DNA of 64,000 nt. Source: an uncultured Candidatus Saccharibacteria bacterium. GTDB lineage: Bacteria > Patescibacteriota > CALEFQ01 > G965231055. Within the stretch, counting starts at the first letter, position 1; the number at the start of each line of letters is the position of its first letter. The position numbers and the translations under genes were made by a program. The stretch covers positions 409,875-473,874 of the forward strand of contig OZ246411.1 in the NCBI GenBank assembly GCA_965231055.1, read 5' to 3'. The notes under the pieces are model-generated. The model was not told the DNA's origin. It worked only from the letters and a program-made list of their open reading frames with translations, and searched no databases. Below are positions 1-64,000 of the stretch, piece after piece.

Positions 1-13
1 TTTTGGACTAACT

Positions 14-394
14 ATGAAGGAAACATGGGCGGGATATGGATCAAAAACAGGGATTGCTCCAGCTGGAGATCCTATGTATATGACGCCTATTCTATATGAT
101 GCTAGGGATTGGGGATTGATGGGGTACTATCAGGATACATTAAGCGGGGTGGATTTTGGACTTGGAGAAATGGCTATGATTTGGGCTTTTAGTCGTGCCG
201 ATGGCGCTCAGTGTGCTACTGGGTTTAGATTGAGTGATCCAAATAAAGAGCCTCTGTATAGCGATGCTTGTTGGGATTCCGCAAAACTTGAATGGATTTT
301 TCCTCATGCGCAAACGAGTGATCCAAGAAAATTCAGAATAATCAATGTTATTACGAACGATATTCAGGCTCTCTCTGATGTTCAAAAATTCTAG
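14..394 (+). CDS. hypothetical protein, possibly 5'-truncated (frame stays open to window start)
   Basis: 126-aa ORF with no recognisable motif; no in-frame stop between position 2 and the ATG at 14 and no SD. Confidence 0.4.
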   Translation: MKETWAGYGSKTGIAPAGDPMYMTPILYDARDWGLMGYYQDTLSGVDFGLGEMAMIWAFSRADGAQCATGFRLSDPNKEPLYSDACWDSAKLEWIFPHAQTSDPRKFRIINVITNDIQALSDVQKF

Positions 395-403
395 GTACAA
401 TAA

Positions 404-3400
404 GTGCAAATCAAAACAAAAAATATAATAATAGTAGTTGCGGCGATGGCTTTCGTCGTAGCTATTTTGATACTGCCAAGAACTGACCTTTTCAAGACAA
501 AGGCGGCAAACAAGAAGTATGCAGTGATAGAAAGCTATGCCTGGGCACCAAACGGTGGCTGGCTTGTTTTGAATAACAACGAAACTGGGGCTGAAGCAGA
601 TGGAGTGAATCTTCAACCTATTGTGGGGGGTGGATCTATGCTTGCTAGTGGTTACGGCTTCGCACCAAATATGGGGTGGGTGAATTTTCAGGGAGTTAGT
701 CTTACTGAAAACGGAAACAAATGGGATTTTTCTGGGAGTGCCTGGGGACCAAATGCTGGTTGGGTGAACTTCAACAATGCTATAGGTGCAAATGTGTACA
801 TGGATGATGAAACTGGCGAGGTCCATGGTAGTGCCTGGTCGCCGAATAGCGGATGGATAAGTTTTTGTGACGATACTGTTTATCAGCCCGGTCAAAGTAT
901 TGAAAACTATTACTGCACCCAATTTGATATTAGTAAAGATGACGCTGCTCCAAAACTAGATAGTTTTACTTTTTCATGTGCGGGTGATCAGTTGCTTGGG
1001 GGAGCTTGCTACGATGGAGATTTTGCTTCAACGAATACGATATGGATAAGGGACAATTCTTTGGTTTATGTGGGGATTTCTGCAACAGATCAAAAAGGTG
1101 GAGCGGATGTGGCAACAGGTATGCGATATCATAAATTGTATTTGTGCCAAGATGGCAGTTGCATGGATCCAGATAAACTAAAGTATGGTGAAAGCATTAT
1201 GTTTAGAAACTATCCTCAGGAGAGATGGTATCTTTCACCGCCAATTCTCACCACATCATGGTTTGAAAATTTGGATCAATATCCCATCGCAGAATATTAT
1301 GACGATCAAAAAAACACTTATTCGGAGAGTTTTGTTGCCTCAAAAGAGCCGTTGATTTCTGGTCCGGGTAATCCTGACAATGGATTGGAGTCTGGTAGGG
1401 TCGGAGTTTATTATAATTTATTTGATAAGACGGGTAATTGGACTTGCGGAGCTTCATTTTCCCCAGGGTATTGTGATAGCGGATATGTTTTGGGAGTAGA
1501 TGTAACAAAACCAAATGTTGTGCCTGACAGTTTTGATCAGGACGGAGATGGAAATAAAATTGTAGGACCTTTCGACTATACGATACGATGGAGTATGAAT
1601 GATGAGCATTCTGGAATTGCATTTGGAGGCGTTTCTATTATAGATGTAAATGGACTTGTTAATCCTGCTGAACCAGGCAAAGCTTATAATCCAACTGGTG
1701 GGATGGGGGAAGAGTATATAGTTTTCAATACCGAAGGGGACATAGAGACTGTGTGGAGAATGGCCGGGGGTAGCTTCCCAGACGGATTGTATGATGTAAG
1801 ATTTCGGGCTACTGACAATGTTGGTAATTCAAAAGAAGTTTTAGTTGAAGATGTTGAAGTGACCAATTCTTATGGTGATACTTTGATGATAAGAGATTGT
1901 GACGGCAGTGTTCCAAAAACAAGAGTTACTCATGGTTGGGTGGATTTGGGAATGCGTCCGCCAATTCCAGCGCTTGGTGATATAACCGGAATAAGACTTA
2001 GAAATTTTGTAGAAAATCAGGGCGATGAAGAAGGGTGGGGTGAACAATACCAAGATTATTATCCGACAGGTTGGCTTGCTTATGGTCCAGATGACTATCA
2101 AAATGGTAGAGCTTATACTAGCTACTTTCCTATGCCTTCTGGTGGGATAGTGGGTGTCTGTAGCAGCGAATTAAAATGGTGGCAAGTGCCAAATTATCAA
2201 GGAGGACCTGTCAAAGTTCAGATGCAATACAAGGTTAGGGTGGGTAATAAAGATGTTTTAAGCGATATTATAACTGCTGAAATTTCTGCTCCATGGATTG
2301 ATTCAACTTATGGAAATATTCATTCCAATGCTACCGTGGGAGAATCTGCAGGGATCACTCCTGCAATGGGAAATTCAAATGCAGTATATGTGATAACTTC
2401 AGGGGGCACTATTAGACATTTCACTTCTTCACTTGGCTCTTCTGGAAATATTGAGAATATAGGAGATCTTGGATATCCTGGGGAGGATAGGGGTTTGAAT
2501 ATGAGCAATATTGATTTTGATTCTCTTAAGGGTGCTGCCAAAGAAATAGGATCCAATTTTCAGGATTATAAAATGGACAATAGTGTATTTTACAGAAACG
2601 GTAGTCTGGTTGTGAGAGAAGGTTCATTTAGTGGTAAGGGTACGGTGTTGGTTGAAGGTGATTTGCTTTTTGATGGAAATACTTTTTACGTTGATGATAC
2701 TGCGACTTCAACTGAAGAAATTGATTCAGTCGCTTTTATAGTAAAAGGCAATATTACATTTGGTGATGGAGTCAGGCATGCTGTTGGGGTTATGGTTGCT
2801 GGATTCGGAGAGCAGTCGGTTGGCAATAAGGGGGTTATAAGAACGGGTTCTTCTTCATCAAATACTAATTCATTGATTGTTCAAGGTGCGCTTATAGGTA
2901 GAAGCTTCAAATTCAACAGGGAGTCGTCCGAGGTCAATGGCACCGCTGTTTATACAGATTCTAAAAAATACTATGAGTGGGATCATGCTAGGGGTAAATT
3001 CCTACCAGCTGGTTTTATTGATAAAAAAATTATAGCCGGGTTTGCTAGAGATGGGGGAGGAGATGGCGTACACAATCGATTTATTATAGAAGAAATAAAT
3101 GGTTCTACTCCAAGCTATAGAATGTATGTAAATAACAATTTTACTAGATACAGAAATTTAAATGAAATGGGAGTTGCTAATGGAACAAAACCCGTCGCGG
3201 TATTTTCTAGCGATCTCAATAAAGATGGAAAAGATTCTACCTACCTTATTGCCTCAGATCCAATGTTTGCAAAACAAAAAATATACATATGGGAAGAGAG
3301 CAGTGATGACATTTTTACGCAAAAAAATATATTTAGAGAACTTTCTGGTGACGAAAGAAATAAATTTCCTTCGGGAAATATTAAGGGGGGTTACTCATCT

Positions 3401-3847
3401 GTTATAAAGGGGGAGAGTGTGGAAGTGGTTTGGGTTGAGGATCCAAAATTTGGAATAGCTAGATATACGAGGACATCAACAAACGATGATTTTAAAGAAA
3501 ATGGAAACATATCTTCTTTGGGTATGGGGGGTATTAGTGAGATGATAGTTTCTTATTTTGAACGAGATTTGATTAATAATGAGAATAGAGACGTAGTTTG
3601 GGCCTATACTCAACTTGGTGTAGCTGACAGTCCTACGAGATACAAGCGTCCAGAATCACAGGATTTGTTTGCTAAAACAAGTACTCTGTCAGATTATGGC
3701 GTGGGAGCAAAGATGGTGTCAGCATATTCTTATATTATGTCATCCGCAGCTGAAAGGATTATTTATGACGGTAGAGTTATCGTGAATCCACCCCCAGGAT
3801 TAAGTTCTTTACGACTTCCAAGTTTTAGTGAGGTTGCTGGTTATTAA
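404..3847 (+). CDS. large N-terminally membrane-anchored surface protein with repeated G-x-A-W-x-P-N-x-G-W-x-x-F motifs
   Basis: 1147-aa ORF; N-terminal hydrophobic helix (IIIVVAAMAFVVAILILP); four tandem copies of WAPNGGW / FAPNMGWVNF / WGPNAGWVNF / WSPNSGWISF; sits directly upstream of the pilus operon. Confidence 0.8.
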   Translation: MQIKTKNIIIVVAAMAFVVAILILPRTDLFKTKAANKKYAVIESYAWAPNGGWLVLNNNETGAEADGVNLQPIVGGGSMLASGYGFAPNMGWVNFQGVSLTENGNKWDFSGSAWGPNAGWVNFNNAIGANVYMDDETGEVHGSAWSPNSGWISFCDDTVYQPGQSIENYYCTQFDISKDDAAPKLDSFTFSCAGDQLLGGACYDGDFASTNTIWIRDNSLVYVGISATDQKGGADVATGMRYHKLYLCQDGSCMDPDKLKYGESIMFRNYPQERWYLSPPILTTSWFENLDQYPIAEYYDDQKNTYSESFVASKEPLISGPGNPDNGLESGRVGVYYNLFDKTGNWTCGASFSPGYCDSGYVLGVDVTKPNVVPDSFDQDGDGNKIVGPFDYTIRWSMNDEHSGIAFGGVSIIDVNGLVNPAEPGKAYNPTGGMGEEYIVFNTEGDIETVWRMAGGSFPDGLYDVRFRATDNVGNSKEVLVEDVEVTNSYGDTLMIRDCDGSVPKTRVTHGWVDLGMRPPIPALGDITGIRLRNFVENQGDEEGWGEQYQDYYPTGWLAYGPDDYQNGRAYTSYFPMPSGGIVGVCSSELKWWQVPNYQGGPVKVQMQYKVRVGNKDVLSDIITAEISAPWIDSTYGNIHSNATVGESAGITPAMGNSNAVYVITSGGTIRHFTSSLGSSGNIENIGDLGYPGEDRGLNMSNIDFDSLKGAAKEIGSNFQDYKMDNSVFYRNGSLVVREGSFSGKGTVLVEGDLLFDGNTFYVDDTATSTEEIDSVAFIVKGNITFGDGVRHAVGVMVAGFGEQSVGNKGVIRTGSSSSNTNSLIVQGALIGRSFKFNRESSEVNGTAVYTDSKKYYEWDHARGKFLPAGFIDKKIIAGFARDGGGDGVHNRFIIEEINGSTPSYRMYVNNNFTRYRNLNEMGVANGTKPVAVFSSDLNKDGKDSTYLIASDPMFAKQKIYIWEESSDDIFTQKNIFRELSGDERNKFPSGNIKGGYSSVIKGESVEVVWVEDPKFGIARYTRTSTNDDFKENGNISSLGMGGISEMIVSYFERDLINNENRDVVWAYTQLGVADSPTRYKRPESQDLFAKTSTLSDYGVGAKMVSAYSYIMSSAAERIIYDGRVIVNPPPGLSSLRLPSFSEVAGY

Positions 3848-3850
3848 GAG

Positions 3851-3879
3851 TTGCGGTGAATAATGTTTTGTGATATAAT
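3851..3879 (+). promoter_or_regulatory. sigma70-like promoter with extended -10 (TTGCGG - 17 nt - TGaTATAAT) upstream of pilM
   Basis: TTGCGG at 3851-3856, TG at 3871-3872, TATAAT at 3874-3879. Confidence 0.45.
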
Positions 3880-3982
3880 TATTAAAACATTTTATGGCTT
3901 TTATGCCATCAAGATTAAACAAATACAAATTTAAAACAAACAACGGAATAGAGTCATCTTTTTTCCGTATTTAATTCTATTT

Positions 3983-5044
3983 ATGGGATTTTTTAGTGAA
4001 AAAACCAGTTTAGGGATCGATATAGGTACCGCAAATATCAAAATAGTGGAACTTGTTGGTTCTCAAGGTAGGGCAGAGCTGTTAACTTACGGCGCTATTG
4101 ATATAAAAGCAGATATCCTAAGAAGCGATGACCAAGGTGCCAATGAAAAGATAGCAGAGTCTTTGAAAGATCTTTTGTCCAAATCAAAAGTAAAATCTAA
4201 ATACGCGATCTCTGCATTGCCAGGTTTTTCTGTTTTTAACTCTGTTATTAAGCTTCCAGAAATGAATGAGTCTGAGATAGGATCAGCGGTGAAGTGGGAG
4301 GCTAGAAGATATGTTCCATTTCCAATAGAAAACATGGTTTTGGACTGGAAGCAGTTAAAGGATGATAAAGCGGGAGTTTTCAAGCCGGAGAACCTTGGTG
4401 GCCCGAAAAAGGAAATTCAAATATTGCTTACTGCTGCGCCTAAGAATTTGGTAAACAAATACCTCGAAATTTTTTCAATGGCTGGCTTGAAATTGAGCGC
4501 ACTTGAAACGGAGTCGTTTGCCTTGATGAGATCTCTGGTTGGAAACGATAAGTCAACAATCGCTGTCGTAAATATAGGTTCCACGGCCACTGATATAAGT
4601 GTTATCAGTAATGGTCTTCCGGTGTTAAATAGAAGTTTTGATATTGGAGGGAAGGCTATAACAAATTCTATAGCAAGTAGCCTGAACGTTAGTTTGGATA
4701 GGGCGGAGCAGTTTAAAAGAGATCTGAGCTCATCTAGTAAGATGGGTGACGAAGTTCCTGATGTTATAAAACCTATAGTTCAGGGCATTACAAATGAAAT
4801 AAAAAATACATTATCACTTTACAATGGAAGTGGTGGTAAAAATATAGAAAAAATCATTTTGACTGGTGGATCTTCCAAACTTGTGACACTACCAAGGTAT
4901 CTAAAAGACTCCTTGGGCGTAGAAGTGTTCTTAGGAAATCCTTGGGCTAGAATCAAATATCCAAAAGAAATAGATCAAGAGTTAAAAAATATATCACCAA
5001 TGTTTTCCGTGTGCGCAGGTTTAGCGTTAAGAGATATATCATAA
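3983..5044 (+). CDS. pilM: type IV pilus assembly protein PilM (actin-like ATPase fold)
   Basis: N-terminal GIDIGTANIKIVEL motif typical of PilM/FtsA-like; first gene of the pilMNO block. Confidence 0.85.
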   Translation: MGFFSEKTSLGIDIGTANIKIVELVGSQGRAELLTYGAIDIKADILRSDDQGANEKIAESLKDLLSKSKVKSKYAISALPGFSVFNSVIKLPEMNESEIGSAVKWEARRYVPFPIENMVLDWKQLKDDKAGVFKPENLGGPKKEIQILLTAAPKNLVNKYLEIFSMAGLKLSALETESFALMRSLVGNDKSTIAVVNIGSTATDISVISNGLPVLNRSFDIGGKAITNSIASSLNVSLDRAEQFKRDLSSSSKMGDEVPDVIKPIVQGITNEIKNTLSLYNGSGGKNIEKIILTGGSSKLVTLPRYLKDSLGVEVFLGNPWARIKYPKEIDQELKNISPMFSVCAGLALRDIS

Positions 5045-5047
5045 CCT

Positions 5048-5644
5048 ATGCTAAAAATAAATTTATTGCCAGATGAGGCTATAGAAAGAAAAGATCCTTT
5101 GAGGTTAAAGGCAATAGTTTTTTTTGTCGTAACTATCTTATTTGCTGGGATTTCTATGATTTGGTGCGAAACAAATGTGAGTGGCAAACAGAATCAGTTA
5201 GACAAGGTTAACGATCAGATACAAAAAATACAATCAGATATAGATCAGTATACTAGAGAATCCAAAGACGCTTCTACTTTTTCAAAACAAGCGATGGCAT
5301 TAAAAACATTGCTTAAAAATCACATTAGATGGAGTAATCTTATTGATGAATTGCAGGTTCATTCAAAGGCGGGTGTTGTGTTTACTTCTTTTGAGGGTTA
5401 TAGCGATGGGGCGTTAAATGTACAGGGAGAAGCTTCCTCTTATAGTTTGGTGGCACAGGAGATGAGGAGCTTGGAAGAGGCAACTTATAAAAACGGAGAA
5501 GAAGATGTTTTATTAGTTGATAGCATAGAGCTTTCTGACGCATCTTATGGCGTTATTGATGGATCCTCTGACGGTATAGTCAAATTTTCGATGGCAATTA
5601 AAATAAATCCAAGCATTCTATATGTATTCACTGACCAAAATTAA
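5048..5644 (+). CDS. pilN: type IV pilus assembly protein PilN
   Basis: N-terminal INLLP motif (MLKINLLPDE), single TM, coiled coil; follows pilM. Confidence 0.75.
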   Translation: MLKINLLPDEAIERKDPLRLKAIVFFVVTILFAGISMIWCETNVSGKQNQLDKVNDQIQKIQSDIDQYTRESKDASTFSKQAMALKTLLKNHIRWSNLIDELQVHSKAGVVFTSFEGYSDGALNVQGEASSYSLVAQEMRSLEEATYKNGEEDVLLVDSIELSDASYGVIDGSSDGIVKFSMAIKINPSILYVFTDQN

Positions 5645-6191
5645 AAACAAAAGAAATCTTATTTCTTACGCCCTTTTTCTTCTGGGTGCTGTTGTTTTAA
5701 TCTTTGGGATTTTTATGATCAAAGATCTTTGTTCAAAAAATTCTGACCTGAAATCAGATTTGAATCAGCAGAATATCTCACTTGATTTGAAAAAGCAGGC
5801 GCTATCAAATCTAGAAAGCTTTTTAGAGGAATATAAAACTTCAGCTTCTTCAATTAGCAAAGTAAAATATGCTGTGCCGGAGAAAAAAGATATTCCAGAA
5901 ATCCTAACTCAAATGGAAGTTATTGCTGAGCGAAACTCTTTACAGTTTGATTCCATTACATTTGGATCGTCTTCTGGATCTGAGATGGTTGTTTCTTCGT
6001 CGGAAACAATTCCAGAGGGAGTTGAGAAACTCGACTTGGAACTCAAGGTTGTTGGATCACAAGATAACTTCAAAAAATACATTAAAGAAATCGAAGAAAA
6101 TATTAGAATTATAGACATAGAAAAGATTTCCATAGTTGCTGGTGTCTACAATTTAAATACTAGTGTTTACTATCTAAAAACAAATGAATAA
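5622..6191 (+). CDS. pilO: type IV pilus assembly protein PilO-like
   Basis: N-terminal TM helix plus coiled coil; overlaps the pilN stop; position in operon. Confidence 0.6.
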   Translation: MYSLTKIKNKRNLISYALFLLGAVVLIFGIFMIKDLCSKNSDLKSDLNQQNISLDLKKQALSNLESFLEEYKTSASSISKVKYAVPEKKDIPEILTQMEVIAERNSLQFDSITFGSSSGSEMVVSSSETIPEGVEKLDLELKVVGSQDNFKKYIKEIEENIRIIDIEKISIVAGVYNLNTSVYYLKTNE

Positions 6192-6426
6192 AAGAACCTT
6201 AATACTTTTTATTATCTTGATAGCTGTAGTAGTTTTTGCTTTGTATTATTGGATAAGCAATGAAAGCACCAAGCAAGAAGCTGATGGCAATGTTTATATT
6301 TCGGGGGATACTACTCAGATTGACCTGGATTTTTTGGATGATGAGAATTTTAAAGAATTAAAAGTTTACAATGATCTTCCAGTTCGTTCTGGTGAAACTG
6401 GAAATTTCTCTCTTTTTGGATATTAA
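6184..6426 (+). CDS. small single-TM protein (possible PilP-like accessory)
   Basis: 80-aa ORF with N-terminal TM helix, overlapping the pilO stop and ending 1 nt before the pilB ATG. Confidence 0.5.
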   Translation: MNKRTLILFIILIAVVVFALYYWISNESTKQEADGNVYISGDTTQIDLDFLDDENFKELKVYNDLPVRSGETGNFSLFGY

Positions 6427-6427
6427 A

Positions 6428-8179
6428 ATGCAAAACACAAACACAAAAGATTTATTAGCTATTCTGGTGCAAAATGGAGCCCTACCTCAAAGCAGGGAGG
6501 AGTTTGTTAGAAATGAGAGTTTAAAAACAGGTAAATCCTATGAAGAAGTTATGACTCAGGGGCAATTAGTTGATCCCAAAAATATCGCCAAAGCCAGAGC
6601 CACTCTGTTGGGATTTGATTTTGTTGAGCTTTTGGGTAAAAAAATAGCCGATGATGTTTTGAAAATCATACCAAGAACTGTGGCTGAAAATTACGGATTA
6701 GTGCCATTTGATTTGAAAGATGGTGAGGTGAGCGTGGCAATGAAAAATCCTTCAAATATACAGGCATTAGAGTCTTTGGACTTTGCGCTGAGAGGACAGG
6801 GTAACCTCCGATACAAAATTTTTGTTGTGGATGGTGAGGGTTTGAGCTGGGGTTTGAGACAATATGAAAACCTAAAAGAAGAGGTCGGTGAAGTCTTGAG
6901 AGATGCAGACAAGGAACTCGAAAGAGCTGAGGATGTAGATTTTAGCGGAAAAGGTGATATAGCAAAGGTCGTTGAGAAGGCCCCTGTTAGCAAGGCAATA
7001 GATATAATTTTGAAACATTCCATAGAAGCAGGTGCTAGTGATATTCATGTAGATCCGATGAGTGATTCGGTTAGAATTCGGTATAGAGTAGATGGTGAAT
7101 TGAAAACCGCGATATCTCTTTCCAAAGAAATACACAATGCCCTTGTTGCAAGGATTAAAATACTTTCCAATTTAAAAATAGATGAAAACAGAATTCCACA
7201 AGATGGAAGATTTCATTCAACGATAAACAATAAAGAAGTTGATTTTAGAGTTTCTATTTTGCCCACAGTTAATGGTGAAAAAGTTGTTATGAGAGTCCTT
7301 GATTCCTCTGAGGGAGTACATACGCTCAAAGATTTGGGGATACTTGGAAGCAGATTAAACATAGTTCAAGACTATATAAAAAAAGATCACGGCATGTTGC
7401 TCGTGACTGGACCTACTGGTTCTGGAAAATCCACTACTTTGTATTCTGTTTTGGGAATGATAAATAATTCCAAGGTAAATATCGTGACACTAGAGGATCC
7501 CGTAGAATATTTTATACCAGGAATTTCTCAGTCACAGATAAATCCAAAAATGGGATTTTCGTTTGCTTCTGGGCTAAGATATGTTTTGAGACAAGATCCA
7601 GATGTGATTATGATAGGGGAGATTAGAGATAAAGAAACCGCTGAGATGGCTATTCATGCTTCTTTGACTGGTCACGTGGTGCTATCTACCCTTCACACAA
7701 ACAGCGCTTCGGGAGCTGTGCCAAGATTACTTGATATGGGTATAGAAAAATACCTTCTAATGTCTGCTCTTGATGTTATTGTGGCACAGAGATTGGTAAG
7801 AAAATTATGTAATTATTGCAAGAAAAAAGTTAAGATTACACCAGAAGAAAAAATGATTATAGATAAAGAGTGGAATCAAATCACGGATGAAGAGAAAAAA
7901 CTTTTGGGATTAGGTGATATGAAAATAGTGGAAGAAGTGTATCACGCAAACGGATGCGAGAAATGCGGGGGAGAAGGATATAGGGGTAGAATTGGTATTT
8001 TTGAAATTATTTCAATGACCGAAGATGTCCAAAATGTTGTAGCTGAAAGTCCATCGTCTATAAGGATAAAAGAGGCTGCAAGAAAAGATGGCTTTATGAC
8101 TATGATGGAAGACGGTGTTAGCAAGGTTGCTATGGGACTAACTACAGTAGAAGAAGTGCTCAGAGCAACTCAAGAATAA
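6428..8179 (+). CDS. pilB: type IV pilus assembly ATPase PilB (GspE family)
   Basis: T2SE N-terminal domain, Walker A GPTGSGKST, Asp/His boxes, tetracysteine CNYC...CEKCGG motif; start chosen at the ATG at 6428 rather than the upstream in-frame M at 6371. Confidence 0.9.
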   Translation: MQNTNTKDLLAILVQNGALPQSREEFVRNESLKTGKSYEEVMTQGQLVDPKNIAKARATLLGFDFVELLGKKIADDVLKIIPRTVAENYGLVPFDLKDGEVSVAMKNPSNIQALESLDFALRGQGNLRYKIFVVDGEGLSWGLRQYENLKEEVGEVLRDADKELERAEDVDFSGKGDIAKVVEKAPVSKAIDIILKHSIEAGASDIHVDPMSDSVRIRYRVDGELKTAISLSKEIHNALVARIKILSNLKIDENRIPQDGRFHSTINNKEVDFRVSILPTVNGEKVVMRVLDSSEGVHTLKDLGILGSRLNIVQDYIKKDHGMLLVTGPTGSGKSTTLYSVLGMINNSKVNIVTLEDPVEYFIPGISQSQINPKMGFSFASGLRYVLRQDPDVIMIGEIRDKETAEMAIHASLTGHVVLSTLHTNSASGAVPRLLDMGIEKYLLMSALDVIVAQRLVRKLCNYCKKKVKITPEEKMIIDKEWNQITDEEKKLLGLGDMKIVEEVYHANGCEKCGGEGYRGRIGIFEIISMTEDVQNVVAESPSSIRIKEAARKDGFMTMMEDGVSKVAMGLTTVEEVLRATQE

Positions 8180-8182
8180 AAT

Positions 8183-8560
8183 ATGAACAAGCATCCAAAA
8201 ATAGCTATAGTAGAAGATGATGAGTTTATACTCAATATTTATGAGACTAAATTTAATGAAGAAAAATTTGAAGTTTTTTCTTCTGATAACGGTGCTTCTG
8301 GCATAGAGCTTATAAAAAAAGAAATTCCTGATATTGTGCTTTTGGATATACTATTACCTAAAAAAGATGGATACGAAGTTTTGGCCGAAATAAAGAAGTT
8401 AGAGAAGACTAAAAATATTCCAGTTATTCTGCTTACGAATATGGGTCAAAAGGATAGCATAGAGAAGGGTATGAAATTGGGAGCTAGCGATTATCTCATT
8501 AAAGCTCATTTCACTCCGTCTGAGGTTGTAGGAAAAGTAAAAAGTATTTTGTTAAAATAA
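8183..8560 (+). CDS. single-domain response regulator receiver (CheY/PilH-like)
   Basis: IAIVEDDEF...DIVLLDILLP...DYLIKAHF receiver-domain signature; embedded between pilB and pilT. Confidence 0.8.
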   Translation: MNKHPKIAIVEDDEFILNIYETKFNEEKFEVFSSDNGASGIELIKKEIPDIVLLDILLPKKDGYEVLAEIKKLEKTKNIPVILLTNMGQKDSIEKGMKLGASDYLIKAHFTPSEVVGKVKSILLK

Positions 8561-8569
8561 AATTTTATT

Positions 8570-9643
8570 ATGGCAAATAACGCACAAGCAAAACTAGAAA
8601 AACTAATGTCATTTGTGGCGGAGCAGGGTGGATCGGATCTTCATCTTGATCCAGGGAAGCCTCCTATTATCAGAGTTGATAGAAAACTGATTGAAGTTTC
8701 TGGGGAGAGTGTTATGTCTTCTGAGGATACTCTTGAAGCCGCTAAGTTTTTACTCGGAGATGAGAGATATAAAATTTTTGAAAAAAATAGAGAGTTTGAT
8801 TTTTCATACGCATATGGTGAAAAAGCAAGATTTAGAATAAATACTTATTACAAAATGGGATCGGTCGCAATAGCTATGCGTCTTATTCCCAGAGCCATTA
8901 GAACTATTGAGGAGCTTGGGCTTCCTTCGGTTATAAAGCAATTCGCAAAAGCAGCTCAGGGGCTTGTTATTGTTGTTGGTCCTTCTGGTCATGGAAAATC
9001 TACTACGCTAGCCTCACTCATTGATATTATAAATCATGAGAGGGCTGATCATATAATCACTATCGAGGATCCTATCGAATACATATTTACTCCAGACAAA
9101 AGCTTGATAGCTCAAAGAGAAGTGAATCATGATACCAATTCTTTTTCCAATGCCTTGAAATCGGTTCTTAGAGAAGATGCGAACGTAGTCATGGTGGGTG
9201 AAATGAGAGATCTTGAAACTATTTCTACCACAATTACTGTTGCAGAAACTGGTCATTTGGTCTTTGCTACTTTGCACACAAATGATGCTGCGCAGACTAT
9301 AGATAGAATGATAGATGTGTTTCCTCCATATCAGCAAAATCAAGTCCGGTCTCAGCTTGCAAATATCATCACTGGAGTGGTCTCTCAAAGACTCTTGCCG
9401 AAACTGGGTGGCGGTAGAATGGTAGTTACTGAAATTATGTTTGCAACCCCTGCGATAAGAAACCTAATCAGAGAGGGCAAGACTTACCAAATAAACAGTG
9501 TGATACAGACTAGCGCGGAAGAGGGGATGATCTCTATGGACAAGTCGCTTTCGGAACTCGTGAGAGCAGAAAAAATTTCTATGGATAGTGCTTTGATGTA
9601 TGCAATGAATAAAGATAGTGTGCTCTCTATGTTGAAATCGTAA
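8570..9643 (+). CDS. pilT: twitching motility ATPase PilT
   Basis: N-terminal DLHL..GKPP motif, Walker A GPSGHGKSTT, PilT-type AQREV region. Confidence 0.9.
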   Translation: MANNAQAKLEKLMSFVAEQGGSDLHLDPGKPPIIRVDRKLIEVSGESVMSSEDTLEAAKFLLGDERYKIFEKNREFDFSYAYGEKARFRINTYYKMGSVAIAMRLIPRAIRTIEELGLPSVIKQFAKAAQGLVIVVGPSGHGKSTTLASLIDIINHERADHIITIEDPIEYIFTPDKSLIAQREVNHDTNSFSNALKSVLREDANVVMVGEMRDLETISTTITVAETGHLVFATLHTNDAAQTIDRMIDVFPPYQQNQVRSQLANIITGVVSQRLLPKLGGGRMVVTEIMFATPAIRNLIREGKTYQINSVIQTSAEEGMISMDKSLSELVRAEKISMDSALMYAMNKDSVLSMLKS

Positions 9644-9697
9644 TTATAAAAAGTTAGAGTTAATAATTGATAATTTTTCTTAATATAATTCAAAAAA

Positions 9698-10903
9698 GTG
9701 CCAGTATTTCATTACACAGCAAAGGATAACAATGGTAAGACTCGTTACGGAGAGATAGATTCTGCAAGTGACCAAGTCGCTGCAGATGTTTTGCGTTCAA
9801 GAGGATTGATTGTTGTTGAACTAACAGAAGAAGGAAAGCAAGTTCTAAAAAGAGACATTCAGCCTATCGAAAGAATTACGCTAAAAGATATAGCTATTTT
9901 TTCTAGGCAGCTTTCTACTATGGTAGCTGCGAGCATGCCGCTCACCGGATCTCTCGAGGCGCTAGCTCAAAATACTACCAAGGTTAAGATGAGAAAGATT
10001 ATCGAAAAACTTGCTAAGGATGTTGACGGTGGAGTGAGGTTTTCTATAGCTTTAGCTTCTTACCCAAAGGTTTTTGATGATTTTTATGTAAGCGTGATCA
10101 AGTCTGGAGAGGTAAGTGGAGAAATGGATAGTTCTTTGCTTTACTTGGCTGAGCAGCTTGAGAAAGATTATGACCTGCTTTCTAAACTTAGGGGGGCTAT
10201 GATATACCCTTTGTTTGTTGTAGGGATGTTTTTGGCCGTAGGGGCCTTGATGGTTATCTCTGTTATTCCTCAGCTCAAAAAAGTTTTTGAAGGAATGGAT
10301 CAAGAACTTCCTGCTATGACTCAGGCGCTGTTAAATACGAGTGATTTCATGAGAGGGTATTGGTGGTTAATTCTGGCGGTGGTCGTGTTTGTCGTTTTGG
10401 GGTATAAATGGTATAATAGCACTAAAGAAGGTCATAAAAATATAGACAAAATTAAAATCAGACTCCCCATCTTCGGTAAGATTTTACAAAAAGTTTATGC
10501 AGTGAGATTTGCTAGAAGTTTTTATACTTTGCTAGTTGGTGGGATATCCGTGGTTGAGGCTATAAAAGTTTCAGGTTCTGTGGTGGGAAATGTGGTTTAT
10601 AAAGAAATTGCAGAAGAAGCAGCGAAAAGAGTAGAAAATGGAGACACTGTCGCGAGTGCATTTGAATTACATTCAGAAATACCTTCAATGATGACTCAGA
10701 TGATTAGGGTGGGGGAGAAAACAGGAAAACTCTCTGATGTGCTTGAAAAAGTGGGAGATTTCTATAATCGTGAAGTAAATAACGAAATTTCAAATCTAAC
10801 AGTAACCATAGAGCCATTGATTATGATTGTTCTGGGGGTGGGCGTTTTTATACTTATGGCAGCCATAATTATGCCGATATATAATATTGCTAATAGCTTC
10901 TGA
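9698..10903 (+). CDS. pilC: type IV pilus inner-membrane platform protein PilC (GspF family)
   Basis: two GspF-type repeats, 3 TM segments, position after pilT. Confidence 0.85.
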   Translation: MPVFHYTAKDNNGKTRYGEIDSASDQVAADVLRSRGLIVVELTEEGKQVLKRDIQPIERITLKDIAIFSRQLSTMVAASMPLTGSLEALAQNTTKVKMRKIIEKLAKDVDGGVRFSIALASYPKVFDDFYVSVIKSGEVSGEMDSSLLYLAEQLEKDYDLLSKLRGAMIYPLFVVGMFLAVGALMVISVIPQLKKVFEGMDQELPAMTQALLNTSDFMRGYWWLILAVVVFVVLGYKWYNSTKEGHKNIDKIKIRLPIFGKILQKVYAVRFARSFYTLLVGGISVVEAIKVSGSVVGNVVYKEIAEEAAKRVENGDTVASAFELHSEIPSMMTQMIRVGEKTGKLSDVLEKVGDFYNREVNNEISNLTVTIEPLIMIVLGVGVFILMAAIIMPIYNIANSF

Positions 10904-10910
10904 TATTTAG

Positions 10911-11010
10911 GAGAATTAGAAGTTTTAGAAGTATAGGTGTTGAAATTAACTGTGAATGTTTAGTATCATGCTAGTTCATCTAATACTTCTAGTACGTCTA
11001 GTCCTTCTAG
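10911..11010 (+). repeat. TTAGAAG/CTTCTAA iteron-like imperfect inverted repeat (family A, copy 1)
   Basis: left arm gagaaTTAGAAGtttTAGAAGtatagg, right arm ctaataCTTCTAgtacgtctagtcCTTCTAg; the same architecture recurs at 49183, 51272 and 51908. Confidence 0.7.
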
Positions 11011-11051
11011 AAAATAAATACAAAATAATATGAAAGGGGGTGACAAGAAAA

Positions 11052-11417
11052 ATGTTTAACAAAAAAGGTTTTACTCTCGTTGAGCTCTTGGTGGTTATTG
11101 CTATTATCGGTATTTTGGCCGCTATAGTAATAGTCAACTTGGCTACAGCAAGAGACAAGGCAAACGACGCACAAGCAACAGCTTATGCTCGCAATGCCGC
11201 AACAGCTCTAGAAATGTCTAGAGATGATAATGAAACTTATCCAGCTGCTTGGGATTTGAGTGGAGATCAGGCTGATGCTCTTGGAACATATATAGGAGTA
11301 TTTGATTGGCCAGCTGGTACCTCGGGAGCTTATACCTATGTAGATGATACCCATTACGATATAGCAGTAACTTTGAATAGTGGATCATTCGCATGCGATG
11401 AAACTGGTTGTAGATAA
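11052..11417 (+). CDS. pilA: type IV major pilin (prepilin with class III signal peptide)
   Basis: MFNKKGFTLVELLVVIAIIGILAAI N-methylation/cleavage motif; strong SD AAAGGGGGTGA 8 nt upstream of the ATG at 11052; the ORF track starts at an upstream GTG (11040). Confidence 0.9.
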   Translation: MFNKKGFTLVELLVVIAIIGILAAIVIVNLATARDKANDAQATAYARNAATALEMSRDDNETYPAAWDLSGDQADALGTYIGVFDWPAGTSGAYTYVDDTHYDIAVTLNSGSFACDETGCR

Positions 11418-11429
11418 TTATATATCTTA

Positions 11430-11452
11430 GGGTTAAAGGGGTCCTTTAACCC
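11430..11452 (+). terminator. perfect 10-bp hairpin after the pilin gene (attenuator/terminator-like; weak U-tract)
   Basis: GGGTTAAAGG ggt CCTTTAACCC followed by tttcat. Confidence 0.5.
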
Positions 11453-11458
11453 TTTCAT

Positions 11459-12247
11459 ATGTCAATGATCTATTATTATATTTTACTTTTTGTATTTGGA
11501 TTGATATTTGGTAGTTTTGCCAACGTCCTTATTTTTAGACTCAAAAAAAGAGAGGACTTGGTGTTTAAAAGATCATATTGTCCCACTTGCAAAAAGACTC
11601 TAAAATGGTACGACCTGATTCCCGTAATCAGCTTTTTTATTTTGCGTGGAATTTGCAGAAACTGCAGGAAAAAAATCAGCATTCAGTATCCAGTGGTAGA
11701 ACTTTGTACTGGTTTGATGTTTGTGGTTATGGGCTACTGGGCAAATTCGCAAAATTTAGTAGGGTGGTATTATGCAGTATCTTTGATATTTGGTTTGTAT
11801 ATGGCTTTTGTTTTTATTTCGCTATTTGTCTACGACCTTAAGTATATGGAGCTACCTGACTCCATTATGCTTCCATCTATAGCTGTGGCTATTTTTTATT
11901 TTTTAACAGTGTATCCCGATAGGTGGCTTTCGCTTGTTATAGGAATTGGAGTTTCTTTTATATTTTTTCTTTTGATTTTTGTTTTTTCGAAAGGCAAGGC
12001 GATGGGTGGGGGAGATGTGAAGCTCGCGATACTTATCGGAGCTATTTGTGTATGGCCCGGAACTTTGTTGGCATTGCTTTTGGCTTTTGTAGGTGGAGCG
12101 ATTATTGGAATTATTCTTGTTATGATAAAGAAAAAGAATATGAAAAGCGAAATACCTTTCGGAATTTTCATAATTCCATCAATAGTAATAGTGATGATAT
12201 GGGGAGACTTGATAGTTGATTGGTATTTAAAAATGCTTTCTTTATAA
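11459..12247 (+). CDS. pilD: prepilin peptidase (A24 family)
   Basis: N-terminal CPTC...CRNC zinc-finger-like tetracysteine, multiple TM helices, GGGDVKL region. Confidence 0.85.
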   Translation: MSMIYYYILLFVFGLIFGSFANVLIFRLKKREDLVFKRSYCPTCKKTLKWYDLIPVISFFILRGICRNCRKKISIQYPVVELCTGLMFVVMGYWANSQNLVGWYYAVSLIFGLYMAFVFISLFVYDLKYMELPDSIMLPSIAVAIFYFLTVYPDRWLSLVIGIGVSFIFFLLIFVFSKGKAMGGGDVKLAILIGAICVWPGTLLALLLAFVGGAIIGIILVMIKKKNMKSEIPFGIFIIPSIVIVMIWGDLIVDWYLKMLSL

Positions 12248-12252
12248 AAAAT

Positions 12253-12897
12253 ATGTATTTTATTAAATCACAAAAAGGATTTTCCCTAATAGAAATGCTC
12301 GTAGTAATAGCTATGATAGGCATACTCTCCGTACTTGTGTTTGCAGATTTTAGGGGTCAGGGGCAAAACACTCTTTTTAAATATACCTCGGAAGATGTTT
12401 TGGGTGCAGCTATTCAGGTGCGAGAGTTTTCAAAATCAGGAAAAATACTTTCCACAATCAATCAGGTTCCGCTGGGTGGATATGGAATATTTTTTGATAT
12501 AGGATCTGGCGTAATATCTCAATTCGCCGATACAAATAATAATGATATTTTTGATGAAAAAAGTAAAAACGAATTTATTGCCAAGGTGAGTTACAATTCA
12601 AATTTCATGATTAGTGAATTCTATCTGGGAAAAAATACCTTAGTGCCTGTAGATAGTGAGCTTGATAAAGAATACTTTGATGATAAGTCGGGCAAGTCTC
12701 AGCCATCTAAAAGTAAATTTTACGTGATTTTTGAGAATCCCAATGGTGACATGCTGATAGTTGACGAAAAGGGTCAAAGCGATTATGCCTCCGCATCACT
12801 AGGATTACTAAATAAAACAACGGGTCAAAAATTGTACTTAAATTTTTCAAAACAATCTGGTGCCATAAGCATAGATGAAAATGTTATTAAAAAATAA
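12253..12897 (+). CDS. minor pilin / pseudopilin (prepilin-type N-terminal domain)
   Basis: MYFIKSQKGFSLIEMLVVIAMIGILS; start chosen at the internal Met giving a short leader. Confidence 0.75.
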   Translation: MYFIKSQKGFSLIEMLVVIAMIGILSVLVFADFRGQGQNTLFKYTSEDVLGAAIQVREFSKSGKILSTINQVPLGGYGIFFDIGSGVISQFADTNNNDIFDEKSKNEFIAKVSYNSNFMISEFYLGKNTLVPVDSELDKEYFDDKSGKSQPSKSKFYVIFENPNGDMLIVDEKGQSDYASASLGLLNKTTGQKLYLNFSKQSGAISIDENVIKK

Positions 12898-12916
12898 AGC
12901 TAAAAAGATTGGTTTT

Positions 12917-13480
12917 ATGACCAATAATAAAGGATTTTCACTTATAGAGGCACTTGTTGCTATCTCGGTTGTTGTAGTTGGAATTGGTGGAGGATTGATG
13001 ATAACTGCAAACTCTATAAAGGTTGGAACACTTGGTAGTCAAGAATTTATTGCTTCAAATTTAGCTCAGGAGGGGGTAGAGTTTACGCGAGCTTTTCGCG
13101 ATAAGTATTGGCTGGAGGGACTTGATTATGATCAGATGTCTTCACGAGGATACATACCAAAAGAAGGAGTGTCTAGAAGTTACAGAGTACATATTAATTC
13201 TCGCGGAAAGCTTGTTATGGAGAGTGTATTGTATTCAGATCCTTTTGCCAATGGCTTTTTGCTTTATAATTCTCCTGGGGGAGATTTGGATGGTGTTTTT
13301 ACTCATGATATATCTAAAACCGAATCAATATTTTATAGAAAAGTTGATATAAGAAGAGCTGGCGTGGGAGATGAGGATTTTTTGCAAGGAGGTTTGATAG
13401 TGACGTGCGTAGTTAGCTGGAAAACAAATACGGGAAATAAATCAGTAGAATTACAAGATGTTTTATATGATTGGAAATAA
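12917..13480 (+). CDS. minor pilin / pseudopilin (prepilin-type N-terminal domain)
   Basis: MTNNKGFSLIEALVAISVVVVGIGG; start at an internal Met of the listed ORF. Confidence 0.7.
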   Translation: MTNNKGFSLIEALVAISVVVVGIGGGLMITANSIKVGTLGSQEFIASNLAQEGVEFTRAFRDKYWLEGLDYDQMSSRGYIPKEGVSRSYRVHINSRGKLVMESVLYSDPFANGFLLYNSPGGDLDGVFTHDISKTESIFYRKVDIRRAGVGDEDFLQGGLIVTCVVSWKTNTGNKSVELQDVLYDWK

Positions 13481-14009
13481 AAAACAAAACAATAAGAGAG
13501 GATTTACCATTGTCGAGATGGTAGTTGCGGTTACTATTTTTTCTGTTGTCGTTGTTATTGCTATAGGTTCTTTTTTGGCCGTACTCACAGCAAACACCAA
13601 AAGCTTGGGGGTCAAAAATATTCAACAAGATGCAAGGTATATAATGGATCAAATAGCTCACGACGTGAGATCTGGAACTATCGATTATGTTAATCATGAT
13701 GACAAGCTTTCAACTTTGCATATAGTTTTGCGTGATGGAAGTAGGGTGGAGTATAGCTTTGTAGTTTTGGGATCAGAAGATGGTGCGGGCAATATTTTTT
13801 ATAAAGACGCCAATGGAAATAGCACAAAGATAAATTCGGATAAAGTTGATATTATCGATATGAAGTTTGCGGTTTATCCCAATTCAAGCTCCGAATTATC
13901 AAGCGAACAACCGAGAGTAACTATTATAGGAGTTTTTCAAAGCAAAGATGATGCAAAATCAAGATTTAGGGTTCAAACATCTGTTGTCTCTAGACAATAT
14001 ATAAAATAA
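13467..14009 (+). CDS. minor pilin / pseudopilin (prepilin-type N-terminal domain)
   Basis: MIGNKKQNNKRGFTIVEMVVAVTIFSVVVV. Confidence 0.7.
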   Translation: MIGNKKQNNKRGFTIVEMVVAVTIFSVVVVIAIGSFLAVLTANTKSLGVKNIQQDARYIMDQIAHDVRSGTIDYVNHDDKLSTLHIVLRDGSRVEYSFVVLGSEDGAGNIFYKDANGNSTKINSDKVDIIDMKFAVYPNSSSELSSEQPRVTIIGVFQSKDDAKSRFRVQTSVVSRQYIK

Positions 14010-14012
14010 ATT

Positions 14013-14810
14013 ATGAATTCTAGGGGATCTACATTGATTATAGGTTTGTTGATACTTTCAGCTGTGATATCAACTAGTATTTTGATAGGTGGAATAGTTT
14101 TTAGAGAACTCGGGGTGGCTTTTAGCATTTCAAAGTCTCAAAATGCTTATTACGCTGCTGAATCTGGATCTGAGATGGTGCTGTATCAATGGGTAAAAAA
14201 TGGTAGCGTAAAATTTGATAAGGGGTATTTGAAAGATGTTGATACCGTCTGGGGCGTGAAATATCAAAATTCTGCTATAAATCTTTCGGGGGACCTGGGA
14301 CAGCATCAAACCAAAGAAATTCCACTATACAATGTTGTTGACGATGAGCCTCTAGATGGATTGCATGAAGCTACTGTTTACTGGGGTGGTGGGGGTAGAA
14401 TGGAGTATAGTCTTTTTTCTTGGAATGATGATGAGCAAATAAGTTTTTTTACGAAAGGCGGAGAAATAAGCAGGGGAGTCATGAATGCGACGAGCTGTGT
14501 TTCTTCGGGTGAATATGATTGTCAAATTAGCTTTAAAAATCTAGATGATACAAAGAAATATGTAGTTAGGTTTAGGCCTATGTGTGATTTTAGCTATGGT
14601 TTGTGTGGTAATTCTTGGATCTATAGCTTTGAGGCCTTGGATACTTTTGGTGATCAAATAGAGCTTCCCATAGGATTTATAGCTACTTCTACGGGAGAAT
14701 CGTCAAGTGAATATAGAAGAAAAATCGAGTCGATTCTTCCGCTAAGAGGAGAAACTTTTGGTATATTTGATTATGGTATATTCTCGGACGAAGCCCTAAA
14801 GCTTAATTAA
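14013..14810 (+). CDS. PilX N-terminal domain protein (pilus-associated minor pilin-like)
   Basis: RGSTLIIGLLILSAVISTS...SQNAYYAAESGSEMVLYQW resembles the PilX N-terminal consensus; last gene of the pilus operon. Confidence 0.6.
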   Translation: MNSRGSTLIIGLLILSAVISTSILIGGIVFRELGVAFSISKSQNAYYAAESGSEMVLYQWVKNGSVKFDKGYLKDVDTVWGVKYQNSAINLSGDLGQHQTKEIPLYNVVDDEPLDGLHEATVYWGGGGRMEYSLFSWNDDEQISFFTKGGEISRGVMNATSCVSSGEYDCQISFKNLDDTKKYVVRFRPMCDFSYGLCGNSWIYSFEALDTFGDQIELPIGFIATSTGESSSEYRRKIESILPLRGETFGIFDYGIFSDEALKLN

Positions 14811-14862
14811 AAAATCCGCCTCGACTCAGGATTGGTTTGAGTTAAATAGGCGGTTTTTTTTA
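14811..14862. terminator. bidirectional intrinsic terminator between convergent genes
   Basis: two-tier hairpin (CCGCCT...AGGCGG outer, ACTCA/TGAGT inner) flanked by an A-run on the left and T8 on the right. Confidence 0.7.
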
Positions 14863-14874
14863 TTGCCGATTTGC

Positions 14875-15726
14875 TTAGTCTATTTTTATAACTCTATTTT
14901 CGTAGGTGTTTTCATATACATCAACTACGAGAAAATGTGGCATAGGGTCTAGGCCAAATTGAGGACTTGATCCAGCACCTCCCGTGATAGTGAGTGGTAT
15001 TCCATAAAAATCATATTCCAAAAATCCATGAAAGTGCCCGCTATACAAATGATCAACATTCGAGTTTTTTAAAATAGTTCCAAATTTTTCAATACTATTG
15101 TTTTTGGATTCAGTTGGCTCTCCAAAAATAGATGACGAAAGTGGAGTTTCTGGTGGTACATGAGTAAAGACGAATACTTTTTGGTCAGTTCTTCCTACTA
15201 GATCTTTTTCTAGCCAATCCAAATCTCCCGAAAATATTCCCTCGCTTTCAACTGAACTATCAATTATAGCAAAATGCGAATCCTTGAAATCAAAAGATTG
15301 ATTTCGCGGGCCTATTATGCTGATAAAATCTTCTGATGATCTTTCCTCTTTGGAGTTTAGCGTGAGATCATTGTCTCCAACCGCGATGTAGTAGGGGGTA
15401 CCTAGATTTTTGTCCAAATAGTTTTTAAAATCTACAAAATCTTTTCTACTTTTTCCATTTGTTATGTCTCCCACTGAAACAACGAAAGAGACGTTTGATT
15501 CATTTATCTTTTCAATTATGGATTCAAATGTAGGATTTATGGTTCCATTGTCTCCAAATACGGCAAAGCTAAAAAGAAATTCGCCCTTGTCTACCTCGTT
15601 TGTTTTTACTGATTCCTCGGCTGGCTGATCGTTTTTACATGACACAAATACGAAAAAAACCACAAAAAGCATGAGTATTATTAGCGCTATCTTGGATGTT
15701 TTGGATGTTTTACCGCGTGTTTTCAT
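14875..15726 (-). CDS. secreted metallophosphoesterase (calcineurin-like)
   Basis: signal peptide/TM at N-terminus; GDNG..., VGDITNG, GHFHGF metallophosphatase motifs. Confidence 0.8.
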   Translation of the reverse strand: MKTRGKTSKTSKIALIILMLFVVFFVFVSCKNDQPAEESVKTNEVDKGEFLFSFAVFGDNGTINPTFESIIEKINESNVSFVVSVGDITNGKSRKDFVDFKNYLDKNLGTPYYIAVGDNDLTLNSKEERSSEDFISIIGPRNQSFDFKDSHFAIIDSSVESEGIFSGDLDWLEKDLVGRTDQKVFVFTHVPPETPLSSSIFGEPTESKNNSIEKFGTILKNSNVDHLYSGHFHGFLEYDFYGIPLTITGGAGSSPQFGLDPMPHFLVVDVYENTYENRVIKID

Positions 15727-15821
15727 ATATTCGTAATAAGTAAAAATGCTTTATTTTAGTGGCGTAATAATGATATAATATCAAAATAACGAGTTAGTGT
15801 TAAGCTAAATATTACCCCAAA

Positions 15822-17876
15822 ATGACAAAGAAAGAGGCTCAAAATAGAATACTGAAGCTTCGAGATGAAATCAATCATCATCGCCATCTTTATCATGTGC
15901 TTGATAGACAGGATATAAGTGATGAGGCGTATGATGCTTTGGAGCACGAGCTTTTTCAATTGGAACAGAAATTTCCAGAACTTGTAACCAAGGATTCTCC
16001 TACTCAAAGAGTATCTGGATCACCACTTAATAAATTTGAAAAAGTTAAACATAGCTCAAGGGTTTTATCTTTGGAAGATGTTTTTAATTTTGAAGAGCTA
16101 CGAGATTGGGAAGTGAGAAATAAAAAAATAGTAAATGCCAAATACGAATATTTCAGTGAGCTCAAGCTAGATGGTTTGTCGCTCATACTTATTTATAAAA
16201 ATGGAATTTTGGAGAAGGGGATTACAAGGGGCGATGGAATTGTGGGGGAGGATGTCACGCAAAATATAAAAACCATAAAAAGTATTCCTCTGGGATTGAA
16301 TTTTGATAAAATTAGCGACAAAAAAATAGCCGAGCTTGCCTATAAAAATTTGGAAGTTAGGGGGGAAGTTATTATAACCAAAAAATCTTTTGAAAAAATA
16401 AATAAAGAGCAAGAGAAAAAAGGTGAAAAAATTTACGCTAATCCGAGAAACTTGGCTGCTGGATCTATAAGGCAACTTGATTCCAAAGTTACTTCACTGC
16501 GAGAGCTGATATTTTTTGCATATGAAATAAGAAATGATTTGGGTGTACATGCTCACGACAAAGAGATTGATATACTTAAAAATCTAGGATTTAGAACGGA
16601 AGCAAATTCACAAAAAGTCGGAGATATTTTTGGAGCGCAGAAGTTTTTATCTTTATGGGAGAAAAAGAGACAATCCCTCTTATTTCTTACAGATGGTGCT
16701 GTAATAAAGATAAACGATGCTTTGCTTAGAAAAAGACTTGGATTTGTAGGAAAAGCTCCTAGGGGCATGATCGCCTATAAATTTCCAGCAGAAGAGAAAA
16801 CGACCGTGGTAAAGGACATAATAATTCAGGTTGGTAGAACCGGCACGCTTACTCCAGTGGCTTTGTTTGAACCCGTAGTTGTGGCTGGATCATTGGTTTC
16901 TAGGGCTACTTTGCATAATTTTGATCAGATAGAGCGCCTTGATGTGAGAATAGGTGATACGGTGGTTGTAAGAAAAGCAGGTGATGTCATCCCCGAAGTT
17001 GTGCAGTCTATAATTCGCATGAGACCTGAAAATTCTGTTAAACTTAAAATTCCCAAAAAATGTCCAGTTTGTGGTTCCGAAATAAAAAAAATAGAGGGAG
17101 AAGTAGCTCTGAAATGTCCCAATAAAAAATGTTTTGCACTAGAAAAAGAAAACATAATACATTTTGTTTCAAAAAAAGGATTTGACATAGAGGGTCTTGG
17201 CGAAAAAATCGTGGAGCAACTCATAGACGAGGGATTGGTCCACATGGCCTCTGATTTATTTGAACTTACTGAGGGTGACTTGAAGCCACTTGAAAAGTTT
17301 GCAGACAAAAAATCTCAAAATCTCATTGGGTCAATTGAAAAATCAAAAAGTATTGAATTCAATAAATTTATTTCAGCAATAGGTATTCCTATGGTGGGGG
17401 AGGAAACTTCTTTTGACTTGGCTAAGCAGTTTTCAGCAAAAAATAAAAAATTCAAAAAACTATTTTCTTCCACAGATCTTCTGGATTTTGCAGCATCTAT
17501 GACAGAAGAGGGACTTAGGAATATTGAGGGTGTAGGCGAGAGAGTGGCTAAAAGCATTTTTGAGTATTTTGGAGAAAAAAGAACCAAAGAGCTTTTTGAT
17601 AATTTGACTGCATGTGGAGTTTTGATAAAACCCATTGCAAATATTGATACTAGATTATCAGGTAAAACTTTTGTTATTACCGGAACTCTTCCTACATTAT
17701 CTCGAGAAGAAGCTAAAGAAAAAGTAAAAATTGCTGGGGGAAACGTGGCGAGTTCGGTTAGCAAGAATACTGACTTTGTTGTCGCCGGAGAAGACCCCGG
17801 ATCAAAATATAAAAAAGCGCAAGAATTGGGTGTAAAAATCATCTCTGAAAAAGAGCTACTAACACTAATCAAATAG
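15822..17876 (+). CDS. ligA: NAD-dependent DNA ligase
   Basis: KLDGLS adenylation motif, OB fold, 4-Cys zinc finger CPVCGS...CPNKKC, HhH and BRCT regions. Confidence 0.95.
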   Translation: MTKKEAQNRILKLRDEINHHRHLYHVLDRQDISDEAYDALEHELFQLEQKFPELVTKDSPTQRVSGSPLNKFEKVKHSSRVLSLEDVFNFEELRDWEVRNKKIVNAKYEYFSELKLDGLSLILIYKNGILEKGITRGDGIVGEDVTQNIKTIKSIPLGLNFDKISDKKIAELAYKNLEVRGEVIITKKSFEKINKEQEKKGEKIYANPRNLAAGSIRQLDSKVTSLRELIFFAYEIRNDLGVHAHDKEIDILKNLGFRTEANSQKVGDIFGAQKFLSLWEKKRQSLLFLTDGAVIKINDALLRKRLGFVGKAPRGMIAYKFPAEEKTTVVKDIIIQVGRTGTLTPVALFEPVVVAGSLVSRATLHNFDQIERLDVRIGDTVVVRKAGDVIPEVVQSIIRMRPENSVKLKIPKKCPVCGSEIKKIEGEVALKCPNKKCFALEKENIIHFVSKKGFDIEGLGEKIVEQLIDEGLVHMASDLFELTEGDLKPLEKFADKKSQNLIGSIEKSKSIEFNKFISAIGIPMVGEETSFDLAKQFSAKNKKFKKLFSSTDLLDFAASMTEEGLRNIEGVGERVAKSIFEYFGEKRTKELFDNLTACGVLIKPIANIDTRLSGKTFVITGTLPTLSREEAKEKVKIAGGNVASSVSKNTDFVVAGEDPGSKYKKAQELGVKIISEKELLTLIK

Positions 17877-17895
17877 TTTTAAATAGTGATTTTTT

Positions 17896-18195
17896 GTGAT
17901 ATATTGTCTAAATATGATATCAGAAGAAGACGTAAAACATGTTTCCAAGCTAGCTAGGATGGAGCTAACGGAGGAAGAAATAAAACAATTTCAGAAGCAA
18001 CTTTCTGATGTCTTGGGTTATGTAGAAAAATTGAACGAAGTAAACACAGACAATGTTGAACCTACGTGTCATGTGGCAGGACTTGAAAATAAAACAAGGG
18101 AGGATAAAATAGAAATTTTTGAAAATACCAAGGGTATTTTGGATATAGCGCCAGATAGCGAAGCAGATCACTTCAAAGTTAAAAAAGTCTTATAA
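17896..18195 (+). CDS. gatC: aspartyl/glutamyl-tRNA amidotransferase subunit C
   Basis: 99 aa; VKHVSKLARMELTEEEIKQFQKQLSDVLGYVEKL typical of GatC. Confidence 0.85.
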   Translation: MIYCLNMISEEDVKHVSKLARMELTEEEIKQFQKQLSDVLGYVEKLNEVNTDNVEPTCHVAGLENKTREDKIEIFENTKGILDIAPDSEADHFKVKKVL

Positions 18196-18210
18196 AAATA
18201 AAATTTAAAA

Positions 18211-18876
18211 ATGGTTACACTAGAACAACTACAAAAAGACGCGGTGATAGTGGAGTACGTAGAAAAAGCAAACGAGTATTTGAGTAAAATTGGATACACG
18301 GAGCATGGAATGAGGCATGTGAATTTGGTTGCAGATATTGCTTTCAATGTTATGGATAGATTGGGATATCCTAGAGATAGAGCTGTGCTCGCTTCTGTTG
18401 CTGGATTTTTGCATGATATAGGAAATGTTTGCGGAAGAGATCATCATGAGCAAACAGGTGCGGTACTTGCAAAGCAAATGTTGGAGCGACACAATATGCC
18501 AAATAAAGATATTTTGGATGTCATGTTTGCTATAGGTAACCACGAAGAGAGAAGCGGCCATCCAGTCAATGACATCACGGCGGCTCTTATTCTCGCTGAT
18601 AAAACTGACGTTCACAGAACCAGAGTGCAAACCAAAACCAAAAAGAAAGAGCATTTTGATATTCACGATAGAGTTAACTACGCCGTAACCAAATCTTTTC
18701 TCAATGTAAATTCAGAAAACAAGGAGATAGCATTGGAGCTAACCGTTGATACTACAGTGATAGATGTTATTCAGTATTTTGAAATATTTTTGGATCGCAT
18801 GATTATGAACAAAAGAGCTGCCGAATTTCTTGGTGAAAAGTTTATTCTCAAAATTAATGATGTAAAGGTTTTGTAA
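18211..18876 (+). CDS. HD-domain phosphohydrolase
   Basis: H...HD...H...D metal-binding pattern (HGMRHV, FLHDIGN, GNHEER); inserted between gatC and gatA. Confidence 0.7.
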   Translation: MVTLEQLQKDAVIVEYVEKANEYLSKIGYTEHGMRHVNLVADIAFNVMDRLGYPRDRAVLASVAGFLHDIGNVCGRDHHEQTGAVLAKQMLERHNMPNKDILDVMFAIGNHEERSGHPVNDITAALILADKTDVHRTRVQTKTKKKEHFDIHDRVNYAVTKSFLNVNSENKEIALELTVDTTVIDVIQYFEIFLDRMIMNKRAAEFLGEKFILKINDVKVL

Positions 18877-18885
18877 TATTAGTTT

Positions 18886-20358
18886 ATGGAGAAGCAAGTA
18901 AATACAATTGAATTATTGAATGAAAAACTCGTTAAGGGCGAGATTTCTTCGGTTGAGCTTACTAAAAAGTATCTTGAAAACATAGGATCAAAAGATAAAG
19001 ATATCAAAGCATACATAACTGTTTGCGAAAAAGAAGCTTTGGATCTTGCGAAAGAAGCTGACAATGAGTTGAAAAAGGGAGAGTCAAAAAATCCTCTGCT
19101 AGGAATACCTTGTGCCATCAAAGATGTGATAGTGACAGAGGGAATTAGATCAACTGCAAGCTCAAACATACTCAAAAATTATATTTCTCCATATGATGCG
19201 ACCGTGGTTACACTTTTGAAAAAAGCTGGAGCTGTGATTTTGGGTAAAACTAATTGCGATGCTTTTGCGCATGGAGCTTCTACTGAAAACTCAGATTTTT
19301 TTGCTACCAAAAATCCAATTGATCCAGAGAGAGTTCCCGGTGGATCAAGCGGTGGTTCAGCTGCCGCAGTAGCTTCAGATCAAGCTGTTTATGCTTTGGG
19401 AAGTGATACCGGAGGATCGATCAGACAACCCGCCTCTTTTTGTGGTTTAGTTGGATTAAAGCCTACTTATGGCTTGGTTTCAAGGTATGGGCTTATGTCC
19501 ATGACTTCATCAACTGACTGTATAGGGCCCATCACTAAGACAGTGAAAGATGCCGCATTGGTGCTTTCTGAAATAGCTGGTGGAGATAGTAAAGATGCAA
19601 ATACTAGTATGGATATGATAGGTGATTTTGCTAAAAATATAGATGGCCTTAGAGGCAAATTGAAAATAGGAGTTGTGAAGGAATACAATGAAGCCAAAGG
19701 CATAGAACCAGGAGTTAAAGAAAATTTTGATAGAGCTGTGGGTGTTTTCAGGTCACTTGGTCATGAAATTGTAGAAGTCTCTTTGCCACACGTTCCTTAC
19801 GCTGTTGCTGTGTATTATATAGTTACACCTTCAGAGGTGAGTGCAAACTTGGCAAGATATGATGGTATTAGATTTGGTTATTCCGCATTTACTGATAAAA
19901 AAATCAGCAAAGAAGTTAATGAGCTTTTTGAAGTTTATTCAAAGTCCAGAAAATATGGTTTTGGTAATGAGGCAAAACGAAGAGTGATGCTTGGAACCTA
20001 TGCCTTGTCGGCTGGATACTATGATGCTTTTTATCTCAAGGCTTCAAAGGTCAGAACTCTTATCATTCAAGATTTCGAAAAAGCATTTGACGAAGTTGAT
20101 GTGCTGATTTCTCCAACTAGTCCTAAAGTAGCATTTAAACTAGGGGAGCAAGTTCAGGATCCTCTTCAGATGTATTTGGAAGATATATTTTTGGCGGCTC
20201 AGAGCCTCGCCGGGGTTCCTGCTATTTCTATTCCTTGTGGAAAAACTAAACCTAAAGACGGTAAGATCGAAATGCCCGTGGGACTTCAGATAATAGGTCC
20301 TCAGTTTAATGATGCAAAAGTACTTCAGGTGGCTTATCAGTTTGAACAAAATAGTTAG
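18886..20358 (+). CDS. gatA: aspartyl/glutamyl-tRNA amidotransferase subunit A (amidase signature)
   Basis: amidase signature GGSSGGSAAAVA, Ser-cisSer-Lys triad context. Confidence 0.95.
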   Translation: MEKQVNTIELLNEKLVKGEISSVELTKKYLENIGSKDKDIKAYITVCEKEALDLAKEADNELKKGESKNPLLGIPCAIKDVIVTEGIRSTASSNILKNYISPYDATVVTLLKKAGAVILGKTNCDAFAHGASTENSDFFATKNPIDPERVPGGSSGGSAAAVASDQAVYALGSDTGGSIRQPASFCGLVGLKPTYGLVSRYGLMSMTSSTDCIGPITKTVKDAALVLSEIAGGDSKDANTSMDMIGDFAKNIDGLRGKLKIGVVKEYNEAKGIEPGVKENFDRAVGVFRSLGHEIVEVSLPHVPYAVAVYYIVTPSEVSANLARYDGIRFGYSAFTDKKISKEVNELFEVYSKSRKYGFGNEAKRRVMLGTYALSAGYYDAFYLKASKVRTLIIQDFEKAFDEVDVLISPTSPKVAFKLGEQVQDPLQMYLEDIFLAAQSLAGVPAISIPCGKTKPKDGKIEMPVGLQIIGPQFNDAKVLQVAYQFEQNS

Positions 20359-20383
20359 CCGTTTTCTAGATGCTTCGCAGAGT

Positions 20384-20500
20384 GACTTTTCATAACTAAA
20401 AAGTCACCAAAAGGTTCCGGGGGTGCTCAAAAGTCGCTAGCATTAAAGTTACAAGGTTAAAGTTTTTTACAAGAGGACGCTCCGACAGTTGAGCACCCCC
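20384..20500 (+). other. structured RNA-like element in the gatA-cca intergenic region
   Basis: hairpin AGTGACTTTT cataact AAAAGTCAC (20384-20411), then a 12-bp long-range helix GGGGGTGCTCAA (20421-20432) ... TTGAGCACCCCC (20489-20500) enclosing about 56 nt. Confidence 0.4.
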
Positions 20501-20540
20501 GTACCCCCATTGATACACTAGATAATTTATTTTTTACGAC

Positions 20541-21917
20541 ATGCTAACAGGAGCGCTGAAAATTTTATCAACACTAAAAGACGCAGGTTACACTGCGTAT
20601 TTTGCTGGTGGAGCTGTGAGGGATTTTGTTTTGGGAATTGCGCCAAAAGATATTGATATTGCCACCAATGCAAGGCCAGAAGAAATAGAAAGACTTTTTA
20701 AAAATACCAAGCCAGTCGGCAAGCAATTTGGAGTTGTTTTGGTAATCGAAAAAGGAATTGCGTTTGATGTTGCGACTTTTAGAGCTGATACGAATTACAA
20801 AGATGGAAGAAGGCCAGAAAAAATAGAGTTCGTGACCCCAGAAGAAGATGCTAAGAGGCGAGATTTTACAATAAATGGATTGTTTTTGGATATTGCAGGT
20901 ATTGAGAAAGACAAGATAGACAAGATCAATTCGCTTCGCAAGCTTAAAAGAAAACTCAAGTGGAATATCATAGATTTCGTGGGCGGCTTGGAGGATATAA
21001 ACAATAAAAGAATAAGATTCATCGGAGATGCTATCTCAAGAATAAATGAAGATCATCTAAGGATATTGAGGGCAGTGAGAATAAAAAATGAACTGGGATT
21101 TGAATACGAAGAGAGTACAAAAAATGCAGTTATAAAAAATATTGAACTTGTTAAAAAACTTTCAGATGAAAGAGTGAGGGATGAAATGGTAAAAGGAATG
21201 AGGTGCGAGAATAGAAAAAACTTTATCGAAGAATTTTCTAGCTTTGGTCTACTTGGCATCATTATTCCCGAGATAGAAGAAATGAAAAACATTGAACAGG
21301 GAGGTCTTTATCATAAAGAGGGGAATGTTTTTGTTCACACTATCATGGCTCTTGATGCTATCGGCAAAAAAACAATTAGCGATATTTCTATTTGGGCTCT
21401 TTTATTTCATGATATTGGTAAAAAGGAAACTAGGAGAATTATAAAAGGAAATCCTCATTGGTATAATCACGAAGCTGTGTCTGCAAAGAGGGCCGAAAAA
21501 ATAATGAAACGACTGAAGTTTTCAAATAGATTTATAGGAGATGTTTCTTTTGTCATAGGAAATGCTATTGGGTACAATCTTGAAAAAATGAGTAAGGGAA
21601 AAAGAAGAGAGCTATTTTTCGGAAGACTTGCTGATGATATCAGGGATATGATTATTTTTGATCAAATGGGAAAAATTCCATTTGATAGAAAAAGTGTACG
21701 CATGGCTAAAAAGTATTTTAGAGAAGCGTGCAGATTCAAAAAAAGATTCTATAAAAAATTTGCCAGTTATCTAAAAGGCGCTTATATAATGCAAATAAAA
21801 AATATTATTCCAGGGCCAAAAGTGGGGGAGATTATCAAGAAGACAAGACTCGCTATTTTGGATGAAAAAATAAGTACTGAAAATGAGATAGTAAATTATA
21901 TAAAAAGCATTAACTAA
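20541..21917 (+). CDS. cca: CCA tRNA nucleotidyltransferase with C-terminal HD domain
   Basis: GGAVRDFVLGIAPKDIDIAT polymerase-beta head motif, RRDFTING, HD region. Confidence 0.9.
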   Translation: MLTGALKILSTLKDAGYTAYFAGGAVRDFVLGIAPKDIDIATNARPEEIERLFKNTKPVGKQFGVVLVIEKGIAFDVATFRADTNYKDGRRPEKIEFVTPEEDAKRRDFTINGLFLDIAGIEKDKIDKINSLRKLKRKLKWNIIDFVGGLEDINNKRIRFIGDAISRINEDHLRILRAVRIKNELGFEYEESTKNAVIKNIELVKKLSDERVRDEMVKGMRCENRKNFIEEFSSFGLLGIIIPEIEEMKNIEQGGLYHKEGNVFVHTIMALDAIGKKTISDISIWALLFHDIGKKETRRIIKGNPHWYNHEAVSAKRAEKIMKRLKFSNRFIGDVSFVIGNAIGYNLEKMSKGKRRELFFGRLADDIRDMIIFDQMGKIPFDRKSVRMAKKYFREACRFKKRFYKKFASYLKGAYIMQIKNIIPGPKVGEIIKKTRLAILDEKISTENEIVNYIKSIN

Positions 21918-21931
21918 AATTATATAAAGGA

Positions 21932-21959
21932 AAATCCGCTTTTTCAGGGCGGATTTTTA
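21932..21959 (+). terminator. intrinsic terminator after cca
   Basis: AAATCCGC tttttcagg GCGGATTT followed by TTTT. Confidence 0.7.
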
Positions 21960-21978
21960 GTGTGCGAATATGATGGAG

Positions 21979-22197
21979 TCAGACTTCGACGCCGGCGGCT
22001 CTTCTGAGTGTTGAGTTTGCGTCTGGAACGAGATTGATAGGGGGTGCAGGTGTTCTTTTGCAGAGATGTGCGGGTACTCCATTATCTATTGTGATGGGAG
22101 ATAGACTTTCAAGATGTCGCAAAAACAATTCCTCGCATTTTTCTTGGGATCCGTAAAACTCTGCGTGGATATCAGGAGTGTCTTTGTATTTTGGCAT
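21979..22197 (-). CDS. small hypothetical protein (72 aa)
   Basis: start chosen at the internal Met with SD AAAGGATAG 6 nt upstream; the longer listed ORF (to 22386) would overlap the tRNA cluster. Confidence 0.5.
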   Translation of the reverse strand: MPKYKDTPDIHAEFYGSQEKCEELFLRHLESLSPITIDNGVPAHLCKRTPAPPINLVPDANSTLRRAAGVEV

Positions 22198-22349
22198 AGC
22201 TATCCTTTCTTTCGTGAGATTGTTATAATGAGCACCTTCTGTTTTATCAGCAATGCTTTGTTTTGTCAAAAAGCGCTTAATACTTGCCAAAAACAGACTA
22301 ATTAAGTATACTTTGTCAGTAATTGATGGAATTATCTTTTTTATATTAT

Positions 22350-22426
22350 CGCGGGGTGGAGCAGCTTGGTAGCTCGTCGGGCTCATAACCCGAAGGCCGT
22401 TGGTTCAAATCCAACCCCCGCAACCA
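22350..22426 (+). tRNA. initiator tRNA-fMet (anticodon CAT)
   Basis: C1:A72 mismatch at the acceptor-stem end, three consecutive G-C pairs closing the anticodon stem (TCGGG/CCCGA), CTCATAA loop, ACCA 3' end encoded. Confidence 0.85.
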
Positions 22427-22453
22427 AATTTATTTATTGACCAAATGTTTTTT

Positions 22454-22532
22454 GGGCGCGTGGTGTAGCCTGGTCTAACACGTCTCCCTGTCACGGAGAA
22501 GACCGCCGGTTCGAATCCGGTCGCGCCCGCCA
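22454..22532 (+). tRNA. tRNA-Asp (anticodon GTC)
   Basis: acceptor GGGCGCG/CGCGCCC, anticodon loop CTGTCAC, T-arm GGTTCGAATCC, discriminator G plus encoded CCA. Confidence 0.85.
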
Positions 22533-22543
22533 TAGAAATAATT

Positions 22544-22571
22544 AGTGTTCAGTTTTCAGTATTCAGTTACC
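22544..22571 (+). repeat. TTCAGT-rich repeat (family B) upstream of the third tRNA
   Basis: AGTGTTCAGTTTTCAGTATTCAGTTACC; related copies at 22688, 43349-43466, 43662-43717, 57061-57138. Confidence 0.6.
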
Positions 22572-22597
22572 TAAACTATAAACTCATATTTTATCAT

Positions 22598-22674
22598 GGC
22601 AGGGTAGCTCAGTTGGTTAGAGCGTGGGACTCATAAGCCCAAGGTCGTGGGTTCGATCCCCACCCCTGCTACCA
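22598..22674 (+). tRNA. tRNA with CAT anticodon: elongator Met or Ile2 (lysidine), not distinguishable by eye
   Basis: GGCAGGG...CCCTGCT acceptor, GCTCAGTTGGTTAGAGC D-arm, anticodon loop CTCATAA, GGTTCGATCC T-arm, encoded CCA. Confidence 0.8.
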
Positions 22675-22687
22675 CGAAAATTTCAAT

Positions 22688-22711
22688 TGTCAGTATTCAG
22701 TTTTCAGTCAC
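22688..22711 (+). repeat. TTCAGT-rich repeat (family B) downstream of the third tRNA
   Basis: TGTCAGTATTCAGTTTTCAGTCAC, direct repeat of 22544-22571. Confidence 0.6.
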
Positions 22712-22838
22712 GAGATTTTTGATGACTTTTGTAATAATAAATCCGCTATGCGGTTTTTTATTAACTTGATTTTATACGTAGAAGTGGTATTTTGTCTTGA
22801 AATGCAGAAATGGTTCTGCTTTTAAAATAGGAGGGTTT

Positions 22839-23213
22839 ATGGCTAGGAGAGTAGTAGTTTGTTTGTGTGAATCTGGAATTATAAAAATCGTAAAGTCTGT
22901 TATTGAAAGCGTTTGCGATGAATTAAGCATTGCTCGCGTTTTTGTTGATTCAGTTGAGGAGGTAAAATCGAATATTGAAAGAACTCTGGCATACTGTCTT
23001 CTCTATGTTGGAGAGGAACAAGAAAATCTCCTCGAAAAATTAAGGGGAGTCAAAAATGGTTTTCCGTGCAGAGTTGTCGTAATCAAAAATTCGTCAAAAT
23101 TTCTTGATTCTAATGCTCCGGGTGACAGAGAAATACTTTTTCCTATCAATGAAAGCGAACTTTCCGTGCTCGATCTTTATCAAATAGTTGGAAAACATTT
23201 GCGTTCTAACTAG
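22839..23213 (+). CDS. pseudo-receiver (REC-like fold) small protein, paralog 1
   Basis: alternating beta/alpha pattern of a receiver domain (RRVVVCLCES ... RVFVDS ... CLLYVGEE ... RVVVIKNSS); start at the Met with SD TAGGAGGG. Confidence 0.55.
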   Translation: MARRVVVCLCESGIIKIVKSVIESVCDELSIARVFVDSVEEVKSNIERTLAYCLLYVGEEQENLLEKLRGVKNGFPCRVVVIKNSSKFLDSNAPGDREILFPINESELSVLDLYQIVGKHLRSN

Positions 23214-23230
23214 CTAGGGGGGGTGGAAAA

Positions 23231-23620
23231 ATGAGATGTTTAGGTGTTTTGCGTGACAGCATTGTCGGTTTTGTATCTGCGCTTTGCCAGGATTCTGGCG
23301 CTGAGTTTATGCCAATAAACAATCTGGAGCAGGTAAGGGTGCTCATTTTCGACAAAATGTTTTGGCAAAATACAAAGATTATCTTCATTGATCACAATAC
23401 TCTTTCAATTGATCTCACTTCTCTTAATGGATTGATTTGTGATCTGAGGAGTTTTCAAGAAGAAAAAAAACTCAGAATCAATACGAGGTTTATTGTGATC
23501 AGGAATTCTCACGATTGCAAAATTTGTTCAGGACGCAATGTGCACAATGTTATGTTGCGTTCTGCGCATTACAGAGCTGATCTTTTGAGGTTAGCGCGGC
23601 TTGTCAGTAAGCTTTGTTAG
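23231..23620 (+). CDS. pseudo-receiver (REC-like fold) small protein, paralog 2
   Basis: VRVLIFDK ... KIIFIDHN ... TRFIVIRNS pattern; SD GGGGGGTGG upstream. Confidence 0.55.
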   Translation: MRCLGVLRDSIVGFVSALCQDSGAEFMPINNLEQVRVLIFDKMFWQNTKIIFIDHNTLSIDLTSLNGLICDLRSFQEEKKLRINTRFIVIRNSHDCKICSGRNVHNVMLRSAHYRADLLRLARLVSKLC

Positions 23621-23638
23621 CTTCATCTTTGAAAAATT

Positions 23639-23670
23639 GCGGGTCAAGCCTTTGATCCGCATTTTTATTT
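23639..23670 (+). terminator. intrinsic terminator (copy 1 of a duplicated 43-nt terminator module)
   Basis: GCGGGTCAAG cc TTTGATCCGC + ATTTTTATTT; near-identical to 24220-24251. Confidence 0.75.
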
Positions 23671-23785
23671 GGTTTTAGGCACAATCCCAGAAAGGGATTG
23701 CGATTTTCTTGATTTTTTATTTTAAAGTGATATCTTAGATAGCTAAATTTATGGTGCGTTCTTTCATTTTACAACGGAGGTTTTT

Positions 23786-24199
23786 ATGAAGACAATGATT
23801 TTTTTGGTGAGACCGAAGCTTGTCGACATAGTAAAGTTCATATGTCATGAGCTGGGATGGAGCTTGTCATCGTTCTCTGATCCCGAGCAATTCTTGACAA
23901 TCGTTGGGACTAGGAAAAGTGGCTCCTCGAGACCAGATTGTCTCTTGGTAGATTGTGCCACTACAAATAACGAGAATATTGAGGAATTAATAAGGCTCGT
24001 CGGTGAATTTTGTCAACAGGGTAAATCCTATGAGAGTCCTAGATTTGCCGTGGGTTTTTGCTCTAGGGGCGGTGAAAATGTTGAACCTTGCAGGGGGTGT
24101 AGGATGATCCGGATTTTTGTGGGCAAGACCGTTACTATTGAAGACTACCTAATATTTGAACAATCCTTGCGCTGGGAATTGTCACACGCTCCGTCTTGA
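23786..24199 (+). CDS. pseudo-receiver (REC-like fold) small protein, paralog 3
   Basis: MIFLVRPK ... PDCLLVDC ... PRFAVGFCS ... IFVGK ... DYLIFEQSL: Asp/Ser/Lys positions of a receiver domain are kept but the N-terminal acidic pair is lost. Confidence 0.6.
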   Translation: MKTMIFLVRPKLVDIVKFICHELGWSLSSFSDPEQFLTIVGTRKSGSSRPDCLLVDCATTNNENIEELIRLVGEFCQQGKSYESPRFAVGFCSRGGENVEPCRGCRMIRIFVGKTVTIEDYLIFEQSLRWELSHAPS

Positions 24200-24219
24200 T
24201 CTTTATTTTTCGATTTAAT

Positions 24220-24251
24220 GCGGGTCAAACCTTTGATCCGCATTTTTATTT
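24220..24251 (+). terminator. intrinsic terminator (copy 2 of the duplicated module)
   Basis: GCGGGTCAAA cc TTTGATCCGC + ATTTTTATTT. Confidence 0.75.
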
Positions 24252-24313
24252 GGTTTAAGGCGCAAAACTCACAAATATGGTAATATATAAACATATTTAT
24301 TAGGAATAAACTC

Positions 24314-25324
24314 ATGATTACAGAAATATTGGTTTTGATTATAGTGGGACTTGTTTTGGCTTTTATTGTCTCTTTATTGCTTACAAACAAGCGCTTTTCA
24401 GAGCTTATAAGAAGAGAAAAAAGCGAAGATAATGAGTCTATGAAGCTTATGCGCGATTGGATAGGTGAAACTAGATCTGAGCTCAAAGAAACTCGCAAAG
24501 AAATTCAGGGCTCAATAGATAAAAACAGGGATTCCGTAGATCGCACCAACAAAGCCATCAGTGAAAGACTAGAAAATGCTTCAAATGTTATAGGCAATGT
24601 GAAATCAGAGCTTGGCGAGATTAAGGAGCTTGGAAGACAGATGAAAGATCTTCAAGACTTTTTGAAATCTCCAAAGCTAAGAGGTAATTTGGGTGAAGAA
24701 ATTTTGAAAGATCTTTTGGGACAAGTACTACCAGTTTCAAAATTCAAACTGCAATATAAATTCAAAGAAGGTCAAATAGTTGATGCTATTATAAAAACAG
24801 AGAAGGGGATTATACCCGTTGATTCAAAATTTCCGCTTGAAAATTTTAGCAAAATGATGAAGGCGCAAACCGAAGATGAGAAAGAGAAATGCAGAAGGAC
24901 TTTTGTGATGGATGTAAAAAAGCATATCAATGACATTTCAAAAAAATATATATTACCGCTTGAGGGGACTGTTGATTTTGCTGTGATGTATGTTCCTTCG
25001 GATTCAATATATTACGAAATAATAATGAAAAGCGAAGAGCTCAACTTTTTTGCGCGAGAACAAAAAGTTTTGCTAGTATCTCCCAATTCATTTTATTATT
25101 TTATGAGAGTGGTATTGATGGGCATGGAAGGGCAGAGAATAGAGGAGCAGGCAGAAAAAATACTCAAGACACTTTCCACGATTCAGCAGGACTCCAAAAA
25201 GCTTGAAAAAGATTTGGGCGTGCTTTCTCGTCACATCACCAATGCTAAAAATTCGATGGATTCTACCATGAATAGATATGGAAAACTCGCAAACAAAATA
25301 GACAACGTAAGGCTTCTGAAATAA
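24314..25324 (+). CDS. rmuC: DNA recombination protein RmuC
   Basis: N-terminal TM, long coiled coil, C-terminal RmuC nuclease-like region (NLGEEILKDLL ... VDFAVMYVPSDS). Confidence 0.75.
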   Translation: MITEILVLIIVGLVLAFIVSLLLTNKRFSELIRREKSEDNESMKLMRDWIGETRSELKETRKEIQGSIDKNRDSVDRTNKAISERLENASNVIGNVKSELGEIKELGRQMKDLQDFLKSPKLRGNLGEEILKDLLGQVLPVSKFKLQYKFKEGQIVDAIIKTEKGIIPVDSKFPLENFSKMMKAQTEDEKEKCRRTFVMDVKKHINDISKKYILPLEGTVDFAVMYVPSDSIYYEIIMKSEELNFFAREQKVLLVSPNSFYYFMRVVLMGMEGQRIEEQAEKILKTLSTIQQDSKKLEKDLGVLSRHITNAKNSMDSTMNRYGKLANKIDNVRLLK

Positions 25325-25352
25325 TATAAACTAAATCGCAGTAATATTATTT

Positions 25353-26126
25353 ATGGAAAAAAGTATAAATATAGACAATCTAAATATAAACTATAAAACT
25401 TTTGGTAAGGGAGTAGATCTTTTGGTTTTGCATGGCTGGGGAGGATCCTCTGATTCCTATATAGAATTTGGAAAGCATATCGAAAAAATGGGTTTTAGAG
25501 CTATAGTTCCTGATCTTCCTGGTTTTGGCAAAAGTGACGCGCCCAAAGAACCTTGGACCGTGAATGATTATGTTCAATTCGCTAGGCTGTTTGTAAAGAG
25601 CCTAGGAATGAATAAATTTTTGCTTTTTGGACATTCATTTGGCGGAGGAATAGCTGCAAAATGGATGAGTGAAAATCCCGCAGAAATTTCCGGATTGGTT
25701 CTGTGTGCGCCTGCTATTATAAGAGACAAGAAAACTTTCAAAAAATCACTTTTCAAATTTATTGCAAAAACAGGCAGGGGGTTTCTCAATATCTCTAAAT
25801 CCCAAAAGCTTCACAGCATTGGAAAAAAAGCATTGTATAAAATCGCAAGAGAGCATGATTATGAAAAAGCATCTGGCGTGATGCAAGAGACTTTTAAAAA
25901 CGCTGTTTCGGAGGATCTGCTTAGTGTATTGCAGCAAATAAAAAAACCAACACTAATTGCATGGGGAAGGGGAGACAAATATACTCCCATATCTGAAAGT
26001 GAATTTGTAAAAAAAGCTATACCAAATTCAAAGCTAGTTATTTTTGAAAAAGCTAGGCACGGAATACATCTACAAGAGCCCAAGAAATTATCTTTGGAAA
26101 TAAAAAACTGGAGTAAAAATATATGA
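25353..26126 (+). CDS. alpha/beta hydrolase fold protein
   Basis: HGWGGS oxyanion region and GHSFGG nucleophile elbow. Confidence 0.8.
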   Translation: MEKSINIDNLNINYKTFGKGVDLLVLHGWGGSSDSYIEFGKHIEKMGFRAIVPDLPGFGKSDAPKEPWTVNDYVQFARLFVKSLGMNKFLLFGHSFGGGIAAKWMSENPAEISGLVLCAPAIIRDKKTFKKSLFKFIAKTGRGFLNISKSQKLHSIGKKALYKIAREHDYEKASGVMQETFKNAVSEDLLSVLQQIKKPTLIAWGRGDKYTPISESEFVKKAIPNSKLVIFEKARHGIHLQEPKKLSLEIKNWSKNI

Positions 26127-27694
26127 TTATACTTATTTTGTATGTTTTTTTGTTTGCCTTCAAAAGTTTTTATCATTTAAGGATGTGGCAAATAAAAGAA
26201 TACAGAACGGATAGATATGCTGCCATGTTAAGGACAAAGCCAGGTAGGGATTTTGTTTTTGGTAAAGAATTTATTTTCAAACTTTCGCTATTTGTATTTG
26301 CGTTAGTATTTATAGATATCTCTTTTGGAGATTTTGGAATATTTTCATATGTAGTATTTTTACTACTTTTTTTGTTGAGTATTTTGTATTTTTTCAAGAA
26401 GAGAAAACTTGCTAAAATGACTCCTAGGATGTTATTGACTGCGATAGTTTTGATTTTTATAACTACTGGATTGGGTGTGTTTTTGTACGATAAAACGCTA
26501 GATATTTATCCTTTGGTTTTGGTGGATCTCTGCATTCCTTTATTGGCGTGGATTGCTGTTGTTTTGGTTAGTTTTCCAGCTAATGCTATAAAAAAATCTA
26601 TTTACAATAAGGCGAAGAAAAAACGAGAATCCTTAAAACATCTAAAAGTGATAGGCATTACGGGGAGTTTTGGAAAATCTACTGTTAAGGATTTCTTGGC
26701 CACAATACTTGAGGAGAGGTTTAATGTTCTTAAAACAGAAAAAAACCAAAACACCGAGATGGGTATATCTAAAATGGTTATTGATAAATTGGATGAGAAC
26801 TGCGAGGTTTTGGTTGTTGAAATGGGTGCATACAAGATGGGTGAGATAAAAACTCTTTGCGATATAACAAAGCCACAAATAGGCGTTCTTACGGGAATAA
26901 ATGAGCAACACCTAGACACATTTGGTTCTATAGAAAATACTCAAAAAGGTAAATACGAACTGATTGAGTCATTACCTAAAGATGGAGCTTCATTCTTCAA
27001 TGCGGATAATCAGTACTCACTCTCGCTTGCACAAAAAACAAAAGGCAATGTTTTTACTTATGGCGCAGGTATAAAATCAGATTTTATATACAAAAATCTG
27101 AAAGCAGAAGGCGATTTAATAAGTTTTGATTTTTGTTCCCAGCAAGGTTCTAGTTGTGTAAAAGTAAAAGTTTGCGGCAAGCACAATGCATCAAATATAG
27201 TCGCCGCTATTTCGGTGGCACTTTATATGGGGCTTTCTATGGAAGAAATACTTGCGGGACTTCAAAAGATAGAAGTTCCAAGTAATGCGATAAGAGTTTA
27301 TCAAGGTATTAATGGCTCTTCTATTGTAGAGGATTCTTACAATTCAAATCCTGACGGAGTGATTTCAGCGCTAAAATATCTGAATAGTGTAAATAAAAAA
27401 CACAAAGTTGTTGTGATGCCATGTCTTATTGAACTAGGAAAAAAATCCAAACAGATACATGAAGATTTGGGTCGTCGTTTTTCAGCAGTTGCAGATGATA
27501 TTATTATTACTACTCCGGATTTTCTCAAATCAATCATGAAAGGCTCTGGTGAATACAAAAGTAGAATTAAATTTATACCAGATGCAAAGAGTATAAATTC
27601 CGAAATAGAAAGAATTGTCGATAAAAACTCAGCTATATTGATAGAGGGTAGGGTGGACAATAGCGTAATAGAATTTTGTAAAAAACATGAATAA
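26123..27694 (+). CDS. Mur ligase family protein (MurF-like central and C-terminal domains) with an N-terminal polytopic membrane domain
   Basis: about 170-aa N-terminus with 5 predicted TM helices; then GITGSFGKST P-loop, EMGAYKMGEI, GVLTGINEQHLDTFGS matching MurF motifs; start overlaps the hydrolase stop. Confidence 0.75.
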   Translation: MIILILYVFLFAFKSFYHLRMWQIKEYRTDRYAAMLRTKPGRDFVFGKEFIFKLSLFVFALVFIDISFGDFGIFSYVVFLLLFLLSILYFFKKRKLAKMTPRMLLTAIVLIFITTGLGVFLYDKTLDIYPLVLVDLCIPLLAWIAVVLVSFPANAIKKSIYNKAKKKRESLKHLKVIGITGSFGKSTVKDFLATILEERFNVLKTEKNQNTEMGISKMVIDKLDENCEVLVVEMGAYKMGEIKTLCDITKPQIGVLTGINEQHLDTFGSIENTQKGKYELIESLPKDGASFFNADNQYSLSLAQKTKGNVFTYGAGIKSDFIYKNLKAEGDLISFDFCSQQGSSCVKVKVCGKHNASNIVAAISVALYMGLSMEEILAGLQKIEVPSNAIRVYQGINGSSIVEDSYNSNPDGVISALKYLNSVNKKHKVVVMPCLIELGKKSKQIHEDLGRRFSAVADDIIITTPDFLKSIMKGSGEYKSRIKFIPDAKSINSEIERIVDKNSAILIEGRVDNSVIEFCKKHE

Positions 27695-28919
27695 ATTTAT
27701 CTCCATATCATTATCTCCCAATGTGCAAAAGCAGGATATCTTTCTTGCTTCAAAGCTTTTGTTTTCCCCAAATAAAATAAATGGAGGTGCTATAGCTGAA
27801 TTTACAAATAAATTTAAAGAAAAAGTGGGTCTAGAAAGTGCCTGGACTCTAAACAGTGGGCGATCTGCTCTTATGTTACTGCTTAGGTCGTTATCATTAG
27901 ATTCTGATGACGAAGTATTGCTCCAAGCTTTTTCATGTAATGCAGCAGTAAATCCTATACTGTGGACTCCAGCAAAGCCAGTGTTTGTGGATATAGATGA
28001 TTCTTACAACATAGATCCCGAAGATTTGCTCAGAAAAATAACGGCTAAATCAAAGGTCGTGATAGTTCAACATACATTTGGTGTGCCTGCAAGGATGGAT
28101 GAGATTATGAAAATATGCAAAGAAAAAAATCTTTTTCTTATTGAAGACTGTGCGCATTCCCTAGGCGCTAAATACAAAGAAAAAACAGTGGGAACTATGG
28201 GAGATGCTTCGTATTTTTCTTTTGGACGAGACAAAGTGATCTCTTGTGTTTACGGAGGATTGCTTTCGGTGAAGGACGAAAAACTGGCAAAGAAGATTAA
28301 CGAAAAATATGAGGATTTGGAGTTTCCTTCTACTTCTTGGACTATTCAACAGCTACTGCATCCTATATTGATGAGTTTCGTGGTAAAGACCTATGCTTCT
28401 GGTTTTGGAAAAGCTTTGTTGGTTTTGTTTCAAAAAATTGGATTACTGTCAAAAGCGGTGACTAAGGGGGAGAGGATTGGAATAAAGCCCAAGTATTTTC
28501 CATATAAACTTCCAGATGCGCTTGCTCGTTTGGCAATAACCCAGTTATCAAGAATTGACGAGTTTAATGAGCATAGAAACAAGATAGCTAGTTTATACGA
28601 AGCATTTTTTATGAGTTCAGGCTTTGAATACACAAAACGAAACGACGAAGTTAATCCAAATTTTTATAGATTTACATTGAGACATAAAAAAGCTCATGAT
28701 ATTATAAAAACTTGCTGGAAAAACAATCTACTTATCGGTGATTTTTATACATCAGTGCTGATTCCCAATGGCACCGATCTTTCTATTTTTGGGTATCAAG
28801 AGGGAAGCTGCCCTAGGGCTCAAATTGCTTCGCAAGAAACCTTTAATTTACCTACTCATATCAATATAGGTGAAGTAGACGCTAAATACATATCAGATTT
28901 CATTAAGTCTCTAAACTAA
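27687..28919 (+). CDS. DegT/DnrJ/EryC1/StrS-family PLP-dependent aminotransferase
   Basis: LNSGRSAL, DDEVLLQAFSCNAAVNPI, FLIEDCAHSLGA, FSFGRDKVIS (candidate Schiff-base Lys). Confidence 0.8.
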   Translation: MNKFISISLSPNVQKQDIFLASKLLFSPNKINGGAIAEFTNKFKEKVGLESAWTLNSGRSALMLLLRSLSLDSDDEVLLQAFSCNAAVNPILWTPAKPVFVDIDDSYNIDPEDLLRKITAKSKVVIVQHTFGVPARMDEIMKICKEKNLFLIEDCAHSLGAKYKEKTVGTMGDASYFSFGRDKVISCVYGGLLSVKDEKLAKKINEKYEDLEFPSTSWTIQQLLHPILMSFVVKTYASGFGKALLVLFQKIGLLSKAVTKGERIGIKPKYFPYKLPDALARLAITQLSRIDEFNEHRNKIASLYEAFFMSSGFEYTKRNDEVNPNFYRFTLRHKKAHDIIKTCWKNNLLIGDFYTSVLIPNGTDLSIFGYQEGSCPRAQIASQETFNLPTHINIGEVDAKYISDFIKSLN

Positions 28920-29936
28920 ATGACGGTAAAGGAAATAACTAACAAAAAAATTTGGGATGAATTTGTTCTAAATTATCCCATAAAATCATTTCTTCACTCA
29001 TGGAGCTGGGGCGAGTTTAATAAAAACACAGAAGATAAAATTTTTAGATTAGGAGTTTTTGAGGGTGACAGTGTTTTGGGAGTGGCTTTGATTATTAAAG
29101 TAAAAGCCAAAAGAGGTACTTTTCTTTTTTGTCCTCATGGACCACTCATTGACTGGAATGATCGAAAACAATTTGGAGTATTGGTTGAATACCTTAAAAA
29201 ACTTTCCAAAGCAGAGAAGTGTAGTTTTGTGCGTATTAGTCCTTTGATTTTGGAAAATAGTGATAACCAAAAATTGTTTGGTAGCTTCGGTTTTAGGCCC
29301 GCTCCTATTCACATGCACGCTGAAATCACATGGACACTTGATATTAGTAAGTCAGAGGATGAGCTCATGAAAGAAATGAGAAAGACCACGAGATATTGCG
29401 TGAAAAGAGCAATCAAGGACGGGGTTAAAATCGAAATGAGTAAAAATATCTCAGATGTTGAGGTTTTTAATAATGTTCACAAGGCTACCGTTGAGCGCCA
29501 TAAATTTGTGCCTTTTTCACTTCATTATCTGGAGGAGCAATTCAAAGAATTTTCAAAAGAAGATGAAATTGTTGTTCTAAAAGCTAGTTATTGTGGGGAA
29601 GTGTTGGCGTCATCAATAATAGTTTTTTATGGAGAGAGTGCCTTTTATCATCACGGTGCCTCAACCAATAAATATCCCAAGATCCCTGCTTCGTACTTGA
29701 TGCAATGGGAAGCCATAAGGGAAGCAAAAAGAAGAGGTAAAAAAATCTACAATTTTTGGGGAATAGCTCCTACCGATAATCCAAAACATCCTTTTCATGG
29801 AATAACAACTTTCAAGATGGGATTCGGAGGTAGTCGTACTGATTACATGCATGCACAGGACTTACCACTAAGCTTTGGATATTTCAAGGCATGGTTAGTT
29901 GATACAGTAAGAAGTAAAAAACGAGGGTTCAAATAG
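28920..29936 (+). CDS. FemAB-family peptidyl/aminoacyl transferase (GNAT-like)
   Basis: FLHSWSWGEFNK N-terminus, RYCVKRAIKDGVKIEMS, two-lobed FemX-like organisation; start abuts the DegT stop. Confidence 0.75.
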   Translation: MTVKEITNKKIWDEFVLNYPIKSFLHSWSWGEFNKNTEDKIFRLGVFEGDSVLGVALIIKVKAKRGTFLFCPHGPLIDWNDRKQFGVLVEYLKKLSKAEKCSFVRISPLILENSDNQKLFGSFGFRPAPIHMHAEITWTLDISKSEDELMKEMRKTTRYCVKRAIKDGVKIEMSKNISDVEVFNNVHKATVERHKFVPFSLHYLEEQFKEFSKEDEIVVLKASYCGEVLASSIIVFYGESAFYHHGASTNKYPKIPASYLMQWEAIREAKRRGKKIYNFWGIAPTDNPKHPFHGITTFKMGFGGSRTDYMHAQDLPLSFGYFKAWLVDTVRSKKRGFK

Positions 29937-30018
29937 ATTTTCATAGACTTTTTTACTGACTCATATATGCTATATAATAGGAATTAAATAGTTCATTAAC
30001 ATAGGAGGGAGGATATTT

Positions 30019-30348
30019 ATGAGTAGTGATATGAGAAATCGATTGAGAGATTTGTGTGAGCTTATCGCTGAAGTGATAAAACAGGGGCATTTGGATTCAA
30101 ATGATGTGAGGCCCATTGAAAGATTCGAAGGCGCAGTCTCTATTTACGAGCTTGATTTCCCGGACAATCCTAATGGAAAAATCACTTTTTGGGTTAATCC
30201 TAACACGCAAAAAATAATGCAGATCGTTGTTTCTTGGAATGGGGAAACTTTCAAAACAGTGATGAAGTTCCAGGGTGGATCAATTAGGGGTGGAGAATTC
30301 TTTATCGAGCGGGTGAGATTGTCTCATGTCTGCGAAGATTTGTTCTAA
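30019..30348 (+). CDS. hypothetical protein (109 aa)
   Basis: strong SD AGGAGGGAGG; no recognisable motif. Confidence 0.6.
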   Translation: MSSDMRNRLRDLCELIAEVIKQGHLDSNDVRPIERFEGAVSIYELDFPDNPNGKITFWVNPNTQKIMQIVVSWNGETFKTVMKFQGGSIRGGEFFIERVRLSHVCEDLF

Positions 30349-30368
30349 TAGCTACTTAAGTTAGTTAA

Positions 30369-30396
30369 ACCGAGGCGATTTGTGTCTCGGTTTTTT
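30369..30396 (+). terminator. intrinsic terminator
   Basis: ACCGAG gcgatttgtgt CTCGGT + TTTTTT. Confidence 0.7.
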
Positions 30397-30436
30397 AATG
30401 AAAACTTGATATAATAAACAATAGTAAATTTAGTAT

Positions 30437-33319
30437 ATGAAACTAAACTCTCAACAATTAGAGGCAGCAGAGCGCAAGCGACCTGGGCCCATGCTCATAG
30501 TGGCTGGCGCTGGTACTGGAAAAACTCGTGTGATATGCGAGAGGTTTTCGTTTTTAGTAAAAAATGGATTAGCGAAAGAGCATGAGATTTTGGCGCTTAC
30601 TTTTACGGATAAGGCGGCTGGAGAGATGGAAGAGAGGATAGATGCTGATCTACCTCTTGGACACGACGAACTTAATGTTATGACATTTCATTCTTTTGGA
30701 AAAATGATTTTGGAAGAATTTGCTTTGCAGATGGGATGGAGTCCTAGGTTTAAACTCCTAACTTCTGGAGACCAGTATCTTTTGGTGAGAAAAAATCTTG
30801 ATAAATTCAATCTAAAACTATACAAACCACAAGGAAATCCCTCCAAGTTTTTGGAAGCCATGCTCAAACTTATTTCACGAGCCAAGGATGAAGAGATTGA
30901 TGCGGTTGAGTATTCAAAGTACGCCAAAAAACTTTCAGCAAGAGCGAAGAAAAATAATTTAATAAAAGACGAAGCCAGGCTACGAAAAGAAGAAGCAGAT
31001 TTTTACAATATTTATGAAGAGTTACTTGTAAAAGAGGGAGCTATGGATTTCGGAGACCTTATTATAAAAACTCTTATGCTTTTTAGGGAGCATCCTAGTG
31101 TATTGGAAAAAATCAGAAAAAGATACAAATATGTTTTGGTAGATGAATTTCAGGATACAAATACTGCGCAATACAAACTTGTAAAAATTTTGGCTGAACC
31201 CAAAAACAATATCATGGTGGTGGGGGATGATGATCAGTCACTTTATAGGTGGAGAGGGGCCGCGATATCAAATATTCTCAATTTCAAAAAAGATTATCCC
31301 AAATCTCATAGTGTGGTACTAAATCAAAATTACAGATCTACTGGTGCAATTTTGGATTTGGCTTATAAATCAATTTGCAATAACAATCCAAATAGACTCG
31401 AATGCAAAATAAAAATCAATAAAAAACTAAAGGCGATAAGAAGTGGCGAAAAACCAAGGCTAGTAGAGACACCTAGTTATCTAGACGAAGCTGAATTTGT
31501 GGTTAGCGAAATTCAAAAACTAAACAAAGAAGGCGCTGATCTCAAAGATATGGCCATACTGATTCGCAGCAATAGAATTGCGGAGCCATTTATTTCCGCC
31601 CTTGAAAGAAGTGGAGTTGATTATGATTTTGTTTCTGCGTCAGGGCTTTATAAAGAAAAAATAGTGCGTGATGCATTTGCGTATTTGAGGGCAGTTGCGA
31701 ATCCTGGAGATAATCTAGCTATTTATGCGATGCTGGAAAGCGACATATGGAAAATAGATACACTTGATCTCTATCGAATTTCCAGCTTTGCCAAGCGCAA
31801 AACCAAGGATCTTTTTGAAATTATAGCCAAGCCTAGTTATATAGATGGACTTTCGGATAAATCAAAATCAAAACTCTCAAAAATATTTTCATTTTTGGAA
31901 TCTGATCTCAAAAATTCTGAGAAAAAGGGAGCTGTGGACTTGGTTGTTCGTTATGTTAAAAATTCTGGTTACGATAAAATTTTAAGAGAAAGTGAGACAT
32001 ACGAAGATCGAAAAAGATTTGAAAATTTCAATTTATTTTTTAGGCAAGTGCAGGAATTTGAAATTGGTGGGAGCAATAGAAATGTGAAAGACTTTGTTGC
32101 AGAAATAGATATGGCGCTAGAAAGTGGGATAGACCCAGCGCCAGCAAATCTCACCGAGGATGTTGATTCGGTGAAGCTCACGACAATTCACAAGGCCAAG
32201 GGTCTGGAGTTTTCAGTGGTTTTTGTTGTGGGGTTGGTTGATGGTACTTTTCCTGCGAGAGAGCGCCCTGACACGATTGAGCTCGCATCTGAATTGTCTG
32301 AGCAAGAACTCGCTGAGACGAGCCATGCCGAGGAAGAGAGAAGACTATTCTACGTCGCTACTACTAGAGCCAAGGATAAACTCTATCTTACCTATGCTAT
32401 AGACTATGGTGGAAAAAAAGAGAAGAAGGTTTCTAGATTTATTAAAGAAATTTTGGATCAAGTGATTTTTGAAAAATACAAATCTCAAGATTTACCATGG
32501 GATATAGATACGAAAATTCAAACTAGTGAAGAGATAACTATAAAAAATAAAAAAGCGGAAGAAGTAAAATACAAACTTCCAAATGTTTTTAGTTTCACTC
32601 AGGTTTCAGCTTTTGCGCACTGTCCTTTGCAATACAAGTATGCCCATATTCTTGGACTCAAATCGCTAAAGCGCAGAAATTATGTTTATGGACAAAGTAT
32701 CCACGATGCTTTGAGATACTTTTTTGAAGCAGTAAAAAGCAAGAAAAAATATAGCAAGCGACTACTGCTAGATTTACTCAAAAAACATTGGATTAGTGAA
32801 TGGTATGAATCAAAAGCAGATGAAAAAGAAAGCTTTGAGCGTGCCGAAAATGATCTTGCAGGGTTTTACGAAGAACTAATTTTGGGAAATAAAGAATTTA
32901 CCAAAACTGAGCAACTATTTATAGAAAAAGAGTTCAAATTCAAAATAGGGGAGTTCAATTTTAGAGGCAAAGTTGATAGAGTGCAAAAACTTCCCAATGG
33001 AATTATTGAACTTATTGATTATAAAACTGGTACTTCCAAAAAATCTGAAACCCCCAAAAAGAAATTTGCTCAGCTATTGCTTTATGTGAAAGGAATAAAA
33101 GATGTTTTTGGTATTACTGTGGATCAGGTTACCCTGCAGTATATCGGGGGAGAGTTTGAAAAAGACACTATTAAATTACCATCCAAGCTTCTAAACAAAG
33201 TGCTTTCAGAAAGCGAGCAGACACTATCAAATCTATGTGAAAGCGATTTTCCTCCCAATCCAAGCAAGCACGAATGCAAATACTGTGATTTCAACATTAT
33301 TTGTCCATATAGAAAGTAA
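30437..33319 (+). CDS. UvrD/PcrA-like superfamily 1 helicase fused to a C-terminal RecB-family (Cas4/AddB-like) Fe-S nuclease
   Basis: Walker A VAGAGTGKT, DEFQDTN, helicase motifs; C-terminal IDYKTG (D-ExK) and a four-Cys cluster (CPLQYKY ... CKYCDFNIICPY). Confidence 0.85.
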   Translation: MKLNSQQLEAAERKRPGPMLIVAGAGTGKTRVICERFSFLVKNGLAKEHEILALTFTDKAAGEMEERIDADLPLGHDELNVMTFHSFGKMILEEFALQMGWSPRFKLLTSGDQYLLVRKNLDKFNLKLYKPQGNPSKFLEAMLKLISRAKDEEIDAVEYSKYAKKLSARAKKNNLIKDEARLRKEEADFYNIYEELLVKEGAMDFGDLIIKTLMLFREHPSVLEKIRKRYKYVLVDEFQDTNTAQYKLVKILAEPKNNIMVVGDDDQSLYRWRGAAISNILNFKKDYPKSHSVVLNQNYRSTGAILDLAYKSICNNNPNRLECKIKINKKLKAIRSGEKPRLVETPSYLDEAEFVVSEIQKLNKEGADLKDMAILIRSNRIAEPFISALERSGVDYDFVSASGLYKEKIVRDAFAYLRAVANPGDNLAIYAMLESDIWKIDTLDLYRISSFAKRKTKDLFEIIAKPSYIDGLSDKSKSKLSKIFSFLESDLKNSEKKGAVDLVVRYVKNSGYDKILRESETYEDRKRFENFNLFFRQVQEFEIGGSNRNVKDFVAEIDMALESGIDPAPANLTEDVDSVKLTTIHKAKGLEFSVVFVVGLVDGTFPARERPDTIELASELSEQELAETSHAEEERRLFYVATTRAKDKLYLTYAIDYGGKKEKKVSRFIKEILDQVIFEKYKSQDLPWDIDTKIQTSEEITIKNKKAEEVKYKLPNVFSFTQVSAFAHCPLQYKYAHILGLKSLKRRNYVYGQSIHDALRYFFEAVKSKKKYSKRLLLDLLKKHWISEWYESKADEKESFERAENDLAGFYEELILGNKEFTKTEQLFIEKEFKFKIGEFNFRGKVDRVQKLPNGIIELIDYKTGTSKKSETPKKKFAQLLLYVKGIKDVFGITVDQVTLQYIGGEFEKDTIKLPSKLLNKVLSESEQTLSNLCESDFPPNPSKHECKYCDFNIICPYRK

Positions 33320-33391
33320 TTGTTCGGCTTAAATTTTCGTGCTTTCAAAAAAATCATATTTGTTTTATAATATGAGCAAGGAAAATAGATT

Positions 33392-33769
33392 ATGAAAACA
33401 CAAAAAGATCGTTTTTCGCAATTGTTCTTAGCCTTTTTTATTATAGGGCTATTTGGACTAATTGCGCTGTTTTTTGTTTTTGATCCGGAGAGTGGTGTAT
33501 TCTGGCAGTATCTGGTTGTGTATGCCTTGCTTTCATTTGTTGTATTTACTGGTTTTACTTTTTTCGGACACAAAATTCGGCTTATCCGGTCTAGAACCGG
33601 AGCAAACTATGCCAACAAAAAAGACTCACTGAGGCAAGGTTTGTTTTTCTCAATATTTACGGTAGCCATGCTGGCGATGCAGGCCTATGGAGTTTTGTCC
33701 TGGTGGATTGCATTGATTCTCGTCGCAGTTATAGTGGTCGCTGAACTTTATTTTATAAGTAGAAGATAG
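33392..33769 (+). CDS. membrane protein (4 TM), hypothetical
   Basis: 125-aa ORF with four hydrophobic helices; -10-like TTTTATAAT upstream. Confidence 0.6.
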   Translation: MKTQKDRFSQLFLAFFIIGLFGLIALFFVFDPESGVFWQYLVVYALLSFVVFTGFTFFGHKIRLIRSRTGANYANKKDSLRQGLFFSIFTVAMLAMQAYGVLSWWIALILVAVIVVAELYFISRR

Positions 33770-33800
33770 CTTGTATTAAATAATTTTTTATAAATATTTT

Positions 33801-34820
33801 ATGAAAGATCAAATATCACAAATAAAAATAGAAGCCGAGAAGGACATAAGCGATGCCAAAGATTTGGACATGCTAGAAAAAGCAAGTCTCACGTATTTGG
33901 GAAGAAAAGGGAAGTTGCCCTTGCTTCTTAGGGGCATCAAGGATCTTTCTCCCGAAGAAAAGAGAGAAATAGGACCCCTTGGAAACGGAGTGAGAAAAGA
34001 AATCGAGGAACTCATTGAACAAAAGAAAAACGAGATAAAGAAAGCCTCTTTTGAGGGCGTGGGTGAAAAAGAGAAAATTGATATCACGGAGCCGGGGGAA
34101 AAAATTCTTCACGGGAGCATTCATCCTATCACGCAAGTGATGTGGGAAATTCAGGATATATTCAAGTCAATGGGATTTGAAGTAGTAGCTACTCCAGAAG
34201 TTGATAGTGAGTACAACAATTTTGAAGCATTGAACGTCCCCGAGGATCATCCAGCTAGAACTATGTGGGATACTTTTTATCTTGAAAACGGTTTGATTCC
34301 TAGAGTTCACACTAGCACTTTTCAAGGAAGAATTATGAAAGAAAAACAACCACCAATAAGAGCGATAAATATAGGCAGATGTTTCAGAAATGAAAGAACA
34401 GATGCTAGACATGGTCATACTTTTTATCAAGTTGATGGTTTTGTTGTTGATGAAAATATTTCTGTTTCAAATCTTATGGCAACTTTGTCTGAATTTTTCA
34501 GAAGACTTTTCAGGAAAGATGTAAAAGTTAGATTTAGACCTGGATATTTTCCTTTCGTTGAACCGGGGCTTGAAGTAGAGGCAGAATGTGTTTTGTGTGG
34601 TGGAAAAGGTTGTAGCGTATGCCATGGCACGGGATGGCTTGAAATGATGGGCTGTGGAATGGTACATAGAAATGTTTTGACCAAAGGCGGAATAGATCCT
34701 GATAAATACAGCGGATTTGCTTTTGGGGGAGGCATAGACAGGATAGTGATGCTTCGCAGTGACGTAAATGATATCAGATATTTTCATGAAGGCGATTTGC
34801 GTTTCTTGAAGCAATTCTAA
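33801..34820 (+). CDS. pheS: phenylalanine--tRNA ligase alpha subunit
   Basis: class II aaRS motifs (FRPGYFPFVEPG, GFAFGGGIDRIVM). Confidence 0.95.
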   Translation: MKDQISQIKIEAEKDISDAKDLDMLEKASLTYLGRKGKLPLLLRGIKDLSPEEKREIGPLGNGVRKEIEELIEQKKNEIKKASFEGVGEKEKIDITEPGEKILHGSIHPITQVMWEIQDIFKSMGFEVVATPEVDSEYNNFEALNVPEDHPARTMWDTFYLENGLIPRVHTSTFQGRIMKEKQPPIRAINIGRCFRNERTDARHGHTFYQVDGFVVDENISVSNLMATLSEFFRRLFRKDVKVRFRPGYFPFVEPGLEVEAECVLCGGKGCSVCHGTGWLEMMGCGMVHRNVLTKGGIDPDKYSGFAFGGGIDRIVMLRSDVNDIRYFHEGDLRFLKQF

Positions 34821-34855
34821 TTATAAATAAAAGTTGAATACTAATAATTGATAAT

Positions 34856-37267
34856 ATGAAGCTAATAAAATCCTGGTTAAAAGAATATATTCCTACTTTA
34901 GATCTTGAAACCAAAGAGCTTGTAAATTTGATTACCAAGCACATAGTTGAGGTGGAAGGAGTAGAGAGTTCTTCCGATATAAAAAATGTTGTTGTAGGTG
35001 AGGTCAAGGAAGTCTCCAAGCATCCCGGAGCCGATAAGCTGAGTCTATGCGTTGTGGATACTGGAGATGCTAGTTTTCGCAAGATTGTTTGTGGAGCTCC
35101 AAATGTAGCAAAAGGCCAAAAAGTTGTAGTGGCATTGCCAGGTTCAGTACTACCAGGGGGATTTGAAATAAAAGAGAGGGAAGTGAGAGGTATTACTTCT
35201 TTGGGAATGATATGCGCTGAAGATGAGCTAGGACTTGGTGACAATCACGATGGCATAATGGTTTTACCACTAGATGCCAAAGTTGGAGAAAGTGCTTTCA
35301 AATATCTTGGAAAAGGTTCGGGAGAAGAAGTGATAGAGATAGAAAATAAATCACTCACAAATCGCCCCGATCTCTTTGGGCATCTTGGTATGGCGAGAGA
35401 GATTGCGACTATCTCGGGATTGGAATTTGTTTCAAAAGATTTTGAAATGCCAAAGTTAAGTAGTGATCTAAATATTGATGTAAAAGTTTCAAGTGAAAAG
35501 TGCAATAGATATATGGCCCTAGCTATGGATGTAAAAGTTGGTCCTTCCCCTGATTGGTTAAAGGCAAAAATGGAAGCTCTGGGACTTCGTTCTATAAACA
35601 ATGTAGTTGATATTACAAATTATGTAATGTTTGATTCAGCTCAGCCTCTGCATGCTTTTGATTTGGATAAGCTTGCAAAAAAAGGCGACGATGTTTTGAT
35701 AGAAGTGAGAGAAGCCAAAGAGGGGGAGAGTATGCTAGCGATAGACGGAAAAACTTATAATCTGGGTAGTGATAATTTGGTAATAGCAGATGCAGAGGCG
35801 CCAGTGGCACTAGCCGGTATTATGGGCGGGAAAAATACAGAAGTGGGAGAAGATACAAAGAGGATAGTTTTGGAAATAGCTTCTTTTGATGGATCAAGCA
35901 CTAGAAATACCTCTATGCATTTGGGACTCGTTAGCGAATCTTCAGTGAGGTATGCGAGAAATCTGAGCCCATGGGCTGTGAACCTAGGGGTCGCAAGAGC
36001 GGTAAAGCTTTTGGTGGAATTGGCTAGCGCAAAAATCATAGGAGGTTCAAAGGAATATTATCCTAAGCCAGTATCAAATAAGCAAATAACTTTTTCTATA
36101 GCCTCTGCCAATAAATTTATAGGTCAGGACATAGGGATAGAAAAAATCAAATCAATTCTTACCTCGCTTGGTTTGGAAGTTTTGGAAAATGGAGAGAATA
36201 TTTCAGTCAATATTCCCGCGATACGAAGCGATCTAAATATCCCCGAAGATATTTATGAAGAGATTGCTAGAATTTTTGGATACGAAACTATAAATAGAAA
36301 ATATATTTCGGGAGAGCTCGTCCCTCCAAATGAAAATCTTTCATTGTACTGGGATAGGGTAGCCAAAACTTTATTGGAAGGTTTGGGTTTTAGTGAGGTT
36401 TACAATTATTCTTTTACAAGCGGAAAGTTGGTTGAGTCTTTGGGTATGGACACGAAAGATTTGCTCAAAGTAAAAAACGCCATAAGTCCTGAAAATGAGT
36501 ATATGCGCATGTCATTGATTCCAAACATGCTAACCGCAATTTCCAAAAACCTTAGGTGTTTTGATGAGTTTTCGCTTTTTGAAATGGGTAAGGTTTACTA
36601 CAAGACTGCTAAACACGAGGTAAACGATGGATTGCCCATCAATGAAAAAACTATGCTTCTGGGCGTGGTAGTTCGAAGTGAAACAGAAAAACAGGATTCG
36701 CTCTATAAATATGTAAAGGGGATCGTTGCTACTTTGACCAAGAAATTTGGAATTTCTTTGGAAAATATAAAATTCAAAAGATTGGATATAGAAAGTGCAA
36801 CTTTTCATCCAGGAAAAACCGCAATCATAGAGGCATTTGGAAAAGAGTTGGGATATGTAGGAGAGATTCATCCGGCGGTACTTGATACACTTAAAATAAA
36901 TTCAAAAGTTGGATTTTTTGATTTGAATTTTGAAAACTTGATGCTGGTTGCGAATGTGGTAAAAGATTATGATCCTATTTCAGAGCATCCATCAATCGAA
37001 AGAGATTTGGCTTTTGTGGTTGCCAAAGACATAGACTCAGAAGATGTCGCATGGGCTATCGAAGAGGTTGCAGGGGACGAAGCTCACGATGTAGAGCATT
37101 TTGATACATATGAAGGCAAAGGAATACCTGAAGGCAAAAAGAGTCTTGCATTTAGAGTTGTGTATCAGGATCCCAAACGAACTTTGAAAGAAGAGGAAGT
37201 TAACGAGATACACAGTAAAGTTGTAGAAATGCTTAAAACAAAATTCAAAGCGGAAATCCGCAATTAA
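34856..37267 (+). CDS. pheT: phenylalanine--tRNA ligase beta subunit
   Basis: 803 aa, tRNA-binding OB N-domain, B3/B4, B5 and FDX-ACB domains in order; follows pheS. Confidence 0.95.
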   Translation: MKLIKSWLKEYIPTLDLETKELVNLITKHIVEVEGVESSSDIKNVVVGEVKEVSKHPGADKLSLCVVDTGDASFRKIVCGAPNVAKGQKVVVALPGSVLPGGFEIKEREVRGITSLGMICAEDELGLGDNHDGIMVLPLDAKVGESAFKYLGKGSGEEVIEIENKSLTNRPDLFGHLGMAREIATISGLEFVSKDFEMPKLSSDLNIDVKVSSEKCNRYMALAMDVKVGPSPDWLKAKMEALGLRSINNVVDITNYVMFDSAQPLHAFDLDKLAKKGDDVLIEVREAKEGESMLAIDGKTYNLGSDNLVIADAEAPVALAGIMGGKNTEVGEDTKRIVLEIASFDGSSTRNTSMHLGLVSESSVRYARNLSPWAVNLGVARAVKLLVELASAKIIGGSKEYYPKPVSNKQITFSIASANKFIGQDIGIEKIKSILTSLGLEVLENGENISVNIPAIRSDLNIPEDIYEEIARIFGYETINRKYISGELVPPNENLSLYWDRVAKTLLEGLGFSEVYNYSFTSGKLVESLGMDTKDLLKVKNAISPENEYMRMSLIPNMLTAISKNLRCFDEFSLFEMGKVYYKTAKHEVNDGLPINEKTMLLGVVVRSETEKQDSLYKYVKGIVATLTKKFGISLENIKFKRLDIESATFHPGKTAIIEAFGKELGYVGEIHPAVLDTLKINSKVGFFDLNFENLMLVANVVKDYDPISEHPSIERDLAFVVAKDIDSEDVAWAIEEVAGDEAHDVEHFDTYEGKGIPEGKKSLAFRVVYQDPKRTLKEEEVNEIHSKVVEMLKTKFKAEIRN

Positions 37268-37290
37268 CTTTATAATTTAAAAAAACAAAA

Positions 37291-38553
37291 ATGGAAAACG
37301 AATCAATGCCGGAGATGAATGCGCCAGAGAGCAATTCAACTCCACCAAGTAATCATGTGCCAAAAGCAATGCTTTGGGTAGTGATTGTAGCGATCATTGC
37401 TATCGCCTTAGTGGTGTTAATGGTTTTTTGGATGAATCAAGATGAAACAGTAGCTCCATCTGCAAATCCAGCTGCTAAGTCGGGGACTGCGACAGAATCA
37501 ACCGTGGACGCAGGGGCTTTTACGGGGTGGAATACATGTGAATGGGAGCAATATGGAATCACTTTGAAATATCCTTCAGGATGGACTTGTGAGAAAAAAT
37601 CGGATGAGAAAAATATAGAAGGTAAGACCGCTCTAAACTTTCTTTTTACGAATACAGATAAGACTGCAAAATTCAGAATCGGCTTTAGACCCAAGGGTAA
37701 TAATGATTATGCAGGACTTGCCATGACAGGAACGGGCGCTGGTGATTTGTCCGATATATCTCGTAGTGTTGATTTCGGAGCTTTTTCGTTGCAGCCCCAT
37801 TATCTTACTTATGGTGGCAGGAGAACTATGGTTTATTGGGGTAATGCGACTAATAACGAGATGAAAGATTATGAGTACAGTTTCTACTTTAATGTTGTAG
37901 ATTCTTCAACTGGTAATATTTCAGATGTAGATATTTCTACAGCTGAAAAAATGATTTCATCTATTGAGGTTAATAGCGACACCGTCGCCACTGACACTAG
38001 GACAACGCTTACCTCAGACAACTATGATCGGTTTTGTACTAAGGGGGACGATTGTCAAAATAAGTTTAAGAATATAAATAAAGACGAGTCAAATACAACC
38101 GTAAGATATAGTAATAGCGATCTTGGGATCGCCTTTGACGTGCCATATAATACCAGTTGGATTAATGATCAATATAAACTGAATCCTTATGATTCAGCCA
38201 TTTCGTCAACGGGCGACACTGTTTTGTATTTTGGTCCTATGGGTTTGAATTGTGAAGGGATCTGCGCAATAAGTCGACGTCATTACTCTTTGAGGATTAT
38301 TCAGCCCGAGAGTGCAGAGAAAGTTATGCAAAGGTATTCAGGTATAAACCTTTACGGTCCAGAAGTGGTTTTTATAGGAGGATTAAAAGCCGTGAAATAT
38401 GCAGAAACAGCTATGGGTGATGGATATTATGTGGAAGTTGTTGGAACAAAACATAATTATATTTTTGAATTTTCGGATTTCGGAGTCGATTCTGGTTCTG
38501 ATGCTTTTGCTAAAGTTGAAAATATAGTGAAGAGCGTGGACCTTATTGATTAG
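37291..38553 (+). CDS. N-terminally anchored extracellular protein, paralog family member 1
   Basis: MENESMPE...PKAMLWVVIVAIIAIALVVLMVFWMN anchor, then a low-complexity linker; C-terminal domain shared with 42185..43276. Confidence 0.8.
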   Translation: MENESMPEMNAPESNSTPPSNHVPKAMLWVVIVAIIAIALVVLMVFWMNQDETVAPSANPAAKSGTATESTVDAGAFTGWNTCEWEQYGITLKYPSGWTCEKKSDEKNIEGKTALNFLFTNTDKTAKFRIGFRPKGNNDYAGLAMTGTGAGDLSDISRSVDFGAFSLQPHYLTYGGRRTMVYWGNATNNEMKDYEYSFYFNVVDSSTGNISDVDISTAEKMISSIEVNSDTVATDTRTTLTSDNYDRFCTKGDDCQNKFKNINKDESNTTVRYSNSDLGIAFDVPYNTSWINDQYKLNPYDSAISSTGDTVLYFGPMGLNCEGICAISRRHYSLRIIQPESAEKVMQRYSGINLYGPEVVFIGGLKAVKYAETAMGDGYYVEVVGTKHNYIFEFSDFGVDSGSDAFAKVENIVKSVDLID

Positions 38554-38597
38554 TCGTAGTGAACTAAACACGCAATAAACTATTAAGAATAAAACAA

Positions 38598-39596
38598 ATG
38601 GAAAACTCAATGGATCCTCAAGTGGATCAGCCAGATAATACTGGTCACATGCCAAAAGCGATGTTGTGGCTAATAATAGTAGCGATTATAATGATTGGGG
38701 TAGTAGTGTTTCTAACTTTTTGGATGAATAACGATGATAGTGTAGCACCATCAGTTACAATAAATACCAGTACGGCAAATGAGGCGACAGATGTTGTCCA
38801 AGAACAAGCCAATGATGACTTTGAGGGATGGCAGACAAAAACAGCGACATATAAATACGGTAATACTAGTATTGATTTCACAATTAGGATACCTGGTGCG
38901 TGGTCTTCGGATAATGGTGTAACTGGTTTTGCTGCAGTAGATAAGGGCACTACTAATGGTTTTAATGGAACCACATGCATGCTTAAAACTCGCTGGGATC
39001 ACGGGTTAGAGGATTTTTCTAACACAGGAACCAGAAATTTAGACTATAAGAGCTTTAATCAAGTCGCGAATACTCGTATTAATAGTAAGGGTACCGAGTG
39101 GACTCAGGTCAATGTGAGCGGAATTGTGTTTGAGGTCTGGGCTTTTGAAAATCAGCAGAACTGTTATGACACAGTCGCACAGGCCTTGTGGAGTATGGAG
39201 CCAAATAACTATCAAAGTTTTTCTGGAGAAGGTTTTTCATTAAACTATCCATCCGGTTGGTATAGTAACGCTACGAGCGGGCCCAGTTTCTCTGAATTGG
39301 CTGGGTTTAATCCAGATGGAGTTTCTCACGTAGACTATAAGGTTTTAGTTGGAATACTGTCTGTGGATAAACAAAGTTATATAGATGGGCTAGCTAGTTC
39401 CAATCTAGTTTTACAAAGCAGAGATGATAATTTTACTGTAAGTAGTCAAAAAGTTGTGAAATTGGTTTATAAGAATATCACATCAAACAGGCTTACTACA
39501 TATTATGTGTTTGACTCTGCTGGTAAGGTAACTGTCGTAGTCGGTGAAGATCCTGAAATCAATCCTTTTGCCGACGCTCTTTCCGTTCATCCATAG
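38598..39596 (+). CDS. N-terminally anchored extracellular protein, paralog family member 2 (divergent C-terminus)
   Basis: MENSMDP...PKAMLWLIIVAIIMIGVVVFLTFWMN anchor. Confidence 0.8.
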   Translation: MENSMDPQVDQPDNTGHMPKAMLWLIIVAIIMIGVVVFLTFWMNNDDSVAPSVTINTSTANEATDVVQEQANDDFEGWQTKTATYKYGNTSIDFTIRIPGAWSSDNGVTGFAAVDKGTTNGFNGTTCMLKTRWDHGLEDFSNTGTRNLDYKSFNQVANTRINSKGTEWTQVNVSGIVFEVWAFENQQNCYDTVAQALWSMEPNNYQSFSGEGFSLNYPSGWYSNATSGPSFSELAGFNPDGVSHVDYKVLVGILSVDKQSYIDGLASSNLVLQSRDDNFTVSSQKVVKLVYKNITSNRLTTYYVFDSAGKVTVVVGEDPEINPFADALSVHP

Positions 39597-39616
39597 ATAT
39601 TTTAGGTAAATAAAAC

Positions 39617-39644
39617 GCGGGATCCCTGATGGGGTCCCGCTTTG
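39617..39644. terminator. bidirectional intrinsic terminator
   Basis: GCGGGATCCC tgat GGGGTCCCGC flanked by A-run and T-run. Confidence 0.7.
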
Positions 39645-39651
39645 TCATTGT

Positions 39652-39867
39652 CTATTGCTTTTGGATTTGCTTTGCTGATTCGGAATTTATTGGGGATATA
39701 ACCATTCCTCTAAATCCAATTCCGAGAATGAGCAGTCCCGATAATAAAGTTACTATGAAGACTGCGGTCTTGGGTTGATTTTCCTTCGAGAAATTTGCCC
39801 TTAGGAAAAGGTAAATCAGGCTTATAAGTGCAATTATTGCGCCAAACAATGCTACCAAATAATACAT
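39652..39867 (-). CDS. small two-TM membrane protein
   Basis: 71 aa; strong SD AAGGAGGT 5 nt upstream of the ATG on the minus strand. Confidence 0.65.
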   Translation of the reverse strand: MYYLVALFGAIIALISLIYLFLRANFSKENQPKTAVFIVTLLSGLLILGIGFRGMVISPINSESAKQIQKQ

Positions 39868-39980
39868 AAAGAGTACCTCCTTGATTCAAATCTAGCACCA
39901 AGGTTTTTTATTTGCAATAAACCTTGTTTTTAGGGCGATTTTTTGGCTTAGATTAGCGGTAAAAACGCTATGTTTTGGAC

Positions 39981-40009
39981 TTGCACTAGGGCAATAAAAC
40001 TGGTATACT
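39981..40009 (+). promoter_or_regulatory. strong sigma70-like promoter for gyrB (TTGCAC - 17 nt - TGgTATACT)
   Basis: TTGCAC 39981-39986; TATACT 40004-40009 with upstream TG. Confidence 0.6.
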
Positions 40010-40065
40010 TTTTGTGTGTAAAAAGGTTATTTTTGGACCCAATTCGGGTTATTTTGTTAAGTATT

Positions 40066-42169
<2,104 letters not shown>

Positions 42170-42184
42170 TTGCTAAACAAAAAA

Positions 42185-43276
42185 ATGGAAAACGAATCAA
42201 TGTCTCCCGTGGCTGAGCAAAAAAATCCTAATCATTTACCAAAAGCAATGCTTTGGGTAGTGATTGTGGCAATCATTGCTATTGCCTTAGTGATGTTAAT
42301 GGTTTTTTGGATGAACAAAAATGAGCCAACCACAGCGCCTTCTGTAAAAATAAACACAGAGTCCGAATCTACAGCGGATACGGTCACAGAAACGGAGTTC
42401 AAAAAATACACAAGTGATTTAGGATTTAGCCTAAACATCCCTAACGGAGTAGAGCGCACTAATGCCTTGAGTGATTCAAATAATCGTCTTGTTATGTGGG
42501 AAGGTATGGGGCTAGAATTTGAAGTTAGGTATAAAAATGATGCAACCACCACTATCGAAAATTATATTCATCTTGATTTTCCTCGAGATTCATTCTCTAT
42601 ATTGGGAGGAGAAAAGGCAAATGTAACCAAATCAACAACTGGATATTGTGATGGACCTGGTTGTGGAGATCCCTTCATAGCCTATACCGCTAAAAAAGGA
42701 AATGACTTTGTGAGTTTGGTTTTCTACGGCGACGTCAATCTTAGTGACATTGAGCAAGACATCCTCGATTCTTTTACGTTTATAAAATCTAGCGCTGAAG
42801 CTGGCACGAGAACAGATGATATTGCGGGGTGGAATGCGTGCGAATGGAAGCAATACGGAATTACTTTTAAATATCCTTCGGAGTGGACTTGCGAACAAAA
42901 ATCTGATGAAAAAGATGCGCTTGGTAGATCTTTTCTTTTTTTCAGATTTTCAAATTCAGATAAAAATCAATTCCTTGGAATCGGATTTGTTCCAAAGGGA
43001 TCTGAGCAATATGCTCCCTATGGCTATTCCGGTGCTTTGATAGGGGATTTAAGTGAAGTTCGTGAAGTTAATTTTGGTGATAAAGTTTTAATTGCTCATG
43101 AACTAACTTCTGACACTGGAATGAGAAATTTGGTTTGGTGGGGTGATAGACTAATTAATGAATATGGAAATTTTACATATAGTTTTCATATGACCGGAGA
43201 CGGGTCGATGAACTTTAGTGATTCTGACATAGCTACCGCCGAAAAAATTATTTCTTCTATAAAAATTTCCGAATAA
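42185..43276 (+). CDS. N-terminally anchored extracellular protein, paralog family member 3
   Basis: start at MENESMSP; anchor PKAMLWVVIVAIIAIALVMLMVFWMN is near-identical at DNA level to 37291; C-terminal GWNACEWKQYGITFKYPSEWTCEQKSDEK domain shared with member 1. Confidence 0.8.
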   Translation: MENESMSPVAEQKNPNHLPKAMLWVVIVAIIAIALVMLMVFWMNKNEPTTAPSVKINTESESTADTVTETEFKKYTSDLGFSLNIPNGVERTNALSDSNNRLVMWEGMGLEFEVRYKNDATTTIENYIHLDFPRDSFSILGGEKANVTKSTTGYCDGPGCGDPFIAYTAKKGNDFVSLVFYGDVNLSDIEQDILDSFTFIKSSAEAGTRTDDIAGWNACEWKQYGITFKYPSEWTCEQKSDEKDALGRSFLFFRFSNSDKNQFLGIGFVPKGSEQYAPYGYSGALIGDLSEVREVNFGDKVLIAHELTSDTGMRNLVWWGDRLINEYGNFTYSFHMTGDGSMNFSDSDIATAEKIISSIKISE

Positions 43277-43295
43277 GACATTCTATTGACACCAT

Positions 43296-43342
43296 GGGGC
43301 TTTTGGGTGTAATGTATACCCGAAGCCCCAGAGGGCTTTTTA
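43296..43342 (+). terminator. intrinsic terminator-like hairpin
   Basis: GGGGCTTTTGGGTGTA atg TATACCCGAAGCCCC then agagggcTTTTT. Confidence 0.5.
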
Positions 43343-43348
43343 AAAAAC

Positions 43349-43466
43349 GAGTGTTCAGCAATCAGTGCTCAGTATTCATTATTAGTTTTTATTGTAATAA
43401 TGAATTAATGGGGGGCATTAAGTGAGTTATTTGGAATACTGAAAACTGATTACTGAATACTAATAA
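43349..43466 (+). repeat. TTCAGT-rich inverted repeat (family B), about 35-nt arms around a 47-nt spacer, immediately upstream of secE
   Basis: left arm GAGTGTTCAGCAATCAGTGCTCAGTATTCA; right arm GGAATACTGAAAACTGATTACTGAATACT, which is the reverse complement of the left-arm pattern. Confidence 0.65.
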
Positions 43467-43470
43467 ACAT

Positions 43471-43656
43471 ATGTTTGAACGTATTGTAAATTTCATCAAA
43501 GAGGCCAGGGTAGAGCTTAAAAAAGTTGTATGGCCAACTAAGAAAGAAGTGTGGAAGGGAACCCTTACCGTGATTTTTGTAAGTGTAGCTACCGCTATCT
43601 ATTTGGGTGTACTTGATTTGGTTTTTGAAAATATCTTGAAAATAGTAATCAGATAA
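43471..43656 (+). CDS. secE: preprotein translocase subunit SecE
   Basis: 61 aa; KVVWPTKKEVW then a TM helix; precedes nusG. Confidence 0.85.
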   Translation: MFERIVNFIKEARVELKKVVWPTKKEVWKGTLTVIFVSVATAIYLGVLDLVFENILKIVIR

Positions 43657-43661
43657 TCAAT

Positions 43662-43717
43662 CAGTGTTCAGCAGTCAGTATTCAAAACAGTAAATATACT
43701 GAAAGTTGAACACTAAA
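43662..43717 (+). repeat. TTCAGT-rich inverted repeat (family B) between secE and nusG
   Basis: CAGTGTTCAGCAGTCAGTATTCA ... ATACTGAAAGTTGAACACTAAA. Confidence 0.6.
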
Positions 43718-43733
43718 TATTTAATATTCAATT

Positions 43734-44279
43734 ATGCCAAAGCAATTAGGAAAAAAAGAACGAGGATGGTATGTAATACATACATCTTCTGGCTATGAAG
43801 AAAATGTAGCTAAAAATCTCAAGCAGCGTGTTGAGTCACTTGGCATGGAAGATAAGATTTTTGATGTTATTGTTCCAAAAGAAAAGAAGATCAAAATCAA
43901 GAATGGAAAACGCAAAGTAGTAGAGGAAAAAATTTATCCAGGGTATGTGCTCGTAGAAATGATAGTAACAGACGATTCTTGGTATGTGGTGAGAAACACG
44001 CCTCAGGTCACAGGATTCGTGGGATCTGGTAATACGCCTATTCCTGTCTCCGCTGAAGAAATTACAACCCTAAAGAGAAGAATGGGTGTTCAGGAGCCAA
44101 AATACAAGATAGATGTCCTCCCAGGAGATCCTATAAAGATAACCGATGGTCCATTCAAAGATTTTGATGGAAAAGTCGGCACAGTTGACGAAGAAAAAGG
44201 AAAAGTCAAAGTGCTTGTAAATATGTTTGGACGAGAAACACCTGTTGAACTAGATTTCTTGCAGGTCAAAAAGCTCTAA
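43734..44279 (+). CDS. nusG: transcription termination/antitermination factor NusG
   Basis: NGN domain (WYVIHTSSGYE) and KOW (GDPIKITDGPFKDFDGKV). Confidence 0.95.
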   Translation: MPKQLGKKERGWYVIHTSSGYEENVAKNLKQRVESLGMEDKIFDVIVPKEKKIKIKNGKRKVVEEKIYPGYVLVEMIVTDDSWYVVRNTPQVTGFVGSGNTPIPVSAEEITTLKRRMGVQEPKYKIDVLPGDPIKITDGPFKDFDGKVGTVDEEKGKVKVLVNMFGRETPVELDFLQVKKL

Positions 44280-44306
44280 GCTGTTAATTACTTAAGATCT
44301 AAAAAT

Positions 44307-44735
44307 ATGTCATCTAAGAAAATAAAAGTTATAATCAAGTTACAGGTTCCTGGTGGAAAAGCCAATCCAGCACCTCCAGTTGGTCCAGCTCTTGGACAGC
44401 ACGGAGTTAATATTCAGGATTTTGTAAACAGATTCAACGAAAAAACCAAGGATAAGATGGGTGATATTTTGCCAGTTGAAATAACTGTATTTGAAGACAG
44501 AAGTTTCACTTTTATCTTGAAGACACCTCCAGTAGCCGAGCTTATCAAAAAAGCTATCAAACTGGAAAAAGGTTCTGGTGTCCCAAACAAGCAAAAAGTG
44601 GGTAAAATTACCAAAGCCCAGGTTGCTGAGATAGCCAAGATCAAGATGCCAGACGTAAATGCAGCTACCCCTGAAGCAGCCCAGAGAATCGTAGAGGGAA
44701 CAGCGAGAAGCATGGGTGTTGATGTGATTGCTTAG
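44307..44735 (+). CDS. rplK: 50S ribosomal protein L11
   Basis: [26 protein letters not shown]. Confidence 0.95.
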
Positions 44736-44763
44736 AAATTTGTTATAAATTAAATTTATTCAT

Positions 44764-45438
44764 ATGGCACGAGGCAAGAGATATCAAGAAGAAAAGAAAG
44801 CTATTACGCAAAAGAAGTATAGTTTTGCAGAAGCTTTTGAAGTGATTACAAAATCAAATAAACTAAAGTTTGATCCATCTATCGATATTGCGATCAGGCT
44901 TAATATAGACAAGAGCAGAAGCGATCAAACTGTAAGAGGAACCATAGAGTTTCCAAATCCTACAGGAAAAGTAAAGAAAGTGATTGCTTTTGTAACTCCT
45001 GAAAAGGTCAAAGCTGCCAAAGATGCAGGTGCCGATATTGTTGGTAGCGAAGAGCTCGTAGATGAAATCAAAAAATCTGGTAAAACAGATTTTGATGTAG
45101 CTATAGCTGAACCTGCTGCTATGAAATTTGTTGGAAGAGTGGCCAAAATACTTGGTCCAAGAGGACTTATGCCAAATCCAAAAGATGGCACCGTGACTCC
45201 AAAGATAGAAGAGGAGATCAAGTCCATAAAGGCAGGAAAAGCTACCTTTAAAAACGATGATGATGGCAATTTGCATGTGGTTATAGGAAAACTATCCATA
45301 GGGGCAAAGAAATTGGCTGAGAACGCAGAGGCGTTTGTGGGAGCAGTAAAGAAGGCCAAGCCAGATTCCATAAAAACAGAACTTATTGCAAATATGGTAG
45401 TTTCTTCTTCTCAGGGTCCTGGATTCAAAATAGGATAA
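44764..45438 (+). CDS. rplA: 50S ribosomal protein L1
   Basis: RGKRYQE ... FDPSIDIAIRLNID. Confidence 0.95.
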   Translation: MARGKRYQEEKKAITQKKYSFAEAFEVITKSNKLKFDPSIDIAIRLNIDKSRSDQTVRGTIEFPNPTGKVKKVIAFVTPEKVKAAKDAGADIVGSEELVDEIKKSGKTDFDVAIAEPAAMKFVGRVAKILGPRGLMPNPKDGTVTPKIEEEIKSIKAGKATFKNDDDGNLHVVIGKLSIGAKKLAENAEAFVGAVKKAKPDSIKTELIANMVVSSSQGPGFKIG

Positions 45439-45452
45439 CAAAAAATATCAAA

Positions 45453-45482
45453 CAATCCCCAAGCTAGGGGATTGTTTTTTTG
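45453..45482 (+). terminator. intrinsic terminator after rplA
   Basis: CAATCCCC aagcta GGGGATTG + TTTTTTT. Confidence 0.8.
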
Positions 45483-45499
45483 TATGAAAAAATATACAA

Positions 45500-46075
45500 T
45501 TGAGTATTATGATTAAAACACAAAACAAAATTCTTGCGATAGTGGGGCTTGCGGGTTCAGGCAAAACCGAAGCTGTTAGGATCGCTAAAAATTCGGGTAG
45601 GTTTCCTACCCATATTTATTTTCCAGAGATTGTTTTTGAGGAGCTCCAAAAAAGAAATATGTCTATCTCCGAAGCCAATGAAAGAATAATCAGGGAAGAA
45701 TTGAGAAAAGAGCATGGCATGGCAGTTATGGCTAAACTAAATCTTGAAAAAATCAAAAAAGGAATTGAAATCGGCAACGTGCTTATAGAAAGTATGTATT
45801 CCATGGAAGAGTACGAGCTTTTGAAAAAAGAATTTGGAGATGATTTTTATGTATTGGCTGTTTATACTTCTCAAAAAACTAGAATGGAGAGACTTGCGAA
45901 TAGGCCAGAGCGACCTTTGAGTAAGGTGGAGGTTGAGAGTAGAGATATCTCTCAAATCAACAATCTGCATCAGGCGGGTCCGATAGCTCTTGCTGATTTT
46001 ACTGTGCAAAATGAAGGGACGATGGCGGAGTTGAAAGAAAAGGTTGGTAATACTATAGATTCCTTAATAGGATAA
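45500..46075 (+). CDS. P-loop nucleotide kinase (dNMP-kinase / dephospho-CoA-kinase-like)
   Basis: Walker A GLAGSGKTEA; small kinase-sized protein heading a deoxypyrimidine gene block. Confidence 0.55.
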   Translation: MSIMIKTQNKILAIVGLAGSGKTEAVRIAKNSGRFPTHIYFPEIVFEELQKRNMSISEANERIIREELRKEHGMAVMAKLNLEKIKKGIEIGNVLIESMYSMEEYELLKKEFGDDFYVLAVYTSQKTRMERLANRPERPLSKVEVESRDISQINNLHQAGPIALADFTVQNEGTMAELKEKVGNTIDSLIG

Positions 46076-46184
46076 TAAATATCACGCATTGATAGTACTA
46101 CCTGTTTTATCAAGCTATAGATCGGTGTAAGGAACGCACATGTGCGTTCCCAACCGCTTGCTACCAATAACTAACCACAAATAT

Positions 46185-46670
46185 ATGCAAACACACAAAC
46201 GTCCATCTTGGGATGAGTATTTTATGAAAATAACCAATATGGTTGGAGAGAGAGGTACTTGCGATAGAAGTAGGTGCGGTGCTGTTATCACCAAGGATAA
46301 TAGAATTTTATCTACGGGTTACAATGGATCGCCCTCTGGAATGCCCCATTGCGATGATGTAGGCCATGAGATGCACGAAGTCATAGAAGATGACGGAACT
46401 CATTCCAAACACTGCATTAGAACCACTCACGCAGAGCAAAACGCTATATGCCAAACTGCCAAGCTTGGAATTTCTGTTGATGGTGGAACTCTTTATTGCA
46501 GAATGGAGCCCTGCTATACATGCGCCAAGATGATAGTGAATTGTGGAATAAAAAGAGTGGTTTGTGACAAGCGTTATCATGCGGCTGATAAATCTAGGAA
46601 TTTGTTTGAAAAAGCGGGAGTGAAACTAGAGGTGCTATCAAAAGAAGAAGAACAGTACGAAAACAAATAA
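46185..46670 (+). CDS. dCMP deaminase (cytidine/deoxycytidylate deaminase zinc-binding family)
   Basis: HAEQNA ... PCYTCAKMI zinc-binding motifs; start at the internal Met MQTHKRPSWDEYF. Confidence 0.85.
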   Translation: MQTHKRPSWDEYFMKITNMVGERGTCDRSRCGAVITKDNRILSTGYNGSPSGMPHCDDVGHEMHEVIEDDGTHSKHCIRTTHAEQNAICQTAKLGISVDGGTLYCRMEPCYTCAKMIVNCGIKRVVCDKRYHAADKSRNLFEKAGVKLEVLSKEEEQYENK

Positions 46671-46696
46671 TATTTTGCGTTTAGTTTTTATAATAC

Positions 46697-48373
46697 ATGT
46701 CTTATAAGTATTTAAATTGCAAAAAGGTAGAATCTCTTTTGTCTAAAAAAGATATGGCGAAAGAGATTTTTGAAGAATTAGAGTTTGGTCCTAATTCAGC
46801 TTTTTCTATTTGTAGGGCAAAGAGCCAGAAGCCTGGTAGTTTTGTGCTTCAAAAATATCCTTCAAATAAGCTCAAGAAATGGCCAATTTTCTCAGGCTCT
46901 TATCGGGTGAGAGATCCTAGGTGTTCAGTTGCCGTTGCTTTTCCTTTTCAGGAGGAGGTGCTTTTGGAGGAGGCACTGAGGGCTGGGGCCGCGATTGCTG
47001 GACCCTGTGTTACTCCGGACTTGGGGCCCGAGATAGTGATATCCAATATATTGGCAAACCCAAATATTAGATATCTTATTGTTGCGGGAAAAGAAAGTGG
47101 GCATATGTCTGGAGACATACTTAGTAATGCAAATTGGAACGGAGTAGATCCTAAAACAAAAAGAGTAATTGGAACTAAGTCAAAATCAAATCCTTATTTT
47201 CAAAACTTATCCCAAGAAGATATAGAAAAGTTTAAAAAAAGAGTAAAAGTGATAAATTTCATTTCTCCTTATTTTCCGGAAGACAGAAAAAACGTGGCTA
47301 ATACTATTAAGCTAATAGTAAGATGCTGTTTGCAAGAACCTTGGAATAAAATAAGATTCAAAAATAAAATGACGGGTCAGGATATTGTTCTATTTGATCC
47401 TGGATCGGAGGGTTTAAGTCCACATATTACGGCACTAAAAAAACCAGAAACAACGATAGTAGCTGAGGGTATTAGTAGAAATGGATCTAGTATTCACGCT
47501 AGGTATTTGGCAGATGCATACGAACCTTTTAAATCTTATTTATTGGTTCATGGCTCATGGGGTAAGGAAGAATCTGGCAGATTTGCTCTAGATATGCCGG
47601 GTTTTCAAATTACCATAGAAGATACTACTAAAAACTTAGTACCTCGTCGTTGGTATCCGGAGGGTTGGCTTACAAAGTTTAACGAAGTTGTGAATTACGT
47701 AGAGAGCTATGCTACGTGGGTTTATTTATTCCCTCTATCTATTATTAGAAAATCTTTGGGAAAATATCCAATGCCATATATTCCAGACATGAAGCTGATA
47801 GATTATTCTTACGGTACCAGGATAACGACATACTGGATAGATCTAGCATCTAGAAAAGAGAAGCGTCGAATAATAAAAAATGTTGAAGAAATTCACAAAA
47901 AATATTGTTCAGGTAAAAAAGTGCCTTCATTTGATGAAATAATAAAATTTCACGAAAAACTTTCCAAGGTGCAAAAAAAATCATTCAACCAGCTCAGGAG
48001 TGTTGCTAGGCAAGTTGCTTTATGTGTAAAAGAGGGAATAGGCGCTTCTTATAGAATTTATATGAGTTTGCATATTCCTATTTTTGATATGAATGATGAT
48101 CCCAGGGAAGCGCATCAGCCTTGTTTTATTGCTTACGCTTTTTATCCGAGACTCATCGAAAATAAATGGCAGCTAGACGCTGTTATGTATATGAGGGCCA
48201 ATGATGTTAGAGCTATGCCTGCAAATGCATATGGTGGAATAAAGCTCATGCACTTTGTGGCACATTGGGCTTCTAAGATTGCAAAAAAGAGGATTTTACC
48301 TGGAGTTTATACTCATCAAACAGGATGTGCTAATTATTGCGATTATATGTTGCCTAAGAATTTCAAGAAATAA
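46697..48373 (+). CDS. thymidylate synthase (ThyA/dCMP-hydroxymethylase superfamily)-like protein with a roughly 400-aa N-terminal extension
   Basis: C-terminal QPCFIAYAFYP ... LDAVMYMRANDVRAMPANAYGGIKLM aligns with the ThyA PCH ... LSCQLYQRSxDVFLGLPFNIASYALL core (Cys, Arg, Asp, Asn conserved); the N-terminal 400 aa is unrecognised. Confidence 0.6.
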   Translation: MSYKYLNCKKVESLLSKKDMAKEIFEELEFGPNSAFSICRAKSQKPGSFVLQKYPSNKLKKWPIFSGSYRVRDPRCSVAVAFPFQEEVLLEEALRAGAAIAGPCVTPDLGPEIVISNILANPNIRYLIVAGKESGHMSGDILSNANWNGVDPKTKRVIGTKSKSNPYFQNLSQEDIEKFKKRVKVINFISPYFPEDRKNVANTIKLIVRCCLQEPWNKIRFKNKMTGQDIVLFDPGSEGLSPHITALKKPETTIVAEGISRNGSSIHARYLADAYEPFKSYLLVHGSWGKEESGRFALDMPGFQITIEDTTKNLVPRRWYPEGWLTKFNEVVNYVESYATWVYLFPLSIIRKSLGKYPMPYIPDMKLIDYSYGTRITTYWIDLASRKEKRRIIKNVEEIHKKYCSGKKVPSFDEIIKFHEKLSKVQKKSFNQLRSVARQVALCVKEGIGASYRIYMSLHIPIFDMNDDPREAHQPCFIAYAFYPRLIENKWQLDAVMYMRANDVRAMPANAYGGIKLMHFVAHWASKIAKKRILPGVYTHQTGCANYCDYMLPKNFKK

Positions 48374-48399
48374 ATTTACTTTATTTTTAAAAATTTATT

Positions 48400-49080
48400 A
48401 TGAAAAGAGAGTCAAAATTTTTCGTTGTTGAGGGCGGTGATGGGTCTGGCAAAGCCACCCAAGTCAGACTACTTAGTCTGAGATTAAAAAAAGAGGGATA
48501 CAAAGTGAAGACAATTTCTTTTCCCTGTTATGGAAAGCTAAGTTGCAAAATGGTTGAGTGGTATTTGGGCGGATATATTTATGATAAAGGGGAGGACGCA
48601 GACCCTAAACTTACTTCCATGTATTATTTATATGATCAATATGTTGCTAATAAGAAAATAAAAAAATGGTTGTCAGAGGGATATATAGTCGTGGCTGATA
48701 GATATCTCACCTCAAATAAAGGGCATCAGATGGGTAAGATTTCTAGTGATAAAGAAAAAAAAGAGTTTCTCAGGTGGATCAATGACGTGGCTTACAATAA
48801 ATTAAAATTAAGCTTGGCAAATACGGTATTTTATCTTGATACCTCGCTATCGATCGCTGCTAATCAAAAAAGTAAGCAAAGACAAAAACAAGGGGCAAAA
48901 AAAGACATACACGAGAAAGATTTAAAACACTTGAAATGTGCCATAGATGGATATTTTTGGGTGATGAAAAATGATAAATGCGATAGATGGAAGTCGATTA
49001 ACTGTATTTCTGGTGGCAACATAATGTCCAGGAGGAATATTCACGATAAAATATGGAAAGCTATTTCAGATAAACTATGA
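48400..49080 (+). CDS. tmk: thymidylate kinase
   Basis: FFVVEGGDGSGKATQ P-loop and DRY-like region. Confidence 0.85.
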   Translation: MKRESKFFVVEGGDGSGKATQVRLLSLRLKKEGYKVKTISFPCYGKLSCKMVEWYLGGYIYDKGEDADPKLTSMYYLYDQYVANKKIKKWLSEGYIVVADRYLTSNKGHQMGKISSDKEKKEFLRWINDVAYNKLKLSLANTVFYLDTSLSIAANQKSKQRQKQGAKKDIHEKDLKHLKCAIDGYFWVMKNDKCDRWKSINCISGGNIMSRRNIHDKIWKAISDKL

Positions 49081-49095
49081 TTTACGTGCATAATG

Positions 49096-49118
49096 GCCGG
49101 GATTTTCTCGGCTTTTTG
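49096..49118 (+). terminator. intrinsic terminator after tmk
   Basis: GCCGGGA ttt TCTCGGC + TTTTT. Confidence 0.65.
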
Positions 49119-49133
49119 CTTTATTAAAAGACT

Positions 49134-49161
49134 TTATTTGGAATGGGGGATTTGGTATAAT
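49134..49161 (+). promoter_or_regulatory. promoter with extended -10 (TGgTATAAT) upstream of gatB
   Basis: TATAAT at 49156-49161 with TG at 49153-49154; weak -35 TTATTT. Confidence 0.5.
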
Positions 49162-49182
49162 GGACGAGTTGCGGATTAGTGG

Positions 49183-49264
49183 ACTTAGAAGCCTTAGAAG
49201 AATTAGTTAAGCACTGATGCATCTAATTTTACTAGCACCTAATACTTCTAATTCTTCTGAATCC
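49183..49264 (+). repeat. TTAGAAG/CTTCTAA iteron-like inverted repeat (family A, copy 2) in the gatB leader
   Basis: cTTAGAAGccTTAGAAGaattag ... cctaataCTTCTAAttCTTCTGAatcc. Confidence 0.7.
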
Positions 49265-49278
49265 TAACACCTCGCCTC

Positions 49279-50814
49279 ATGAAAACAACACCAATAATTG
49301 GACTAGAGATACATGTGGAATTAAAAACCAATTCCAAGATGTTTTGTGGTTGCAAAAACAATCCATTTGAGTCCAAACCCAATTCAAATATTTGTCCTGT
49401 ATGTACTGCTCAGCCAGGAGCTCTCCCTGTCCCAAATAAAGAAGCTATCAGGAAAACCATATTGACTGGTCTTGCTTTGCATTCGGAGATAGCTCGCTTT
49501 TCCAAATTTGATCGCAAGAATTATTTTTATCCAGATCTCCCCAAAGGCTATCAGATTTCACAATATGATCAGCCACTTTGTGTGGGAGGTTATTTGGATA
49601 TAAAAACAGATGATGGCAAGATCAATAAAGTCAGATTGAAAAGAATTCATCTAGAGGAAGATACTGGAAAACTAATTCACAAAGCGAATGGGGGAGATAC
49701 TTTGGTGGATTTAAATAGAGCAGGTGTGCCTCTTATGGAAATTGTCACTTTGCCCGATCTTCACTCTGCCGAAGAAGCCTCGGTATTTCTTAAAGAGCTG
49801 CAAAAAATATTGCGAACTCTCGGAGTGTCTGATGCGGATATGGAAAAAGGTCAGATGAGAGGTGAAGCCAATGTTTCAGTGCAGGAAGAAGACAGTTTTA
49901 GGGAGATTGATGGCGGAGTGGAGCCAGTGGAAGGCAAGGAATTGCAACCACTTGCAGAGATAAAAAACCTAAACTCGTTTAAAGCAGTGAAGCTCGCAGT
50001 AGAATATGAAATAAAAAGAAGAACTGAGGCGTTGGAAAAAGGTGAAAAGCTTCACAAAGAAACTTTGGGCTGGGACGATCTAAAAGGCGAGACAGTGCAT
50101 CAGAGATTCAAAGAAGAAGCCAATGATTATAGATATTTTCCTGAGCCAGATATCACTCCTCTTAGATTCAAGGATGAAGAAATAGAAGCAATCAAGGCAG
50201 AGCTTCCTGAGCTTCCCTCTGACAAAGAGAGAAGGCTGATAGAGCAACTCGGAATCAAACAAGCTGATGCTAGGTTGCTTGCTTCAAATAAACTGATGGC
50301 AGAGTTTTTTGAAAACACTTTGTCCGAATTTGAATCGTGGGCAAAAGCAACCGGAGAAAAAGAGGAAGAAATAAAAAAATATAGCAGGGACTTTGCTCAG
50401 CTTACTTCAAACTGGGTGCTCGGTGAGTTGGTAAAAATAATGAGAGAAGAAGAGTCTGAGGATATATCAACCCTAAAAATCACTCCCGAGAATATGGCTG
50501 AGTTTATAAATATGATAAAAAAAGGTGAAATCAGTAGTTCGGCAGGGCAGCAAGTATTATTGGAGATGTTTAAAACAGGAGGAGATCCCTCAAATATTGT
50601 AGGTGAAAAAGATTTAAAGCAGGTGAGTAATAAAGCAGAGCTTGATGACATTGTCGCCAGAGTTTTGACGGACAATGAAGACGTTTCAAATGAGTATAAA
50701 TCAGGAAAAGAAAATGCCATCCAATTTCTCATAGGGCAAGTGATGAAAGAAACCAAAGGCAAAGCCAACCCGCAAGTAGTTTCGGATATAATTAAAGCAC
50801 AGCTTAAAAAATAG
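49279..50814 (+). CDS. gatB: aspartyl/glutamyl-tRNA amidotransferase subunit B
   Basis: IIGLEIHVELKTNSKMFCGC, C-terminal YqeY-like tail. Confidence 0.95.
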   Translation: MKTTPIIGLEIHVELKTNSKMFCGCKNNPFESKPNSNICPVCTAQPGALPVPNKEAIRKTILTGLALHSEIARFSKFDRKNYFYPDLPKGYQISQYDQPLCVGGYLDIKTDDGKINKVRLKRIHLEEDTGKLIHKANGGDTLVDLNRAGVPLMEIVTLPDLHSAEEASVFLKELQKILRTLGVSDADMEKGQMRGEANVSVQEEDSFREIDGGVEPVEGKELQPLAEIKNLNSFKAVKLAVEYEIKRRTEALEKGEKLHKETLGWDDLKGETVHQRFKEEANDYRYFPEPDITPLRFKDEEIEAIKAELPELPSDKERRLIEQLGIKQADARLLASNKLMAEFFENTLSEFESWAKATGEKEEEIKKYSRDFAQLTSNWVLGELVKIMREEESEDISTLKITPENMAEFINMIKKGEISSSAGQQVLLEMFKTGGDPSNIVGEKDLKQVSNKAELDDIVARVLTDNEDVSNEYKSGKENAIQFLIGQVMKETKGKANPQVVSDIIKAQLKK

Positions 50815-50816
50815 AC

Positions 50817-51263
50817 ATGATTATAAAACATTTAAGCATAGAGTTAGAAACTCAATCAAGCTTGAATTTCATAGATATCACAGACAAGATTTCAAAATTC
50901 GTTTCTGAAAGTAAAATAAAATCAGGCTTGGTGAACATTCAATCAAAGCATACAACTGCCACTATTTTGGTTAATGAAAATGAACCCTTTTTCATAGAAG
51001 ACGCTAGAAAGAAATTTGAGTCTATGTTTCCAGAAAGCGCAGAGTACGGACACAATGATTTCAGCAAGCGCACAGTGAATATGTGCGGCACCGATGAATG
51101 CAAAAACGGTCATTCACATGTGGGAGCTTTTTTTACTCGCACTTCAGAAACTCTAAATATTATTGATGGAAAAATAGATTTCGGTAGATGGCAGAGAGTC
51201 TTTCTTGTAGAGCTTGATCATGCGAGAAAGAGGGAGGTGTCGGTTTGTGTGATTGGTGAGTAG
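50817..51263 (+). CDS. YjbQ/UPF0047 family protein
   Basis: LVNIQSKHTTATILVNENEP ... GHSHVGAFF. Confidence 0.75.
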   Translation: MIIKHLSIELETQSSLNFIDITDKISKFVSESKIKSGLVNIQSKHTTATILVNENEPFFIEDARKKFESMFPESAEYGHNDFSKRTVNMCGTDECKNGHSHVGAFFTRTSETLNIIDGKIDFGRWQRVFLVELDHARKREVSVCVIGE

Positions 51264-51271
51264 GTTTTATT

Positions 51272-51340
51272 GGATTTAGAAGAACTAGAAGTTTTAGAGA
51301 CTAGCTTCTTCTTCTAATCCTTCTAATTCTTCTAATAGCC
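51272..51340 (+). repeat. TTAGAAG/CTTCTAA iteron-like inverted repeat (family A, copy 3), near-contiguous palindrome
   Basis: ggatTTAGAAGaacTAGAAGtttTAGAGactag | CTTCTTCTTCTAAtcCTTCTAAttCTTCTAAtagcc. Confidence 0.75.
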
Positions 51341-51348
51341 ACTCAACA

Positions 51349-51894
51349 ATGTCCTCCAATCAAAATCTAAAATCAGCGATTCGTCATATTCCTGACTTCC
51401 CGAAGCCCGGAATTTTGTTTGCCGATATTACAACTTTACTTATGGATCCAAAGCTCAGTAAAGAAATGTATGATGAAATGACGAAGCCTTTTACAGATTC
51501 ACAAATAGATGTAGTGGTGGCGGGAGAAGCGAGAGGATTTATTTTTGGTACTCCAATTGCGGAAAGACTGGGGGCATCATTTATTCCTATTCGCAAAAAA
51601 GGTAAACTGCCTCATAGAACCATTTCAGAGACTTATATGAAAGAATATGGACCTGATGAGCTGCATATGCATGCGGACGCGATAAAAAAAGGACAAAAAG
51701 TTTTGATCGTAGATGATTTACTTGCAACTGGTGGTACTACGGAAGCTATGATTAAGCTCGTAGAAAAGGCGGGAGGAGTGGTTGCCGGAATTGTTTTTGC
51801 AATAGAACTAGGATATATCAATGGAAGAGATAAAATGAAAAATTACAAAGTACATTCGGTAATAAATTACAAGACACCAGATGAGCAGAAATAA
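51349..51894 (+). CDS. apt: adenine phosphoribosyltransferase
   Basis: PRTase motif VLIVDDLLATGGT. Confidence 0.9.
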   Translation: MSSNQNLKSAIRHIPDFPKPGILFADITTLLMDPKLSKEMYDEMTKPFTDSQIDVVVAGEARGFIFGTPIAERLGASFIPIRKKGKLPHRTISETYMKEYGPDELHMHADAIKKGQKVLIVDDLLATGGTTEAMIKLVEKAGGVVAGIVFAIELGYINGRDKMKNYKVHSVINYKTPDEQK

Positions 51895-51907
51895 ATTGAA
51901 TCTTAGT

Positions 51908-52003
51908 GGATTTAGAGTGATTAGGTTTTAGAGGCGTTATAGGATTGAAGAGCCGTTGTTTGTTTTCACTGGGTATTCTAATTCTTCTAATACTTCTAGT
52001 TCC
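51908..52003 (+). repeat. TTAGAAG/CTTCTAA iteron-like inverted repeat (family A, copy 4, more degenerate)
   Basis: ggatTTAGAGtgatTAGGttTTAGAGg ... CTAAttCTTCTAAtaCTTCTAgttcc. Confidence 0.65.
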
Positions 52004-52026
52004 ACTAAAATCTAATATTTAATAAA

Positions 52027-52764
52027 ATGATCGGAATAATCGGTGGCTCGGGATTTTACGAGCTATTCAATGAGAAACCAGAAGAAAAAATAATCAAAAC
52101 TCCGTACGGTGAACCCTCGGAGCCAATTATGATCGGAAAGATTTCCGGAAAAGAAGTGGCATTTTTACCTCGCCATGGCAAAGATCATAGATTTCCACCT
52201 CATAATATTCCATACAGAGCGAATATTTATGCCCTAAAGGAATTGGGAGTGAATAAAATTATAAGTTTTAGTTCATGCGGGGCACTTCAAAAAGAATTAA
52301 ATCCCGGCGATTTTGTGATAGTCGATCAATTTATAGATCATACCAAGCGAAGAAAGGATTCTTTTATTGAAGGTCCTGAAGTGGATCATTTGAGTGCTGC
52401 GGAAGTTTACGATAAAGATTTGCGTAGTGCCCTTATTTCTTCGTGTGAAAAAATAAAAATCCCTCATAAAAAAGAGGGGACCGTGGTAGTGATTGAGGGA
52501 CCTAGATTTTCCTCCAAAGCAGAGAGTGCTTACTATTCCAAAATGGGCTGGGATGTTATCAATATGACTCAGTATCCAGAAAATGTTTTGTCAGCAGAGA
52601 AGGGGATTAAGTTTGCTGGAGTTTTGCTTGTGACTGATCACGATGCTGGAGTGCATAGGCATGAGGACATAAAACCAGTTACATGGGATGAAATAAAAAG
52701 AGTTATGAAGAGCAATATTCATCACGCCAAAACCTTGATCGAAGAACTGGTGAGGAGTATTTAA
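52027..52764 (+). CDS. mtnP: 5'-methylthioadenosine / purine nucleoside phosphorylase (PNP-UDP family)
   Basis: MIGIIGGSGFYEL N-terminus, phosphate-binding region, MTAP-like length. Confidence 0.8.
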   Translation: MIGIIGGSGFYELFNEKPEEKIIKTPYGEPSEPIMIGKISGKEVAFLPRHGKDHRFPPHNIPYRANIYALKELGVNKIISFSSCGALQKELNPGDFVIVDQFIDHTKRRKDSFIEGPEVDHLSAAEVYDKDLRSALISSCEKIKIPHKKEGTVVVIEGPRFSSKAESAYYSKMGWDVINMTQYPENVLSAEKGIKFAGVLLVTDHDAGVHRHEDIKPVTWDEIKRVMKSNIHHAKTLIEELVRSI

Positions 52765-52787
52765 TTTCATCCCACATAATATATTAA

Positions 52788-52809
52788 AACGCGATCAAGG
52801 CGTTTTTTT
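52788..52809 (+). terminator. intrinsic terminator after mtnP
   Basis: AACGC gatcaag GCGTT + TTTTTT. Confidence 0.55.
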
Positions 52810-52810
52810 G

Positions 52811-52851
52811 TAATAAAAAAGCCCCGGTTGTTCGCATAAATGCGCCGGGGC
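52811..52851 (-). terminator. intrinsic terminator oriented for a minus-strand transcript (A-run on the plus strand precedes a GC-rich hairpin)
   Basis: plus strand aaaaaa GCCCCGG ttgttcgcataaatgcg CCGGGGC; read on the minus strand this is a hairpin followed by UUUUUUAUU. Confidence 0.5.
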
Positions 52852-54170
52852 ATGTCTTCTTTGTTTAGCGCGTCTCTGGCATGCCATCTTTGCGTTATGT
52901 TGATTAAACGCTATGATATTATGTGAGCGCGCGACACCTTTTGCGGGGTGTTTTTTTGAAACCGAGAGTCAATCTCTTAGAGATTGTTTCTTCAGCACAT
53001 TGGCAGGATCCTCCTATTGCGCTTGGCGGCAGAAACCCGGGAAAACAGTGTCAGTTGTTAGTCGGTGCTCGGATAAAAATCATGGTCATTCCTCGTTTGC
53101 AGGGGGCCAAGGCGCCTCGGCGTTAACAGGCGCTGCTGGCCGACAGGTTGATCGACGACATGAACAATGTCGAAAGGGAGAACTGGGAGCAGTTAAGCAC
53201 CAACATAAAGGGGTCCCTCCTGGCTTTAGCCAAGGTGTTGATTTTGCGGTTCGTTGTGAGCCGCATTTTAATAGAACTATTCAGAATCTAATGTATTTAG
53301 ATTTTTTTGTCAAATATTCTTTTGAATTCATCGCAACAGTATTTTTTTGAATAAAAAAATCCCCGAATGCAGCTGCAGCTACTTTCGGGGGGTAAAGTTG
53401 TGGTTTCAGATTATACAAGTCAAAAAGAAAAGAGCGGGCACCTGCATCGGTAGTCGGGAGTTTTGATGTGTACCTCCCGGAATCCTAGCAGGTAGTTACC
53501 AGTACATGGGAGTATCCTCCTTTTGTTGCCATCTGATGTGGAGAGTCTTTTCTAGAGCATTTGCTCTAGTAGGGCCCTCGTTTGCGTGAGATACATCGGC
53601 GACGCGATCGTCGAATGACAGAATGCGATCCTTTTGCGTAAGCTTCTCCCGTAGAACACACAGGGTTTGGCCGGATTTTTTTGGATTCTGCTATGTTACG
53701 TCCATGTCATTCTGTCCCTCATTTCTTGGTTTTTCGAGGGTTTGGAAGAACTTTTTGCAATAGGCATTCTCCTTTCTTCGAAGTGTAAAAGAGCGAATTT
53801 AAAATGACACTACCACGTATCTATTAAATGTCAAGTATTTTGAGTGAATAATGTGGTATTTTGCTTTATTTTAGCCAAAATATAGTAATTTTGGGTAAAA
53901 GAAAACAGGGAATGTTGGATGCGTGTTTTTGGTGGCTTAGAAAGATGTCTTTGCTCGAGTGAGCTAAGTTTTTCTTGCCCATGGGGTATCCCATGAAAAC
54001 TGCATCAACATGCCCTGTTATGTGTAAAGAATAGAAGGGGACGGGTGATAATACCTTTAGCTAGGCCGATTAAAACATAAAAAAATGAAAAGGCTTTGCT
54101 ATCGGTTTTAAGGCATAGTGTCGTATCCCGTCCCCTCCTTGGTACAATGAACAGTTGGAAAACTATCACC
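52852..54170. other. about 1.3-kb ORF-free, GC-elevated island between convergent mtnP and miaA; candidate structured non-coding RNA gene(s)
   Basis: GC of sampled stretches about 50-57% versus about 35% for the flanks; no ORF of 60 aa or more in any frame from 53350 to 54178; the only long ORF (52913..53350) has non-protein-like composition; multiple hairpins and terminator-like structures on both strands. Confidence 0.6.
53341..53392 (-). terminator. intrinsic terminator for a minus-strand transcript inside the ORF-free island
   Basis: plus strand atttttttgaataaaaaaat CCCCGAA tgcagctgcagctact TTCGGGG; on the minus strand: hairpin then AUUUUUUUAUUCAAAAAAAU. Confidence 0.5.
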
Positions 54171-54177
54171 CGCTTGT

Positions 54178-55074
54178 TTATTTGTCAATTTCTATGAAAT
54201 TTTGAACCTTTTTTTCGATAAATTTTACATCTGGTTTTGTCCAAACCAATTCTTTGTCCTTGCGTAGCCATATGAGCTGCTTTCTTGCAAAATTATGTAT
54301 AGCGAATTTTAGCTTTTCCCTTGCCTCTGGTTCTTTGAGTTCTCCTTGGATAATTTTGGTTATAAAATTATATTCAAGTCCCAAGCTTTTTAGCCAAAGA
54401 GGTGATATATCCTTTGAAATAAGATCAGCAACTTCTTTTTTCATTCCATTCCATCTCACATCAACTCTAGTATCTATTTTTTTGTACAATTCTTCTCGGG
54501 GTAAATCCATGGCGAACTTAAGGGCTTCAAATTTTTGAGGCCCCTTTTTACTTTGGCTATGAAATGATTTACCTGTGATTTTTACTACTTCTATGGCGCG
54601 CTGAAGCTTGCGGGGATTTTTGGTATCAAGATGTTTTAGATCCTCAGGACTTTCTTTTTCCAAAAAAGTGAGCATTTTTTCGCGTGACCAGGTTTCTATT
54701 TCTTTTCTAAGCTTTTGATCAATCTCTATCTCAGGCATCTGATAATTTTCAAGTAGCGTCTTGATGTAAAAATAAGTTCCACCAACTATTATCGGAAGTT
54801 TATTTTTTGATCGTATTATCTCGATTGCGTTTTCAGCTTCACGTTTAAAATCCATCGCAGAAAAATATTCACCAGGATTTTTGATGTCTATTAGGTGATG
54901 GGGGATGTTCTTGGTTTCTTGTTTTGTCACTTTGCCTGATCCTATGTCGAGCCCTTTGTAAACCTGCCTAGAATCTGCGGAAATAATTTCTCCGTTAAAT
55001 TTCAAAGCTAGCTCTATTCCTAGAGATGTTTTTCCTGAAGCTGTGGGACCTAAAATAACTATTACTTTTTGCAT
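54178..55074 (-). CDS. miaA: tRNA dimethylallyltransferase
   Basis: N-terminal P-loop ILGPTASGKTSL and DSRQVYKGLDIGSGK. Confidence 0.9.
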   Translation of the reverse strand: MQKVIVILGPTASGKTSLGIELALKFNGEIISADSRQVYKGLDIGSGKVTKQETKNIPHHLIDIKNPGEYFSAMDFKREAENAIEIIRSKNKLPIIVGGTYFYIKTLLENYQMPEIEIDQKLRKEIETWSREKMLTFLEKESPEDLKHLDTKNPRKLQRAIEVVKITGKSFHSQSKKGPQKFEALKFAMDLPREELYKKIDTRVDVRWNGMKKEVADLISKDISPLWLKSLGLEYNFITKIIQGELKEPEAREKLKFAIHNFARKQLIWLRKDKELVWTKPDVKFIEKKVQNFIEIDK

Positions 55075-55144
55075 TTTTATGATTGAAAAACTCGCTTTTT
55101 TATGCTATAATATAAAAACATATTAGGCAAATATAGAAACAAAA

Positions 55145-55759
55145 ATGTCTCGAGCTGTAGCTATAGAAAAAAAACGAAATATTGTTTTGTGGGAAATAAA
55201 GCAATACATACTTAGCCACGATGATGACGTGGTTTTTGCTATTGCATATCTTGCTTCTAGCGTTGTCCTGTCATTGCTTTTTAGCTTGGGAGCATTTGCT
55301 GTTTTGGCGGGATTCCATCTTACTATAGATATTATCAAACACAAACTAATTGGAGCCAATATTTTCAAATCTATCGCGAGGGGATTGAGGGATTCTCTTA
55401 TAGATATTTCGTTTCTATTTTTGGGCTTTGCAATTAGTGTTTATTTTGAGTATGCATTTGCTTTGGGACTTAGTAGGGGACTCGTTGAGCTTCGATACCT
55501 TCGAATTTTCCAGATATTTCCCAAGCTGGGTATTATGAATAAAGTTGCTGATGATATTGCTTATTTCTTTTTGAGAATTAGGGAGCATAATTATCAAATT
55601 GCTTTTGATGGTAATTTTACTGTTTTGGAAAAAATATTTATAGCTGTGGTTTTGGTTTCACTGTGTTTTGTTGCGCTTTCACCACTGCTTATCGGCCTAA
55701 ACATAGAATCTATTTGGCATATTTTTCTCCACGAATTTAGATTGGCGATAGTTATTTAG
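55145..55759 (+). CDS. membrane protein, hypothetical (5-6 TM)
   Basis: 204-aa hydrophobic ORF; extended -10 TGcTATAAT at about 55106 upstream. Confidence 0.55.
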   Translation: MSRAVAIEKKRNIVLWEIKQYILSHDDDVVFAIAYLASSVVLSLLFSLGAFAVLAGFHLTIDIIKHKLIGANIFKSIARGLRDSLIDISFLFLGFAISVYFEYAFALGLSRGLVELRYLRIFQIFPKLGIMNKVADDIAYFFLRIREHNYQIAFDGNFTVLEKIFIAVVLVSLCFVALSPLLIGLNIESIWHIFLHEFRLAIVI

Positions 55760-57035
55760 CTATTTCACCAGTAAGCGACCAGATATCAGTTTCTAGTACC
55801 TTCACCTGCTTAAAAGTTCCTATCATCTCTCTTGCTTTTGCTGAATCGGTTTTTATTCTTATATCTTTGTTGTGTTCTGTAATACCCATTAGGGTATTTT
55901 TATTTTGGTTGTATTTTGTGATTAGGACTTTTAGGGTTTTGTTTTTGAATTTGGCATTGTACTTTTTTGCAAAAATCTTAAGTTGCAGATTTAGTTTGGT
56001 GAATCTTGATTTTTTGATTTGGGTTTTTACATTATCTTTCATTTTTGCAGAAGCGGTTCCGTGTCTCGGGGAGTACATTGCCATATAGGCCATGTCTGGT
56101 TTGAGTTTTTTGAAAAAAGTTTTGAGATTTTTGAAATGCTTCGGTGTTTCTCCGGGAAATCCTACGATGAAATCAGCTGAAATAGCCATGTCGGGTATTG
56201 CTTTCCTAACGCTCTTAATAAGCTTTAAATATTGAGCTGAAGTGTAGCCCCTGTTCATTTTAGCTAGAATCTCATCATCTCCGTGCTGGGGTGGGAGACT
56301 TAGGTAATGACAGATTTTCTCGCAAGATTTGATTGTCTCTATGGTTTCTAGGTTAAAATCTTTGGGATGGGAGCTTACGAATTTGATCCAAAAGTCTCCC
56401 TTGATTTCGTTAATTTCTTTGAGTAGTTTTGCAAATTGATTCTCTGATCTATAGAGCCTTTTTGGATTGTAGCTATTTACGTTTTGGCCTATTAGAGTTA
56501 TTTCTTTGTATCCTTTTTCTACGAGGTTTTTTATTTCGCTTAGGATTTCTTCCTTTGGTCTTGAATATTCTCGTCCCCTGACATAAGGGACAATGCAGTA
56601 ACTACAAAAATTGTTGCACCCTGTCATTATGGGTACTAGTGCTTGAAATTTGGAATTTCTATTGGGATCAATATGAAAATATTTCTTTTCTACAATTTCA
56701 GGTGTAGTTTTTAGTATTAGATTTGGAAGCGTTTCTAGTTCCTCTATGCCAAGAAAAATATCTACAATACTGCGTAGTTCCTTTTTCCATCTATCCTGCT
56801 TGGCCATGCAGCCAGTCAGTACTACTACTTTACTGCCTTCTTGTGATCTGAATTGTTTAAGTTTTGAAATAGCTCTTTGTTCGGCCCTGTCTCTTACGGA
56901 GCACGTGTTGAATATTCCTATTTCAGCTTCGTTTTCTTCTGCATAGTCAAATCCAGCGCTCTCAAGGGCGCTTTGTATTCGCTCTGAATCTGAAAGATTC
57001 ATTGCACAACCATATGTAAAAATGTGGTACTTCAT
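55752..57035 (-). CDS. miaB: radical-SAM methylthiotransferase (MiaB/RimO family); MiaB favoured by proximity to miaA
   Basis: N-terminal MTTase domain (IFTYGCAMN), radical SAM CSYCIVP, C-terminal TRAM domain. Confidence 0.75.
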   Translation of the reverse strand: MKYHIFTYGCAMNLSDSERIQSALESAGFDYAEENEAEIGIFNTCSVRDRAEQRAISKLKQFRSQEGSKVVVLTGCMAKQDRWKKELRSIVDIFLGIEELETLPNLILKTTPEIVEKKYFHIDPNRNSKFQALVPIMTGCNNFCSYCIVPYVRGREYSRPKEEILSEIKNLVEKGYKEITLIGQNVNSYNPKRLYRSENQFAKLLKEINEIKGDFWIKFVSSHPKDFNLETIETIKSCEKICHYLSLPPQHGDDEILAKMNRGYTSAQYLKLIKSVRKAIPDMAISADFIVGFPGETPKHFKNLKTFFKKLKPDMAYMAMYSPRHGTASAKMKDNVKTQIKKSRFTKLNLQLKIFAKKYNAKFKNKTLKVLITKYNQNKNTLMGITEHNKDIRIKTDSAKAREMIGTFKQVKVLETDIWSLTGEIAK

Positions 57036-57060
57036 GTAGGTTGAGATTGGTGATATAATA

Positions 57061-57138
57061 AGTATTCACTTATTAGTATTCAGTTTTTGCCTAGCATTTA
57101 TGAGTTAACTCTTGACTACTAATTGCTGAAAACTATTT
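57061..57138 (+). repeat. TTCAGT-rich repeat (family B) upstream of 57176
   Basis: AGTATTCACTTATTAGTATTCAGTTTTTGC ... CTAATTGCTGAAAACTATT. Confidence 0.5.
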
Positions 57139-57175
57139 AAAGCATATTACTCTTATAACATTAATACAGAAAAAC

Positions 57176-58468
57176 ATGAAGTGTAAAGTGAAAAGAATTA
57201 CATCAATCTCGCTGTCTATCTTGATTATTGCTAGTTTTTTTAGTTTTTCACCCGCAAATGCGAGCTCTAGTAAGCTCTTGGACGAATTTGAAAACTCAGT
57301 CGTGGTAAAAGATGGAGATGTGATAAAGGGTGAGAATCTGAAAAACGGAGACTATCGTGTTTATAAAATCGATTTAAGTACGGGTTATCAGCTCAGGGTG
57401 TTTGGCAAGGGGAGTGGTAAAAAAGGAATTTCTTCTGATTTTAGAATCTCACTTTATGATAGAGATGGAAATATGCTTTCTTCTATGAAGGATCTTGCCG
57501 ATGGAGAAAAAATAGTAGAAGCGTATTATTACAAGGGGTATGTTTCTCTTGGCACTTCGTTTCAGAAAAATGAGAAGGAAACTGTTTTTATTGTTTTGGA
57601 ATGTGCTGTGGGAACCTATCAATCAGTCATAGAAGATTATGATTTTCAAGTTGCAACTATTGATAGAACTGATATTGATTTATTAAAGGATGCTGGTGAT
57701 AGTGTGGATAATGCATTGGTTGTAGATTTGGAAAATCCTAAAGGAGCTTTTCCAAACAATTTTTTGGGATACAATAAATGTGGAAAGAGCAAGTTTTGTT
57801 CAAATGATGAGCAAGATTTTTTCAAATTCAATCTGAATACCGGCGAGAAGATAAAGATTACTATCAAACCATCGTCTTCATTGGGTATTGAAGGATATCT
57901 TCAAGATGCAAATGGGATCAATCTCAAATCTTTTGATAAATTGGATAACTCAAATAGTATCACTACCGAATACGAAAGTGTTTCCAATTCACCAGTCTAT
58001 GTGAAACTTGTAGGCAATGGTTTTGGTTCTTATTCACTCGAGTATCAAAAGCTCAAGGATCAGGATGCTGTGGACTCAGATAATTCTGGGGAAAAGGATG
58101 ATGCTGTTTTCGGAGCCATACTCAAGGCAGGAAAAAGCTGGTTTCAAAAGTATTGGATATATATTTTGATTATAATAATTTTAATTGTTGCTGTGTTTAC
58201 CGGATTATTCTTTACTAGAAAATTCAAAAAAAGAACCGTGAGAGGTGTGATATTGAGTGAAATGATAAAGCAAAGAGCCAAGGGGCAGGGAATAGCTAGT
58301 GTTGAAGAAAAACCTAGTCCGGTGAAACAAATGGAACCCAAAAAAGAAAATAGTGCTGTGGTTGCAGATGAGGTTCGCGAAAAAGATGCGACTACTCAAA
58401 ATAATGATCAGGGCATAGAAAAAACATCATTAGGCGAGCGCAAGCCAATCGAATACAAAAATCAATAA
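57176..58468 (+). CDS. secreted single-pass membrane protein (signal peptide, about 300-aa ectodomain, C-terminal TM, charged cytoplasmic tail)
   Basis: N-terminal signal MKCKVKRITSISLSILIIASFFSFSPANA; C-terminal TM YWIYILIIIILIVAVFTGLFF followed by a K/E-rich tail. Confidence 0.75.
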   Translation: MKCKVKRITSISLSILIIASFFSFSPANASSSKLLDEFENSVVVKDGDVIKGENLKNGDYRVYKIDLSTGYQLRVFGKGSGKKGISSDFRISLYDRDGNMLSSMKDLADGEKIVEAYYYKGYVSLGTSFQKNEKETVFIVLECAVGTYQSVIEDYDFQVATIDRTDIDLLKDAGDSVDNALVVDLENPKGAFPNNFLGYNKCGKSKFCSNDEQDFFKFNLNTGEKIKITIKPSSSLGIEGYLQDANGINLKSFDKLDNSNSITTEYESVSNSPVYVKLVGNGFGSYSLEYQKLKDQDAVDSDNSGEKDDAVFGAILKAGKSWFQKYWIYILIIIILIVAVFTGLFFTRKFKKRTVRGVILSEMIKQRAKGQGIASVEEKPSPVKQMEPKKENSAVVADEVREKDATTQNNDQGIEKTSLGERKPIEYKNQ

Positions 58469-59463
58469 TGGAGAGAAATTTTCGTTTAGATAAAATTAGA
58501 TTTACTGAGAATTCAGCCGCTTCAGATAAAGACAAGGAGAGTATTTTGAATTGGAGGGGGCGTGTGTTTAGAGAACAAAAACAACTAACATTTAAGGGTG
58601 AAGATGGAAAAGAGGTGAATTTGGATGATTTTGAAGTTGAAAAAAATTCAAAACAAAAAGAATTAATAGGATTAGCAAACGCTAGAACTAATGATGTTTT
58701 AAAAGAATATGGATTCAACGAATTCGATATATCTGACAAAAATGTTCATGTTGTAAGTTATGATCAGTTTAAAAGAGTAGGTGGTTTTTATTCGTGTCTA
58801 AAACAGGCCATTTTATTGAAAGATTCATTGGGGTCAGATGCTAGTTTTTATATAATGGTTTTTCATGAAATGATTCATCTGAAATCCTTTCATTCAGCAT
58901 TGATCGATATAAAAAGAGAAGCTAAGGAATTTAATCCATTTCTTTGGACGGTAGGTCTATCAACTCATAATTATGACAAAGATAGTGGTGTTTTGAATCC
59001 ACTAAATGAAGCTGTCGTGTCTGAACTTGAGAAAGCTGAGTATCAAAGACTTAGATCGCATACTGATTTTAAGAAAAGTTTTGAGGTAACTAGTCTTGAG
59101 CTGAAAAATCCCAATAGTTTCATCAGAAACATTGATGATGCAGAAATGCCAGGCAAGCTTTTCGCTAACAGGCCTGAGGATATATTGTTTTTTGATCCAG
59201 AGGATAATAGTTTTAATGTACTAGGCTATCCCAGAGAAAGGAGAATTTTAGGCAGGTTAGTGGATAAGATTTTTAGTGAAAATAAAGACTATTACAAAAA
59301 AAGAAAACAAGCTTTTGACCAGTTTGTGGTGACTATGTTAGGAGGAGATATGAGGCCGTTAACTCAATTTATAGAAAAAACATACGGAAAAGGTTTTTTG
59401 AGAAAATTGGCAAAAGCGGGCAATAATTTGGATGAACTGGAGAGACTTGTCGCAACGGAATAG
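58468..59463 (+). CDS. HExxH-motif protein (putative zinc metallopeptidase-like), translationally coupled (TAATG overlap)
   Basis: FHEMIHL motif; start overlaps the previous stop by 1 nt. Confidence 0.6.
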   Translation: MERNFRLDKIRFTENSAASDKDKESILNWRGRVFREQKQLTFKGEDGKEVNLDDFEVEKNSKQKELIGLANARTNDVLKEYGFNEFDISDKNVHVVSYDQFKRVGGFYSCLKQAILLKDSLGSDASFYIMVFHEMIHLKSFHSALIDIKREAKEFNPFLWTVGLSTHNYDKDSGVLNPLNEAVVSELEKAEYQRLRSHTDFKKSFEVTSLELKNPNSFIRNIDDAEMPGKLFANRPEDILFFDPEDNSFNVLGYPRERRILGRLVDKIFSENKDYYKKRKQAFDQFVVTMLGGDMRPLTQFIEKTYGKGFLRKLAKAGNNLDELERLVATE

Positions 59464-59471
59464 TGATAATC

Positions 59472-59500
59472 AAAAGCGCGGGATATCCCGCGCCTTTTTT
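59472..59500. terminator. bidirectional intrinsic terminator (perfect palindrome) between convergent 58468..59463 and thrS
   Basis: AAAA GCGCGGGAT ATCCCGCGC CTTTTTT. Confidence 0.85.
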
Positions 59501-59515
59501 GTATAAGTTTTGGCG

Positions 59516-61249
59516 TTATTTTTTTTCTTTTATTTCTTCTTTTATTTTGTGAATAAAGGTTTCGAGTTTTAAAACCTCCTGCTCTTCTTTTTCTCTGGAG
59601 TTTATCGTGATTGTATTTTCCTGTTTTTCTTTTTCTCCAACGATTAGAATGTATGGAGTTTTTTGCATTTTGGCTTTTCGGATTCTTTTTCCTAAAGACT
59701 CACTTTCATTGCTAATTTCTACTCTGATTTCATTATCTAGCAGCTCTGTGTAAATCTTTTTAGCGTAATCATCGAATTTTTCTGAAACAGGTAGGATAGC
59801 TACTTGAACAGGGGAGAGCCAGACTGGAAAGGCACCTGCAAAATGCTCTATGAGTAGGGCTAAAAATCTTTCGTAGGATCCTAGTATTGCTCGATGAACC
59901 ATGACTGGTGCAATTCTTTCTCCTTTTTCATTGATGTACTCAAGGCCAAACCTTTTTGGTGTTGCAAAATCAATTTGAACTGTTGGGATTTGAATCTCTC
60001 TTCCGGTAGCATCGCGAAACATAAAATCCAATTTTGGACCGTATAGCGCAGCTTCGCCTTCACATCTTTTTGCGTCCAGTTTCATTTCATTTGAGATATC
60101 TTCAAGAATTTTTTCACATTCATCCCAATCCTTGGTTTCTCCTATATATTTTTCTGGATGATCATAGTCACGAACTGAGAGTGAAACCCAATGATTTCCC
60201 CAAAGACCAATGGCAGAATAAAAATCTTTTATAATATTGACCATGTTTCTTATTTCGTCCTTGACTTGCTCAACTGTGCAAAAAGAATGCCCGTCTTCTA
60301 TTGTTATGGCGTAAACTCGTGATAATCCTCCGACTTCGCCAGTTTTTTCGGCTCGATATTGTTTATCTGATTCCATGTATCTTATTGGTAGATCTTTGTA
60401 TGATCTCATTTGTGAGGCATAGATCTGTGTGTGGTGGGGGCATTGAACTGGTTTTAGTACAAAGTCGTGTTTTTTTTCTGATGTGACATGGAAGAGCTCA
60501 TCGCCAAATTTTTTGGCATGTCCCGAAGTTTCAAAAAGCTCCTCTTTTGCCAATGATGGCGCGGAAACTTTTTGAAAACCGTATTTTCTGCAAACACCTT
60601 CAATGTGTTTTTGTAGCTCTTCTTTGATTACTGTTCCTTTTGGAGTGTAAAGTGGTAGACCTGGTCCAACTAAATCTGAAAAACAAAATAAATCAAGGTC
60701 TTTACCAATTTTTCGATGATCTCTTTTTGATGCTTCTTCGATCATTTTCAGATAAGTAGCGAGCTCTTTTTTATTTTCAAAAGCCGTGCCGTAAATGCGC
60801 TGGAGCATCTTGTTTTTTTCGTCTCCTCTCCAGTATGCACCTGCTATTGAAAGCAATTTGAAACTTTTTATTTCCCTTGTTGAGTCTATGTGTGGTCCCG
60901 TGCATAGATCAACGAAATTTCCAGTTTTATAGATGCTTACTTTATCGTCTTTTATCTCTTCTAGCAGCTCAACCTTGTATGGCTGTTTAGCTTTTTTGAA
61001 AAGTTCAATAGCTTCTTTTCTGTCCATTTGAGCTTGCTCAAAGGGCAAATTCTTTTTTATGATTTCCTGCATTTTTTCTTCAATGATTTTTAGATCTTCG
61101 GGAATCAGGGTTCTTGGCAAATCAAAATCATAGTAAAATCCCTCATCGGTTGATGGGCCTATTGCAAATTTGGCATCTGGAAACATTTCAAACACGGCTG
61201 ATGCAAGCACGTGAGATGTCGAATGTCTTAGGGTTGATAGATTTTTCAT
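59516..61249 (-). CDS. thrS: threonine--tRNA ligase (catalytic plus anticodon-binding domains; short N-terminus)
   Basis: second additional domain (TLRHSTSHVLA), class II motifs (HRAILGSYERF), C-terminal anticodon-binding domain. Confidence 0.9.
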   Translation of the reverse strand: MKNLSTLRHSTSHVLASAVFEMFPDAKFAIGPSTDEGFYYDFDLPRTLIPEDLKIIEEKMQEIIKKNLPFEQAQMDRKEAIELFKKAKQPYKVELLEEIKDDKVSIYKTGNFVDLCTGPHIDSTREIKSFKLLSIAGAYWRGDEKNKMLQRIYGTAFENKKELATYLKMIEEASKRDHRKIGKDLDLFCFSDLVGPGLPLYTPKGTVIKEELQKHIEGVCRKYGFQKVSAPSLAKEELFETSGHAKKFGDELFHVTSEKKHDFVLKPVQCPHHTQIYASQMRSYKDLPIRYMESDKQYRAEKTGEVGGLSRVYAITIEDGHSFCTVEQVKDEIRNMVNIIKDFYSAIGLWGNHWVSLSVRDYDHPEKYIGETKDWDECEKILEDISNEMKLDAKRCEGEAALYGPKLDFMFRDATGREIQIPTVQIDFATPKRFGLEYINEKGERIAPVMVHRAILGSYERFLALLIEHFAGAFPVWLSPVQVAILPVSEKFDDYAKKIYTELLDNEIRVEISNESESLGKRIRKAKMQKTPYILIVGEKEKQENTITINSREKEEQEVLKLETFIHKIKEEIKEKK

Positions 61250-61580
61250 GGTTTAAATTAAGTTATAAGTATTCGCGAATAAATAAAAAATTCTCGCTCC
61301 AAAGTTAAACTTTTTTAACATTGGAACGAGAATTCTATCTCGCGGTTCCATCCAATTTCTCACCACTCTGAGATTTAGTGATAAGCTTCTTTATTTATTG
61401 CAATTGCTCCGCGGGTGGTATGAAATAGGGGATTGTCGCAAAAGCTTTCAGTCTCGGCTCTTGCTCCCTTTGACAATTCATCCTTGTTTCACTTGTCCCA
61501 CTGACACGTTGTTAGCTTAGCATAATGCTAAAAGTTTTTCAATACAGTATTTGGTAATTAAAAAAGAAATAGAAGAATAC
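61250..61580 (-). promoter_or_regulatory. T-box-like riboswitch leader of thrS (T-box motif plus terminator/antiterminator)
   Basis: on the minus strand: AAATTGGATGGAACCGCGAG (plus 61339-61357) matches the T-box consensus AAUUAGGGUGGNACCGCGG with a UGGA bulge; mutually exclusive antiterminator (GGAAC/GTTCC + CGAGA/TCTCG) and a 19-bp terminator hairpin (plus 61289-61334) followed by UUUUUUAUUU about 30 nt before the thrS ATG; candidate Thr specifier ACC in cauACCAcc. Confidence 0.65.
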
Positions 61581-63998
61581 TTATGTCACATTTCCTTCTC
61601 CCACAATACCCTCAAGGTTTTTTGTGAGCGAAAAAGTTTTATCAACTCTGAAGTTGGTTTCTATTTTACTGAATTTGTTTTCACCCTTAGGGATTAGTAG
61701 CGCCACTTTGTGGACCCCGCTTTTCGCAGATTTAAGAGAGCTTTTTATTTCTTCCAAAAGTTTGGGTGGGCATTTTTCAGGCACCTTTATGTAGATGTAT
61801 TCGGTGTGCACATTTGTTGAATAGATTTTTTGTGCTTTTCTGTATCTCTCAAATTTGTGCATCAATTCTTCGTTTAGCTCCCTTGTATTATCAGCTAGTA
61901 TATTTGGCATCCCGTCTTTTACGCTGATTTTGCCCTCTACTATGATCATATTATCTTCTCTCCAATGTTCCTTGGTTTTTTCAAATACAGACGGAAATAC
62001 TACGACCTCTATCGTCGAAGATAGATCTTCTATTTGAGCAAAAGCCATGGGCTGACCTTTTTTGGTTGTTATTTGTTTTAGTCTTGTGACTATTCCAGAA
62101 ACTCTAACTCCTTTTTTGTCGTGATTTGTCGTGATTTCTGAAATTTTCAATGCATACTCTTCCAAAAAATCTTTATAAGTAGTTAGTGGATGCGCAGAAA
62201 CATAAAGTCCGAGGTATTGTTTTTCCCAGCTTAGTTTTGTTTTATTGTCTGCCACCTCAGCTACTTCTAATTTAAGTTTTGGTCCAGATGATGAAGTGGA
62301 TCCTCCAAACAAGTCCACCTGACCTCCTGATTTGGCTTTGTGTGAAACCTTTGCGTATTCTAGAATGCTTTGAAGGTTGTGTAGGAGCTGATTTCTTTCT
62401 CCCATTTTTTCAAGTGCCCCTGCTTTAACCAAACTTTCAATCGATTTTTTATTGAAATCCTTGCTGTTTATTCTTGTGATAAAGTTATCCAGATCTGAAA
62501 ATCTTCCATTGGCTTTTCTTTCTTTTGTTACAGCTTTGATTATTCCTTCTCCAACATTTTTTATAGCACCAAGCCCAAATCGTATTGCTGGATTTGGTTT
62601 TTTGTTTGGATACTTTTCCCTGAATTCTTTGAGTAGCAAAGTGTCACCGTTTTCGAAAAGATGTACTACGGTAAAATCTCTGAAGCTTTCATTGATATCT
62701 GGGGGTAATATTTTTATTTTCATTGCGCTGGCCTCAGAAACCTCTATAGCTATTCTGTCTGCGTTTCCTTGATCAGATGTCATGAGTGCAGCCATAAATT
62801 CAGCGGGGTAGTGAGCTTTGAGATACGCTGTTTGATATCCAATCATCGCATAGCATGCTGCGTGAGCTCTGTTGAATCCATATCTAGCAAATGGTTCAAT
62901 GAAATTCCATATTTTTTCTGCGGTTTCTTTTTTTATATCATTTTTGACCATTCCGTCTATAAGTTTTTTCTTTTGTTCATCCAAAAGTTTCTTGATCTTT
63001 TTTCCCACAGCTTTTCGGAGTACGTCAGCTTGACCATATGTAAAACCTCCAAGACTTCTTGCGATTTGTAGCACTTGTTCTTGAGTTACGATAATTCCGT
63101 AGGTGCTTTTTAGTATTGGTTCTAGTTTTGGATGTAGGTACGTAATCTTTCTTCTCCCATGTTTTCCATCAATAAAATCAGGAATACTGTCCATAGGACC
63201 TGGCCTATAAAGAGCTACCATTGAGATAATATCTTCAAACACAGTAGGTAGTAATTGTTTGAGATAGCGTTTCATACCCGCGCTTTCTAGCTGAAATATT
63301 CCAGTAGTTTTTCCTTCCTGAAAAATTTTGTATGTAGTTTCGTCATCGAGTGGTATGTCGTGAATATCTATTTTTACATCTCTAGCCTTTTCAATAATTT
63401 CGATTGCGTTTTGGATGATGGTAAGGTTTTTGAGTCCCAAAAAGTCCATCTTGAGTATTCCTATTTCGTCTAGAGGATTGAGGGAGTACTGAGTTATAAC
63501 AGAATCATCATCTTGGCTTGCTTTTTGTAGTGGGGTGTATTCTGTGAGTGGTTTAGGGGTAATAACAACTCCGCAGGCATGCACTGAGGCATGTCTCGCA
63601 ACTCCTTCTAGCTTGCTTGCGTAATCCAGTAGTTTTTTTGCTTGAGGATCAGAATTATAAAGTTCTTTCAATTCTTTGACTTGCTCTAGCGCGTCCTTCA
63701 GGGAAGTGAACATGGGAATAAGCTTTGCCATCTTGTCACAAAAATCATAAGGAAATCCCAGAGCTCTTCCTGCGTCTCGCAAAGCAGCGCGTGCCGCCAT
63801 GGTTCCAAAAGTAATAATCTGTGCTACATGATCTCTGCCGTATTTGGAAGCTACGTATTGAATCACCTCATCTCTTCTGTGGTCAGCGAAGTCGGTATCA
63901 ATGTCAGGCATTGATATACGTTCTGGATTTAGAAATCTTTCAAAAAGTAGATTGTACTTGATGGGATCCATGTCAGTGATTCTTGTGAGGTACGACAC
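61581..63998 (-). CDS. dnaE: DNA polymerase III alpha subunit, C-terminal portion (N-terminal part lies beyond the window edge)
   Basis: polymerase palm/fingers motifs (DIDTDF, GRALGFPY), HhH, OB fold; ORF still open at the window end. Confidence 0.9.
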   Translation of the reverse strand: MSYLTRITDMDPIKYNLLFERFLNPERISMPDIDTDFADHRRDEVIQYVASKYGRDHVAQIITFGTMAARAALRDAGRALGFPYDFCDKMAKLIPMFTSLKDALEQVKELKELYNSDPQAKKLLDYASKLEGVARHASVHACGVVITPKPLTEYTPLQKASQDDDSVITQYSLNPLDEIGILKMDFLGLKNLTIIQNAIEIIEKARDVKIDIHDIPLDDETTYKIFQEGKTTGIFQLESAGMKRYLKQLLPTVFEDIISMVALYRPGPMDSIPDFIDGKHGRRKITYLHPKLEPILKSTYGIIVTQEQVLQIARSLGGFTYGQADVLRKAVGKKIKKLLDEQKKKLIDGMVKNDIKKETAEKIWNFIEPFARYGFNRAHAACYAMIGYQTAYLKAHYPAEFMAALMTSDQGNADRIAIEVSEASAMKIKILPPDINESFRDFTVVHLFENGDTLLLKEFREKYPNKKPNPAIRFGLGAIKNVGEGIIKAVTKERKANGRFSDLDNFITRINSKDFNKKSIESLVKAGALEKMGERNQLLHNLQSILEYAKVSHKAKSGGQVDLFGGSTSSSGPKLKLEVAEVADNKTKLSWEKQYLGLYVSAHPLTTYKDFLEEYALKISEITTNHDKKGVRVSGIVTRLKQITTKKGQPMAFAQIEDLSSTIEVVVFPSVFEKTKEHWREDNMIIVEGKISVKDGMPNILADNTRELNEELMHKFERYRKAQKIYSTNVHTEYIYIKVPEKCPPKLLEEIKSSLKSAKSGVHKVALLIPKGENKFSKIETNFRVDKTFSLTKNLEGIVGEGNVT

Positions 63999-64000
63999 AA

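Follow-up and report, generated by a model that had tools for sequence, protein, structure and literature searches.

Three paralogous, putatively surface-anchored proteins with shuffled ectodomain units in the two junctions flanking gyrB of a Candidatus Saccharibacteria genome

RESULTS

Gene content and synteny of the locus

We analyzed a 64-kb stretch of DNA (here referred to as the window), in which three open reading frames (ORFs), all on the + strand, begin with a common N-terminal module, as the earlier note had described. Table 1 shows the coordinates of these genes, of their parts, and of the neighboring features. No fourth member of the family was found in the window. The NCBI annotation gives proteins of 415, 358, and 328 amino acids (aa), which correspond to starts at the second ATG of each gene. 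The three N termini share the pattern H.PKAMLW(V/L)(V/I)IVAII...FWMN with a 23-residue transmembrane (TM) core, and 24 columns of the module are invariant, including H, PKAMLW, IVAII, FWMN, and APS. The tail before the core is short, acidic, and rich in Pro, Asn, and Ser, and the linker after it is a flexible stretch of about 25 to 35 residues of Pro, Thr, Ser, and Ala that leads to two globular units per protein.

Table 1 Features of the locus (positions within the window)
Feature	Position	Strand	Residues	Remarks
22-nt start-codon block AAAAATGGAAAACGAATCAATG, member 1	37287-37308	+		Identical to 42181-42202 (member 3)
Member 1	37291-38553	+	420 aa	ORF; also called as a gene in an independent assembly
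Member 1, N-tail	37291-37365	+	1-25	
Anchor-encoding DNA block, member 1	37350-37445	+		96 nt; 91% identical to 42229-42324
Member 1, TM core	37366-37434	+	26-48	
Member 1, linker	37435-37515	+	49-75	
Member 1, domain A	37516-37986	+	76-232	Globular
Member 1, domain B	37987-38550	+	233-420	Globular
Member 2	38598-39596	+	332 aa	ORF
Member 2, N-tail		+	1-20	
Member 2, TM core	38658-38726	+	21-43	
Member 2, linker		+	44-75	
Member 2, domain D	38823-39212	+	76-205	Globular
Member 2, domain E	39213-39593	+	206-332	Globular
Intrinsic-terminator-like hairpin	39617-39640	+		10-bp stem, 8 G-C pairs, then T-run; directly after member 2
gyrB	40127-42169	+		Between members 2 and 3; context gene, outside the family
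Member 3	42185-43276	+	363 aa	ORF; alternative TTG start at 42170
Member 3, N-tail		+	1-20	
Anchor-encoding DNA block, member 3	42229-42324	+		Partner of 37350-37445
Member 3, TM core	42245-42313	+	21-43	
Member 3, linker		+	44-70	
Member 3, domain C	42395-42820	+	71-212	Globular
Member 3, domain A'	42821-43273	+	213-363	Globular

The gene order uvrD-pheS-pheT-gyrB-secE-nusG-L11-L1 is conserved in relatives. The earlier note had placed gyrB in the middle of an array, but we rejected this gene as a component of it, since relatives conserve the block pheT-gyrB-secE; its position is incidental, and the family fills the two variable junctions on either side. These junctions of the backbone are often empty in relatives. 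The gap between pheT and gyrB is under 300 bp in 30 of 58 loci and up to 7.7 kb elsewhere (2859 bp here), and that between gyrB and secE is under 300 bp in 36 of 72 loci and up to 5.4 kb elsewhere (1301 bp here). Member 1 starts 23 nt past the pheT stop, and member 3 starts 15 nt past the gyrB stop. Together with the strong hairpin after member 2, a putative terminator found by a consensus scan only, these short spacers suggest a transcription unit, pheS-pheT-member 1-member 2, that likely ends at the hairpin, and read-through from pheST and gyrB would probably give the family constitutive expression.

Predicted membrane topology

Each member appears to cross the membrane once, through an N-terminal signal anchor, and to expose its two globular units on the outer face. 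The number of cysteines per unit is even (2, 4, 2, 0, 2, and 2, with two in A and four in B), and the anchors have none. These even counts, the 23-residue core, and the lack of an AxA-type site, a lipobox, or an LPxTG motif in the proteins point to an extracytoplasmic, presumably surface location. The N-tails have a net charge of −1 to −3, with one invariant Lys adjoining the helix, and charge by itself leaves the topology unsettled. A ubiquitous lipoprotein or sortase-substrate class, which the earlier note had considered as an alternative identity, did not fit any of the three proteins. As lipoproteins they were rejected for having no lipobox ([LVI][ASTVI][GAS]C) and no Cys in the first 70 to 75 residues of any member, and as sortase substrates for having no LPxT[GAS] motif and hydrophilic C termini.

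Domain C belongs to an unnamed family of 245 representatives

Homologues of domain C were found in 245 representatives at an E value of ≤1e-3, most of them of ca. 190 to 210 aa (anchor plus one unit) or multi-unit. Residues 70 to 200 of member 3 aligned to this family, with a best foreign match of 4e-51, and the protein scored 163 bits over positions 1 to 132 of a profile built from the matches, while members 1 and 2 aligned to the first 25 to 55 positions only. The family pattern consists of an anchor followed by NRLV.F..FEV..YYYLDF..GYCDGP.C..PF.AY..DFYNL.F.GD..LS..E..IL.SFKF, and the alignment of member 3 is full length and includes the CxxxxC motif. This family of ca. 245 representatives is unnamed and could enter the domain databases.

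The AlphaFold2 (AF2) model of member 3 has a TM helix at residues 20 to 44 and a domain C with pLDDT values of 93 to 98. A Foldseek search of the PDB with this model, whose confident part is domain C, gave CyanoP (2lnj) as the best match (E value, 4e-4; TM-score, 0.56; probability, 1.0), followed by plant PsbP, Tsi3, BT_1490, and Apa (E values, 4e-4 to 3e-2; TM-scores, 0.44 to 0.56; probabilities, 0.96 to 1.0); a TM-score near 0.5 is borderline for calling two folds the same. The modeled fold of domain C is thus Mog1/PsbP-like. Among Pfam families, PF18933 (PsbP_2) matched member 3 with 33.0 bits and member 1 with 22.1 bits (cutoff, 27), and member 2 gave no match. The match of member 3 covers only positions 2 to 83 of the 184 in the profile, that is, the anchor, linker, and first strand, and in foreign relatives, multi-unit ones included, it covers positions 28 to 76; in no case does it extend across the globular part of the profile.

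Six ectodomain units in shuffled order

Domains A and A', the GWN.CEW... domain, are 49 to 51% identical between members 1 and 3 (E values, 1e-44 to 1e-48). The homology of diverged domains proposed in the earlier note is therefore real, but the domain is C-terminal in member 3 only; it is the membrane-proximal unit of member 1 but the distal unit of member 3, indicating that domains were shuffled. The ectodomain of member 2, which had been described as different, has no detectable similarity to those of the other members except for a 10-residue strand motif. Among 5.8 billion proteins, member 1 matched only itself and member 3, and no homologue of member 2 was found beyond its own genome. Domains A, B, D, and E, orphans at the sequence level, have only an opening hairpin in common.

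This hairpin, W.(T)Y....GF.(L/F).YP..W, opens the members of a unit class that end with a helix and a ..S(F/I)(K/E)(F/V) strand. The ectodomains are six units, in shuffled order, from this class, which is widespread in Patescibacteria, rather than the diverged copies of a single domain. A, B, D, and E may have the same fold class as C; domain A in the member 3 model has the same order of secondary-structure elements as C at pLDDT values of 35 to 86, and hhalign probabilities were 44 to 50% for A, 34% for E, and about 5% for B and D, thus ≤50% throughout. The single-sequence AF2 model of member 2 (pLDDT, 38) was unusable except for a TM helix at residues 18 to 43.

DNA identity and codon usage in the anchor

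The anchors are 64 to 93% identical at the amino acid level in pairwise comparisons, with member 2 at 64 to 68% to members 1 and 3 (pN, 0.20 to 0.22; pS, 0.60 to 0.77). At the DNA level, the block of member 1 that is shared with member 3 has 71% identity to member 2 (38642 to 38737). The best 75-nt stretch shared by members 1 and 3, from 37362, is 94.7% identical, in agreement with the ca. 95% over ca. 75 nt first noticed, and the longest exact run is 29 nt (37360 to 37388, equal to 42239 to 42267); the number of such matches expected in shuffles is zero. The identical sequence upstream had been counted as part of the same segment, but the AAAAATGGAAAACGAATCAATG block, which forms either the first six codons or, with the NCBI second-ATG start, the 5' leader, is separate and lies beyond a diverged leader of 41 nt in member 1 and 26 nt in member 3 (a 15-nt difference).

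We then compared synonymous codon choice, the conversion test comprising 28 codons. In the anchor, 17 of the 21 residues that are identical in members 1 and 3 are encoded by the same codon (81%, against 0.37 expected from codon usage; binomial P = 5e-5), with a pS of 0.28, while in domain A this holds for 35 of 71 (49%; Fisher P = 0.012 versus the anchor), with a saturated pS of 0.74. Same-codon use with the member 2 anchor is at chance level (7 of 15 and 4 of 14 identical residues). These values support a putative mechanism in which members 1 and 3 underwent gene conversion or recently exchanged the anchor. Of the recent duplication or conversion invoked in the earlier note, conversion or exchange between this pair is what the codons favor, while the idea of a single tract does not agree with the diverged, indel-bearing leader that splits the two identical or near-identical blocks and that one simple conversion tract would not leave.

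The family-specific anchor was absent from 147 of 147 foreign family members, whose anchors are only generically hydrophobic, and from 241 million metagenome records.

Divergence from the closest relative

The closest relative found, L164, carries P0004 (anchor plus domain C only) in the slot of member 3, followed by secE (70% identical) and nusG (90% identical). The anchor of P0004 is 22% identical to that of member 3 and its domain C 60% identical, in a comparison whose orthology is based on one short contig with one-sided synteny, from which gyrB is absent. This low identity indicates that the anchor is kept alike within the present genome. Between the window and L164, dN rose from 0.056 in nusG and 0.17 in secE to 0.30 in domain C, 0.82 in the linker, and 0.96 in the anchor; dS, saturated everywhere, carries no information on relative timing. 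The elevated variability proposed for the family thus holds, in the sense that domain C and the anchor evolve much faster than the neighboring nusG. In the stronger sense of positive selection, "diversifying" is not supported; the domain A pair has a dN of 0.45 with saturated dS. Only three members are visible. The two available assemblies are 100% identical, with no strain variation at the locus.

DISCUSSION

Relation to known proteins

Pfam PF18933 (PsbP_2, "PsbP-like protein," uncharacterized bacterial) resembles the trio in its N-terminal TM segment, low-complexity linker, and W.TY..GF.F.YP strand. However, the profile covers neither the body of domain C (GYCDGP.C..PF ... ILSTFKF) nor any of A, B, D, and E, and the trio differs in having two units per protein, with four orphans (A, B, D, and E). 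The Mog1/PsbP-like set, which shares its fold with domain C, includes PsbP and CyanoP (photosystem II), DcrB (DUF1795, a lipoprotein), Tsi3 (immunity protein of a type VI secretion system [T6SS]), and Apa of Mycobacterium tuberculosis, although identity to domain C is 10 to 15% with no common motif. Such proteins are extracytoplasmic, membrane associated, and noncatalytic, with binding or scaffolding roles (PMC7716261). Unlike them, the trio has no photosystem, T6SS, or mycobacterial context, a TM helix in place of a lipid anchor, and tandem units.

Origin of the family and alternative readings

We consider it probable that the trio consists of membrane-tethered proteins in which a well-kept anchor bears shuffled, fast-evolving units of a binding type and that it represents a lineage-specific offshoot of a widespread, uncharacterized class rather than a new kind of system. 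An ancestral "anchor plus domain C" gene upstream of secE would have given rise to the family by local duplication and domain shuffling in the two junctions of pheT-gyrB-secE that accept accessory genes. The N-terminal module would have been kept alike within the genome in part through conversion between members 1 and 3 and in part, for member 2, through selection at the protein level. By analogy, the units may act at the cell surface as noncatalytic modules for binding or scaffolding; their fold class is linked to membrane-anchored complexes, immunity proteins, and adhesin-like proteins.

The tethering itself could be questioned if the hydrophobic segment were a cleaved Sec signal peptide and the proteins were released, given that some relatives in the unit class (L096, L129, P0006, and P0011) have cleavable signal peptides or lipoboxes and that 7 of 147 family matches are lipobox-like. 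We regard this as improbable, since the region before the helix is 20 to 25 residues long and acidic, the core of 23 residues has TM length (signal peptides typically have 7 to 15), FWMN(Q/N/K)(D/N)(E/D) follows the core without a small-x-small cleavage site, and AF2 predicts one unbroken 25-residue helix. There is even less reason to view the proteins as type IV pilin-like, with PKA/MLW as a class III (prepilin peptidase) signal. CPR bacteria depend on type IV pili, a pilin-like cluster is present in the window, and Pfam Pilin_N gives weak, subthreshold matches (14 to 20 bits; cutoff, 25.2), but the pilin-like genes of this genome carry the canonical KGF(T/S)L(V/I)E, while PKA-MLWVV of the family lacks Gly at −1 and Glu at +5. 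In addition, a disordered linker of ca. 25 to 35 residues (pLDDT, 51 to 60) separates helix and globular domain, unlike in a pilin, and the globular fold matches PsbP instead, making this the least credible of all the readings. Scarcely more plausible is phase or antigenic variation as at the Vsp/Vlp loci of Mycoplasma, with recombination or an expression switch acting on the conserved 5' end and signal region. In those paralogues, too, the 5' end is highly conserved and a membrane-anchoring segment at the N terminus is joined to divergent surface parts, in a reduced genome (PMC9630594), and short A-runs precede the start codons here. Nevertheless, Vsp/Vlp are lipoproteins with repetitive mature regions, in clusters of ca. 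13 genes that switch by site-specific recombination or promoter tracts, none of which was found in the trio. There are only three genes, with no internal tandem repeats, recombinase, inverted repeats, or invertible segment between 36.5 and 44 kb; they are tightly coupled to the essential genes upstream by the 15- and 23-nt spacers, which leave no room for a separate switchable promoter; and the identity of the two assemblies also speaks against switching.

More serious is the question of what keeps the anchors alike. Without any conversion, a recent lineage-specific duplication after the split from L164 might suffice, the shared anchor reflecting common descent and purifying selection and the ectodomains having been exchanged for others through recombination or having diverged very quickly. 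Saturated dS against L164 leaves room for such a date, the diverged leader argues against one long recent tract, and the member 2 anchor, synonymously saturated against the other two yet low in pN, indicates that selection on the protein alone can keep an anchor. However, one duplication date cannot yield both the anchor pS and the much higher domain A pS of the same pair, and P0004, with its anchor far less conserved than its domain C, shows the opposite of the pattern expected under uniform constraint on the anchor; we find this account rather less likely than one that includes conversion. It is also conceivable, but unlikely, that the module does more than anchor, serving either in dedicated recognition (of a common membrane partner or within a hetero-oligomer of the three helices) or as a signal for processing or sorting, and is kept alike for that reason, with the ectodomains left free to vary. 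The invariant columns, as opposed to the merely generic anchors of foreign members, would agree with this, as would a parallel case, the locus L064 of a metagenome-assembled genome labeled Saccharibacteria, where unrelated ectodomains follow near-identical anchors in the slot between pheT and gyrB. On the other hand, no known sorting motif matched, the junctions contain no evident partner gene, a like pattern occurs in 1 of 160 relative loci, and the anchor is not conserved in the slot-equivalent gene of L164. In its most specific and equally doubtful form, this idea would make the module (MEN-tail, H.PKAMLW...IVAII...FWMN, and APS) an exchangeable "display cassette" specific to the lineage, one that recognizes a shared membrane partner or assembly and is homogenized by conversion. 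If so, unrelated binding domains could be shuffled onto it, and an episymbiotic CPR cell could vary what it presents at its surface.

Surface-protein change in the CPR

CPR/Patescibacteria, whose genomes are very small, are thought to be host attached, and annotation is lacking for most of their surface proteome. Under our preferred reading of tethered, shuffled units, the locus would be a clean, small example of how this proteome changes, with accessory anchored genes in fixed junctions of a housekeeping block, domains shuffled between paralogues, and an anchor homogenized within the genome and diverging between genomes. This does not overturn current views, and its value is descriptive, along with a testable hint at an anchor-specific function. 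For the doubtful display-cassette reading, the independent trio of L064, in the same junction as members 1 and 2, hints that such a strategy could be recurrent in Patescibacteria. There, three tandem + strand genes between pheT and gyrB have anchors that are 64 to 77% identical and ectodomains without detectable similarity to one another. The anchor differs from the one described here, being short and signal-peptide-like (MNKK.LI.L...GGYFYFSKK), and the ectodomains are of other, not PsbP-like types, one of them with an HPGWDF motif reminiscent of a peptidase.

Three paralogues with a common anchor and shuffled domains

The earlier note had described a paralogous trio around gyrB, and this observation was confirmed: three plus-strand ORFs (members 1 to 3, here m1, m2 and m3) begin at the positions it proposed and have in common an N-terminal module in which 24 columns are invariant, including MEN, H.PKAMLW, IVAII, FWMN and APS. 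No further family ORF was found in the 64-kb window, leaving three visible members. The same genes were called in an independent assembly (Logan SRR10912416), whose sequence matches the window at 100% identity across 21 kb. Logan starts all three at the first in-frame ATG, whereas NCBI uses the second (giving 415, 328 and 358 aa for m1, m2 and m3), and because of this disagreement the conserved ATGGAAAAC at the gene starts may be either coding sequence or 5' leader.

Coordinates of the anchored paralogues and associated features (window positions unless a relative's locus is named)
Feature	Position	Strand	Details
m1	37291-38553	+	420-aa ORF
m2	38598-39596	+	332-aa ORF
m3	42185-43276	+	363-aa ORF
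Start-codon regions	37291-37308, 38598-38612, 42185-42202		ambiguous start, NCBI vs Logan gene calls
Domain C	42395-42793		in m3; ~245 representatives, including foreign proteins P0004-P0150; confident PsbP-like model
Terminator hairpin, strong	39617-39640		3' of m2
pheT-gyrB junction			gap <300 bp in 30/58 loci; largest 7.7 kb; window 2859 bp (m1, m2)
gyrB-secE junction			gap <300 bp in 36/72 loci; largest 5.4 kb; window 1301 bp (m3)
Three tandem genes in a relative	L064:7406-9723 (CAYFQT010000022.1)	+	168/254/329 aa; pheT-gyrB junction
Signal-peptide proteins ending in the same unit class	L096:4899-8222, L129:6639-7445		inserted after the L11 gene
L164 contig, 1.9 kb			P0004, 95-aa Cys-rich ORF, secE (70%), nusG (90%); traced from closest foreign match P0004

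At the DNA level, 37350-37445 (m1) and 42229-42324 (m3) were 91% identical over 96 nt, while m2 showed 71% identity to this block. The best 75-nt window between m1 and m3 reached 94.7%, with a 29-nt exact run (none expected by chance), in agreement with the near-identity of about 95% over 75 nt proposed before. The upstream sequence that had been included in this segment does not belong to it: the 22-mer AAAAATGGAAAACGAATCAATG, identical at 37287 and 42181, is a separate block, the two being separated by a leader that has diverged and differs by a 15-nt indel.

Each protein consists of an acidic Pro/Asn/Ser-rich tail of 20 to 25 residues, a 23-residue hydrophobic core, a low-complexity linker and two globular units, in the order A-B in m1, D-E in m2 and C-A' in m3. 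The C-terminal domains had been read as homologous but diverged. This holds for A and A' (49 to 51% identity), but the domain is membrane proximal in m1 and distal in m3, and therefore the domains have been shuffled and are not one simply diverged ectodomain. All six units open with a common hairpin (e.g., GITLKYPSGW, GFSLNYPSGW and GFSLNIPNG) and end in a helix plus a short strand; B, C, D and E are otherwise dissimilar. Cysteine numbers per unit are even (2, 4, 2, 0, 2 and 2), and the anchors have no Cys.

No lipobox, LPxTG or small-x-small cleavage site was found in m1 to m3. Readings as lipoproteins or sortase substrates fail on their defining features, the lipobox and LPxTG, respectively, and those as pilins or as a Vsp-like phase-variation locus were rejected, since the defining features of each are missing from the trio. 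As an internal control for the type IV prepilin signal, we used a cluster of short plus-strand ORFs at 11040-14810, a pilin or pseudopilin gene cluster in which at least two ORFs (11040-11417 and 12220-12897) begin with the canonical KGF(T/S)L(V/I)E and continue into a hydrophobic helix.

A widespread class of PsbP-like units

Word-indexed searches with m1 recovered proteins of its own genome alone (m1 itself and m3), and those with m2 recovered just m2; the source genome is a single NCBI contig of 843,892 bp. An exhaustive HMMER search with m3 gave 245 representatives (E ≤ 1e-3), nearly all aligned to residues ~70 to 200, that is, to domain C, while domain A matched m1 alone. The matches share a general design of a tail, a TM segment or signal peptide, a P/T/S linker and one to four units with the pattern DW(K/Q)TY.N..LGFE.KYP ... 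ILSTFKF; domain C has a conserved GYCDGP.C..PF. In window proteins and foreign matches, Pfam PsbP_2 (PF18933) covers only the anchor, the linker and the first strand, and thus the body of domain C lies outside any Pfam model, so that the domain could merit an entry of its own. Scans of NCBIfam, PDB sequences and Rfam gave nothing relevant (Rfam, three tRNAs alone), and a literature search for PsbP-like proteins in CPR or Patescibacteria found no paper.

The AlphaFold2 model of m3, built from a 117-sequence alignment, had pLDDT values of 93 to 98 in domain C, with a TM helix at residues 20 to 44. Foldseek against the PDB matched it to CyanoP (E value, 4e-4; TM score, 0.56; probability, 1.0), as well as to plant PsbP, the T6SS immunity protein Tsi3, BT_1490 and Mycobacterium tuberculosis Apa; all of these are Mog1/PsbP-like folds. 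Domain A reached pLDDT values of just 35 to 86, with the same order of secondary-structure elements as C. Profile-profile links to the C family were weak (44 to 50% for A, 34% for E and ~5% for B and D) and the single-sequence model of m2, at a pLDDT of 38, was too low to use; therefore, one fold common to all six units is plausible but unproven. Since the opening hairpin alone of A, B, D and E aligns with units of multidomain relatives, whole-domain homology of these four also remains unproven.

The specific anchor occurred in none of the 147 foreign family members, and a scan of metagenome contigs for the module gave 251 pattern matches, none confirmed. A relaxed-motif scan of the relatives' gyrB flanks showed a few proteins of the class, at three loci: one in the gyrB-secE slot (L013) and two with the unit pattern ANWQTY.N..YGYEIKYP ... 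ILSTF(K/S) that follow L11 (L096 and L129), so that the secE-nusG-L11-L1 block takes this class at other junctions too. The trio at this locus is lineage specific, has shuffled domains and belongs to a widespread, uncharacterized class of Patescibacteria proteins in which PsbP-like units are carried on an anchor. Among 160 relative loci, a single other shared-anchor trio was found, in the pheT-gyrB slot of a distant MAG (L064); its anchors (MNKK.LI.L...GGYFYFSKK) are 64 to 77% identical and its ectodomains unrelated, the same slot and the same pattern of a shared anchor with different cargo.

Evolution of the anchor

The earlier note had proposed recent duplication or gene conversion. Between m1 and m3, the anchor had a pS of 0.28 and the same codon at 17 of 21 identical residues, against 0.37 expected from codon usage (P = 5e-5), while domain A was saturated (pS, 0.74), with the same codon at 35 of 71 residues against 0.45 expected. 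This contrast (Fisher P = 0.012) places the ancestor of the m1/m3 anchor more recently than that of the common ectodomain, and this points to partial gene conversion or recent exchange of the anchor. The m2 anchor shared codons with m1 and m3 at chance level, yet pN was just 0.20 to 0.22, which reflects selection on the protein sequence.

The closest available relative is the L164 contig, from ENA ERZ26872899, given its nusG identity of 90% to the window compared with ≤76% in the gyrB-anchored loci. Its protein P0004 occupies the slot of m3 and has the anchor and domain C only. In this comparison, made with a single orthologue whose synteny is seen on just one side, dN increased from nusG (0.056) and secE (0.17) to domain C (0.30; 60% amino acid identity), the linker (0.82) and the tail plus TM segment (0.96; 22% amino acid identity). 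Between genomes, no part is conserved less than the anchor, and among the paralogues of the window genome none is conserved more, a pattern that fits concerted evolution or else an expansion confined to this lineage in which the anchor came under new constraint. This homogenization within one genome is the unusual feature of the locus. A specific recognition role for the anchor module seems unlikely, although it would make the locus more interesting if true. The family had also been called diversifying, which in the sense of positive selection is among the unsupported points; overall, the earlier interpretation was partly supported. Between the anchor-plus-C gene and secE, L164 carries a 95-aa ORF (positions 753 to 1040) with 10 Cys and no TM segment, at the place of m3 domain A and dissimilar to it.

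gyrB and its flanking junctions

GyrB was searched against 185,579 species representatives and 241 million metagenome records. The best matches, all from Patescibacteria of the Kerfeld-, Komeili-, Buchanan-, Falkow- and Uhrbacteria type, reached only 65% identity, too distant for orthologue dN/dS. Their loci widely conserve the order uvrD-pheS-pheT-gyrB-secE-nusG-L11-L1-dCMP deaminase, with variable gaps at the two gyrB junctions, the larger filled by assorted genes in relatives. Hence, the family occupies two insertion-tolerant junctions, and gyrB, previously taken as the middle of the array, is a backbone gene of the conserved block and not cargo.

Spacers of 23 nt (pheT to the m1 start) and 15 nt (gyrB to the m3 start), together with the hairpin after m2, suggest pheS-pheT-m1-m2 and gyrB-m3 as predicted transcription units. 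Just past this hairpin, on the minus strand between m2 and gyrB, there is an antisense 71-aa ORF (39652-39867) with two hydrophobic segments; it is uncalled on the Logan contig and BLAST matched it to nothing in the loci of relatives, so that it is perhaps not a real gene. The secE gene is flanked by a 31-nt direct repeat (77% identical; ...GTGTTCAGCA.TCAGT..TCA), whose copies lie upstream of the gene (43341-43371) and at its 3' end (43654-43684). Farther along, a 558-aa protein (46697-48373) encoded between the genes for dCMP deaminase and thymidylate kinase has a match to Pfam MtrA (PF04208), the model for subunit A of the tetrahydromethanopterin S-methyltransferase of methanogens, which would not be expected in Patescibacteria.

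Follow-up and report, generated by a model that had tools for sequence, protein, structure and literature searches.

In our tentative judgment, the interval between the convergent genes mtnP and miaA is best explained as an island particular to this lineage and arranged for minus-strand transcription, in which a structured 3′ extension of miaA is followed by two terminator-bounded units of ~450 nt that are probably eroded small genes. On the minus strand, miaA runs into a structured segment, S1 (~340 nt), and then into units S2 and S3, which stand behind TTGACA-type sites and end at the strong terminators T_B and T_A, respectively, both of the host type. The host has a small genome (~0.84 Mb) and is a Paceibacteria-like member of the Patescibacteria. 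Genomes of this group are tightly packed, and a gene-free 1.4 kb is unusual among them and a place that could conceal a hitherto undescribed RNA. The interval and its neighbors are as follows.

52027-52764, plus strand: mtnP, with a PNP_UDP_1 domain
52765..54177, no strand assigned: intergenic island of 1413 nt between convergent mtnP and miaA
54178-55074, minus strand: miaA, with an IPPT domain

The island is the sole long stretch without a credible ORF in the window (the whole 64-kb stretch of DNA analysed here), as a sequence-only reading had proposed; the other gaps, of 450-530 nt, each contain small genes. The same reading was right that the GC content is markedly raised (43.2% vs 37.3% for the window), and the 300-nt GC maximum of the window (52.7%) lies inside the island at 52926-53225, the tRNA cluster being lower at 50%. 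It had gone on to take the high GC as a sign of structured RNA, and this step fails: 150-nt windows across 52900-53150 fold with z of only -0.3 to +1.7, while the structured segment at 53840-54177 has a GC content of only 39%. The GC peak and the structure signal occupy different places, and a high GC content does not go together with RNA structure in this island. The plus strand of the region is T-rich (AT skew), and restriction-type palindromes are not in excess (22 seen vs 22.5 expected). An origin of replication was rejected, no DnaA box being found within the island, as was a replication terminus: the GC skew keeps its sign past the island and dif-like words occur only at chance level.

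The layout is drawn from the following termination and promoter-like signals.

52786..52812, plus strand: mtnP intrinsic terminator, a 7-bp hairpin then U7 (-10.3 kcal/mol, z -3.65)
52820..52852, minus strand: T_A, a strong intrinsic terminator, GCCCCGG...CCGGGGC stem then UUUUUUAUU (-19 kcal/mol, z -4.0)
53245..53265, plus strand: weak terminator-like hairpin then UUUUAAU (-12.8 kcal/mol, z -3.6)
53285..53313, minus strand: promoter-like TTGACA-17-TAGATT, with 10/12 consensus matches, ~40 nt downstream of T_B
53353..53392, minus strand: T_B, a strong intrinsic terminator, 15-bp stem then U7 (-22.1 kcal/mol, z -5.25)
53832-53805, minus strand: promoter-like TTGACA-16-TAGTGT, found by eye, ahead of unit S2

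The minus-facing terminators that had been proposed at 52821-52851 and 53341-53392 were both recovered, as T_A and T_B, and each has the GC-rich hairpin and immediate U-run on the transcribed strand that define an intrinsic terminator. The U-tract of T_A is U6AUU, and T_A stands back-to-back with the mtnP terminator. A plus-facing terminator-like hairpin that had been suggested at 52931-52958 proved to be of chance-level stability (-8.3 kcal/mol, z +0.4). Terminator-like sites are enriched in the region (8 per 2 kb vs 2.2 +/- 1.7 in shuffles), and the flank of T_B is similar to that of T_A (alignment score 31 vs a null maximum of 26-27). Promoter-like sites are not enriched (2 found, 4.7 expected), and the site at 53285..53313 may therefore serve as a lead only.

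The segments bounded by these signals, and the hairpins of the first of them, are given below.

53840..54177, minus strand: S1, directly following the miaA stop codon, with three long hairpins
54033..54139, minus strand: hairpin H1 of S1, 107 nt, with a 13-bp closing stem AGGAGGGGACGGG : CCCGUCCCCUUCU (z -4.0)
53904..54019, minus strand: hairpin H2 of S1, 116 nt, a three-way junction (-44.2 kcal/mol, z -6.6) then UUUUCUUUU
53862..53907, minus strand: hairpin H3 of S1 (z -6.0), its 5′ arm overlapping the U-tract behind H2
53350..53798, minus strand: S2, a putative ~445-nt transcript ending at T_B, 45.7% GC
52815..53278, minus strand: S3, a putative ~460-nt transcript from promoter-like site to T_A, including the GC-rich core, 49.6% GC

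S1 is the sole statistically exceptional element of the island. Its minimum free energy is -97.2 kcal/mol, with a z of -7.5 for the minus strand as against -4.7 for the plus strand, and its best 150-nt stretch (z -6.5) lies below all 416 background windows, whose minimum was -5.2. The long-range helix that the sequence-only reading placed at 54038-54053/54125-54143 is present as 54033-54045 / 54127-54139 (13 nt, 92% complementary) and closes H1; the CGACG-cgat-CGTCG hairpin reported near ~53600 is present as well. By inspection, an A.C mismatch in the H1 stem on the plus strand reads as G.U on the minus strand, and the same is seen in the H3 stem, while counts of G.U pairs vs A.C mismatches, used for the strand call, did not clearly favor either strand. 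H2 with its downstream U-tract is a possible terminator of miaA. The hairpins have arbitrary loops, among which neither GNRA nor UNCG tetraloops occur.

S2 and S3 show a moderate version of the same bias, and in each of the three segments the minus strand gives the better fold: S2 has a z of -3.25 on the minus strand vs -0.8 on the plus strand, and S3 has -4.06 with its terminator and -2.8 without it on the minus strand, against -1.2 on the plus strand. Of the earlier proposal of at least two independently terminated non-coding units, the terminator-bounded minus-strand stretches without a credible gene survive, together with a segment (53840-54177) folding far beyond chance, and what falls is their identity as housekeeping or large known RNAs.

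Shine-Dalgarno and ATG signals also lie on the minus strand of the island, at the following positions.

53123..53206, minus strand: 27-codon ORF MLVLNCSQFSLSTLFMSSINLSASSAC, AGGAGG 9 nt ahead of ATG
52992..53021, minus strand: two-codon mini-ORF ATG-TGC-TGA, AGGAGG then a 9-nt spacer
53496..53527, minus strand: mini-ORF ATG-TAC-TGG-TAA, AAGGAGG then an 8-nt spacer

Four of the eight minus-strand copies of AGGAGG in the window fall inside the 1.4-kb island, and three of these four stand 8-9 nt ahead of an ATG, opening ORFs of just 2, 3, and 27 codons; three intergenic copies noted elsewhere in the window are all ahead of real gene starts. The 27-codon ORF does not have a protein-like amino-acid composition. 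The MYW* mini-ORF at 53496..53527 is in frame with, and closes, a start-less open frame of 64 codons (53499-53690), for which a weak PHROG match (E 0.012) was insignificant after multiple testing. The box at 52992..53021 belongs to a 46-nt block that matches the one at 53496-53527 with ~78% identity, a similarity that is borderline. A tandem duplication giving rise to S2 and S3 was considered and rejected, only two short collinear blocks being alike (the terminator flank significantly, the 46-nt box borderline) and the global alignment not being significant. The resemblance of 53300-53355 to the 3′ end of miaA, considered as a possible relic copy, was likewise not significant (p 0.13).

The island is most likely lineage-specific, judging from the sequence comparisons, and the nearest relatives have other DNA at the site. 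The closest miaA in a search of 5.8 billion proteins (64% identity) comes from a contig of 1.9 kb, where another GC-rich orphan ORF, unrelated to the island, follows it, and a congeneric mtnP found through its 90% cluster (82% nucleotide identity) lies on a 961-bp contig that retains 42 nt of unrelated flank. A scan of genome contigs with miaA returned relatives of at most 44% identity, which have no island and in which miaA abuts the next gene; a metagenome search with mtnP returned relatives of at most 55% identity only. Nothing was found by nhmmer of the island against 604 kb of related loci, by blastn against phages and plasmids, or by tblastn against phages. A hairpin-stem pattern search of IMG/VR gave 18 chance matches in GC-rich contigs, none of them related by nhmmer.

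Putting these observations together, we suggest that S2 and S3 would be what erosion has left of small genes, which the lineage either acquired or is in the process of losing, and that the hairpins and terminators would be the parts still working. S1 would serve the miaA mRNA as its 3′ end, and T_A and T_B would halt minus-strand read-through into the convergent mtnP; RNAs from S2 and S3, if any, may be by-products or evolutionarily young small RNAs. Decayed foreign DNA, the fallback of the sequence-only reading, stays a live explanation. A frameshifted remnant of a known protein family, which that reading regarded as the mark of a pseudogene, was not found: searches of all six frames of the island against Pfam, NCBIfam, and PHROGs gave nothing significant. 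The term "eroded gene" accordingly denotes a likeness of signals rather than homology, which counts against erosion. A streamlined genome could also be expected to have shed 1.4 kb of useless DNA, and T_A, T_B, and the hairpins of S1 are undamaged and far from random, so that function fits them as well as decay does. In addition, the likeness of the mini-ORF boxes hints at a conserved element rather than at independent nonsense mutations.

The main rival is therefore that the same layout encodes functional young RNAs specific to the lineage, which we consider possible but less probable: S1 would be a structured RNA (~340 nt) or a regulatory 3′ UTR of miaA, and S2 and S3 would be minus-strand sRNAs of ~450 nt, whose Shine-Dalgarno/mini-ORF boxes may give them a dual function or let them bind ribosomes. 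The folding of S1, which includes the 150 nt with the strongest structure in the window, argues for it, as do the individual significance of H1, H2, and H3, the two plus-strand A.C mismatches that read as G.U on the minus strand, and the promoter-like site, strong terminator, and moderate minus-strand z of each of S2 and S3. The GC content matches the level of the tRNA cluster, and that a genome of 0.84 Mb has kept these 1.4 kb points to selection. Against these stand the lack of any Rfam match, a GC-rich core with no local excess of structure, the arbitrary loops, and the indecisive G.U and A.C counts. Moreover, the sequence is unconserved even in the relative with 64% miaA identity, so that the pairings are predicted from this one sequence. 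It is an unlikely extension of this rival that S1, as a single-copy three-hairpin RNA fused to the miaA 3′ end, and perhaps also the two ~450-nt units with their conserved AGGAGGAT-N7-8-ATGTRCTG mini-ORF box, are founding examples of a class of structured or ribosome-engaging regulatory RNAs that is specific to Patescibacteria and was kept here despite heavy genome reduction.

The island had been described as free of ORFs; this is correct as regards credible genes, but a 145-aa ORF was overlooked, an orphan whose coding statistics are not those of the host. The plus-strand frames considered are these.

52913..53350, plus strand: 145-aa orphan ORF spanning the GC-rich core
53148..53291, plus strand: 43-47-aa ORF, hydrophobic at its C-terminus and antisense to S3; no other frame of the island is as protein-like
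53667-53807, plus strand: 46-aa ORF, a candidate short hydrophobic peptide

Host-like codon usage is absent from every frame of the island. The period-3 signal is weak, confined to 53000-53400 (p 0.004-0.009), and mostly in the phase of the 145-aa ORF. The short ORFs raise the question of small-protein or type I toxin-antitoxin-like cassettes, in which a short hydrophobic peptide (the 43-47-aa or 46-aa peptide on the plus strand, or the 27-aa peptide on the minus strand) would lie under an overlapping antisense transcript, and we consider this quite improbable. It draws on convergent, overlapping transcription signals on both strands around 53123-53313, on the strong Shine-Dalgarno and ATG sites, and on the 43-47-aa frame (53127-53288), which has a hydrophobic C-terminal helix, scores best under a generic 53%-GC codon model (0.105), and has an amino-acid log-likelihood ratio of 0.095, which places it among the highest 1% of spurious ORFs. 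However, no candidate peptide has a homologue, the 43-47-aa ORF included, and the plus-strand ORFs, again including this one, have no Shine-Dalgarno site and no promoter. A T-rich plus strand yields hydrophobic ORFs by chance, a hairpin and U-tract stand 24 nt ahead of the stop codon of the 47-aa ORF, and the peptides are not common to both units.

Were the 145-aa ORF a real orphan gene, the true non-coding part of the island would shrink to only ~0.9 kb, and to this we also assign little likelihood. A 148-codon ORF is somewhat unlikely to arise by chance (~0.1-0.15 by our own estimate), this one is called by gene callers, and its GC content by codon position (0.53 / 0.48 / 0.35), G-rich at the first and T-rich at the third, resembles that of host genes; the period-3 chi-square p is 0.004-0.03. 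Its first 50 codons, however, are without periodicity, its 3′ end is made of the minus-strand promoter-like site and the T_B U-run, and cysteine accounts for 5.5% of its residues. Searches of 1.84 billion representative proteins and of 5.8 billion clusters matched it only to itself, and a viral scan was negative. The codon log-likelihood ratio is -0.119, vs 0.228 +/- 0.09 in real genes, both the codon and the amino-acid ratios lie inside the spurious range, and AlphaFold gave an unconfident fold (mean pLDDT 39). It is probably not a functional gene.

Palindromic mobile elements provide another source of strong hairpins. A size of 107-116 bp is typical of MITE, ERIC, RUP, and REP-like elements, and both H1 (107 bp) and H2 (116 bp) form imperfect palindromes, which have terminal arms of 13-14 bp and lie in a segment folding significantly on both strands. 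That the S1 hairpins are DNA-level elements of this kind inserted behind miaA is nevertheless very improbable, as no second copy occurs in ~71 kb (the 64-kb window plus 7 kb beyond), H1 bears no relation to H2, a target-site duplication could not be seen, and nothing similar was found in related loci.

The identification of the island with a divergent housekeeping or large known RNA (RNase P RNA, 6S RNA, tmRNA, SRP RNA, a group I intron-split tRNA, or OLE/GOLLD/ROOL/HEARO), suggested by its fitting size range and GC content and by RNase-P-like short words, is effectively refuted. The region 52600-54400 was scanned on both strands against the 4227 families of Rfam 15, at gathering scores and permissively at E<=10, and no family matched the island on either strand; this applies to RNase P RNA (bacterial A/B and archaeal), 6S RNA, SRP RNA, OLE/GOLLD/ROOL/HEARO, and group I and II introns alike. 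Elsewhere in the window, the same permissive scan did recover a divergent T-box (RF00230) upstream of thrS (61319-61513, 40.6 bits, E 1e-7), which shows that the method reaches this lineage. The words quoted for an RNase P RNA at 53020-53260 on the plus strand do occur, but no model matches there and no excess structure accompanies them (z -1.2 for 52960-53275 on the plus strand, and about 0 for the 150-nt windows over 52900-53150 given above); the P4 partner had not been located in the sequence-only reading either. ARAGORN found no tmRNA in the window or, at relaxed thresholds, in 52500-54500, and Rfam found none. Some group I introns of Patescibacteria are reported to escape both RF00028 and ARAGORN (PMC13011429). 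RF00028 gave no match here, and ARAGORN -i was empty at the default and 90% thresholds; at 80% it made two calls only, both extending into the miaA coding sequence, and there are no credible tRNA halves.

With the RNase P, 6S, and tmRNA reading removed and the exceptional structure narrowed to 340 nt behind miaA, the locus offers two prospects. Should S1 or the mini-ORF units prove to be transcribed, and to be conserved among sister species, a group for which very few regulatory RNAs are known would gain new ones specific to this lineage. Otherwise, the locus exemplifies a variable site behind miaA at which genes are still being eroded or acquired.

Compared with known systems, the island shares with bacterial RNase P RNA only the length range, the raised GC, and short words (GAAAGGG, GUUAAGCACC), and differs in that no covariance model matches it, a P4 pairing is missing, and the proposed region shows no more folding than expected. 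The T-box leader upstream of thrS is a structured cis-RNA of the same genome, but the island carries no T-box signal and has no downstream gene to regulate. The LDR repeats of Escherichia coli (ldr/rdl) are type I toxin-antitoxin repeats with units of ~530 bp, and they remind us of the two adjacent ~0.5-kb intergenic units, short hydrophobic ORFs, and overlapping opposite-strand signals seen here; there is no homology, however, and the island units align only in two short blocks and do not share their candidate peptides. Orphan intergenic sRNA loci and structured 3′ UTRs come closer, the island being gene-free, with a promoter-like site, hairpin and U-run terminators, and a structured tail behind a gene, but it is unconserved and has no identifiable target, and its putative units are long (~450 nt) with strong Shine-Dalgarno/ATG sites opening ORFs of 2-27 codons. 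Pseudogenes and horizontally acquired remnants in reduced genomes differ from the island, which shows no six-frame protein similarity and whose terminators and hairpins are undegraded; they resemble it in its non-host composition, its Shine-Dalgarno/ATG sites that lead into no ORF, its residual period-3 signal, and its restriction to this lineage.

The island between mtnP and miaA is real and mildly unusual. The window has 37.3% GC and is dense in genes, nearly all of them on the plus strand in the first 52.7 kb, and the 1413-nt interval in which these two genes converge (52765-54177) is its sole long gene-free stretch, as the sequence-only reading had proposed; the other gaps of 450-530 nt are occupied by a 109-aa gene, a 71-aa membrane protein gene, and a SecE-like gene. 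The raised GC was also confirmed (43.2% overall), and 52926-53225 has the highest 300-nt GC of the window (52.7%; the tRNA cluster has 50%). The description of the island as ORF-free is not strictly correct: a plus-strand ORF, ORF145, is present.

Features of the island and its flanking genes (z, fold score)
52027-52764, plus strand: mtnP, convergent with miaA
52815-53278, minus strand: S3, putative ~450-nt transcript ending at T_A; z -4.06, or -2.8 without the terminator
52820-52852, minus strand: T_A, intrinsic terminator; -19 kcal/mol, z -4.0, then a U-run
52900-53150, both strands: GC-rich core; z -0.3 to +1.7 in 150-nt windows
52913-53350, plus strand: ORF145, 145 aa
52960-53275, plus strand: segment including the proposed RNase P region; z -1.2
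53350-53798: S2, putative ~450-nt minus-strand transcript ending at T_B; z -3.25 (minus), -0.8 (plus)
53353-53392, minus strand: T_B, intrinsic terminator; -22.1 kcal/mol, z -5.25, then a U-run
53840-54177: S1, structured segment, 39% GC; z -7.5 (minus), -4.7 (plus)
53862-53907, minus strand: hairpin H3; z -6.0
53904-54019, minus strand: hairpin H2, a three-way junction, then UUUUCUUUU; z -6.6
54033-54139, minus strand: hairpin H1; z -4.0
54178-55074, minus strand: miaA, convergent with mtnP

Structure was scanned with sliding 150-nt folds, scored as z against dinucleotide shuffles. Because the minimum among 416 background windows elsewhere was only -5.2 (mean -0.2, sd 1.25), the z of -6.5 for a 150-nt fold of S1 is the most extreme of the window. 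S1 lies directly 3' of the miaA stop codon and comprises three hairpins in a row, with a U-tract behind H2; it is the part of the locus worth following. The long-range helix noticed earlier was found here (54033-54045/54127-54139), as was a short hairpin at about 53600. High GC had been taken as the signature of structured RNA; GC content and structure are decoupled in the island, as the scores of the GC-rich core and of S1 demonstrate, which undercuts the main argument of that reading. Of the two strands, the minus is the likelier sense strand throughout, in agreement with the terminator orientation. Tallies of G.U pairs and of A.C mismatches were not decisive for either strand.

Both minus-facing terminators claimed previously (52821-52851 and 53341-53392) proved real and strong and look like those at other gene ends of the same genome. 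The plus-facing one (52931-52958) is at chance level (z +0.4). Terminator-like sites number 8 per 2 kb versus 2.2 +/- 1.7 in shuffles, and the flanks of T_A and T_B are alike in sequence. The minus-strand order is miaA, S1, a promoter-like TTGACA site, S2, T_B, a promoter-like TTGACA-17-TAGATT site, S3, and T_A, which stands back-to-back with the mtnP terminator. These signals form a coherent layout for minus-strand transcription. Elsewhere, near-identical plus-strand terminator hairpins (TGCGGGTCAAxCCTTTGATCCGCA and a U-run) are located ~580 nt apart behind neighbouring short genes (23638-23661 and 24217-24244).

The source of the window is a Patescibacteria (CPR) genome; the best miaA relatives in the genome collection are Paceibacteria/Nomurabacteria MAGs with only 40-44% identity, and the same miaA is also present on Logan assemblies. 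The island is lineage-specific. In more distant Paceibacteria the next gene abuts miaA, and on a 1.9-kb Logan contig (SRR17165179) with the closest known miaA (64% identity), miaA is followed at 1114-1797 by an unrelated, acidic orphan ORF of 227 aa that matches no family (54% GC versus 45.5% for that miaA). In this lineage the post-miaA site seems to be variable or prone to insertion. A congeneric mtnP (Logan SRR22840797; 82% nucleotide identity) matches the window on neither flank, and therefore local synteny is unconserved even within the genus; the 181 nt upstream of it are not apt, and each of the three forward frames is closed by stop codons. The closest match in JGI metagenomes was 55%. 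Searches of all fetched loci, phages, plasmids, and IMG/VR by nhmmer and blastn found nothing.

Several other readings were excluded: an origin of replication (no DnaA boxes in the island), a replication terminus (GC skew without inversion), and a duplicated miaA 3' end (p 0.13). Palindromic restriction sites were not in excess either.

In most host genes the leader is AT-rich and has no Shine-Dalgarno sequence; a very strong AGGAGG occurs in a minority, mostly short (109 aa, 30019-30348; the 71-aa membrane protein, 39652-39867; two near 22.8-23.8 kb), and the three intergenic AGGAGG recorded elsewhere in the window (22829, 30003, 39881) all lie upstream of genuine gene starts. The minus strand of the window has eight AGGAGG. 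Four are inside the island, and three of these four have an ATG 8-9 nt downstream, opening the mini-ORFs MC* (in S3) and MYW* (in S2, the tail of a 64-codon open frame without a start codon) and a Ser-rich ORF of 27 codons. Over 46 nt the MC* box resembles that of MYW*, but S2 and S3 gave no global alignment. Such features are as expected for eroded small genes or for mini-ORF-bearing RNAs.

The terminators, hairpins, and Shine-Dalgarno/ATG sites are established, as are the lack of any known family and the island's absence from relatives. We tentatively favor a joint reading in which S2 and S3 would be what is left of small genes, probably acquired ones, and S1, T_A, and T_B would now chiefly terminate and insulate convergent transcription. 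Functional young ncRNAs are possible but less probable; the minus-strand folding and promoter-like sites of S2 and S3 fit them. Small-peptide or type-I-TA-like cassettes, suggested by the AGGAGG-ATG sites, are unlikely. It is just as doubtful that ORF145 is a real orphan gene. Six-frame translations of the island had no match in Pfam, NCBIfam, or PHROGs. A local period-3 signal (53000-53400; chi-square p 0.004-0.009, uncorrected) is comparable in strength to that of real small genes, and two overlapping plus-strand frames could carry it: ORF145 (first codon positions G-rich, third T-rich) and 53127-53288, the frame that most resembles protein both in amino-acid composition and under a generic 53%-GC codon model. 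Searches of 1.84 billion representatives and of 5.8 billion clusters gave no match for ORF145 apart from itself. Its codon log-likelihood ratio of -0.119 compares with 0.228 +/- 0.09 for real genes and -0.153 for spurious ORFs, and its AlphaFold mean pLDDT is 39. Palindromic mobile elements are very improbable, with no second island copy within the window or 7 kb beyond.

A housekeeping RNA (RNase P, 6S, tmRNA) or large ncRNA had been proposed from size and loose motif resemblance; this housekeeping-RNA interpretation is wrong, and a hidden one is scarcely conceivable. With the full set of 4227 Rfam 15 families, cmscan reported three tRNAs and nothing else in the whole window at gathering scores, and 52600-54400 had no credible match on either strand at E<=10, the list being hairpin-caused miRNA-type noise. 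ARAGORN found no tmRNA, and it was also run with introns allowed because group I introns within Patescibacteria tRNA genes reportedly escape standard tools (PMC13011429); nothing appeared at default or 90% thresholds, and two calls at 80% were rejected as extending into the miaA coding sequence. RNase P, 6S, tmRNA, SRP RNA, introns, and large ncRNA families are therefore unsupported. The permissive scan also listed a microRNA-like hairpin (E 0.0086) at a 14-nt inverted repeat (52684-52697/52762-52776; perfect 11-bp core GGGATGAAAT/ATTTCATCCC) flanking the final ~80 nt and stop codon of mtnP. Rfam further gave a weak match to n00280, 'C. difficile sRNA included into helicase gene' (32306-32403, plus strand; 37.9 bits, E 0.015), within a 960-aa helicase-like gene, which is probably conserved helicase coding sequence and not RNA. 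As a positive control, the permissive scan recovered a divergent T-box leader (61319-61513, minus strand) in the 331-nt gap (fold z -4.9) upstream of thrS (59516-61249, minus strand). It scored 40.6 bits against the Rfam gathering score of 93, spans the full model (positions 1-219; E 1.3e-7 locally, 1.5e-5 window-wide), and probably represents a genuine thrS T-box that is unannotated in this Patescibacteria genome.

Follow-up and report, generated by a model that had tools for sequence, protein, structure and literature searches.

A predicted threonine-specific T-box riboswitch in the leader of thrS from Candidatus Moranbacteria

Few regulators are known from bacteria of the CPR, which are unable to synthesize amino acids. 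The 64-kb stretch of DNA analyzed here (hereafter the window) raises the question of whether such an organism can adjust the synthesis of its threonyl-tRNA synthetase (ThrRS) by having the leader RNA of thrS sense tRNA-Thr. On the minus strand, dnaE (DNA polymerase III alpha, identified by Pfam on the ORF upstream of the leader) ends with a stop codon at 61583–61581. The gene that would be regulated, thrS, occupies 59516–61249 on the same strand and encodes a protein of 577 amino acids with the Pfam domains tRNA_SAD, tRNA-synt_2b and HGTP_anticodon and without an N-terminal TGS domain. Between the dnaE stop and the thrS ATG (61249) lies a spacer of 331 nt, within which we place a T-box leader of ~230 nt (61507–61278, minus strand). 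The initial annotation had proposed tRNA-Thr-sensing attenuation of thrS in a reduced, CPR-type genome. Its view of the genome is borne out by the best homologues of the ThrRS, which are 69–77% identical and are named Candidatus Moranbacteria, Parcubacteria or Patescibacteria; judging from the best of these protein matches, the host is a member of Candidatus Moranbacteria (CPR/Patescibacteria). As for the leader, we consider it highly probable that a class I T-box riboswitch, specific for threonine and acting by transcription attenuation, lies here 5' of thrS.

T-boxes are familiar from textbooks as regulators in Gram-positive bacteria. More than 95% of the documented cases are in Firmicutes, the others being in Actinobacteria, Chloroflexi, Deinococcus-Thermus and two deltaproteobacteria (PMC2494555), and the TBDB database was compiled from Rfam and comparable sources (PMC7778990). 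In the open-access papers and bioRxiv preprints that we searched, we found no report of T-boxes in CPR/Patescibacteria. The published placement of the CPR in Terrabacteria, with Chloroflexota as its sister group (10.1101/2020.07.15.205187), makes a T-box in these bacteria plausible by descent.

A cmscan with the Rfam T-box model RF00230, the check that the initial annotation had suggested, gave a divided result. At the curated gathering threshold (93 bits), no T-box match was obtained in the window, for which only three tRNAs were reported, but a permissive scan of the leader returned a full-length match of 40.6 bits covering model positions 1–219 at 61319–61513 (minus strand), with an E-value of 1.3e-7 for a 551-nt search, or ~1.5e-5 if scaled to the whole window. 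The second-best Rfam family on the leader reached only E 0.076 in this permissive scan, leaving the T-box as the single significant family. In the RF00230 alignment, ACC-A falls on the specifier positions and the AG bulge, distal loop, T-box sequence and antiterminator are all retained, and the positions of Stem II and the IIA/B pseudoknot are deleted. The leader folds with a z-score of −4.9.

We calibrated the low score against seven control loci from cultured Firmicutes (B. subtilis thrS/thrZ type; L033, L041, L047, L050, L063, L064 and L066), whose thrS T-boxes score 100–134 bits with the same model, above the Rfam cutoff and well above the 40.6 bits of the window. The thrS leader of a Clostridia metagenome-assembled genome scores 69.3 bits, and the six CPR thrS leaders that were scored, that of the window included, lie at 40–68 bits, all below a cutoff of 93 that is an operational threshold and not a structural feature. 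In light of this calibration, the sub-cutoff scores point to a reduced, divergent form rather than to noise. The idea, suggested by the L072 control, that the cutoff is too strict for thrS T-boxes in general was discarded because the cultured Firmicutes pass it. Since every scored CPR leader falls short of the cutoff, pipelines and databases that apply it probably miss the T-boxes of these bacteria.

The decoding domain is a long irregular hairpin, Stem I (61406–61507, minus strand), which is aligned to model positions 7–103 and recovered in the minimum free energy (MFE) fold; taken alone, it folds to −28.2 kcal/mol. From its base, a lower helix (GUGGG/CCCGC) leads to an internal loop whose 3' side carries ACCA, followed by further helices, the AG bulge, a distal helix and the distal loop. 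The distal part (61438–61471, minus strand) was assigned by motif comparison, alignment and covariation, and consists of the AG bulge AAAGGGA(G) (61471–61464), an 8-bp helix (GCAAGAGC/GCUUUUGC) and the loop CGAGACUGAAA (61456–61446). Its motifs have the same form as those in the thrS T-boxes of the Firmicutes controls, reading AGGGA/GACUGA in the window as compared with AGAGA/GGCUGA in the controls. Thus a long Stem I with the AG bulge and distal loop, the predicted interdigitated T-loop platform for the tRNA elbow, is present at the level of motifs, helix and spacing.

The specifier of the leader is the Thr codon ACC (61419–61417), followed by the conserved 3' purine A (61416; together 61416–61419, minus strand). 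This assignment draws on the RF00230 alignment, on invariant columns among homologues and on the identity of the downstream gene, and it confirms the earlier proposal of an ACC codon followed by A in the context cauACCAcc. Along the 3' strand, the distal helix and the specifier are separated by 18 nt in the window, as compared with 18–19 nt in the controls, a spacing that fits simultaneous contacts with the anticodon and the elbow.

To assess Stem I comparatively, we aligned the window with five CPR leaders that have a long Stem I and twelve Firmicutes leaders, without reference to structure. Across these 18 thrS leaders (alignment A1), the specifier columns A-C-Y-A and the distal-loop sequence GNCUGANA are invariant. 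Run on the plain MAFFT alignment, RNAalifold recovered the distal helix only, all six pairs of which covary, and we instead took the helices from a Firmicutes reference and mapped them onto the alignment. In the mapped helices, 81% of cells are canonically paired and 19 of 21 pairs show compensatory changes, with a covariation score of 0.636 against 0.25 in shuffles, a comparison that overstates significance since related leaders are not phylogenetically independent. The row of the window itself forms 11 of the 21 family pairs, owing to one-column shifts in the structure-blind alignment, and for this reason we rely, for the Stem I of the window, on its individual fold and the RF00230 alignment.

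Two elements of a standard Stem I do not match their consensus in either the RF00230 alignment or the MFE fold. In the K-turn (GA motif) region at the base, the 3' half GGAGC is present, but the 5' strand reads GUCAGU instead of the expected gAUGAa (UCA/AG in place of UGA), and the region folds as a near-regular helix. In the specifier loop, the sequence likewise departs from the S-turn consensus (AGUA/GAA); the 5' side reads AGUGA, the 3' side has CAU instead of GAA beside the specifier, and the corresponding bases are paired in the MFE fold, leaving a 4×4 internal loop, ACAA/ACCA. The foldability of Stem I, on which the initial annotation had staked its reading, therefore holds for the AG bulge and distal loop and fails for the K-turn consensus. 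Judged against the controls, neither this departure nor the sub-threshold Rfam score overturns the T-box assignment.

Stem II and the IIA/B pseudoknot are absent from the leader in both the RF00230 alignment and the fold. Their place is taken by a 20-nt linker, AAUUGCAAUAAAUAAAGAAG (61386–61405, minus strand), where the model positions are deleted and no stable structure is folded. Stem III follows at 61359–61385 (minus strand) and, in the MFE folds, is a 9-bp hairpin, CUUAUCACU/AGUGGUGAG, with a 9-nt loop. The initial annotation correctly placed a hairpin ahead of the T-box, but the UCUC/GAGA pairing that it drew is a weaker alternative to these 9 bp. Relatives carry a hairpin of variable sequence at the same position.

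Three nucleotides (AAA) beyond Stem III begins the antiterminator, which together with the T-box sequence spans 61320–61358 (minus strand) and is identified by the RF00230 alignment, by covariation, by the core covariance model described below and by the MFE fold computed without the 3' strand of the terminator, in which the bulged antiterminator is the optimal structure. The T-box sequence is AAAUUGGAUGGAACCGCGAG (61358–61339) and contains the 7-nt bulge UGGAACC (61350–61344), whose UGGA is complementary to the tRNA 3' end UCCA, in agreement with the T-box consensus and UGGA bulge first recognized here. Helix A1 pairs AUUGGA (61356–61351) with UCCAAU (61325–61320), and helix A2 pairs GCGAGA (61343–61338) with UCUCGU (61331–61326), all on the minus strand. 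An antiterminator had been foreseen, but the register proposed for it, GGAAC/GUUCC plus CGAGA/UCUCG, uses bases of the bulge and counts one G twice; the register that suits both the family and the MFE fold is A1 plus A2 around an unpaired UGGAACC.

A predicted intrinsic terminator occupies 61278–61335 (minus strand) in the MFE fold of the 3' domain, with its 5' strand at 61335–61314, a loop, its 3' strand at 61309–61289 and the U-run UUUUUUAUUUAUU (61290–61278). The stretch UUUUUUAUUU (61290–61281) comes directly after the hairpin (61335–61289) and ends 31 nt ahead of the thrS ATG. Here too the initial annotation saw the essential feature, a long hairpin with a U-run about 30 nt before the start codon, and erred in its size, which is ~22 pairs rather than 19. 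The hairpin escaped a simple terminator scan of the thrS leader, probably owing to a mismatch that interrupts its A+U-rich upper stem. Because the 5' strand of the terminator includes the 3' strands of both A2 and A1, the two folds are mutually exclusive. For the 3' domain, the terminator form reaches −35.7 kcal/mol and the antiterminator form −19.9; the terminator wins by ~16 kcal/mol, as is classic for T-boxes, and the antiterminator would depend on tRNA in order to compete. As modeled, the whole has a minimal, glyQS-like architecture comprising Stem I, a 20-nt linker, Stem III and the antiterminator.

We found no tRNA-Thr gene in the 64-kb window or in its 10-kb extension (L081). All eight tRNA-Thr genes found on related contigs have U73. 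Two of them, on the Moranbacteria-type contigs L086 (whose ThrRS is 65% identical) and L166 (a different genome of the same group), encode tRNA-Thr(GGU) with U73 and lie downstream of trmD and tRNA-Tyr. A GGU anticodon decodes ACC, and UGGA is complementary to U73-CCA; the tRNA-Thr of these related contigs matches the leader in both features. The variable position of the T-box is known to match the tRNA discriminator (Grundy et al. 1994, as cited in PMC2494555).

Turning to relatives, the comparative set held 160 thrS loci from genome and metagenome collections, the window's own locus (L081) and five further loci. Searching the leader with nhmmer against the others gave only four weak matches, because the primary sequence is too diverged, and the strict motif TGGNACCNCG upstream of thrS missed the closest relatives, which have a different A2 helix; it was replaced by a structure-aware test for UGGNACC with pairing flanks. 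In the first 161 loci, this test gave 73/81 for such sites upstream of thrS as against 42/525 elsewhere, and several of the latter 42 are T-boxes of other Firmicutes genes. The variable base of the bulge is A in each of the 72 leaders found (72/72), making UGGA invariant. In a MAFFT alignment of 40 antiterminators, 91% of cells are paired, all 12 pairs show compensatory changes (12/12) and UGGAACC is invariant; the covariation score of 0.761 exceeds both the 0.27 of shuffles and the ≤0.22 of slid registers, the latter being the fairer control for related sequences.

From this alignment we built a core covariance model (R1), which recognizes a single site in the 64 kb, the thrS leader, at 50.4 bits (next match, E 0.28), the window being one of its 40 seeds. 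Of 80 genome loci, 41 have a core that R1 detects upstream of thrS and on the thrS strand, as do 19 of a further 45, about 60 of 125 in all. About 20 of the positive genome loci come from named CPR lineages, including Moranbacteria, Portnoybacteria, Peregrinibacteria, Peribacteria and Parcubacteria. At the CPR loci, R1 placed a T-box core at no gene other than thrS within 10 kb of thrS. Going by these sequence matches, the leader is not peculiar to the window genome but is common upstream of thrS across CPR lineages. Elsewhere in the window, neither R1 nor the permissive Rfam scan found a T-box upstream of pheST (pheS, 33801; pheT, 34856). This agrees with the initial annotation; its reason, that there is no room for such a leader, holds only if one accepts the 125-amino-acid hydrophobic ORF that fills most of the 481-nt upstream spacer.

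Homology, structural elements, covariation among homologues, alternative folds and a matching tRNA on related contigs are established here, and the RF00230 match, the covarying CPR and Firmicutes leaders, the mutually exclusive folds and the related-contig tRNA-Thr(GGU) with U73 all support the original proposal of tRNA-Thr-sensing attenuation. The leader belongs to a well-understood family, from whose known mechanism we infer tRNA binding, the sensing of charging and the transcriptional outcome. During transcription of the leader, Stem I would capture tRNA-Thr(GGU), with the ACC specifier pairing with the anticodon and the distal platform of AG bulge and distal loop stacking on the elbow. In an uncharged tRNA, the free 3' end U73-C-C-A would pair with the UGGA of the 7-nt bulge and stabilize the weaker antiterminator, A1 and A2 stacked on Stem III, allowing the polymerase to read through and ThrRS to be made. 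In a charged tRNA, the amino acid would block pairing with the bulge; the 3' strands of A1 and A2 would then be taken up by the terminator, halting the polymerase at the U-run, 31 nt before the ATG.

How the leader itself is transcribed can be suggested from the sequence. A simple consensus scan called no sigma-70 promoter in the thrS leader, but by eye we discern a weak candidate at 61514–61542 (minus strand) directly upstream of Stem I, with TTGAAA (61542–61537), a 17-nt spacer and the extended −10-like TGC-TAAGCT (61522–61514), which may also be written TTGAAA-17-TGCTAAGCT. This candidate would place the start of transcription at about the base of Stem I, and relatives have clear TTGAC..TATAAT boxes at the equivalent position. 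Alternatively, the leader may be transcribed by read-through from dnaE.

The closest known counterparts are the thrS T-boxes of Firmicutes; B. subtilis thrS is an established T-box gene according to work cited in PMC2494555. The window leader shares with the Firmicutes leaders the regulated gene, the ACC or ACU specifier followed by A, the UGGA bulge, the AG bulge and GNCUGANA distal loop, Stem III, and a terminator overlapping the antiterminator. It differs from them in that they possess Stem II with the IIA/B pseudoknot, a consensus K-turn (GC-gAUGA...GAGC) and an S-turn (AGUA/GAA). In overall architecture the window leader also resembles the glyQS T-boxes of Bacilli, which likewise combine a long platform-bearing Stem I, a short linker, Stem III and an antiterminator/terminator pair with no Stem II (PMC7583486). 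However, glyQS reads GGC with tRNA-Gly and keeps its K-turn, whereas the window leader would read ACC with tRNA-Thr and departs from the K-turn consensus. A review of T-boxes treats Stem II as an optional module, naturally absent from glycine T-boxes, and explains this loss by the three G-C pairs of the Gly codon–anticodon duplex (PMC7583486); the Thr duplex of the window would have two G-C pairs and one A-U pair.

These losses are what a decaying relic might also display: in a shrinking genome, a leader descended from a T-box could have ceased to sense tRNA, leaving a constitutive terminator that leaks or a spacer with no activity. In keeping with decay, the K-turn and S-turn consensus and Stem II are gone, the Rfam score is low, a consensus promoter was not called, and in the close relatives L002, L008, L010 and L165 the leader has been lost entirely. 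On the other hand, the parts responsible for sensing and switching are intact and in register: ACC-A, the platform motifs at their conserved 18-nt spacing and a perfect UGGAACC bulge, flanked by A1 and A2 of 6 bp each that the terminator overlaps exactly. Furthermore, Stem II is naturally missing from glycine T-boxes, and the K-turn has been argued to be dispensable where there is no Stem II to position, with the function of K-turn-less T-boxes posed as an open question (PMC7583486). If a 22-bp terminator acted constitutively ahead of an essential gene present in one copy, it would do harm unless it could be overridden. We therefore regard a relic as unlikely and prefer a working T-box.

Control of translation or mRNA stability is less likely still. 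It might take the form found in E. coli, where feedback control of ThrRS synthesis also acts through the thrS leader, with ThrRS binding mimics of the anticodon arm beside the start codon of its own message. The E. coli operator shares its goal with the window, but it relies on a protein–RNA mechanism and has no T-box sequence, tRNA sensing or terminator; its features, including an anticodon-arm mimic, are not needed to explain the structure of the window leader. Alternatively, the leader might sequester the ribosome-binding site in the manner of the translational T-boxes of actinobacterial ileS, which have a short or 'ultrashort' Stem I and belong to the same family, with the same discriminator core, as the window (PMC7583486). 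Consistent with such control, inspection of the sequence revealed no obvious Shine–Dalgarno sequence ahead of the thrS ATG, and the simple terminator scan had missed the hairpin. However, the ileS T-boxes act by hiding the ribosome-binding site and require Stem II, in contrast to the long platform-bearing Stem I and terminator of the window leader, where the hairpin is followed by UUUUUUAUUU, ends 31 nt upstream of the ATG and leaves the start region uncovered, as in the layout of a transcriptional T-box. Chance resemblance, in which an ordinary intergenic region combines a dnaE terminator with A+U-rich hairpins, is the least credible reading, for although hairpins and U-runs are frequent in an A+T-rich genome (the window is 37% G+C) and the score lies below the curated threshold, the full-length match (E 1.3e-7) has every element in canonical order, the same element with compensatory changes precedes the same gene in dozens of loci, and the window holds only one such site. 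Leader-peptide attenuation of thrS was rejected, as none of the small ORFs that the leader contains is Thr-rich.

The T-box leaders of other CPR bacteria often look different from that of the window. Even the nearest relatives by ThrRS, L162 and L163 (77% identity), have a leader architecture unlike it, and most CPR thrS leaders, these two included, lack a long Stem I and present ACC-A in a terminal loop. This loop is often exactly 7 nt long, as in ACGG CUACCAA CCGU, and is carried on stems that vary in sequence. Because our hairpin detector often fires by chance (stems of ≥4 bp are found in 37% of shuffles), the case for this class is built on how the loop recurs and how its stems vary. Their MFE folds still have U-runs after them. 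One subgroup shows the usual arrangement, in which the 3' strands of the antiterminator are used again by the terminator; in another the bulged helix is kept within a longer hairpin, the lower stem of which pairs the 5' strand of Stem III and its loop with a downstream strand. With their terminal-loop codon and no platform, these leaders of the window's nearest relatives (class B) resemble the actinobacterial ileS T-boxes. Transcriptional T-boxes generally require a long Stem I bearing the platform (PMC7583486); the terminal-loop CPR leaders have U-runs yet no such Stem I, and deserve a study of their own. By eye, the CPR leaders L025 and L026 are also candidates for K-turn-less T-boxes.

Taken together, the window and its relatives allow a broader reading, which we put forward tentatively and with somewhat less than even confidence. 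The element in the window may stand at the canonical-looking extreme of a large and so far uncatalogued CPR lineage of thrS T-boxes, inherited from a Terrabacteria ancestor shared with Chloroflexota and Firmicutes and reduced in ways considered improbable for T-boxes that act on transcription. The K-turn, S-turn and Stem II would have been lost here; in most relatives the whole elbow platform would have gone, with the Thr codon placed in a terminal loop the size of an anticodon loop and the intrinsic terminator kept. Such a distribution of T-boxes is consistent with a CPR that branches beside Chloroflexota within Terrabacteria. A Thr T-box that has neither Stem II nor a consensus K-turn also bears on whether T-boxes can function without a K-turn, the question raised in the review (PMC7583486). 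If the broader reading is true, the CPR would offer natural minimal T-boxes with which to test which modules are needed for co-transcriptional sensing of tRNA. For the organisms themselves, the sequence of the thrS leader suggests that CPR bacteria still monitor the charging of tRNA directly, by means of an RNA that requires no protein.

In CPR bacteria, most T-box leaders of thrS, among them those of the nearest ThrRS relatives of the window, are missing both the long Stem I and the platform motifs, that is, the AG bulge and distal loop that bind the tRNA elbow. This applies to the region 60–230 nt upstream of the UGGAACC core in the related loci (L001, L003, L005, L006, L009, L011, L017–L022, L029, L030, L039, L051, L069, L084, L088, L090, L091, L093, L103, L107, L110, L119 and L161–L164). 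The ACC threonine codon and an accompanying purine lie in a terminal loop that is often exactly 7 nt long (CUACCAA, UUACCAG, CCACCAA), on stems that differ in sequence, with a K-turn-like UGA../..GAG at the base in some leaders. Translational actinobacterial T-boxes are known for their ultrashort Stem I, but the CPR leaders differ from them in keeping U-run terminators at their ends.

In a subgroup of these leaders (L018, L030, L003, L163, L001/L082, L005, L088, L020, L039 and L017), the minimum free energy fold from Stem III to the U-run retains the bulged antiterminator helix within a longer hairpin. In the lower stem of this hairpin, the 5' strand of Stem III, together with its loop, is paired with a strand directly before the U-run, as in L039, where CGCCCAGAAAUCAC on the Stem III side pairs with GUGAUUUUUGGGCG before the U-run. 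Compensatory changes are visible by eye among L039, L020 and L017. On this fold, the competitor of the terminator in this subgroup would be Stem III, not the antiterminator helices.

Across the window (61471–61446, minus strand) and related leaders, the two platform motifs vary jointly. The window and four CPR leaders (L025, L026, L058 and L157) combine AGGGA with GACUGA, and L049 and all Firmicutes-type leaders (25 loci) combine AGAGA with GGCUGA. The joint change could mean that A/G was exchanged for G/A at two touching positions of the interdigitated T-loops; alternatively, shared ancestry alone could account for it.

Two loci, L006 (about 9100–9340) and L099, carry an additional 200–250 nt separating the T-box terminator from thrS. 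This segment starts with GUCAUUCCCAACUUGAUUGGGAAUCCAGAUG and, in L006, ends with an inverted GGGAAUGAC; it resembles a small element with inverted repeats that has inserted into the leader. In L026 (4121–4267), a long, almost perfect hairpin (about 147 nt) gave a sub-threshold match to plant microRNA precursor models (52 bits versus 100); it probably represents an inverted repeat rather than a microRNA. At the thrS locus of Moranbacteria GW2011_GWF1_36_4 (L165), the T-box leader is absent, and dnaE upstream (1–1387; product of 1,601 aa) contains an intein that includes a LAGLIDADG endonuclease domain.

The ThrRS of the window (577 aa; 59516–61249, minus strand) has only the tRNA_SAD, catalytic core and anticodon-binding domains in Pfam, with no N-terminal TGS domain. 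Since all close homologues are 564–613 aa long, this short length seems to be usual in the group. Elsewhere in the window, a 558-aa protein (46697–48373, plus strand) clearly matches the MtrA family (tetrahydromethanopterin S-methyltransferase subunit A; E 1e-32), a domain not expected of a CPR bacterium. Directly upstream of pheS, a gap of 481 nt (33320–33800, plus strand) gave no RNA family match, even at a permissive threshold, and contains a 125-aa hydrophobic ORF (33392–33769, plus strand) that stops 31 nt short of pheS.

Two related genomes (L086, 1528–2024; L166, 4707–4907) share the gene order rnc, rpsP, KH protein, trmD, tRNA-Tyr and tRNA-Thr(GGU), with tRNA-Trp in addition in L086. 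This order provides a handle for locating tRNA-Thr in related genomes.
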